DNA from: a virus
Lineage: Duplodnaviria > Heunggongvirae > Uroviricota > Caudoviricetes
Length of the DNA: 11,763 nucleotides
Virus record (IMG/VR): IMGVR_UViG_2700989507_000007
Coordinates: 1-11,763 of that record
Strand: one strand, 5' to 3'
Shown: positions 1 through 11,763 of the stretch, in pieces
How positions within the stretch are numbered: position 1 is the stretch's first letter
Layout: each line of letters opens with the position of its first letter
The notes under the pieces: model-generated
Database searches by the model: none
Seen by the model: only the letters and a program-made list of their open reading frames with translations
Told to the model about the DNA's origin: nothing
Made by a program: the position numbers and the translations under genes

Positions 1-170
1 ATGAGCTGATTTTTCCGTCCCTTCGCAGGGCAAACCTGGCGCTGCGCAGGGCGAAAAGTGATGTTCAGAAGTGGGAGCGAGTCTGCGCCGCGCTGCGGGA
101 GCTGAACAAGCACCGGGATATTGTTCGGCAGATTGTCGATTCATCCGGTCGTATTGTGTCGGAAAAGTGA
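1..170 (+). CDS. 3' end of an ORF that starts left of the window (hypothetical phage protein, last ~55 aa)
   Basis: Frame in phase with position 3 stays open to TGA at 168-170; tail translates ...RELNKHRDIVRQIVDSSGRIVSEK. Start is outside the window; family not recognised. Confidence 0.3.
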   Translation, partial: ELIFPSLRRANLALRRAKSDVQKWERVCAALRELNKHRDIVRQIVDSSGRIVSEK

Positions 171-185
171 TTGCCGGAGGCGCTT

Positions 186-578
186 ATGGCAAAAGTATTT
201 ACACCAGAAGAGCGGGAAGAAGTGAAGGCGCGCATTGTGGAATTCGTGCGCCTGAGCGGACGAGAAACTTTTCGACAACTGGCAGATAAAACGGGTGTCA
301 GTAAGACCGCTATTCGTCGTTTATCTGGTGCGCTTGCGGCCAGTGGTGATGTCTGGCTCTCTGGTTGCGGGGTATTTCTATCAGAGCAGGCGTATCGCGT
401 ATGGCGCAAGACACCGGAGAAGGCTGCTGACCCGACACTGATTCGAAAGTTACCTGACGGAGAAATACGTCGTTACAACAGACGGCAGAACATAATTTGT
501 CGTGAGTGCCGCCAGAGCGAAGTTATGCAGCGTGTGCTGGCGTTCTATCGGGGTAATTTTCAGGAGGTGATGGAGTGA
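186..578 (+). CDS. hypothetical phage protein with an HTH-like segment (LADKTGVSKTAIRRL)
   Basis: Track ORF 171..578; preferred start is ATG 186 with GGAGG at 176-180. Stop TGA 576-578 overlaps the next gene's GTG start (GTGA coupling). Confidence 0.55.
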   Translation: MAKVFTPEEREEVKARIVEFVRLSGRETFRQLADKTGVSKTAIRRLSGALAASGDVWLSGCGVFLSEQAYRVWRKTPEKAADPTLIRKLPDGEIRRYNRRQNIICRECRQSEVMQRVLAFYRGNFQEVME

Positions 579-874
579 GGGTGAGGGTTTATATCGCCGG
601 TCCGATGACCGGGTATAAAAATTTCAACCGTGAGGCGTTCAACAAGGCGGAAGAGGAACTGAAACGGGAAGGGCATACAGTCTTAAACCCGGCAGTACTT
701 CCGGACGGGCTGACACAGCCGCACTACATGGATATTTGCATGTCAATGATACGCTGCGTGGATGCGATTTACATGCTGAAAGGCTGGCAGCGGTCGGCAG
801 GCGCTAAGGCAGAACTGGCACTGGCGGAGAAGCTGGGGCATGCAGTTATTTTCCAGGAGGCAAACAGTGAGTAA
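575..874 (+). CDS. DUF4406-like protein (nucleoside 2-deoxyribosyltransferase-like fold), 99 aa
   Basis: Track ORF 575..874; N-terminal VYIAGPMTG motif typical of this family; AGGAGG-like site at 562-567 before GTG 575. Family name is from memory. Confidence 0.55.
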   Translation: MRVRVYIAGPMTGYKNFNREAFNKAEEELKREGHTVLNPAVLPDGLTQPHYMDICMSMIRCVDAIYMLKGWQRSAGAKAELALAEKLGHAVIFQEANSE

Positions 875-1331
875 CCAATGGCGACCAGATATTTGCCCAA
901 TAACCGGACGTGCATTTTTCATGTGGATTGAGCATCCGAAATTGGGAAATGTACCGACGTATGGTGGCCCATTAGACAGTTACACCATTCCAACAAAGGA
1001 CAGCGATGGTGAGTTTTCGTGTGAGCGTTACGATCATGATTTCGGTGGCTGGGTAGAAAGCGAATGTCTAGGGTTATATCTGATTGATGATGAAGAACAA
1101 TGCAGAGTCTACGAACTCAAGGAGCGCGTTAAAGAGCTGGAAGCGCGGGAAGTTCATTTACCGACTCGCTACGGCCTTCGATATGGACATCCGATAAATG
1201 CTGATGAGCGCCACGTCATGATACCTAAAGAAAATGGCTGCTGGATTTATCTGGCTGATTTAGAGCACGTACTACGTGTTGCTGGTATTCGCATCAAAGG
1301 GGAGGAGCATGGAAATCAAACCAGAAGATGA
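867..1331 (+). CDS. hypothetical phage protein (~154 aa), ends ...AGIRIKGEEHGNQTRR
   Basis: Track ORF 840..1331; preferred start GTG 867 with AGGAGG at 855-860 (6-nt spacer), just before the upstream stop at 872-874. Confidence 0.5.
   Translation: MSNQWRPDICPITGRAFFMWIEHPKLGNVPTYGGPLDSYTIPTKDSDGEFSCERYDHDFGGWVESECLGLYLIDDEEQCRVYELKERVKELEAREVHLPTRYGLRYGHPINADERHVMIPKENGCWIYLADLEHVLRVAGIRIKGEEHGNQTRR
1281..1300 (+). repeat. gene-boundary repeat copy 1 (GCTGGTATTCGCATCAAAGG)
   Basis: 19/20 nt identical to 4341-4360; both sit at the 3' end of a gene encoding ...AGIRIKGE, just before the next gene's ATG. Confidence 0.6.
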
Positions 1332-1665
1332 GTTAAGTAATATTGTTTTATTTCCGGTAAAAGAGGATGACCCACGTAATCAGGTTAATTTTCTTTATGA
1401 GCCATCGGAAAGACCATATTGTCATCACGCCTCTGTCCGGGTTGACGAAAAAGAGCGTCAGGTCCGTTGTAAAATCTGCGGTGCAGTTGTGGAGACGTTT
1501 GACTGGATGCTCTCTGTGGCAAAAAGAGAAACCAGACTGGCAGATGATGTAAGGCTCTTGCGCCAGGAGGAGCGGGAAAGGCGAAAAAATATAGAAAAGC
1601 TAATTCAGATTGAGCGTAACGCGAAAGCGCGGATACGCAGGGCGACAAAATCCAGAACTGAATAA
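1309..1665 (+). CDS. hypothetical phage protein with a putative zinc-ribbon (C-H-H ... C-x-x-C) and a basic coiled-coil tail, 118 aa
   Basis: Track ORF 1276..1665; ATG 1309 preceded by a purine-rich AAAGGGGAGGAGC; overlaps the 3' end of the upstream gene. Confidence 0.5.
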   Translation: MEIKPEDELSNIVLFPVKEDDPRNQVNFLYEPSERPYCHHASVRVDEKERQVRCKICGAVVETFDWMLSVAKRETRLADDVRLLRQEERERRKNIEKLIQIERNAKARIRRATKSRTE

Positions 1666-1734
1666 TTAAATTTAGCTCTGTTAAAAATTTAATCCTTAAC
1701 CGGAGGGATTTCTGCACCCTCAGAACATCAGGAG

Positions 1735-1752
1735 GCCGCCCGAAAGGGCGGT
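1735..1752 (+). promoter_or_regulatory. GC-rich hairpin (GCCGCCC-GAAA-GGGCGGT, GNRA-type loop) between a Shine-Dalgarno-like site and the start codon of the next small ORF
   Basis: 7-bp stem with one G-U pair seen directly; CAGGAGG at 1729-1735 and ATG at 1759. Folding would bring the SD to ~6 nt from the ATG. Confidence 0.35.
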
Positions 1753-1758
1753 AGTTAA

Positions 1759-1932
1759 ATGCGAAAGTTTAAAATAATTATTGAAACGGGAATAGCCGGT
1801 GGAGATTTCGAGGATGAATTCGAAGTGGATGATGATGCGACGCCTGATGAAATACATGACGAAGCAAAAGATATTTTCTTTAACTACTGCAATTACTCAT
1901 ATCACGAAATAAAAGACGAAGAGGAGGAATAA
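1759..1932 (+). CDS. small very acidic protein, 57 aa (MRKFKIIIETGIAGGDFEDEFEVDDD...KDEEEE), ~20 D/E residues
   Basis: Not in the track (<60 aa). ATG 1759, TAA 1930-1932; the next ORF starts 2 nt later behind a GAGGAGG site. Confidence 0.4.
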   Translation: MRKFKIIIETGIAGGDFEDEFEVDDDATPDEIHDEAKDIFFNYCNYSYHEIKDEEEE

Positions 1933-1933
1933 A

Positions 1934-2110
1934 ATGGCTGATTTTGGTTCAACTAAATACAGCGTCAGTTTTGAAGAATGGCATGAACTGTTAATGGACT
2001 ATGCAGAGTTACGTGGTGGCAGTGCTGCTGATGCTGAAGCATGGCGTGATGATTATGAAGCAGGGAAAACTGCGGTCGAAGCATATTGTGATGAGTGGGG
2101 CGATGAATGA
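1934..2110 (+). CDS. small acidic protein, 58 aa (MADFGSTKYSVSFEEWHELLMDYAELRGG...CDEWGDE)
   Basis: Not in the track. ATG 1934 with GAGGAGG at 1921-1927; stop TGA 2108-2110 overlaps ATG 2107 of the next gene (ATGA coupling). Confidence 0.4.
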   Translation: MADFGSTKYSVSFEEWHELLMDYAELRGGSAADAEAWRDDYEAGKTAVEAYCDEWGDE

Positions 2111-2395
2111 GCGAGATTGACTATCAGGCGCTGCGTGAAGCAGCAGAGAAAGCAACTAAAGGATGCTACATCGTAGGGCATACATCGGGCAATCAGCATG
2201 GGAATATAACAGGAGTTTTTGTTTGTCAAAAATGGAAAGGAGAACCCGGTGGCGTGATTGCAGAATGTCATGTTAACTGCCTGGTTGAAACAGATGCTCA
2301 GGCTTACGCAAACGCTGAATTTATTGCTGCCTTTAATCCAAATGTTGCGCTGGCGCTTCTGGATGAACGGGAAAGAAACCAGCAATACATCAAAC
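2107..2395 (+). pseudogene. 5' fragment of an Ead/Ea22-like phage gene, interrupted by the IS element after codon ...YIK
   Basis: Track ORF 2107..2463 runs into the IS and ends on IS-derived codons; N-terminus MSEIDYQALREAAEKATKG resembles Ead/Ea22-like proteins (from memory). Confidence 0.55.
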
Positions 2396-2437
2396 TGAAC
2401 CGCCCCGGTTTTCCTGGAGAGTGTTTTATCTGTGAAC

Positions 2438-3325
2438 TCAGGCTGCCAGATCATCGTTTCTGATGGAAGCATAATAAGCTTTTTCTGCTTCTGCCGGAGG
2501 GATATGACCCAGCCTTCCCAGCAATCGTCGATTGTTATACCAGTCCACCCACGTGAGTGTGGCCAGTTCCACTTCTGCACGGTTTTTCCAGCTCTTACGG
2601 TGTATTACCTCCGCTTTGTAAAGACCATTGATGCTCTCCGCCATCGCGTTGTCATACGAGTCACCTGTACTCCCTGTTGATGCCAGCAGTTTTGCTTCTT
2701 TTAGTCGCTCCGTATAGGCCAGTGATACATACTGAGAACCTTTATCACTGTGATGGACTGTGCCGGACGGCCGACGGGCCCACAACGCCTGCTCCAGTGC
2801 ATCCAGCACGAATGTCGTTTCCATAGACGATGAGACTCGCCACCCCACGATACATCCGGCAAACACATCAATGATGAACGCCACATAGACGAAGCCCTGC
2901 CATGTGCTGACGTAAGTAAAATCAGCCACCCACAGCTGGTCAGGACGTTCTGCCACGAACTGACGGTTTACGCGGTCGCCTGCGGAAACGGCTTTCCGGC
3001 TGACGGTAGTACGGACCTTTTTACCCCGGAGAACACCGGCAAGTCCCATAACCGCCATGAGGCGCGCCACTGTACATCTGGCCACCCTGATACCTTCGCG
3101 TAACAACTGGCGCCAGACTTTACGCACACCGTACACCTGATGATTTTCATCGTATACGCGCTGTATCTCTCTCTTCAGCCAGTCATCGCGCTGAGCACGG
3201 GCACTGCGTTTATCAGGATGATGTCGCTGTTGCTGACAGTGGTAATACGTTGACGGGGCAATATGCAGTTCACTGCATACCGGTCCGACCCCGTACTGCT
3301 CACGCAGCTTATCCAGCAGCGGCAT
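2438..3325 (-). CDS. IS3-family transposase OrfB (catalytic domain), 295 aa
   Basis: Track ORF 2438..3325 (-); its ATG overlaps the orfA stop in the -1 frame, the classic IS3 orfAB arrangement. Confidence 0.85.
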   Translation of the reverse strand: MPLLDKLREQYGVGPVCSELHIAPSTYYHCQQQRHHPDKRSARAQRDDWLKREIQRVYDENHQVYGVRKVWRQLLREGIRVARCTVARLMAVMGLAGVLRGKKVRTTVSRKAVSAGDRVNRQFVAERPDQLWVADFTYVSTWQGFVYVAFIIDVFAGCIVGWRVSSSMETTFVLDALEQALWARRPSGTVHHSDKGSQYVSLAYTERLKEAKLLASTGSTGDSYDNAMAESINGLYKAEVIHRKSWKNRAEVELATLTWVDWYNNRRLLGRLGHIPPAEAEKAYYASIRNDDLAA

Positions 3326-3651
3326 TATTTTTTCCAGAGGCGGTCGAACTCCGCCTTCGCAAAATAAGCGGAAGCCTGGCGAAGGATATCGTTACTGCGG
3401 CGCAGTTCACGATTTTCACGTTCCAGCTCTTTCAGACGCTGACGTTCAGCGGTGGTGAGTCCACCATCACCACTCCCGGTATCCCGCTCATGCTGACGAA
3501 CCCACACACGCAGAGTCTCTGGTGTACAGCCAATCTTTGGGGCAATGGAACAAATTGCCGCCCATTGTGAGTCATATTCGCCCTGACTTTCCAGAACCAT
3601 ACGAACTGCCCGTTGACGGACCTCGGGGGAAAAACGTGTATTTTTAGTCAT
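3325..3651 (-). CDS. IS3-family transposase OrfA (HTH plus leucine-zipper part), 108 aa
   Basis: Track ORF 3325..3651 (-), [19 protein letters not shown]...; ends at an A6 slippery run (plus-strand T6 at 3328-3333) where the -1 frameshift into orfB is expected. Confidence 0.85.
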
Positions 3652-3705
3652 CCTGTTTACCTCTTTCTCAGGGAGTTTAGTCTCCAGGATTCCCGGGGCG
3701 GTTCA

Positions 3706-4367
3706 AACGCCGCGACCAGGAGAACGAGGATATTGCGCTAACGGTAGGGAAGCTGCGCGTTGAGCTTGAAGCAGCAAAATCAAAACTCAACGAGCAGCGT
3801 GAATATTACGAGGGAGTAATCGCGGATGGAAGTAAGCGCATAGCAGAACTGGAAAAACAATGCGCCGAATGGGAGCGAAAAGCATTAAGCAACTTTGAAG
3901 AGTGTGCTGCGATGGCTGAACGTATCGAAGAGATGCAGACAAAATCTGCACCAGATTCGTTTGGCATCATCGGTGAAAATATTCGAACACAGGACAATCG
4001 AATAACGTCAGATCCCATGTTTTGTGTGTATCAAAAGCGCGAAATCGTTGTTGATGCTGATTATGACCATGACCGGATTGTCTGGGTTGACGAAGATGGC
4101 AATGAAGCCAATAAACGCCATAGTCGTCGTCTCGAGCTACTTCATGAAAACTTTCGAGAGCCACCAGAAAAATGGCGGCGCGTTGCTGTGAAAGATATTG
4201 ATGAATTCGTTACCTGCTGTTTCACCGAACAGGGTTGTAAAGACTACCTGGCAGTCAATGGTCACAATCTTCGCTTGCCATTTATATATGTAAAAAGCGG
4301 TTTCAGGAACGCTGAATATATCGGCATAAGAAACTGGCTTGCTGGCATTCGCATCAAAGGAGAGTGA
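3706..4367 (+). pseudogene. 3' part of the IS-interrupted Ead/Ea22-like gene
   Basis: Frame is open from the IS junction (codons in phase with 3708) through track ORF 3912..4367, checked codon by codon. Removing the IS and one AAC copy joins 2107-2395 to this in frame (~316 aa). Coiled-coil middle; ends ...NWLAGIRIKGE. Confidence 0.55.
4341..4360 (+). repeat. gene-boundary repeat copy 2 (GCTGGCATTCGCATCAAAGG)
   Basis: See copy 1; followed by ATG 4369. Confidence 0.6.
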
Positions 4368-4368
4368 T

Positions 4369-4884
4369 ATGGCGTTAACACACCGCGAACTCTGTCAGAT
4401 TGCGTACAAGTTCCTTAAGCGCAACGGGTTCAAGGTTTGTTTTCATGACCGCTTTATAGCTGTAACCAGTACCGGAGAACAGCCAGATGCTATGGGATTC
4501 AGAAATTCAGCATCATGCCTGATAGAGGCGAAATGTTCTCGTGCTGACTTGTTGGCAGATAGAAAAAAGCGTTTTCGTAAAAATCCGTCTCTTGGAATGG
4601 GCGACTGGCGATTCTTTATTAGTGAGCCGGGAATTATTTCAATTGAGGATTTACCACCTGGCTGGGGATTACTTCACGTTGTTAACGGAAGAGTACGGAA
4701 AGTACATGGGTGGCCCAAGGGTAATTGCTGTTGGGGTAATCCTGACGATAAGCCATTTACTGGAAATAAGCAGGTTGAATGCGATTACATGTTGTCTGCA
4801 TTAAGGCGCATGGAGTTGAGAGGGCACCTTAATGAAATATATGACGGTGTAATTGTTAATAAGAAAGAAGGAAACGCGGCATGA
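4369..4884 (+). CDS. hypothetical phage protein, 171 aa; possible PD-(D/E)XK nuclease fold
   Basis: Track ORF 4339..4884; preferred ATG 4369 with GGAG upstream. Motif GEQPD-x13-EAK seen in the translation. Confidence 0.5.
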
Positions 4885-5225
4885 CCACTATTACCAGAGA
4901 GCAGTTAATAGCTCACGCAGAGGAGACTATTGAAGCACAGAGACTGTGTATACCGGGCACAATCGACCATGACATCATCCGCACATATAAGATGGATATT
5001 GCTGTTCTGGAAATCGCACTGGCATCGCTGGCAGCAGAGCCAGCCGGTAAATTGCATGAATACAAACCAGTGGGGTATCAGCGTCTGGTCGACGAGTTAA
5101 CTATGCAGGTAAAGCAGTTAGCCTGGCAACTGAGGAAAGCGAAGCCGGACTGCAAACTGCCGGATAAGGCGATGGACTACCTGGAGCGAAACGGACTGAC
5201 AAGCGTGGAGGATGTTTTACGATGA
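4881..5225 (+). CDS. hypothetical phage protein, 114 aa
   Basis: Track ORF 4881..5225; ATG overlaps the upstream stop (ATGA). Confidence 0.5.
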
Positions 5226-5305
5226 CCAGGCCTGAAGCATTCACAACGGTAGGAATTGCGATGGCGGTGGCGCTGGTGGTGTATTCGATTTGCCGCTGGG
5301 GATAA
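5222..5305 (+). CDS. possible small hydrophobic peptide, 27 aa ([27 protein letters not shown])
   Basis: Not in the track. ATG 5222 overlaps the upstream stop; one predicted membrane-spanning stretch. Weak support. Confidence 0.2.
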
Positions 5306-5315
5306 ATCGCCGAAA

Positions 5316-5349
5316 AAAGATCCCGACACAAACATGAGCCGGGATCTTT
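5316..5349. terminator. bidirectional rho-independent terminator between convergent transcription units
   Basis: 10-bp perfect stem AAAGATCCCG / CGGGATCTTT with a 14-nt loop; A-run upstream and T-rich tract downstream, so it carries a U-tract on either strand. Confidence 0.55.
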
Positions 5350-5432
5350 GATTTATATAGCCTACGAATCCGCCAGTAAGAGAGGGGGGGGCGGACGGTT
5401 AATTCTAACACCGGAATGATGTGGGTAAAAGT

Positions 5433-5732
5433 TTATAAGAAATCGGTTTCATAACTTTGCCCACCATGATAGATACCGACAATAAAGACTTTTCTGCCAT
5501 CAACGGCAAAAGCAATAATCGTTCTGTGGCGGAAATGAGTTACCCGCATCCCCTGGCGAATATCATCGCGTTTATTGCCCCGATGCGGGAATGTAGAAAA
5601 CCCATCAAGATAATCAAGAAGCGCATTGGCAAAATTGTCAGCAATGACGTTCCCTGCTTTCTCCGTTATATATCTGTGCAGGTTGATTATTTGTTCTTCG
5701 GCCTCAGGAGTAATGATGACTTCATATGTCAT
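5433..5732 (-). CDS. parE: ParE/RelE-family type II toxin, 99 aa
   Basis: Track ORF 5433..5732 (-); size and sequence character of ParE-like toxins; directly downstream of an RHH antitoxin gene on the same strand. Confidence 0.75.
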   Translation of the reverse strand: MTYEVIITPEAEEQIINLHRYITEKAGNVIADNFANALLDYLDGFSTFPHRGNKRDDIRQGMRVTHFRHRTIIAFAVDGRKVFIVGIYHGGQSYETDFL

Positions 5733-5737
5733 GCAGA

Positions 5738-5995
5738 TTACTTCCCGGATCGAATCGCGGCGCGAACCTGTGAAATGGAGCGTCCGTTGTTTGGGTTTTC
5801 GCGGATAGAATCAAGAGAGGGGGCGGCTGAATGCGTTAACCACGCTTCGATTGCTTTATCGCGCTCATTCAGTGCGCGAAGCCCTTCACGAATGACCTCG
5901 CTTTCTGAAGCATAGGCACCGGAAGCCACACGGGCGCGCACCATGTCAGCCATTTCGTTAGTTAATGTAATGCTGAATTGTTGGGTTGTACGCAT
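5738..5995 (-). CDS. parD: ParD-type (ribbon-helix-helix) antitoxin, ~85 aa
   Basis: Inside track ORF 5738..6058 (-); preferred start is the internal ATG (reverse complement of 5993-5995) with GAGG 6 nt upstream. Contains ASESEVIREGLRAL, typical of ParD/CopG antitoxins. Stop lies 5 nt before the parE start. Confidence 0.7.
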   Translation of the reverse strand: MRTTQQFSITLTNEMADMVRARVASGAYASESEVIREGLRALNERDKAIEAWLTHSAAPSLDSIRENPNNGRSISQVRAAIRSGK

Positions 5996-6130
5996 GGTAA
6001 ACCTCACGGAGTAGGATAGAACACCATTCGATGATAGCACGTTGCCTGTTGACGACAACAGAAATCAGAGACAATATTGCCGCACGCCAGCTTGAACAAC
6101 TGGCACCTGCTGCGCCAGCAGAGAAAACCG

Positions 6131-6403
6131 ATGGCGCACAATACCAAACATCACAATTCTGATATCGCCCCTGCCAGCAGGCAAGGGCGGTGTTCTCACA
6201 CATTCAAATATGACTGGTATCAGCACGATCCCTGCACTGAAGAACAGGCCGAATGGCTGATTCATAACTACCGCAGACGTGGGTATGAGTTTAAGAAAGC
6301 CCTTAGCCTCGACTACCGTCACTGGATAATCTACGTCAGGCTCCTTTATTCCGAACGCCCGCCGCGTCCGTCCCGCACATTCCAGCAACGCATCTGGAGG
6401 TAA
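6131..6403 (+). CDS. hypothetical protein, ~90 aa
   Basis: Inside track ORF 6077..6403; ends immediately before the DUF968 gene start. Weak RBS; coding status uncertain. Confidence 0.3.
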   Translation: MAHNTKHHNSDIAPASRQGRCSHTFKYDWYQHDPCTEEQAEWLIHNYRRRGYEFKKALSLDYRHWIIYVRLLYSERPPRPSRTFQQRIWR

Positions 6404-6404
6404 C

Positions 6405-7454
6405 GTGCGGGTATTACTTCGACCTGTTCTGGTACCGGAACTCGGGCTGGTGATCGTTAAGCCGGGCCGTGAATCCATGCCGGTATTCCACAATACCCGG
6501 GTACTGGTGGAGCCGGAACCGAAAAGCATGCGTAATCTGCCGTCCGGCATCGTCCCTGCCGTTCGCCAGCCGCTAGTGGAAGACAAAACATTGCTGCCGT
6601 TTTTCAGTAACGCTCGGGTGATTCGTGCTGCTGGTGGCGCTGGCGCATTGTCTGACTGGTTACTGCGCCATGTTAAATCCTGCCAGTGGCCACACGGCGA
6701 TTATCATCACAGTGAAACCGTTATTCACCGTTATGGTACCGGCGCAATGGTGTTGTGCTGGCACTGCGACAACCAGCTGCGTGACCAGACATCCGAATCA
6801 CTCGAGCAACTTGCTCATCAAAACCTGTCAGCATGGATGATTGACGTCATCGGTCACGCAATATGCGGTACGCAGGAGCGTGAATTATCTCTGGCTGAAT
6901 TATCCTGGTGGGCGGTCCGCAATCAGGTGGCGGACGCGCTACCGGAAGCGGTATTACGTCGTTCGCTGGGGTTGCGTGCGGAAAAAATCCGCTCAGTGTA
7001 CCGTGAAAGCGACATCGTACCGGGAGAGCAGACCGCCACCAGCATACTGAAGCAGCGCACAAAAAATATTGCGCTACCGCCTCACACCCACCAGCAACAG
7101 AACCCACCACAGGAAAAGACGGTGGTCAGCATTGCCGTTGATCCGGAGTCTCCGGAATCCTTCATGAAACGACCTAAACGTCGCCGCTGGGTAAATGAGA
7201 AATACACACGCTGGGTAAAGACACAGCCGTGTGCGTGTTGTGGTAAGCCAGCGGACGATCCTCATCATCTGATTGGTCATGGTCAGGGTGGAATGGGAAC
7301 AAAATCCCACGATATTTTCACGCTACCGCTGTGTCGGGAGCATCACAACGAGCTTCATGCGGATCCGCTGGCGTTCGAAGAAAAGCATGGTTCCCAGGTT
7401 GATTTAATTTTTCGTTTTCTTGATCACGCCTTTGCGACTGGCGTGCTCGGGTAA
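6405..7454 (+). CDS. DUF968-family prophage protein (YdfU-like) with a C-terminal Cys/His HNH-like motif, 349 aa
   Basis: Track ORF 6405..7454; GTG start with GGAGG at 6396-6400. C-terminal CACCG...DDPHHLIGHG...CREHHNELH. Sits directly upstream of rusA, as in known prophages. Confidence 0.7.
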   Translation: MRVLLRPVLVPELGLVIVKPGRESMPVFHNTRVLVEPEPKSMRNLPSGIVPAVRQPLVEDKTLLPFFSNARVIRAAGGAGALSDWLLRHVKSCQWPHGDYHHSETVIHRYGTGAMVLCWHCDNQLRDQTSESLEQLAHQNLSAWMIDVIGHAICGTQERELSLAELSWWAVRNQVADALPEAVLRRSLGLRAEKIRSVYRESDIVPGEQTATSILKQRTKNIALPPHTHQQQNPPQEKTVVSIAVDPESPESFMKRPKRRRWVNEKYTRWVKTQPCACCGKPADDPHHLIGHGQGGMGTKSHDIFTLPLCREHHNELHADPLAFEEKHGSQVDLIFRFLDHAFATGVLG

Positions 7455-7466
7455 AAGAGGTGACTG

Positions 7467-11763: not shown

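Follow-up and report, generated by a model that had tools for sequence, protein, structure and literature searches.

A conserved junction block at the 3' end of ea22-family genes as a probable crossover point among lambdoid prophages

Results

Gene organisation of the locus

The stretch of viral DNA analysed here (the window; IMG/VR record IMGVR_UViG_2700989507_000007, positions 1 to 11,763, 11,763 nucleotides) carries a short repeat at two gene junctions. The features around it, in window coordinates, are:

867 to 1331, plus strand: gene 1, 154 aa according to the RefSeq annotation in a relative (longest open reading frame from 840).
1134 to 1154, plus strand: intragenic linker, ELEAREV in gene 1 and KRIAELE in Ea22-like genes.
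1279 to 1304, plus strand: block copy 1, TTGCTGGTATTCGCATCAAAGGGGAG, located by pattern match, with breakpoints at 1277-1281; codes (V)AGIRIKGE within gene 1 and supplies the putative Shine-Dalgarno sequence GGGGAGGAG for the ATG at 1309.
1309 to 1665, plus strand: downstream gene R1, 118 aa, phrog_1621, weak zinc-ribbon match.
2107 to 2395, plus strand: 5' part of gene 2, Pfam PF13935 (E = 1.6e-27), cut by IS629.
2396 to 3705, minus strand: IS629 (IS3 family), 1310 bp, with inverted repeats at 2396-2420 and 3681-3705 and an AAC target duplication at 2393-2395 and 3706-3708.
3709 to 4367, plus strand: 3' part of gene 2, comprising the last section of the coiled coil with the KRIAELE linker (3840-3854), the ...NAEYIGIRNWL C-terminal domain and the tail.
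4339 to 4371, plus strand: block copy 2, TTGCTGGCATTCGCATCAAAGGAGAG up to 4364, then the stop codon TGA (4365-4367), one T and the ATG at 4369; codes (L)AGIRIKGE followed by the stop.
4369 to 4884, plus strand: downstream gene R3, 171 aa, phrog_9263/631.

The pattern TTGCTGGYATTCGCATCAAAGG matched the window exactly twice, both times on the plus strand (1279-1300 and 4339-4360), and none of 200 dinucleotide shuffles of the window contained even one match. The near-identical repeat at two gene junctions that the initial annotation had described was thus borne out: it extends over 26 nt (1279-1304 versus 4339-4364), of which 24 are identical, the longest uninterrupted identity being 14 nt. Both copies were found as annotated, except that they truly start one base further right, at 1279 and 4339. 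Each also lies just ahead of the next gene's start, as had been claimed (ATGs at 1309 and 4369), with AAGGAG 6-7 nt upstream of the ATG in copy 2. The ending ...AGIRIKGE, originally assigned to both genes, applies to the second one; gene 1 continues for eight codons beyond the motif, reads ...VAGIRIKGEEHGNQTRR up to its stop (1331) and shares its last 23 nt with the next gene.

Gene 1 is composed of an NQWRPDICP... module, the ELEAREV linker, a C-terminal domain ending ...HVMIPKENGCWIYLADLEHVLRV and the tail. A Pfam search of gene 1 (867-1331) gave no match and hence no Ead_Ea22 N-terminal domain (PF13935), and its match to phrog_250 covers residues 77-147 only (E = 8.7e-18). Its modules are common to Ea22-like proteins, and on sequence comparison gene 1 is best described as an Ea22-family mosaic or derivative that lacks the N-terminal domain, not as a full member.

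Previously treated as a separate gene, the open reading frame 3912-4367 is nested in 3709-4367, the 3' part of an ead/Ea22-like gene of 948 nt (start at 2107) that IS629 interrupts. The fragment 2107-2463 matches PF13935 (Ead_Ea22 N-terminal domain plus coiled coil) with 97.2 bits (cut-off 27, E = 1.6e-27), and the C-terminus of gene 2 is KGE directly before the stop, i.e., the published '+GE' ending is present. The insertion has terminal inverted repeats of 25 nt (88% complementary), minus-strand transposase open reading frames (108 and 295 aa) and an ALIL frameshift pseudoknot (3254-3370, 120.9 bits), and matching phage records annotate the same element as IS629. Removal of the element and one AAC in silico restored the gene as it occurs intact in E. 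coli 2013C-3342 (100% identity), and the intact orthologue is annotated as ead/Ea22-like. The window carries two copies of the block because it holds two Ea22-family genes, one without the N-terminal domain and the other split by IS629.

The block encodes the conserved tail of lambda ea22-family genes

The Ea22 protein of phage lambda ends in ...MMSDAGIRIKGE directly before its stop codon, coded by GCTGGCATTCGCATCAAAGGAGAGTGA, which is the same tail in the same nucleotides as in the window. In genes of the lambda ea22 family, the repeat forms a conserved junction block at the 3' terminus. Its core comprises about 24 nt, GCTGGCATTCGCATCAAAGGAGAG, and is frequently extended to CGCGCC...TGAKATG (about 37 nt in total). 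A GIRI-type tail (counted as xGIRIKGE/GIRIKGG, GIRI(K/N)GGE or GIRIKGE+EHGNKTRx) was present in 37 of 42 distinct gene ends of Ea22-core genes; the other 5 were recorded as 2 mutated block copies, 1 NIGIKGE, 1 ADIRIKGE type (seen at two ends) and 1 unrelated tail. The tail is also fused to unrelated genes, e.g., an HNH/AP2 endonuclease (L119) and DUF977, and two small PHROGs (37408 and 19884) match the tail alone.

Yersinia-type blocks, retrieved by their flanks alone, code for AGIRIKGE in 46 of 50 cases and differ from the E. coli type by four changes, all of them synonymous (p ~0.004 under random placement, computed from codon degeneracy). The GIRI(K/N)GGE variant shows two further synonymous changes within GIRI. 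Since the differences in the GIRI codons among the three nucleotide versions of the block are synonymous, the GIRI peptide looks to be under selection. The synonymous-only divergence shows that something besides recombination maintains the block, so that recombination may be a by-product. Searches for an Rfam family, RNA structure (z ~0), a promoter or a terminator at the block found none.

Unrelated modules are joined at the block

Among 120 junctions from IMG/VR we distinguished 22 left-flank and 28 right-flank clusters in 55 combinations; this sample was ascertained on the peptide pattern, and because IMG/VR holds many near-identical prophages, the counts are not independent events. The flanks thus reassort, although left and right types clearly do not combine freely (L1-R1 occurred 19 times and L2-R1 16 times). 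All four combinations of the window's own types (L2 or L3 with R1 or R3) were found. In junction pairs that differ on both sides (n = 1324), the shared block had a median length of 27 nt (interquartile range 24-33). Homology was lost within 0-9 nt of the block core in most cases, conservation was at background beyond roughly -6 to +30, and nucleotide identity within the block was near-perfect even at wobble positions (76-98%).

Searches with the downstream genes were not selected on the motif. In these, the block (at most 2 mismatches, within 60 nt before the start codon) preceded 78 of 80 R1 homologues and 35 of the 80 IMG/VR homologues of R3, on varied left flanks. At least seven different left-flank types lie ahead of R1 in other phages, joined by the block every time. 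Most of the remaining R3 homologues are preceded by a second conserved tail, ...NRWKNHLRTKGE and stop.

BLAST matches to the window from many phages and genomes start at 1277-1281, and the starts of the matching segments peak at 1276-1300 (98) and 4326-4350 (83). The block is thus recurrent across related prophages, in hundreds of which it is all that the otherwise unrelated flanking genes have in common, and coincides with their mosaic breakpoints. A secondary peak (36 starts, 1126-1150) marks the intragenic linker, which forms the left edge of the variable C-terminal-domain cassette. Strain C325, a close relative, is 98.0-99.7% identical to the right of 1277; to the left it is 77.6% identical or unalignable. 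Phage ArgO145 aligns to 3703-4364 and 1279-1709 through one shared 26-nt block, i.e., it combines the left flank of copy 2 with the right flank of copy 1 and has a single block between them. In complete E. coli genomes, the block was found at 6795 places in 3087 of 5426 genomes (57%), where the typical annotation across it reads 'ead/Ea22-like family protein | hypothetical protein'.

These comparisons support the block as a real, widely used gene-shuffling joint in lambdoid prophages. The earlier reading of the repeat as a boundary sequence for modular shuffling is supported, amended in that the block is a coding tail, that its GIRI peptide looks selected and that it holds a putative ribosome-binding site. 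Crossovers would have occurred inside the block by homologous recombination; they are placed there from the pattern of joints and the absence of other homology, since a scarless exchange leaves no trace.

The last codons of the block resemble a Shine-Dalgarno sequence

In many different downstream genes AAGGAG lies 6-7 nt upstream of ATG or GTG, and the stop codon of the upstream gene and the start codon of the next are adjacent or overlapping at the block. The last codons, AAA-GGA-GAG, look like the Shine-Dalgarno sequence of the next gene, and some variant tails have an altered peptide and a retained Shine-Dalgarno sequence (GGAGGTGAGTAATG and AAGGAGAATTCGTAATG). From these sequences we infer that AAAGGAGAG may act as a working ribosome-binding site, which would account for the '+GE' motif. 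In lambda, ea8.5 starts 190 nt past the Ea22 tail and no gene begins right after it, so the ribosome-binding role is not universal. The idea that the second tail type carries AAAGGAGAG outside a coding sequence was rejected, as this tail is in frame (...LRTKGE and stop); conservation of the Shine-Dalgarno sequence may therefore reflect coding constraint.

Discussion

We propose that the ea22-tail junction block probably combines a coding tail, the ribosome-binding site of the next gene and a scarless crossover point among lambdoid prophages. The block codes for the (A/T)GIRIKGE tail attached to many unrelated C-terminal domains, and AAA-GGA-GAG would provide a strong Shine-Dalgarno sequence 6-7 nt before whichever start codon comes next, so that the next gene would be translated from signals within the tail of the upstream gene. 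As the sole sequence common to the unrelated modules on either side, it would also serve as the point of scarless exchange, both among lambdoid prophages and, by unequal exchange, between copies in one genome. The modules reassorted on the left are Ea22 C-terminal domains, other genes or remnants; on the right, the accessory genes involved number at least 28. Pairing takes a minimal segment of 23-27 bp with Red-beta and of 31-34 bp with RecA (PMC3945230), and as the block is about as long as the Red-beta-type segment, its length is enough for a crossover point. The uninterrupted identity of 14 nt between the two window copies falls below this segment; they would be poor partners for each other, and consensus copies elsewhere would be better ones.

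The mainstream alternative in the field is random illegitimate joining followed by selection (PMC3233612). Applied to the block, this Juhala/Hendrix model would have it reflect common descent and constraint, the tail being kept because its peptide, the embedded ribosome-binding site or both are required, with illegitimate random joints and survivors that keep an intact tail and translation start, and no crossover site. The synonymous-only divergence between Escherichia and Yersinia, with a peptide that looks selected, agrees with this, as do the canonical Shine-Dalgarno sequence and start held in the block and the fusions of the HNH/AP2 endonuclease and DUF977 to the tail, which are expected if upstream insertions must keep it. 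However, random joining and filtering should yield variable spacing and scars, whereas for 22 left and 28 right types the joints are confined to the same few nucleotides, with a wobble identity of 76-98%. Very recent events, whose flanks are 99.7% identical, have their breakpoints exactly at the block, and the block attains the Red-beta minimal pairing length. We therefore regard selection alone as rather unlikely to explain the joints.

A translated cis-acting element, in which the nascent peptide or the translation of the tail controls termination and re-initiation at the next gene, would account for a tail kept on foreign genes and on 27-codon mini-ORFs. The latter, such as VSEISYQASITAGIRIKGEEHGNKTRR, have a GTG start codon that overlaps the stop of DUF977, run into the next gene before they terminate and form the commonest left type (26 of 120); the PHROGs that match the tail alone and the purely synonymous changes would fit as well. 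In several mini-ORF variants, nevertheless, a deletion of 1 nt shifts the tail out of frame and the block is still present, and lambda retains the tail without an adjoining downstream gene, which makes a coupling element of this kind very improbable. We give almost no credence to a longer duplicated segment of which the copies would be the visible end, or to a match by chance or low complexity. Contrary to the initial view that the two genes are otherwise different, both belong to the mosaic family phrog_250 and the N-terminal module of gene 1 also occurs inside Ea22-like proteins elsewhere; BLASTP further hints at a weak similarity, E.GC..YLA...H.LR, which lies 25 residues before the tail and is reached across a gap of 21 residues. 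The view of different genes stands in that the BLASTP similarity is confined to the tail, and the E-value of 0.007 depends on eight identical tail residues. No homology was seen when the 300 nt left of each copy were aligned, nucleotide identity in the window is confined to the 26 nt, the median shared block across junction pairs is 27 nt, the shuffles gave no match, and the same block lies between unrelated flanks at hundreds of loci.

A more far-reaching version of the junction-block reading would have the tail block and the KRIAELE linker as a selected, portable exchange-and-expression adaptor bracketing the C-terminal-domain cassette. The ea22 locus would then capture and shuffle cassettes without an integrase, via Red/RecT-type annealing proteins; any gene landing downstream would receive its ribosome-binding site and start ready-made from the terminal linker, and the peptide would be kept for translation coupling, not for a function of the Ea22 tail. 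We consider this adaptor doubtful. In a weaker variant, the block may also be a homing target, given the fused HNH/AP2 endonuclease gene (L119).

The modular theory of lambdoid phages dates back to Susskind & Botstein 1978, and the work of Clark et al. 2001 on phage HK620 reportedly described conserved lambdoid 'boundary' or 'linker' sequences as proposed homologous-recombination targets. The block resembles these as a short conserved gene-boundary sequence (an island of 24-37 nt with background conservation outside) between non-homologous, reassorting flanks with coinciding homology breakpoints, and as a proposed target of recombination. In contrast to them, it is coding (the C-terminal tail of one family), its changes between genera are synonymous only, and it appears to double as the ribosome-binding site of the next gene. 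With a coding tail under apparent selection and this second role, the block would not be a purely DNA-level 'linker'. In polymorphic toxins, the cassette is demarcated by coding motifs such as VENN in CdiA and PxxxxDPxGL in Rhs. There, too, a short conserved coding motif borders a variable C-terminal domain as an anchor for homologous exchange, and the KRIAELE linker bounds the ea22 cassette on the other side. The ea22 block, however, follows the variable domain whereas the toxin motif precedes it, and ea22 modules reassort rather than travel together, without sign of toxin-immunity pairing. Translationally coupled junctions likewise have a Shine-Dalgarno sequence in the last codons of the upstream gene and stop/start overlaps such as TGATATG, TAATG and ATGA. 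The block shares AAGGAG 6-7 nt before the ATG and the adjacent or overlapping stop and start; ordinary coupled junctions are tied to one gene pair, whereas the block is common to dozens of unrelated pairs.

[quoted passage not shown] Gene 2 conforms to the lambda Ea22/P22 Ead family (PF13935) with its N-terminal domain, coiled coil and swappable C-terminal domain, whereas gene 1 is without a Pfam domain. Additionally, both genes of the window are located in the rightward replication-nin region, whereas lambda and ArgO145 carry theirs in the exo-xis region. A K/R-G-E ending is common to all Ea22 proteins of lambda and Stx phages, although their C-terminal domains are unrelated; the significance of this '+GE' motif was listed as unexplained (Dydecka et al. 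2020, PMC7093339). The motif and the tail block are the same element; that study described three residues in four proteins, whereas the unit here comprises 8-12 residues (24-37 nt) in at least 22 left contexts, non-Ea22 genes included, with the GE codons read as a Shine-Dalgarno sequence. The putative Shine-Dalgarno sequence in the last codons is a likely reason for the motif.

For decades, phage mosaicism has been debated between homologous exchange at short boundary sequences and random illegitimate joining with selection (PMC3233612, which cites the lambdoid boundary-sequence papers of Susskind & Botstein and Clark et al. as refs 20-21). Clear, quantifiable examples of boundary-sequence exchange are few, and the block adds one; it is a new, well-documented example of an already proposed kind of element. 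It draws attention to the conserved GIRI peptide and offers a simple reading of '+GE', in which the last codons would be the Shine-Dalgarno sequence of the next gene. Open reading frames beside it are easily mis-called, as with the IS-split gene here, mini-ORFs and read-through fusions such as DUF977-tail. The block is present in phage lambda and in over half of the complete E. coli genomes, EHEC and Stx prophages included, and its length matches the Red-beta minimal pairing segment, which makes the boundary model directly testable with lambda genetics.

A 26-nt repeat in two genes of one mosaic family

The window corresponds to the replication-to-Q region in an EHEC-type lambdoid prophage. 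Its content comprises DUF977, DUF4406, several small ORFs, an ead/Ea22-like gene, a RelE/ParD pair, DUF968, RusA, DUF1133, a DNA methylase, tRNAs and TerB, and the following features were located:

867-1331 (+), gene 1, coordinates as annotated in a relative
2396-3705, IS629 (IS3 family), 1310 bp, with terminal inverted repeats and an AAC target duplication
3254-3370 (-), ALIL frameshift pseudoknot of IS629
5433-5732 and ~5738-5995 (-), RelE/ParE toxin and ParD antitoxin pair, annotated so in loci L001-L003
10059-10131 and 10215-10288, two tRNAs
11060-11252 (+), sRNA STnc100 (Rfam, 145.8 bits)
11253-11314 (-), AgvB, a prophage-encoded anti-GcvB sRNA (Rfam, 96.5 bits), back to back with STnc100

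The RelE/ParE-ParD pair sits in the middle of the rightward early operon, on the opposite strand. The insertion element, labelled IS629 in matching phage records as well, interrupts an ead/Ea22-like gene of 948 nt that starts at 2107. Without IS629 and one AAC copy, the sequence matches the intact E. coli 2013C-3342 gene at 100% identity. Therefore, the separate gene proposed at 3912-4367 in the initial annotation is merely the 3' part of the split ead/Ea22-like gene. The closest genomes (2013C-3342 and C325) do not carry IS629, so the insertion is recent.

The repeat reported in the initial annotation is real: TTGCTGGYATTCGCATCAAAGG matches exactly twice, at 1279-1300 and 4339-4360 (+), the sites being those described and the start positions having been one base off. 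Not even one match was obtained by chance in 200 dinucleotide-preserving shuffles. At its full length the repeat (hereafter, the block) measures 26 nt (1279-1304 versus 4339-4364, copies 1 and 2) with 24/26 identical positions, and the uninterrupted identity between the two copies is only 14 nt. A longer duplication was rejected, since a repeat search of the window returned the 26 nt alone and BLASTP of the two ORFs the tail alone; the block is the sole likeness between the two regions. Both genes had been thought to end in AGIRIKGE. This holds for copy 2, whose ORF ends in LAGIRIKGE with the stop at 4365-4367 and the ATG of the next ORF at 4369. At copy 1 the frame runs on as VAGIRIKGEEHGNQTRR to its stop at 1331, overlapping the next gene (ATG at 1309) by 23 nt.

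Gene 1 has no Pfam match. It matches phrog_250, the same mosaic PHROG as the Ea22-like gene, and its NQWRPDICP... module recurs in Ea22-like proteins of other phages (left-flank type L6), where it makes up the middle part. Thus, both copies sit in genes of one mosaic family. A PDB sequence search with the Ea22-like protein of the window returned no solved relative.

The block encodes the C-terminal tail of Ea22 proteins

The Ea22 protein of phage lambda terminates in YLHMMSDAGIRIKGE, encoded by GCTGGCATTCGCATCAAAGGAGAGTGA. The Ea22 literature (PMC10834534) describes ea22 genes as mosaic, with a common N-terminal and coiled-coil part and unrelated C-terminal domains, and notes that AlphaFold helix alpha-2 of the lambda C-terminal domain extends “implausibly beyond the domain”; on our reading of this remark, the lambda tail would lie beyond the final helix of the C-terminal fold.

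Among 42 distinct ends of genes with the Ea22 coiled-coil core in the fetched loci, a sample partly biased towards neighbors of R3 (the gene downstream of copy 2, 4369-4884), a GIRI-type tail was present in 37: A/T/P followed by GIRIKGE (22), GIRI(K/N)GGE (11), GIRIKGG (1), GIRIK cut by a premature stop (1) and GIRIKGE continued by EHGNKTRx (2). The other five were ADIRIKGE (2), NIGIKGE (1), a frameshifted block copy (1) and an unrelated tail (1). A homologue search with the intact Ea22-like protein gave at least 8000 matches, those listed being close relatives only, which provides no basis for a family-wide census of tails.

The tail is further carried by 27-codon mini-ORFs, by a read-through of DUF977 and by an HNH endonuclease. 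In a single case (IMG/VR locus L119, junction 1581, minus strand), an HNH/AP2-type endonuclease ORF of 169 aa continues in frame into the tail, ending in HMNHGVAGIRIKGE; it could be a homing endonuclease gene inserted beside the block. The commonest left context among the matches listed (26 junctions of left-flank type L1 in L005-L124) is no real gene. Here, a 27-codon mini-ORF, VSEISYQASITAGIRIKGEEHGNKTRR, begins at a GTG that overlaps the DUF977 stop and ends inside the next gene (e.g., 2473-2550 in locus L002). Some variants of this mini-ORF have a frame broken by a 1-nt deletion, and at one locus DUF977 reads through into the tail (167 aa). A distinct conserved tail of ~50 nt, SAAQNRWKNHLRTKGE with the same AAAGGAGAGTGAKATG end, was observed upstream of R3 homologues (L205-L284) after several unrelated small ORFs. 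By its residues, this LRT-KGE looks like the Yersinia tail LRT-AGIRI-KGE minus AGIRI.

An intragenic linker, (K)RIAELE / ELEAREV, is found at 1134-1154 and 3840-3854 of the window and also in L005-L124, joining several coiled-coil contexts to at least eight different C-terminal domains. A secondary peak of homology breakpoints lies at 1126-1150. Because this linker bounds the other side of the variable C-terminal-domain cassette, the cassette is bracketed by two conserved linkers.

Unrelated flanks share the block across phages and E. coli

Scanning IMG/VR with the peptide-level pattern GCNGGNATHCGNATHAARGGNGAR yielded at least 120 stretches. We clustered 150 nt on each side of 120 junctions with full flanks; among the matches listed, partly selected by the motif itself and including many prophages that are nearly identical, left flanks fell into 22 clusters and right flanks into 28, in 55 combinations. 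Left and right types are associated and not freely assorting. Block positions left free by the search pattern were still 76-98% conserved among the matches listed, and conservation extended ~6 nt leftward (CGCGCC) and 7 nt rightward (TGAKATG), with background level beyond. Over 1324 junction pairs differing on both sides, the common block had a median length of 27 nt (interquartile range 24-33). Homologue searches not selected on the motif placed the block (at most 2 mismatches) within 60 nt before the start in 78 of 80 homologues of R1 (the gene downstream of copy 1, 1309-1665) and 35 of 80 of R3, with varied left flanks for both.

The 37-nt consensus occurs at 6795 places, distributed over 3087 of the 5426 complete E. 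coli genomes searched (median 2 per genome, maximum 11), typically spanning an “ead/Ea22-like family protein” and a “hypothetical protein”. Plasmids of ~97-106 kb, which may be phage-plasmids, hold 439 of the 6795 places, adjoining ead/Ea22-like genes (e.g., NZ_CP009051.1 at 84197-84233). In a scan of genome contigs, genuine matches came from Escherichia, Shigella and Yersinia only, the rest being mostly chance matches in unrelated phyla. Additionally, ~40 short contigs of 0.3-1.7 kb with full identity to the lambda ea22 region were observed among the assemblies of bacteria unrelated to one another (Streptococcus, Prevotella, Streptomyces, Bradyrhizobium, Piscirickettsia and others; e.g., L289, L296, L313, L315, L322, L327 and L364). 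These most likely represent lambda DNA contamination or spike-in in public assemblies.

Exchanges recorded at the junctions of the window

Strain C325 is 98.0% identical to the window over 1277-2395 and 99.7% over 3703-11763. Left of 1277, C325 retains only the DUF977 gene at 77.6% identity, and DUF4406 and gene 1 are absent. RM13322 shows this pattern too, starting at 1281. Homology segments (HSPs) start most often at 1276-1300 (98) and 4326-4350 (83), and we conclude that the block coincides with mosaic breakpoints, a test that could have refuted the initial proposal. Phage ArgO145 (L004) aligns with 3703-4364 and 1279-1709 via one single block; its junction connects the copy 2 left flank to the copy 1 right flank and is thereby a reciprocal combination of the two junctions of the window. 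The remaining combination of the four, in which the copy 1 left flank meets the copy 2 right flank, was found among R3-anchored loci. Flanking modules reassort in the wider set of combinations, and all four left-right pairings of the window's own types exist.

A series of small genes, among them R1, DUF7167 and Ea22-like, is located in the rightward replication-nin region of the window. In ArgO145 it occupies the leftward early arm, within the accessory genes that precede the antirepressor and DUF1627 genes. Since the same series is found in either location, cassettes move between the two early operons.

Coding and putative translation signals within the block

Within the last codons of the tail, AAA GGA GAG, the sequence AAGGAG precedes the ATG or GTG start of many different genes by 6-7 nt and would act as their ribosome-binding site; the stop codon adjoins or overlaps the start codon. 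Two variant tails, GGAGGTGAG TAATG giving (K/N)GGE and AAGGAGAATTCG TAATG giving KENS, alter the peptide and keep a Shine-Dalgarno sequence. In the simplest reading of these sequences, the published “+GE” motif, the K/R-G-E ending of Ea22 proteins, may be explained by the Shine-Dalgarno sequence of the next gene. A presumed non-coding instance of the Shine-Dalgarno half, GCGCACTAAAGGAGAGTGATATG upstream of R3 homologues, was rejected, as it is in frame as NRWKNHLRTKGE (LRTKGE and stop).

The block of Yersinia phages is CTCCGCACT GCCGGTATTCGAATCAAGGGAGAG AGTGAATGA. Because a peptide-level pattern favors synonymous variants, we retrieved it by its flanks alone, and AGIRIKGE was present in 46 of 50 cases. 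All four differences from the E. coli consensus are synonymous (p ~0.004 by our own calculation, in which ~25% of the single changes open to these codons are synonymous), and the GIRI(K/N)GGE variant adds two further synonymous changes within GIRI. Flanks reassort likewise in the Yersinia pool. The GIRI peptide appears to be under purifying selection.

Proposed homologous exchange and its alternatives

In the E. coli pool the block hardly varies even at wobble positions, although its flanks are unrelated, which fits repeated exchange through it. For Red-beta the minimal efficient pairing segment is 23-27 bp and for RecA 31-34 bp (PMC3945230); the length of the block matches the former and approaches the latter. 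Given the lack of any other shared sequence, we deduce that the crossover would lie inside the block. A less likely alternative is illegitimate joining in which only joints that preserve the tail and the start of translation survive (PMC3233612); it fits poorly with joints that are nucleotide-exact and with recent events that break at the block.

An RNA element was rejected: Rfam returned no family at either copy, and z-scores ranged from -0.13 to +0.77 when the two contexts and the 37-nt consensus were folded. No promoter or terminator was found at the block. Chi is GCTGGTGG, and a Chi-like site (GCTGGTAT or GCTGGCAT) was dropped as unsupported, agreeing at only 5-6 of 8 positions.

The initial interpretation of the block as a site of modular exchange is supported by flank reassortment and by breakpoints at the block, once the gene structure described there is corrected. 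Short conserved boundary sequences have been proposed for lambdoid phages (PMC3233612), and the block is an instance of such a sequence. Its particular features are a coding tail whose GIRI peptide is seemingly under purifying selection and a probable second role as the translation start region of the next gene. The published “+GE” observation (PMC7093339) is hereby extended to a 24-37-nt unit on many contexts, and the block is a well-documented further example of the boundary sequences already proposed.

Follow-up and report, generated by a model that had tools for sequence, protein, structure and literature searches.

Results

Two acidic genes in a prophage early operon

The window, by which we mean the whole 11,763-nt stretch of viral DNA that was analysed, is part of a lambdoid prophage of Shiga-toxigenic-type (STEC) E. 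coli. Its bases 1-2395 match the chromosome of E. coli strain 2013C-3342 at 99.3% identity and its bases 3703-9715 at 97.3%. In the record of that strain the genes begin with a LexA-family repressor, cro, YdaT, a DnaT-like replication gene and P, and continue with DUF1627, DUF977, DUF4406, two hypothetical genes, a DUF7167 gene, another hypothetical gene and an ead/Ea22-like gene; further along lie RelE/ParD, DUF968, RusA, DUF1133 and a DNA methyltransferase. This gene order assigns the two genes studied here, ORF1 and ORF2 (Table 1), to the rightward early operon, in its post-replication (nin-like) part: the replication genes precede them and the late-gene regulator region follows. The original prediction, made from the letters of the DNA alone, had put two small ORFs at 1759-1932 and 1934-2110 and had described the region as early. 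Both ORFs are present at exactly these positions and the operon is an early one, though it is not the classic early-left operon. In Stx2 phage ArgO145 the same cassette does occupy the leftward (early-left) region: there it lies between the recombination genes and int, with Ea22-like genes on either side and with a toxin-antitoxin pair, a methylase, xis and int downstream.

Table 1. Features of the ORF1-ORF2 locus, in window coordinates.
Feature	Position	Strand	Description	Protein sequence
ORF1 initiation leader	1730..1758	+	AGGAGG (1730-1735), hairpin, 6-nt spacer and in-frame TAA (1756-1758) before the ATG	
ORF1	1759..1932	+	57-aa acidic protein; Pfam DUF7167, phrog_1997; RefSeq WP_001224661.1	MRKFKIIIETGIAGGDFEDEFEVDDDATPDEIHDEAKDIFFNYCNYSYHEIKDEEEE
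ORF2 Shine-Dalgarno GAGGAGG	1921..1927	+	Inside the last ORF1 codons, 6 nt before the ATG at 1934	
ORF2	1934..2110	+	58-aa acidic protein; phrog_519, no Pfam family; RefSeq WP_000753068.1	MADFGSTKYSVSFEEWHELLMDYAELRGGSAADAEAWRDDYEAGKTAVEAYCDEWGDE
ead/Ea22-like gene, 5' part	2107..2395	+	Pfam Ead_Ea22, E = 1.6e-27; ATG overlaps the ORF2 stop (ATGA)	

No promoter of their own was found near ORF1 and ORF2 and no terminator upstream of them, which fits co-transcription with the early operon, rightward here and leftward in ArgO145. On the downstream side, the window holds the 5' part of the Ea22-like gene, which IS629 cuts at 2395 (break point from blastn); the intact gene, as found in locus L001, encodes 315 aa.

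Translation signals of the pair

Both ORFs had been credited with good ribosome-binding sites. This holds for ORF2, whose Shine-Dalgarno is canonical in sequence and spacing, but in ORF1 the AGGAGG stands 23 nt from the ATG. The interval is bridged by a hairpin at 1735-1752, computed to fold as a 7-bp stem (GCCGCCC/GGGCGGU) with a GAAA loop, and with the stem formed the effective spacing shrinks to ~7 nt. Genes 38 and 25 of phage T4 likewise have a hairpin between Shine-Dalgarno and AUG, the same arrangement as in the ORF1 leader. Essentially all E. coli loci retain the hairpin, and C-to-U variants still pair as G-U. A terminator was ruled out since the hairpin has no U-tract, and no Rfam match was found in 1666-1758. 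The same Shine-Dalgarno/hairpin/AUG unit occurs upstream of an unrelated gene for a 72-aa membrane protein in ArgO145 and 17 other loci. The unit behaves as a portable initiation cassette.

Translational coupling of the two ORFs with their neighbours, also part of the original prediction, is borne out in the downstream direction: the ORF1 TAA (1930-1932) lies 1 nt before the ORF2 ATG, and the ORF2 TGA (2108-2110) overlaps the ATG at 2107. No such coupling links ORF1 to the preceding gene, which encodes a zinc-ribbon protein and ends at 1665, leaving a 93-nt gap. The gene arrangement fits translation of ORF2 by coupling to ORF1. The window carries a minority allele of ORF1; 75 of 80 IMG/VR loci encode 60 aa (ending EEEEQNG), with CAA instead of TAA at 1930, and in that form ORF1 overlaps the start of ORF2 by 8 nt.

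Conserved negative charge

Both proteins are very acidic with few basic residues, as had been predicted. ORF1 contains 9 D and 11 E, that is 20 acidic residues (35%), with 5 K/R and 2 H (pI 4.07, net charge ~-15), and ORF2 contains 7 D and 9 E, 16 acidic residues (28%), with 4 K/R and 1 H (pI 4.05, net charge ~-12). No other of the 85 window ORFs of at least 45 aa is as acidic, and only in these two does D+E reach 0.22. Likewise, among 2,089 unique ORFs of 45-90 aa from 169 related loci, both rank at about the 99th percentile of acidity or above.

The charge is retained by their relatives. Net charge runs from -16 to -6 (mean -12.6) across 42 relatives of ORF1 and from -15 to -4 (mean -10) across 31 relatives of ORF2, and in both families many individual positions are acidic in 80-95% of the sequences. 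Positions that are acidic in at least 80% of sequences include E9, D19, E22, D24-26, D38 and E50 of ORF1 and E14, E15, D33, D40, E42, E49 and D53 of ORF2. Each of the four predicted helices has its acidic residues in i/i+3/i+4 rows on a face turned 157-172 degrees away from the hydrophobic one, an arrangement in which the carboxylates would point outward. Together the data show that negative charge is a conserved, selected trait of the two families and not a local accident. Neither sequence has a hydrophobic segment of membrane-spanning length; with the hydrophobic cores and the outward acidic rows, this leads us to read the predicted structures of ORF1 and ORF2 as those of soluble, compact proteins with carboxylate-covered surfaces.

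The DUF7167 family of ORF1

ORF1 matches the Pfam family DUF7167 (PF23768) with 55.3 bits, above the cut-off of 24.4, its residues 2-53 covering model positions 1-60 of 60, and it matches phrog_1997 with E = 7.5e-31; RefSeq names the protein "DUF7167 family protein". It shares the family core MRKFKV.IET..GG....FEV.DDAT.EEI..EAK.IF.N.CNY..HEI followed by an acidic tail. ORF1 is thus an ordinary member; the allele in the window lacks 3 residues of the common E. coli form. An AlphaFold2 model built from the family alignment (pLDDT 87) predicts a beta-hairpin of strands 2-8 and 17-23 and an amphipathic helix at 29-43; the C-terminal acidic tail is less ordered, with a possible third strand at 46-51. 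The invariant or near-invariant hydrophobic and aromatic core positions are F4, I8, F21, V23, I32, A36 and F40.

Relatives of ORF1 occur in Klebsiella, Citrobacter, Yersinia and Pseudomonas genomes, in Guernseyvirinae of Klebsiella and in Herelleviridae of Enterococcus (42% identity), and relatives recognised by fold occur in phAPEC8 and more distant phages. These relatives usually lie inside replication or nuclease modules. In Guernseyvirinae the ORF1 relative overlaps an exonuclease gene and lies upstream of genes for a gp2.5-like SSB and a DNA polymerase; it adjoins exonuclease genes in Enterococcus Herelleviridae too, overlapping the gene in Enterococcus phage MDA2. Other relatives adjoin PolA, an SNF2-like helicase, a primase-polymerase or a C5 methylase.

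The PHROG 519 family of ORF2

ORF2 matches phrog_519 with E = 1.2e-20, its residues 1-58 aligning with profile positions 76-137 of 143, and homologues of 50-60 aa confirm that this is a stand-alone domain. The core it shares with the family is F.EW...L...A...GGS..D..AW..DY..G.TP.EAW.DEWG. The AlphaFold2 model from the family alignment (pLDDT 88, pTM 0.71) predicts a three-helix bundle (13-26, 34-42 and 47-55) with an aromatic core of F13, W16, W37 and Y41; the invariant or near-invariant non-acidic core positions are F13, W16, L20, A24, W37 and Y41. A tandem duplication was rejected as the origin of the pair, as the predicted folds of ORF1 and ORF2 differ.

Few sequences belong to the family: a search of 1.84 billion representatives gave 61 clusters at E <= 1e-3, yet they are distributed over different kinds of mobile element. 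Ackermannviridae, Kuttervirus among them, carry relatives with 52-58% identity in a cluster of small ORFs after the major capsid gene, and in P2-like prophages the relative stands directly after replication gene A (gpA) and downstream of Dam and Dcm methylases. Relatives were also found on 554 plasmids, of which 516 are conjugative, including IncI2 mcr-1 plasmids, whose protein WP_000753050.1 is 86% identical to ORF2. IncT and IncU plasmids hold weaker relatives within long arrays of small genes.

On the IncI2 plasmid pABC149-MCR-1 the operon reads CaiF/GrlA regulator, DUF1187, ORF2 relative, SPFH, NfeD and T4SS. [quoted passage not shown] If oriT and the direction of transfer are as presumed, the pABC149-MCR-1 gene comes about 25th when ORFs are counted from the intergenic region on the mobC side, along the non-relaxase side. 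Its transcription, however, leads away from the putative oriT, with the gene heading the SPFH/NfeD/T4SS operon, and this orientation is atypical for leading-region anti-defence genes. Distance and orientation point different ways, and we gave the placement no weight as support for an anti-defence role.

ORF1 and ORF2 are genuine genes under purifying selection

We asked whether the two ORFs might be meaningless or in decay, mere passengers of a mosaic region. Both are short, many database copies are truncated or frameshifted, and ORF1 of the window has itself lost three C-terminal residues. Against this, the proteins are conserved across phyla, down to 42% identity in Enterococcus phages, and synonymous change far exceeds non-synonymous change. 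Comparison of ORF1 with diverged homologues of Klebsiella-type phages gave pS of 0.66-0.96 (saturated) and pN of 0.18-0.35, and the close pair of the window and locus L116 differs in ORF1 by 9 synonymous changes and 1 non-synonymous change. For ORF2 the per-site non-synonymous/synonymous ratio is ~0.3 among haplotypes that, having been drawn from loci picked via ORF1, are unbiased for ORF2. With confident folds and high prevalence added, the idea of meaningless ORFs is effectively refuted, and the chance we leave it is negligible. RefSeq annotation, the Pfam and PHROG matches, purifying selection, the folds and the prevalence together indicate that ORF1 and ORF2 are real, separate accessory genes of mobile elements, both under purifying selection.

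Paired in E. coli prophages, separate elsewhere

The cassette is present in 1,749 of 5,426 complete E. coli genomes (32%), in up to four copies per genome, when presence is taken as coverage of at least 80% of bases 1725-2115. ORF1 and ORF2 are adjacent and coupled in at least 74 of 80 E. coli-type loci in IMG/VR. Such constancy would suit two subunits of one heteromer, made in equal amounts through tandem coupling. Beyond E. coli-type prophages, in contrast, each family occurs without the other: ORF1 relatives stand without ORF2 in Klebsiella, Yersinia and Pseudomonas genomes and in Enterococcus phages, at 29 diverged ORF1 loci no ORF2 relative was found within 4 kb, and the ORF2 relatives of Ackermannviridae, P2-like prophages and conjugative plasmids lack ORF1. 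The strong negative charge of both proteins (-15 and -12) makes a tight mutual interface less likely, and overlapping stops and starts are the norm for all genes in these operons. We therefore regard a heteromer as quite improbable. The two families are independent and their tight pairing is limited to E. coli-type prophages; we infer that the pair is a cassette of two independent functions and not an obligate complex.

In E. coli, an Ea22-like gene invariably comes next after the cassette, its start overlapping the stop of ORF2. Ea22-like genes also directly precede ORF1 relatives in Klebsiella phages and in locus L112, a linkage that is recurrent but not universal. Together with the position of the ArgO145 cassette between recombination genes and int, this raises the prospect of a developmental role of the Ea22/exo-xis type, in which the proteins would tip the choice between lysis and lysogeny or influence prophage induction. 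Nevertheless, Ea22-like genes are very common in such regions anyway, and both families occur in virulent lineages, ORF1 in Guernseyvirinae, Herelleviridae and phAPEC8 and ORF2 in Ackermannviridae. All of these lineages are strictly lytic. ORF2 is also found on conjugative plasmids, and neither plasmids nor virulent phages face a lysogeny decision, so that a developmental role strikes us as very unlikely.

A further explanation is that the proteins, instead of inhibiting host proteins, assist the replication or recombination of the element itself as accessory factors, for example as acidic adaptors that tune a basic SSB, annealase, exonuclease or primase. ORF1 relatives lie inside replication modules with exonuclease, gp2.5-like SSB, PolA, SNF2-like helicase or primase-polymerase genes, the pair in the window follows the DnaT-like and P genes, and in P2-like prophages an ORF2 relative follows gene A. 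Yet the neighbouring replication genes differ from lineage to lineage, with no constant partner evident; the neighbours in E. coli prophages and on IncI2 plasmids are Ea22-like, DUF1187 and SPFH genes and not replication enzymes; and the ORF2 relatives of Ackermannviridae sit among small ORFs after the major capsid gene. On balance we hold this explanation to be unlikely.

Searches for known anti-defence families

We searched both proteins against anti-restriction, anti-defence and defence families in Pfam, NCBIfam, PHROGs and PADLOC, and only DUF7167, phrog_1997 and phrog_519 were matched. Ocr, ArdA, KlcA/ArdB, Ral, Lar, Gam, PsiB, DinI and defence components gave no match in Pfam, NCBIfam or PADLOC. 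For Ocr, no Pfam match at E <= 1 was obtained with ORF1, ORF2 or the 31 ORF2 relatives, and PDB profile searches at E <= 10 returned no Ocr chain for either ORF. No PDB sequence match was better than E = 0.1. The best one for ORF1, ribosomal protein L23 (E = 0.1), reflects a resemblance in a beta-alpha motif, and the best one for ORF2 was the ribbon-helix-helix ORF56 protein (E = 0.21); neither is significant. No similarity of the predicted folds to Ocr, ArdA, any known mimic or anti-defence protein or any solved structure was found.

Other locus types were considered and rejected. An anti-CRISPR acr-aca locus does not agree with an Ead/Ea22-like gene downstream and a zinc-ribbon neighbour upstream, and a type II toxin-antitoxin pair does not agree with two acidic proteins that lack family matches and each occur alone. 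The only published prediction that our searches found, an anti-CRISPR score from the PaCRISPR machine-learning predictor for phrog_519 in Kuttervirus (PMC9409062), is weak evidence. Literature searches with DUF7167, DUF1187, the accessions or peptide motifs found no paper. Neither the families nor their motifs appear in the text-readable parts of the EVADES tables (268 anti-defence proteins), the Silas accessory-gene screen supplements or the plasmid leading-region supplements. The sequences are already catalogued (DUF7167, phrog_519, RefSeq), with no function recorded.

Discussion

A possible role as polyanionic decoys

Both proteins combine the low pI and the high D/E content that mark the class of DNA mimics. 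By analogy with that class, a DNA-mimic or anti-defence role of ORF1 and ORF2, as originally suggested on composition alone, is plausible and compatible with our data. We tentatively propose, giving the idea somewhat less than an even chance, that each protein is an early, stoichiometric polyanionic decoy that protects the element from a host nucleic-acid-binding protein. ORF1 and ORF2 would each act alone. The decoy would be made soon after the element enters the cell or is induced, and would cover the surface with which a host protein binds nucleic acid, keeping that protein off the element's DNA. Candidate targets are a restriction or other defence nuclease, RecBCD/AddAB, RecA or a nucleoid protein.

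The surroundings and hosts of the relatives suggest what kinds of target these might be. For ORF1, recurrent placement by exonuclease, SSB/annealase, polymerase and primase genes suggests that the target may be of a nuclease or recombination type, and relatives in phages of both Gram-negative and Gram-positive hosts suggest that it may be conserved across hosts. For ORF2, the range of carriers, from virulent and temperate phages to conjugative plasmids, points to a possible barrier faced by all incoming DNA. By analogy, the distribution of ORF2 resembles that seen for anti-restriction and establishment genes.

Three observations speak for decoys: the conserved charge, predicted to point outward, the location as phage genes in an early operon and the ORF2 relatives on conjugative plasmids. 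On the other side, proteins of 57-58 aa can mimic no more than a few bp unless they oligomerise, and high acidity also occurs in proteins that are not mimics. A Gam-like nuclease inhibitor is annotated in related phage records among the megablast matches, which also counts against decoys. Binding, target, mimicry and timing of action are what we infer for the two proteins. A bolder version, in which DUF7167 and phrog_519 are two new minimal (~57 aa) nucleic-acid-mimic folds that each disable a conserved nuclease or restriction barrier of the host and jointly make up a two-gene counter-defence cassette, appears to us unlikely.

If ORF1 or ORF2 is a counter-defence decoy, it would be among the smallest known and unusually widespread: about one in three complete E. 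coli genomes has the cassette, the ORF1 family reaches phages of Gram-positive hosts, and a close relative of ORF2 is carried by hundreds of the IncI2 plasmids through which colistin resistance spreads. Such decoys would affect predictions of which phages and plasmids can establish themselves in which strain, and would add two folds to the list of DNA mimics; ORF1 and ORF2 would then be new families of a known kind of protein. If they are not decoys, they are two very common genes of mobile elements with confident structures, cheap and worthwhile targets for a screen. At present they are a well-characterised pair of hypothetical proteins and not a discovery.

Comparison with known systems

The original prediction had compared the two proteins in principle with Ocr and ArdA. 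They resemble Ocr (T7 gp0.3) and ArdA in being strongly acidic, encoded by mobile elements and early. The D/E content of Ocr and ArdA is about 25-30%. Ocr has 116 aa and is all-helical, ArdA has 166 aa in three domains, and both form elongated dimers that imitate 24-42 bp of DNA. ORF1 and ORF2, in contrast, reach at most half of these lengths, and the predicted fold of ORF1 is not all-helical. Kinship finds no sequence, HMM or fold match in Pfam, NCBIfam, PADLOC or PDB. We therefore rejected membership in the Ocr family, as both proteins lack its ~116-aa all-helical bent-dimer fold and any sequence match, and membership in the ArdA family, as there is no Pfam, NCBIfam or PDB match and the size and predicted folds are incompatible with it.

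Smaller proteins offer further comparisons. T7 Gp2, a 64-aa inhibitor of RNA polymerase with a negative strip, has a beta-beta-alpha-beta topology, and the predicted beta-beta-alpha topology of ORF1 is of this general type. Gp2 and the DinI/PsiB-type modulators of RecA that prophages and plasmids encode are small acidic alpha/beta proteins in which a negative surface binds a host DNA-handling enzyme. Of the same size class and charge as ORF1 and ORF2 are p56 of phi29 and gp5.9 of T7. The former, a protein of 56 aa that blocks UDG, is built of a small beta-sheet plus a helix, as ORF1 is predicted to be. The latter, an acidic mimic of 52 aa that blocks RecBCD, is encoded just upstream of exonuclease gene 6, as relatives of ORF1 are encoded upstream of an exonuclease gene in Guernseyvirinae, and provides the closest analogy for ORF1.

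Genes surrounding the ORF1-ORF2 cassette

The features of the prophage region and of related loci are collected below. Ea22-related sequence lies on both sides of the tandem gene pair ORF1-ORF2 (the cassette, encoding two small acidic proteins), suggesting that Ea22-like genes serve as recombination linkers that shift the cassette between leftward and rightward early regions. The phrog_1621 gene accompanies the cassette both here and in the Stx2 phage ArgO145, and its product harbors a zinc-ribbon-like C..HH...C..C motif followed by a basic coiled-coil tail.

Features of the window and related loci
Feature	Position	Strand	Details
Ea22 C-terminal-like segment, upstream of cassette	867-1331		phrog_250 positions 171-241
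Gene immediately upstream of ORF1	1309-1665		118-aa protein, phrog_1621
ORF1 split ribosome-binding site	1730-1761		AGGAGG; 7-bp GC hairpin, GAAA loop; 6 nt; ATG
Ea22 N-terminus, downstream of cassette	2107-2395
IS3-family element, IS629 type	2396-3705	-	1,310 bp
Its transposase ORFs	3325-3651; 2438-3325	-
ALIL frameshift pseudoknot, within the element	3254-3370
RelE/ParE-ParD toxin-antitoxin pair	5433-6058	-
Orphan DNA methyltransferase gene	8960-10018	+
Two tRNA genes	10059-10131; 10215-10288		Rfam
TerB-domain protein gene	10388-10891	+
sRNA STnc100	11060-11252	+	Rfam
Anti-GcvB sRNA AgvB	11253-11314	-	Rfam
Same AGGAGG/hairpin/ATG unit	L002:5296-5393		Related locus
ORF2 relative	L176:1298-1474		NZ_KX013538.1, pABC149-MCR-1; also on 553 other plasmids

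The IS629-type element interrupts an ead/Ea22-like gene whose start lies at 2107. The element's terminal inverted repeats start with TGAACCGCCCCGG, and an AAC duplication flanks it at 2393-2395 and 3706-3708. Where the gene is intact, as in E. coli strain 2013C-3342, its product is 315 aa. ORF1 itself carries a minor allele: TAA at 1930-1932 ends the frame at 57 aa, an allele common to only 5 of 80 related loci. The other 75 have CAA there, and the usual product is 60 aa (...EEEEQNG), with an 8-nt overlap with the ORF2 start.

The toxin-antitoxin pair, the methyltransferase and the TerB-domain protein are accessory genes in the operon region of the cassette. Four ORFs (3912-4367, 4339-4884, 4881-5225 and 6077-6403) gave no Pfam or PADLOC match. 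Both tRNA genes and both sRNAs lie downstream of the methyltransferase gene, and STnc100 and AgvB, which abut on opposite strands, also lie downstream of the TerB-domain gene.

Relatives of ORF2 occur on plasmids as well. WP_000753050.1, 86% identical to ORF2, is found on IncI2 conjugative plasmids, mcr-1 plasmids among them, in the operon order CaiF/GrlA regulator, DUF1187, ORF2 relative, SPFH, NfeD and T4SS. Weaker relatives are present on IncT/IncU MOBH plasmids and, directly after gene A, in P2-like prophages.

The ORF1 initiation leader

In ArgO145 and 17 further loci, the AGGAGG/hairpin/ATG unit that precedes ORF1 stands before a gene unrelated to ORF1, which encodes a 72-aa membrane protein (MTTLFRKEYP...). 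Stem pairing of the ORF1-leader hairpin is preserved despite C-to-U variants. In form, the unit seems to be a portable cassette for translation initiation, comparable to that of T4 genes 38 and 25.

Follow-up and report, generated by a model that had tools for sequence, protein, structure and literature searches.

The DNA analysed here, referred to as the window, is an 11,763-bp stretch of a virus record in IMG/VR (IMGVR_UViG_2700989507_000007). Positions 2396..3705 are occupied by a complete insertion sequence of 1310 bp, which lies on the minus strand and aligns over its full length with IS629 (IS3 family), subtype II (Shigella/O55:H7 type). The element starts with TGAACC and ends with GGTTCA; TG...CA termini are the ends typical of the IS3 family. 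The terminal inverted repeats, IRR at the orfB-distal end (2396..2420) and IRL at the orfA-proximal end (3681..3705), are imperfect: the first 13 bases pair perfectly (13/13), and 22 of the first 25 are complementary. The trinucleotide AAC is directly repeated on both sides of the element, with the left copy at 2393..2395 and the right copy at 3706..3708, and this 3-bp target-site duplication fits the 3-4 bp reported for IS629 (PMC3271280). The initial annotation had described a 1310-bp element with imperfect inverted repeats and a direct AAC repeat, and we arrived at the same coordinates throughout. A 3-bp direct repeat is expected by chance alone at a frequency of 1/64; the decisive evidence for an insertion is the exact empty site found in other genomes (see below).

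Annotated GenBank copies served as the naming reference for the element. It is 99.6% identical to the annotated IS629 of the O55:H7 phage JLK-2012, 95.6% identical to both the VT2-Sakai feature "insertion sequence:IS629" and IS1203v of phage Stx2 II, and 95.4% identical to a copy from O111 whose transposase is named IS1203 family by NCBI. Copies on plasmids, on chromosomes and in one Stx2a phage are 100% identical to it over the full length. By ISfinder practice, elements with >90% nucleotide identity are isoforms, and the identity of the window IS to the named IS629 elements is above this value. The earlier designation "IS629-like" can be sharpened to IS629 on the basis of the JLK-2012 and VT2-Sakai copies. 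Following the subtype scheme of PMC3271280, the element is, as judged from its nucleotide sequence, a subtype II (Shigella/O55:H7-type) IS629 and not the O157 type; the O157 Sakai IS629, IS1203v and the O111 IS1203-type copy are all ~4.5% divergent from it. Like IS629 of Shigella and Shiga-toxin-producing E. coli (isoforms IS1203, IS1203v and IS3411), it is 1310 bp long and located in a prophage, and it shares with them the TG...CA ends, the orfA/orfB frames in the 0/-1 arrangement, an A6 run, an ALIL pseudoknot, a DDE (rve) domain and the 3-bp duplication.

Both transposase frames are open on the minus strand. The HTH DNA-binding part is encoded by orfA (3325..3651, 108 aa; Pfam HTH_Tnp_1, E = 1.4e-12), and the DDE catalytic part by orfB (2438..3325, 295 aa; Pfam rve with E = 1.1e-25, HTH_21 and rve_3), which is in the -1 frame relative to orfA; the TAA stop codon of orfA shares one base with the ATG of orfB. 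The A6 slippery run for programmed -1 frameshifting (3328..3333, minus strand) is located directly 5' of the orfA stop (AAA AAA TAA) and falls within a match to the ALIL pseudoknot, a frameshift stimulator (3254..3370, minus strand; Rfam RF01497, full model 1-117, 120.9 bits vs a gathering score of 50, E = 1.3e-31). This ALIL feature is also annotated by PGAP in IS629/IS1203 copies. When orfA and orfB are conceptually fused, the resulting OrfAB protein matches NCBIfam NF033516 "IS3 family transposase" over 1-369 of 369 positions (364 bits, cutoff 160). IS1203v/IS629 has been described with the same organization, in which a -1 frameshift links orfA to orfB and a DDE motif is present (bioRxiv 10.1101/2023.06.07.543989). 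The Pfam, Rfam and NCBIfam results agree with the initial annotation, in which the transposase frames and the A6 site were considered intact, and add an intact ALIL pseudoknot.

The element is inserted in a gene of the ead/Ea22-like family, at codon 96/97 and inside the Ead_Ea22 domain. The 5' fragment (2107..2395, plus strand) consists of codons 1-96 and the first base of codon 97; it equals the first 289 nt of intact CDSs, with PF13935 starting at residue 2. The 3' fragment (3709..4367, plus strand) runs from the rest of codon 97 to the stop codon, equals nt 290-948 of the intact CDSs, and encodes what remains of the Ead_Ea22 domain, followed by a variable module at the C terminus. The ORF now present (2107..2463, plus strand) is truncated to 118 aa, that is, 96 native residues and a 22-aa tail translated from the IS end. 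After removal of the IS and one AAC copy, 2107-2395 is joined to 3709-4367 in a frame of 948 nt, which is divisible by 3, is free of internal stop codons and encodes 315 aa plus the stop codon. The in-frame fusion without a stop that had been proposed from the sequence is correct, and only its length of ~316 aa needs adjustment, as that figure counts the stop codon. No fewer than 10 complete E. coli genomes contain one annotated "ead/Ea22-like family protein" CDS that matches the reconstructed ORF with 100% identity and 100% coverage (for example WP_032163038.1 in strain RM13322, locus positions 3001-3948). The alignment to intact alleles (948/948 nt identical, one gene) contains no other difference, in agreement with the proposal that the IS is the only evident disruption. 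In the reconstructed protein, Pfam Ead_Ea22 (PF13935 / IPR025153) covers residues 2-145 (154.5 bits, E = 3.3e-45, cutoff 27) and the profile is matched end to end (1-139/139); Pfam gave no match to the C-terminal module.

The closest prophage is found in strain C325; on the right side of the IS it is 99.7% identical to the window over 8,063 bp. It carries an empty site, which reads ...CATCAAAC|GCCGCG with a single AAC. Comparison with related strains, which had been proposed together with the reconstruction, thus revealed empty alleles, including the one in this nearest prophage. The window flanks align to C325 as 1277-2395 and 3703-11763, and their sole overlap is TCAAAC, composed of the AAC duplication and three IS-terminal bases (TCA). 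A 6-bp duplication TCAAAC, as suggested by the 6-base alignment overlap at empty sites, was considered and rejected, because the three additional bases, TCA, belong to the canonical IS end (GGTTCA) and match the target by chance. Further to the left, the region 237-1276 of the window differs from the nearest relatives, which shows past recombination. According to the C325 annotation, the ead/Ea22-like gene is preceded by replication-type genes (HTH, ATP-binding, DUF1627 and DUF977) and followed by a RelE/ParD pair, DUF968, RusA and DUF1133; the gene belongs to the early-right accessory (nin-like) region of a lambdoid prophage of E. coli. A 171-aa ORF immediately downstream (4369-4884) looks intact in the window and is annotated as "frameshifted" in relatives; its DNA is identical in C325, so this is a matter of annotation and not a difference of the window. 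A promoter and terminator scan of 1700-4500 returned nothing above shuffled expectation.

The IS boundaries, the duplication, the exact empty site, the identity of the gene and the intact IS signals are direct observations, and we are highly confident that they reflect a single transposition of a complete IS629 into codon 96/97 of the ead/Ea22-like gene, with inactivation of the gene. IS629, as an IS3-family element, transposes by a copy-out-paste-in pathway via a circular intermediate. One such event would have placed the complete element in codon 96/97 with its transposase antisense to the gene, and staggered cleavage of the target followed by repair would have duplicated AAC. The insertion parts the N-terminal piece of the Ead_Ea22 domain from the domain remainder and the C-terminal module, and all that is left of the gene is an N-terminal stub of 118 aa, the last 22 of them foreign, and a 3' part that lacks a promoter. 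In a host with the IS-excision enhancer IEE, precise excision could undo the insertion and restore ...CATCAAACGCCGCG...; IEE together with the transposase gives precise excision of IS1203v/IS629 (bioRxiv 10.1101/2023.06.07.543989).

We next consider the age and mobility of the insertion. A 32-mer scan for the exact left junction found it in none of the GTDB species genomes, IMG/VR or the JGI metagenomes, and when the two junctions were compared by megablast with 5,426 complete E. coli genomes, none of these had an insertion in the same register. Absence of the exact junction from the collections searched fits a recent, lineage-private insertion. We infer that the insertion is probably private to its lineage and that it is recent, the latter being well supported by the lack of flank divergence, the perfect duplication, the intact coding and frameshift signals, and the identical IS copies elsewhere. 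These lines of evidence differ in weight: zero flank divergence only sets an upper limit on the age, given by the resolution that a 948-bp gene offers, and a perfect 3-bp duplication, kept by 19 of 38 complete IS629 copies in a sample, is mild and not strong evidence of youth. Copies 100% identical to the window IS interrupt bluF, gspD, a T6SS sheath gene, autotransporter genes, the gene for a restriction-modification subunit M and integrase genes, in strains of O145, O103, O45 and O80. The presence of identical copies in such unrelated genes means that this exact sequence variant has moved recently. With orfA, orfB, the A6 run and ALIL intact and identical copies at many unrelated sites, it is plausible that the IS in the window is still able to transpose.

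Could the flanks instead be two normally separate neighbouring genes, with the IS between them and the in-frame fusion a coincidence? The family is mosaic, with a conserved N-terminal and coiled-coil part and an exchangeable C-terminal domain (PMC10834534), and this architecture is borne out here: phrog_368 (residues 1-173) and phrog_3205 (residues 162-314) match different parts of the protein, and among the gene matches, at 4,380 places in 2,550 genomes, most cover only part of the gene, with no more than 333 of the 2,550 genomes spanning at least 80% of it. However, the module boundary lies near residue 160-170, away from the insertion codon and not at residue 96, the Ead_Ea22 domain runs unbroken across 96/97, and phrog_250 spans residues 1-314. 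The single 948-nt CDS at 100% nucleotide identity in NCBI-annotated genomes (at least 10) refutes a pair of neighbours, and together with the domain running across codon 96/97 it indicates one gene and one domain split by the IS; we give the two-gene reading practically no chance. A misplacement of the multi-copy IS by short-read assembly is also extremely improbable. A genome can contain IS629 at up to about 50 locations, a classic source of misassembly, yet a misjoin would not yield a perfect 3-bp duplication and, on removal, an exact in-frame known gene, and both junctions agree with one simple insertion. An old insertion fixed in a decaying prophage, with an immobile IS copy, deserves somewhat more attention and is still improbable. 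The evidence comes from one window of prophage, the recombined region 237-1276 is part of the same DNA, and many prophage IS629 copies are shared by descent (PMC3271280). Against this stand the flanks with 0 differences over 948 nt from intact alleles, the perfect duplication, the 100% identity of the IS to copies at many other loci, the intact coding and RNA signals, and the absence of the junction from the complete genomes searched (5,426) as well as from three further collections.

A further reading is compatible with a single recent transposition and concerns why the IS landed where it did: Ea22-like genes, especially around codon 96, may be preferred by IS629, or their inactivation may be selected. 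Strain AUSMDU00002545 has an independent IS629-family insertion 9 bp upstream of the window site (AAT duplication), strain 95-3192 has one 75 bp downstream (CAA duplication; a divergent, IS1203-like type with 95.0% identity to the window IS), and the O157:H7 strain 146N4 has one near codon 22 of an Ea22-like gene; in O111 strains an IS1203-type copy is found in the next gene downstream. The transposase is antisense to the gene in all of these insertions. Moreover, the sequence to the left of the window IS is similar to that beside two unrelated IS629 copies, one in a lysozyme gene (21/25 identical) and one on a plasmid. On the other hand, four insertions sharing one orientation have a chance probability of ~0.125, Ea22-like genes are numerous (the 4,380 places above), and IS629 favours prophages generally, with 62% of copies/sites located in them (PMC3271280), so that a few insertions in Ea22-like genes are to be expected. 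An unbiased set of 116 unique IS629 flanks, obtained from a pattern scan of viral contigs, contained neither a distal motif nor an excess of similarity to the window flank: among ~5,400 k-mer tests none survived correction (best p = 3.9e-5), and anchored similarity to the window flank averaged 17.1 vs 16.7 matches. A distal target motif TTCTGGATGAA..GGAA at 30-39 bp from the IS end was rejected as a general motif. Taken together, a non-random choice of site is unlikely. It is also rather doubtful, and slightly more so, that Ea22-like genes form a recurrent landing zone for the IS629 family, with four independent gene-splitting insertions including that of the window, three of them within ~85 bp around codon 96. 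Such a zone could be due to a target structure or sequence feature missed by earlier surveys of +/-25 bp, or to selected loss of a prophage gene, in which case the gene could be one that influences the lysis-lysogeny decision. In passing, we noticed a weak local target preference, C-N-[NNN]-N-G, with C at -5 in 62 of 116 flanks and G at +5 in 11 of 19; the site in the window agrees with it on just one side.

Ea22 of phage lambda and its variants in Stx phages are pro-lysogenic proteins of the exo-xis region (PMC7093339, PMC10834534). [quoted passage not shown] Lambda Ea22, however, has 182 aa and is encoded between exo and xis, whereas the window gene encodes 315 aa and follows replication genes; by the C325 annotation it is located outside the exo-xis position of the early-left operon. 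The gene is a member of the Ead_Ea22 domain family and not a positional orthologue of lambda ea22. As for the event, inactivations by IS629/IS1203v in EHEC, such as stx2::IS1203v and gne::IS629, are of the same form: a simple insertion disables a gene within or close to a prophage and leaves a short duplication. They are potentially reversible via IEE (bioRxiv 10.1101/2023.06.07.543989; PMC3271280; PMC10810198). The differences in IS629 position between the Stx prophages PA2 and PA8 represent the same kind of event. Unlike stx2 or gne, the target in the window is an accessory gene.

The kind of IS629 found here is already known; none of the collections searched contained it at this insertion site. 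For annotation, both fragments should be treated as one ead/Ea22-like pseudogene interrupted by IS629, a disruption that could revert precisely if the host carries IEE. Polymorphisms of IS629 sites are already in use for subtyping STEC lineages, and the junction is therefore a potential strain-typing marker. Only the possible clustering in Ea22-like genes and the C-N-[NNN]-N-G preference might be worth a systematic census. The insertion itself is an ordinary event, one more example of IS629 remodelling the accessory regions of prophages.

A 1310-bp element occupies 2396-3705, beginning TGAACCGCCCCGG and ending CCGGGGCGGTTCA; its two ends match each other at 13/13 bases at the tips and at 22 of the first 25. 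An AAC duplication lies directly outside either end (2393-2395 and 3706-3708). When the element and one AAC are deleted, 2107-2395 is joined in frame to 3709-4367, giving a 948-nt ORF that has no internal stop and encodes 315 aa plus stop. The initial annotation had proposed an IS629-like element interrupting one gene whose parts fuse in frame with no stop at the junction (about 316 aa), and its coordinates, ends and AAC repeats were all reproduced.

Complete genomes of at least 10 E. coli strains, including O145:H28 and O103:H2 isolates and RM13322, contain the reconstructed 948 nt with 100% identity over 100% of its length, and every one of these matches is annotated as "ead/Ea22-like family protein". 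The RM13322 CDS (WP_032163038.1) is exactly the reconstructed sequence. The most window-like prophage, in E. coli strain C325 (99.7% identity across 8,063 bp right of the IS), likewise has an uninterrupted ead/Ea22-like gene. The window flanks align with C325 up to 2395 and from 3703, sharing only TCAAAC: AAC is the duplication, and the TCA before it is the IS terminus, whose three bases match the target by chance. Pfam Ead_Ea22 (PF13935) matches the reconstructed protein over the whole profile (residues 2-145; 154.5 bits, cutoff 27), so the insertion at codon 96/97 cuts inside this single domain, not at a module boundary; by PHROG matches, the conserved N-terminal part gives way to the variable C-terminal module near residues 160-170. 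If the two parts were normally separate genes, or if no empty site existed, the proposal would fall; intact genomes carry a single 948-nt CDS with the domain across the junction, and C325, RM13322 and others have the gene uninterrupted. Both flanks are one ead/Ea22-like gene.

The inserted element is 99.6% identical over its full length to the IS629 carried by the O55:H7 phage JLK-2012, 95.6% identical both to the VT2-Sakai feature "insertion sequence:IS629" and to IS1203v of phage Stx2 II, and 95.4% identical to a copy in an O111 strain, whose transposase is named IS1203 family by NCBI. IS629 has three subtypes 4-5% apart, of which the Shigella-like subtype II is carried by O55:H7 (Rump et al., PMC3271280); the window copy is of subtype II. 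IS629 duplications are reported to be 3-4 bp long (PMC3271280), which the 3-bp AAC fits. As initially annotated, the transposase frames are intact and include an A6 run: orfA (3651..3325; 108 aa; HTH_Tnp_1) and orfB (3325..2438; 295 aa; -1 frame relative to orfA; HTH_21, rve, rve_3) are open on the minus strand, the A6 run (3333..3328, minus) directly precedes the orfA stop, and this TAA shares one base with the orfB ATG. Joining the two frames conceptually by a -1 shift at the A6 run yields a protein that covers the full NCBIfam model for IS3-family transposases (364 bits, cutoff 160), and a complete ALIL frameshift-stimulating pseudoknot surrounds the slip site (3370..3254, minus; Rfam 120.9 bits, gathering score 50).

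IS3-family elements form a circular copy whose ends abut, and this circle inserts at a 3-bp staggered cut; repair of such a cut would have generated the AAC duplication. The 5' product is now 118 aa, 96 native residues followed by 22 from the IS end, and the 3' remnant is left without its own start, its first in-frame ATG being at 3912. Ea22 of lambda and the variants found in Stx phages are built of an N-terminal segment, a coiled coil and a C-terminal domain that varies, and the last alone fails to reproduce the pro-lysogenic effect (PMC10834534, PMC7093339). Since that domain is insufficient alone, loss of function would be expected for the split gene. The window gene is not the positional orthologue of lambda ea22: the latter lies between exo and xis, whereas the former follows replication-type genes and precedes a RelE/ParD pair, DUF968, RusA and DUF1133. 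A consensus scan neither supported nor contradicted polarity on downstream genes.

Copies 100% identical to all 1310 bases are found on several plasmids, on a Stx2a phage and at many unrelated chromosomal sites in O145, O103, O45 and O80 strains, where they break bluF, gspD, type VI sheath, autotransporter, restriction-modification subunit and integrase genes. These identical copies at unrelated sites indicate that this sequence variant has transposed repeatedly in the recent past. Compared with intact alleles, the window flanks have 0 substitutions, and the AAC is perfectly duplicated. The exact left junction was not found in GTDB species genomes, IMG/VR or JGI metagenomes, nor was either junction found in the same register among 5,426 complete E. 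coli genomes. Taken together with the identical copies elsewhere, these observations support an insertion that is probably young and private to its lineage, made by an element that is probably still competent. Precise excision of IS1203v/IS629 is known to occur given transposase and the IS-excision enhancer IEE (bioRxiv 10.1101/2023.06.07.543989), so the disruption could be reversible in an IEE-positive host.

Independent IS629-family insertions occur in or beside ead/Ea22-like genes of other E. coli genomes, with the transposase antisense to the gene in all. The AUSMDU00002545 copy (L004, 3039-4348) lies 9 bp upstream of the window site and is of the same subtype, with 6 mismatches and an AAT duplication; that of 95-3192 (L005, 3127-4436) lies 75 bp downstream and is of a divergent IS1203-like type, 95.0% identical to the window IS, with a CAA duplication. 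IS1203-type copies are also located around codon 22 in an Ea22-like gene of the exo-xis region in O157:H7 strain 146N4 (L128, about 841-2150) and in the next ORF downstream of the Ea22-like gene in O111 strains (L003, 3267-4576). A true IS629 hot spot in Ea22-like genes is possible but unsupported. A distal sequence motif was rejected as a general explanation: in 116 unique IS629 flanks, which a pattern scan of viral contigs had gathered irrespective of Ea22 genes, no k-mer was enriched after correction, and their similarity to the window flank was not above that of random sequence. Ead/Ea22-like genes abound (4,380 places in 2,550 genomes), and prophages are the favoured location of IS629, with 62% of its sites (PMC3271280); as no distal motif emerged either, the simplest reading of the recurrence is that permissive targets are many.

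There is a weak local preference in the IS629 family, C-N-[3-bp duplication]-N-G and roughly palindromic: position -5 is C in 62 of 116 unique flanks (p = 8e-14), and +5 is G in 11 of the 19 complete copies with a perfect duplication, which only 19 of 38 complete copies retain. Only one side of the window site (C A [AAC] G C) agrees with this preference; no pattern was reported by a 2011 survey that covered +/-25 bp. Separately, the left flank at 2357-2395 (TTCTGGATGAACGGGAAAGAAACCA...) shares 21/25 positions with the flank of an unrelated IS1203-type copy inserted into a phage lysozyme gene of O157:H7 strain OK1 (L006, 1501-1538), and it also resembles a plasmid-copy flank (L007, 1501-1538). 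Across the unbiased flank sample the likeness to L006 does not hold as a general motif; it may be coincidental, the encoded peptides being similar (LDERERN vs LDEKEGN).

Elsewhere in the window, 237-1276 has no counterpart in the closest prophages (C325, RM13322), to which both sides align; here, past the replication genes, one module of the mosaic has been replaced. The Ea22-like gene is followed immediately, at 4369-4884, by an open 171-aa ORF (PHROG 9263/631, function unknown), the same ORF hit by IS1203 in O111 strains; NCBI annotates a 179-bp "frameshifted" pseudogene in the identical C325 DNA, apparently an inconsistency of annotation. The early-right region also encodes, on the minus strand (5433-6058), a RelE/ParE-type toxin with a ParD-type antitoxin; the assignment follows how the near-identical prophages of C325 and RM13322 are annotated. 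Two tRNA genes (10059-10291) lie downstream of a DNA methyltransferase gene: tRNA-Arg (TCT) and one with anticodon CAT, called Met by ARAGORN and tRNA-Ile in the C325 annotation. Beyond them C325 has TerB-family and DUF3927 genes; the annotation of the matching part of C325 includes no stx gene. Two prophage-borne regulatory RNAs occupy 11060-11314, namely STnc100 (11060-11252, plus strand; Rfam 145.8 bits) and, adjoining it on the opposite strand, the anti-GcvB sRNA AgvB (11253-11314; 96.5 bits).

We concluded that the IS629 split of the Ea22-like gene is real and was correctly interpreted at the outset. Its novelty is limited to the particular insertion site, which was not found elsewhere in the collections searched; otherwise it is a routine case of IS629 insertional inactivation in a STEC-type prophage.

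Follow-up and report, generated by a model that had tools for sequence, protein, structure and literature searches.

A small protein of lambdoid prophages with a conserved PD-(D/E)XK active site and predicted kinship to MmcB-like DNA repair proteins

The gene and its surroundings

The stretch of DNA analyzed here (11,763 nucleotides in full, hereafter the window) is a segment of a lambdoid prophage, and the gene under study occupies positions 4369–4884 of its plus strand, stop codon included. Translation confirmed the open reading frame of 171 residues that the initial annotation had described. Its ATG at 4369 is a good, well-supported start, since a Shine-Dalgarno sequence (AAGGAG, 4357–4362, plus strand) lies 6 nt 5' of it and the stop codon of the upstream open reading frame (4365–4367) falls between the two. 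At the other end, the stop codon overlaps the start of the next gene, which encodes a 114-residue protein, in the tetranucleotide ATGA (4881–4884, plus strand). Together, the upstream stop and this overlap indicate that the gene is translationally coupled to both of its neighbours and is part of an operon. A copy of the 516-nt gene with 100% identity occurs at 979579–980094 of NZ_CP027766.1 (locus L001, 9056–9571), where RefSeq labels only a 179-nt 'frameshifted' hypothetical pseudogene despite the intact reading frame; this label looks like an annotation artefact.

In the closest complete Escherichia coli genomes, the gene order runs from replication genes through DUF1627, DUF977, DUF4406 and Ea22-like genes to the nuclease-like gene, and then on to ParDE, DUF968, RusA, a Q-like protein, a methyltransferase, tRNAs and the lysis genes. 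The post-replication block of the window contains the DUF4406 protein (575–874, plus strand, 99 residues), and its ead/Ea22-like gene, which codes for an intact 315-residue protein in related genomes, is split by an IS3-family insertion sequence into an N-terminal part (ORF 2107–2463) and a C-terminal part (ORF 3912–4367). This element, which we take to be IS629-like, spans 2396–3706 (about 1.31 kb) with the ends TGAACCGCCCCGG...CCGGGGCGGTTCA, is flanked by a 3-bp target duplication, AAC (2393–2395 and 3707–3709), and carries orfA (108 residues, 3325–3651) and orfB (295 residues, 2438–3325) on the minus strand.

Beyond the nuclease-like gene, a ParE/RelE-family toxin with a ParD-family antitoxin (5433–5732 and 5738–6058), which the annotation of related genomes gives as a type II toxin-antitoxin pair, lies on the opposite, minus strand inside the early operon region. 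The stretch 6405–8386 (plus strand) starts with a DUF968 protein of 349 residues bearing a weak HNH-nuclease signature and continues with a RusA resolvase (7467–7826, plus strand) and a DUF1133/Q-like antiterminator (7823–8386, plus strand). With the weakly HNH-like DUF968 protein, RusA and the 171-residue protein, the segment holds three predicted nucleases. Further downstream, the stretch 8960–10891 (plus strand) contains a 352-residue DNA methyltransferase that matches the PADLOC type II MTase model (E 1e-158) and has no endonuclease next to it; this is followed by tRNA-Met(CAT) at 10059–10134 (tRNA-Ile in RefSeq), tRNA-Arg(TCT) at 10215–10291 and a TerB-family protein.

Conservation of the PD...ExK motif

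The proposal that this protein is a nuclease started from the sequence P39-D40 followed by E53-A54-K55, which is present within residues 36–57 with the D-to-E spacing of 13 originally given. On its own, the bare PD...ExK motif is weak evidence and within chance: in the chance-level sample, 898 neighbouring but unrelated phage ORFs with a length of 100 residues or more, PD-x(8-25)-[DE]xK was found in 53 (6%), and with the proline dropped, D-x(8-25)-[DE]xK matched 52% of them. The frequency of 6% bears out the caution of the initial annotation, which had graded its own proposal as a motif-level inference. What lifts the motif above chance is its conservation together with the fold.

Conservation over 267 family members amounts to 257/258 for D40, 259/261 for E53 and 260/262 for K55. 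The three residues are invariant in close homologs (n=34, 59–88% identity), whereas in distant ones (n=45, 34–55% identity) D40 remains invariant and the conservation of E37, E53 and K55 is 90% or higher. The initial annotation had made its proposal depend on homologs keeping the triad, and D, E and K are indeed nearly invariant down to approximately 35% identity. Conservation of at least 99% at catalytic positions across a family as diverse as this one is a signature of selection for catalysis.

Two additional conserved acidic positions accompany the triad, namely E37 (255/256) and position 27, at the end of the first β-strand, which is Asp or Glu in 245/247 members. The glutamate of the N-terminal helix, which had been described as conserved-looking, did not hold up: this residue (E7) is Glu in only 138/224 members and is therefore no catalytic candidate. 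Near-invariant across the 267 members besides the triad are D60, D64, K67, R70, G78, R81, W99-G100-L101, E137, R146 and R147.

Predicted fold and structural neighbours

The AlphaFold2 model computed from alignment A1 (pLDDT 81.4, pTM 0.77) contains an α-β-β-β-α-β core with a central mixed sheet. Secondary structure elements assigned by DSSP are helices at residues 5–18, 58–65, 134–150 and 154–159 and strands at residues 23–26, 41–45, 48–54, 80–85, 100–105 and 108–113. D40 is placed just before or at the start of β2 and E53-x-K55 at the end of β3. Fold prediction had been put forward as a check on the nuclease reading, and the model returned the central β-sheet core of such enzymes with the triad on β2/β3.

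All elements of the protein can be traced along the plus strand of the gene. The first helix (codons 5–18, 4381–4422) carries conserved H5 and L8 next to the non-conserved E7, and is followed by β1 (residues 23–26) with the acidic residue 27 (4435–4449); the latter is D27 here and Glu in many relatives, and it aligns with E28/E29 of MmcB proteins. The active-site segment (residues 36–57, 4474–4539) is a β2–β3 hairpin formed by strands 41–45 and 48–54, in which G36-E37-Q-P39-D40 ... E53-A-K55-C-S57 are in register with D39/E53/K55 of the structure 3dnx and of MmcB. Directly after it, a helix bears the near-invariant motif R58-x-D60-x-x-x-D64-x-x-K67-x-x-R70 ('SRaDFlaDkkK-fR', 4540–4578), which is common to MmcB-family proteins and aligns to 'SRADFQAD' of 3dnx. 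The conserved motifs G76-M-G78-D-W-R81-F on β4 and P96-x-G-W99-G100-L101-L on β5 (4594–4674) are signatures partly common to MmcB (D-R-Y-F and LP-x-x-GL). The C-terminal helices (residues 134–159, 4768–4845) contain the conserved E137, R146 and R147.

In a Foldseek search of the PDB, only 3dnx scored below E 1e-3 (7.3e-6), and the overall structure of the model is the same as that of this entry, a solved member of PF06319. Against BFVD, a collection of predicted viral protein structures, several of the matches (E 5e-7 to 6e-4) were phage proteins that bear the name 'MmcB-like DNA repair protein'. The structural neighbours of the model are PD-(D/E)XK nucleases, first among them the MmcB-family 3dnx, with CRISPR ancillary nucleases (Can2/Card1) and restriction enzymes further down. 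Based on triad conservation, the predicted fold and these neighbours, we assign the protein to the PD-(D/E)XK superfamily. The initial proposal of a PD-(D/E)XK nuclease-fold candidate is thereby supported: the protein has the restriction-endonuclease fold and an intact, conserved active site.

Relationship to MmcB-like proteins

Profile libraries searched with the 171-residue protein gave no match in Pfam, even at E ≤ 10 and with PF06319 and PF01870 included, none in NCBIfam at E ≤ 0.01 and none among PADLOC-DB families at E ≤ 0.01; a single-sequence search of the PDB found nothing either. The PHROG families that it matched, 9263 and 631, are of 'unknown function', and there was a weak match to a 'DNA repair protein' PHROG. 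The 324 relatives from the first homolog search are all unnamed or 'hypothetical', and an exhaustive profile search collected 3,392 clusters (50% identity) at E ≤ 1e-3, with 2,452 of them at E ≤ 1e-10. The name Upf89.0, carried by the phage P7 homolog, had no mention in a literature search.

A profile of distant family members matched the sequence of 3dnx, which is Ruegeria pomeroyi SPO1766, a PF06319 'MmcB family DNA repair protein', at E 7.6e-5, with the D, the E-x-K and the S-R-a-D-F-x-a-D helix in register. In hhalign, the family alignment (A2) and that of 25 PF06319 proteins (A3) were paired with 98.4% probability (E 6.5e-15) over 104 columns, which span only the first ~118 residues and leave the C-terminal third unaligned. 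Weak PF06319 matches were seen in 11 of 45 relatives (best E 2.9e-4), and weak matches to Hjc (PF01870) in 28 of the same 45, e.g. 16.9–17.7 bits against a cut-off of 21.1. The 171-residue protein thus falls short of the Pfam gathering threshold for PF06319, yet is homologous to that family. It belongs to a large, unnamed family of the PD-(D/E)XK superfamily, probably a remote sister of PF06319.

The MmcB-like family (PF06319, formerly DUF1052; COG5321) shares approximately 23–27% identity with the 171-residue protein. Surveys of 2005 and 2012 found MmcB proteins mostly in α-proteobacteria (PMC1189080, PMC3424549), whereas the phage family is borne by phages, prophages and further mobile elements, chiefly those of γ-proteobacteria. 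The former survey placed DUF1052/PF06319 in the superfamily near the archaeal junction resolvases (PMC1189080), and the latter listed PF06319 with the structure 3dnx (PMC3424549). GMGDWRF, GWGLL and E137/R146/R147 set the phage family apart from MmcB. In Caulobacter crescentus, resistance to mitomycin C and cisplatin requires MmcB, a PD-(D/E)XK endonuclease under SOS control that is hypothesised to work with translesion polymerases in cross-link repair (PMC9578287). Since no defined substrate for MmcB was found in the literature searched, the primary MmcB paper aside, the 'repair' label is one transferred from genetics in a single α-proteobacterium. The gene studied here is probably driven by early promoters of the phage, which would become active in a lysogen once SOS-dependent induction has taken place.

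Other members of the superfamily are less close. Archaeal Hjc resembles the protein in its minimal PD-(D/E)XK core, small size and E/D...D...ExK layout, and shows a weak similarity in sequence and, apparently, in structure. Type II restriction endonucleases (SdaI, NgoMIV, HindIII, the cleavage domain of FokI) have the same catalytic core fold and PD...ExK triad; in contrast to them, the 171-residue protein is much smaller and has neither a recognition domain nor a conserved cognate methyltransferase as neighbour. No linked methyltransferase was present among the common neighbour clusters of 80 loci, and the one in the window (8960–10018) lies 4 kb away from the nuclease-like gene, beyond Q.

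Distribution and genomic context

Of 5,426 complete E. coli genomes, 931 carry the gene, and 250 of its places there are on plasmids; it also occurs in 641 phage records, and it is annotated almost everywhere as 'hypothetical protein'. Carriers include O157:H7 Stx prophages and P7-like phage-plasmids, Upf89.0 being the copy of phage P7 itself. In Stx2 phage 1717 the homolog, gp06, follows an Ea22-like gene in the pL operon, downstream of gam-bet-exo and upstream of int. A scan of genome contigs with a profile of alignment A1, which is biased towards close relatives, found the gene in 34 species, mostly γ-proteobacteria, together with one α-proteobacterium and one Flavobacterium. Around the five most distant copies the neighbours look like genes of prophages or other mobile elements, a judgement that comes from reading the ORFs and not from family searches. 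A Chromohalobacter prophage has the same order as the window: replication genes, nuclease-like gene, HNH, RusA.

Across 80 viral loci there was no conserved neighbour, the best neighbour cluster occurring in 22. Common neighbours, mostly on the same strand as the nuclease-like gene, were the CI-type repressor, O-like and DnaB replication proteins, NinB, NinG, DUF551, coiled-coil Ea22-like proteins and integrase. Because this neighbourhood is mosaic (Ea22-like, DUF551), the context is only suggestive. A two-gene system with the coupled downstream 114-residue gene was considered and rejected, since the 114-residue gene is no conserved neighbour elsewhere. In virulent phages, relatives are found near replication genes: in Ackermannviridae only a homing endonuclease gene separates the homolog from DNA primase, and in a Vibrio siphophage the homolog is directly 3' of genes for Pol I-like and helicase proteins.

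The homolog of Shewanella inventionis (locus L103, 1949–6401) is located between proteins of 980 and 301 residues that, from reading the sequences alone, we judged to be a VirB4/TraC-like ATPase and tyrosine-recombinase-like, respectively. Such neighbours would point away from a phage and towards a conjugative or integrative element.

Proposed function and alternatives

Building on the open reading frame, its conservation, the fold, the homology to MmcB-like proteins and the genomic context, for all of which there is direct support, we infer nuclease catalysis, substrate and biological role. In our reading, to which we give a probability of roughly 0.6, the protein would be a small, stand-alone, metal-dependent DNA endonuclease of the PD-(D/E)XK type, specific for a DNA structure or lesion and acting in phage DNA replication, recombination or repair. 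This reading draws on the intact and strongly conserved active site, the lack of a recognition domain and of a methyltransferase or immunity partner, the closest homology being to a family of repair nucleases, and a place in early operons beside replication and recombination genes in temperate and virulent phages. With 171 residues, no DNA-reading domain and no partner methyltransferase, recognition of a structure or lesion rather than of a sequence is most likely. Of the roles suggested at the outset, recombination or repair fits best with the MmcB homology and the replication and recombination neighbours, while anti-defence action and targeting of host DNA found no specific support.

By analogy with the superfamily, D40 and E53, probably joined by E37 and D27, would bind one or two divalent metal ions and K55 would position the attacking water, whereupon a DNA phosphodiester bond would be cut. 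The basic residues R58, K67, R70, R81, R146 and R147 may contact the DNA backbone, and the candidate substrates would be a branched, stalled-fork or cross-linked DNA intermediate. Made from early phage operons along with replication and recombination functions, the enzyme would probably aid replication or repair of phage DNA. A narrower version, speculative and rather unlikely to be right in full, is that temperate phages induced by DNA damage carry an MmcB-type nuclease of their own which, expressed at the very onset of the lytic cycle, would incise or unhook lesions of the prophage or phage template that block replication, cross-links among them.

PD-(D/E)XK folds also occur in RNases, non-cleaving DNA-binding proteins and defence effectors, and several other roles have to be weighed. 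One is that of an Hjc-type resolvase of Holliday junctions or other branched DNA that, as a dimer, would resolve recombination or replication intermediates before packaging; this is weakened by the RusA resolvase present in the window and by the finding that at least 26 of 114 related loci have RusA or NinG no more than 6 kb away, and we consider it unlikely. As loss of catalysis is known among PD-(D/E)XK-fold proteins, and as neighbouring genes of the exo-xis region affect the lysis-lysogeny decision, the protein might instead retain the fold as a non-catalytic DNA-binding or regulatory protein. Conservation of the catalytic positions at 99% or above in a very diverse family makes such a role most improbable.

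Two further possibilities concern conflict between genetic elements. Early expression, residence in accessory, 'moron-like' mosaic regions and on many mobile elements, virulent phages included, and structural neighbours such as Can2/Card1 and restriction enzymes would suit an offensive or counter-defence nuclease degrading host DNA, a competing element or the nucleic-acid part of a host defence system. Such an enzyme would be expected less readily in view of the missing sensor, CARF or targeting domain, the lack of a PADLOC match and of a linked inhibitor or immunity gene that could shield phage DNA, and the fact that every measure gives MmcB proteins of the repair type, and no effectors, as the nearest relatives; we regard it as quite unlikely. 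A nuclease guarding the lysogen from other phages by exclusion or restriction, e.g. in a modification-dependent manner, would agree with a nuclease that, like those of type IV systems, stands alone and lacks a methyltransferase, and with the frequency of defence genes in prophage accessory regions. The gene is, however, translationally coupled in early lytic operons (on the pL or pR side) with no evident promoter of its own, matches nothing in PADLOC and encodes no recognisable domain for reading modified bases in its 171 residues, which leaves this guarding role very improbable. Homologs in the replication modules of strictly virulent phages further disfavour both the defence and the counter-defence readings.

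Another small phage nuclease of known fold is a sound gain in annotation and no surprise to the specialist. The gain lies in the fact that the gene is widespread and nearly always labelled 'hypothetical': assignment as an MmcB-like PD-(D/E)XK protein gives a testable function to a whole unnamed family of approximately 3,400 sequence clusters. The exo-xis/nin accessory regions of lambdoid phages, which are poorly understood, thereby gain a predicted enzyme; a term search of two papers on the exo-xis region matched no mention of a nuclease. A role in repair would matter for the way in which prophages induced by damage copy templates that are themselves damaged. Mitomycin C is a classical inducer of Stx phages. 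If cross-links were indeed the target, phage yield, and hence Shiga-toxin output, after genotoxic induction would depend on the gene, the family would be the mobile-element branch of a poorly understood bacterial pathway of interstrand-crosslink repair, and E. coli and its phages would offer an easy experimental handle on the targets of MmcB-type nucleases.

Longer family members showed no consistent domain fusion: two of them, P0227 (243 residues) and P0132 (428 residues), are joined to a dATP/dGTP pyrophosphohydrolase (MazG-like) domain and a TniB-like ATPase domain, either as true fusions or through merged gene calls. The Ackermannviridae homologs match residues 4–113 only (approximately 45% identity), inside an ORF of 204 residues (e.g. 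NC_019925.1, 57746–58057; locus L118, 4980–5594), so that they have the catalytic half in common with the lambdoid version and differ from it in the C-terminal part.

Follow-up and report, generated by a model that had tools for sequence, protein, structure and literature searches.

Taken together, the data make it likely that the DNA analysed here, a stretch of 11,763 nucleotides (the window), carries a complete and self-contained type II ParD/ParE cassette of ~774 bp, which is carried as a moron by a lambdoid prophage and most likely serves as a gyrase-poisoning addiction module. An E. coli lambdoid prophage makes up the window; the parDE pair lies in its early-right region, where it is transcribed against the phage operon. 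The cassette is made up as follows.

~5307 to 6080, minus strand: the whole mobile parDE cassette, ~774 bp, with edges that are mosaic breakpoints.
5996 to 6062, minus strand: conserved 5′ non-coding region with the predicted promoter, a probable ParD operator, the 5′ untranslated region (UTR) and the Shine–Dalgarno sequence GAGG, from blocks conserved in relatives.
6031 to 6058, minus strand: predicted sigma-70 promoter of parDE, consisting of TTGTCG, a 16-nt spacer and TATCAT preceded by TG (extended −10), from a consensus scan and conservation.
5738 to 5995, minus strand: parD, encoding an antitoxin of 85 aa with an N-terminal ribbon-helix-helix (RHH) and a C-terminal toxin-binding tail, from PF03693, TIGR02606, PDB and PHROG matches and WP_001260977.1.
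5433 to 5732, minus strand: gene of a ParE-type toxin of 99 aa, from PF05016, PDB profile matches, AlphaFold/Foldseek and WP_000220596.1.
5350 to 5432, minus strand: 3′ element of ~80 nt between the parE stop codon and the terminator, from scanning, folding and distribution.
5310 to 5349, minus strand: intrinsic terminator of parDE, with the stem at 5349–5316 and six U residues at 5315–5310, from folding, inverted repeat I1 and pairing in variants.

The list of open reading frames and the sequence itself agreed that the antitoxin gene comes first on the minus strand (parD, 5995–5738) and is followed by parE (5732–5433). Between the parD stop codon (5740–5738) and the parE ATG (5732) lie 5 nt, TCTGC. 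Small size, adjacency, common direction, close spacing and an upstream antitoxin are the arrangement of a toxin–antitoxin pair. The original prediction had called the two genes ParD and ParE and had placed them 5 nt apart. The spacing can be read directly in the window and was the same in all 53 full copies of the cassette examined, and the curated family scores, the PDB profile matches and the fold comparison all agreed on the identity. The same prediction had given the unit as 5316–5995; the features are present in that interval, but it stops at the parD start codon and leaves out the conserved promoter/operator region at 5996–~6080. In E. coli strain C325, which is 100% identical here, PGAP places coding sequences at exactly 5995–5738 (WP_001260977.1) and 5732–5433 (WP_000220596.1). 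PHROGs has its own families for both proteins, filed as moron toxin and antitoxin. The pair is an ordinary member of a well-known toxin–antitoxin family, already annotated in RefSeq and PHROGs and found here in a typical mobile-element context.

The antitoxin scored 31.6 bits against the ParD_antitoxin family PF03693 (curated cut-off 21) and 52.8 bits against the NCBIfam model TIGR02606 for ParD family antitoxins (cut-off 46.2), a family named after Caulobacter CC2985. Its N-terminal half aligned with the RHH in known ParD structures from Caulobacter (3KXE), Vibrio (7B22), Mesorhizobium (6X0A and 5CEG) and M. tuberculosis (8C24), identifying the product as a ParD-family antitoxin with an N-terminal RHH. 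Two start codons had to be weighed. The long minus-strand frame (5738–6058) encodes 106 aa from a TTG, and an in-frame ATG at 5995, with the Shine–Dalgarno sequence GAGG at 6005–6002, 6 nt before it, gives 85 aa. The shorter start, put forward earlier on the strength of its ribosome-binding site, was confirmed: it is the start used by PGAP, the PHROG antitoxin profile has 85 positions and matches ParD residues 1–85, and ParD has 85 aa in the Salmonella and Yersinia relatives and 88 aa in Enterobacter. Furthermore, the predicted promoter hexamer TTGTCG begins at 6058, and the TTG of the long frame therefore coincides with the first base of this −35-like hexamer. On these grounds the 106-aa product was rejected. 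When the E. coli and Salmonella proteins were compared, the first 47 residues of ParD (the DNA-binding half) and the non-coding sequence upstream of the gene were nearly invariant and the C-terminal half diverged in step with the toxin, a pattern that fits a division of labour between a DNA-binding N-terminus and a toxin-neutralising C-terminus.

The toxin scored 40.4 bits against the ParE_toxin family PF05016 (curated cut-off 23), and no NCBIfam toxin model matched it. ParE and RelE are not told apart by PF05016, a family in which one subcluster consists of mRNases, ribosome-dependent RNases included (PMC11980606). Because RelE-type RNases fall within the same family, the subfamily was checked separately. 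In the PDB, every chain matched by a profile built from 19 homologues was of ParE type (6X0A, 5CEG, 7YCS and 8C24), with no RelE, YoeB, HigB or YafQ among the matches up to E = 10, and hhalign gave a probability of 0.5% for the alignment of this profile with E. coli K-12 RelE. The AlphaFold model of the toxin (pLDDT 86.7) has a strand, two long helices forming an alpha-hairpin and three further strands, the last of which is followed by a disordered C-terminus and not by a helix. A Foldseek search of the PDB with this model returned 23 ParE-type chains at the top (query-normalised TM 0.72–0.83), including those of Mesorhizobium, P. aeruginosa, M. tuberculosis, V. cholerae, E. coli O157 ParE2, Caulobacter, PrpT and PfiT; RelE and YoeB ranked after them (TM 0.58–0.66). 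The protein thus has a ParE fold and groups with ParE and not with the RelE RNases. Identity to characterised ParE toxins is low (14–26%).

In the alternative, the toxin would act as a ribosome-dependent mRNA endonuclease of the RelE kind, and the pair, still a type II system, would stop translation. This view draws on the mixed composition of PF05016, with its mRNase subcluster, and on this low identity to proven gyrase-inhibiting ParE toxins. It appears quite unlikely given the PDB matches and the Foldseek ranking, the hhalign result, the lack of a C-terminal helix in the model and a partner that is an RHH antitoxin of the TIGR02606 ParD family. The protein can thus be placed with the gyrase-poisoning ParE toxins. 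Since the Pfam family also contains ribosome-dependent RNases, gyrase is the putative target solely by proximity in profile and fold.

We then asked whether the two genes look functional. With an E. coli variant of 87% identity over the region as reference, dN/dS was 0.21 for parD and 0.23 for parE and, as judged from these ratios of ~0.2, both genes are under purifying selection. The toxins of the Enterobacter, Salmonella and Yersinia relatives are 63–71% identical to that of the window, which retains the residues that are invariant among relatives, and these distant relatives are always paired with a ParD of 85–88 aa. Both reading frames were kept at 85 and 99 aa in 52 of the 53 full copies among the loci gathered, and the remaining copy has a frameshifted toxin. 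That single frameshift, together with the occurrence of parD without parE in Stx2a phages (below), is what could be cited for a decaying or domesticated remnant that has lost toxicity, with ParD, for example, kept only as a transcription factor. Such a reading is highly unlikely in view of the 52 copies that keep both full-length frames and the 5-nt junction, the low dN/dS of both genes and the invariant residues of the toxin. The data are instead in line with an intact toxin–antitoxin pair.

The region upstream of parD was conserved in four variants from E. coli and phage, and this conservation extends across a mosaic junction. The blocks TCGTCAA, TGCTA, AAT.GT.TT..ATCC and TGAGGT were invariant even in the relatives from Enterobacter, Salmonella and Yersinia, and the conserved region may well contain the ParD operator. 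The scan found five promoter-like sites in the region against 2.1 ± 1.7 expected, a number that is not significant alone. The palindrome TGTTGTCGTCAACA (6060–6047) was considered as the operator and set aside; because it is lost in the Enterobacter, Salmonella and Yersinia relatives, where only its TCGTCAA core is invariant, the exact operator was not pinned to it. On the plus strand, at 6049–6078, the invariant TCGTCAA block reads TTGACGA, a near-consensus −35 element, and AATATT follows 18 nt downstream at the cassette edge; in the ArgO145 and Stx2a contexts TATATT stands at the same spacing from TTGACGA. TTGACGA/AATATT may be a putative divergent promoter for the downstream phage genes, sharing the region that ParD would bind. 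In addition, PGAP annotates a hypothetical protein of 43 aa (WP_001342258.1) on the plus strand at 6031–6162, which overlaps the promoter region of parD as well as the beginning of the next gene. This reading frame is probably spurious and not a real gene, because in other contexts it leaves the conserved cassette and runs into non-homologous sequence.

At the other end of the cassette, AAAGAUCCCGGC pairs with GUCGGGAUCUUU on the minus strand through 12 base pairs, one of them G–U, at 5349–5316, and UUUUUU follows. In an 81-nt context the minus-strand hairpin folds at −28.9 kcal/mol (z = −3.2); the plus-strand version, with the tail UUUGAUUUAU, is weaker (−20.4 kcal/mol, z = −2.3). A G+C-rich hairpin directly before a U tract is the signature of an intrinsic (Rho-independent) terminator, and it is present here on the minus strand. 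Among 16 sequence variants, pairing was kept in 99.4% of cells, with one compensatory change from A–U to C–G and several one-sided changes from G–U to A–U or G–C; because the diversity of the variants is low, the support from covariation is modest. The hairpin is the one described earlier as a terminator with a 10-bp stem, with a stem that proves to be slightly longer. The consensus terminator scan did not flag it because of the loop rule of the scan. The weak sites that the scan did report, at 5511–5492 (inside parE) and 4888–4876, occurred at chance frequency and were disregarded.

Termination in both directions is plausible, and phage antitermination may override the terminator. The original prediction had the hairpin insulate the unit from the convergent upstream phage genes. 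A role as an insulator of the backbone did not hold, because prophages that carry hokD in the same slot lack the terminator; the element belongs to the mobile cassette, whose left edge is at ~5307. Early-right transcription has to read through the cassette in antisense, hairpin included, before it reaches Q, so any insulation would likely depend on the antitermination state of the phage.

The limits of the cassette were defined by comparison with related phages. In a prophage with the same flanks and hokD in the slot (L007), the match to the window breaks off after 5306 and resumes at 6081, and phage ArgO145 (L002) has 4877–6078 in common with the window and a different right flank. A search of 5426 complete E. 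coli genomes recovered the full unit in 324 (~6%), and it also occurs in Stx phages such as ArgO145, where it lies in a different region, near int. Relatives in Salmonella prophages are next to the Q antiterminator gene, those of Yersinia are in a tail module and those of Enterobacter in an integrase-linked island. These comparisons of sequence contexts show a cassette that is mobile between phage contexts.

The gene order of the window, read with the C325 annotation, is that of a lambdoid prophage: replication genes, ead/Ea22-like accessory genes, the cassette, a small hypothetical gene, DUF968, rusA, a Q-like antiterminator gene, a methyltransferase gene, tRNAs and a TerB-family gene. The antisense placement in a prophage, as first described, was thereby corroborated. 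The slot lies directly upstream of the small hypothetical gene, DUF968 (ydfU), rusA and Q. Elsewhere the same slot holds hokD (L007), hokD and phd-doc (L005) or, in K-12 Qin, relBE-hokD-rem upstream of ydfU. Because related prophages carry different toxin–antitoxin cassettes at this position, the slot is a hot spot for interchangeable cargo of this kind. Homologous slots were compared in L004, L005 and L007, and parDE is inverted.

To explain how the cassette might work, we relied on the characterised ParDE systems of RK2, Caulobacter (ParDE1), Vibrio (ParDE2) and M. tuberculosis (ParDE1), from which the steps are taken by analogy. ParD would dimerise through its N-terminal RHH and repress the promoter at ~6058–6031, and its C-terminal tail would wrap around ParE and neutralise it. 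If the prophage were lost, or host transcription shut off, synthesis of ParD would stop and the labile ParD would be degraded. Free ParE would then poison DNA gyrase, leading to DNA breaks, the SOS response and growth arrest. Accordingly worded, the most likely role would be that of a selfish addiction and stabilisation module in the toxin–antitoxin cargo slot of lambdoid prophages, with exclusion of other phages as a possible extra effect. The searchable literature yielded no experiments on exactly this pair, so we infer both the gyrase target and the biological role.

The main rival on the role is abortive infection or superinfection exclusion, in which an infecting phage, by shutting off host transcription, would let ParD decay, and ParE would arrest the infected cell before the phage could complete its cycle. 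What speaks for it is purely contextual: the pair belongs to the cargo of a prophage and lies at a variable site where further toxin–antitoxin modules are also found, and the antitoxins of Stx2a phages would make sense as a counter-measure. Many Stx2a phages have an orphan parD with the same promoter region and no parE. Its product has 86% aa identity to the ParD of the window, an identical N-terminal RHH and a dN/dS of 0.17. In one example, the Stx2a-converting phage LC727840.1 (L003), the orphan gene is at 3020–3277 and the locus is homologous to window 5719–6078; the homology runs from window 6078 to 5719 and ends 14 nt into parE. A small lipoprotein-like reading frame and a HigA-like antitoxin gene follow the orphan parD. 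The orphan ParD and HigA antitoxins of Stx2a phages have been reported before, with their role left open and the idea of a counter-measure raised (PMC12502783). The orphan ParD might neutralise the ParE of the window. No family in PADLOC-DB matched either protein at E ≤ 0.01, and a defence role is without support from this library because it has no defence-system model for either protein; nor was a published defence phenotype for the pair found in the literature searched. Exclusion as the primary role is possible but somewhat unlikely, and addiction is the preferred reading.

We also examined the stretch between the parE stop codon and the terminator. It contains an extended −10-like sequence, TGtTAGAAT, at 5410–5402 on the minus strand, and a stem-loop at 5396–5368 (GUCCGCC/GGCGGAU, 7 bp, with a 15-nt C/U-rich loop) followed by an A/U-rich spacer. 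Folding of 87 nt of the element including the terminator gave z = −4.35. The C-run of the loop varies from C5 to C8 among copies, and the window has C8. The element was found in 326 genomes, essentially those with the cassette, and among cassettes it belongs only to the E. coli form; in distant relatives, which lack it, the terminator follows the stop codon directly. Four of the 56 informative loci (L019, L023, L025 and L039) had it without parDE, with phd-doc instead. Three of these are identical over the compared region and the fourth is 96% identical; because all four represent one phd-doc recombinant lineage, they support independence of the element from parDE weakly. Rfam searches of the whole window, with permissive settings on 5150–6200, gave no family in the cassette and only a chance snoRNA match (E = 1.2), and a 19-nt string of the element retrieved nothing specific in the literature searched.

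The 3′ element may be an sRNA or merely a structure of the 3′ UTR. The sRNA reading would consist of an extended −10 promoter of its own, a seed in the C/U-rich loop, the A/U-rich spacer and an Hfq-type terminator, and such a unit may have survived the swap to phd-doc. A broader interpretation would combine a separate sRNA gene in the ~85-nt element (~5396–5310), a Stx2a orphan ParD acting as an anti-toxin against this ParE and a slot that is a site of prophage–prophage conflict; we regard this combination as unlikely.

Compared with known systems, the pair most resembles the canonical RHH ParDE modules (Caulobacter ParDE1, 3KXE; Mesorhizobium ParDE3, 5CEG and 6X0A; V. cholerae ParDE2, 7R5A; M. 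tuberculosis ParDE1, 8C24), which gave the best profile and fold matches and have the same antitoxin-first bicistron, an RHH ParD of 80–90 aa and a ParE fold of ~95–100 aa. It differs from them in toxin sequence (the 14–26% identity noted above), in its location in a lambdoid prophage and not on a plasmid, chromosome or superintegron, and in the extra structured ~80-nt element that the E. coli cassette has before the terminator. ParE-fold toxins are also carried on other prophages, in PaaR2-PaaA2-ParE2 of E. coli O157:H7 (5CW7, 5CZF), ParE_SO/CopA_SO of Shewanella CP4So and PfiT/PfiA of Pseudomonas Pf4 (9W3A), and 5CW7, 5CZF and 9W3A were among the Foldseek matches. PaaA2 is a short non-RHH antitoxin that works with a separate regulator, PaaR2, in a three-component system, whereas in the window a single RHH ParD supplies both functions. 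The CP4So pair is reported to maintain the excised prophage, and its antitoxin is named as CopA-type and not ParD-type (PMC8706911). Qin relBE-hokD and the hokD and phd-doc genes of other prophages occupy the same slot as parDE but belong to unrelated toxin families, and the cassettes of Qin and L005 run with the phage genes whereas parDE is inverted.

The parDE cassette alone matters little, being a long-recognised type of module in a modest fraction of E. coli genomes and in some Shiga-toxin phages. For STEC it could matter on two counts: a gyrase-poisoning toxin released in a lambdoid prophage would be expected to trigger SOS, by which such prophages and the production of Stx are induced, and many Stx2a phages keep only the matching antitoxin.

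Finally, the unit had been described as the only one on the minus strand of the prophage backbone. This is correct for protein-coding units of the backbone, but the window also has a minus-strand IS3 element and AgvB, both outside the backbone. These and a neighbouring RNA gene are located as follows.

2396 to 3702, minus strand: IS3-family element, with orfA at 3651–3325, orfB at 3325–2438 and an ALIL frameshift pseudoknot at 3370–3254.
11253 to 11314, minus strand: AgvB, an anti-GcvB sRNA, from Rfam.
11060 to 11252, plus strand: STnc100 sRNA, from Rfam.

The IS3-family element interrupts the accessory-gene region; C325, whose prophage is otherwise near-identical, lacks it. Two tRNA genes (10059–10288, Rfam) lie downstream of the methyltransferase gene.
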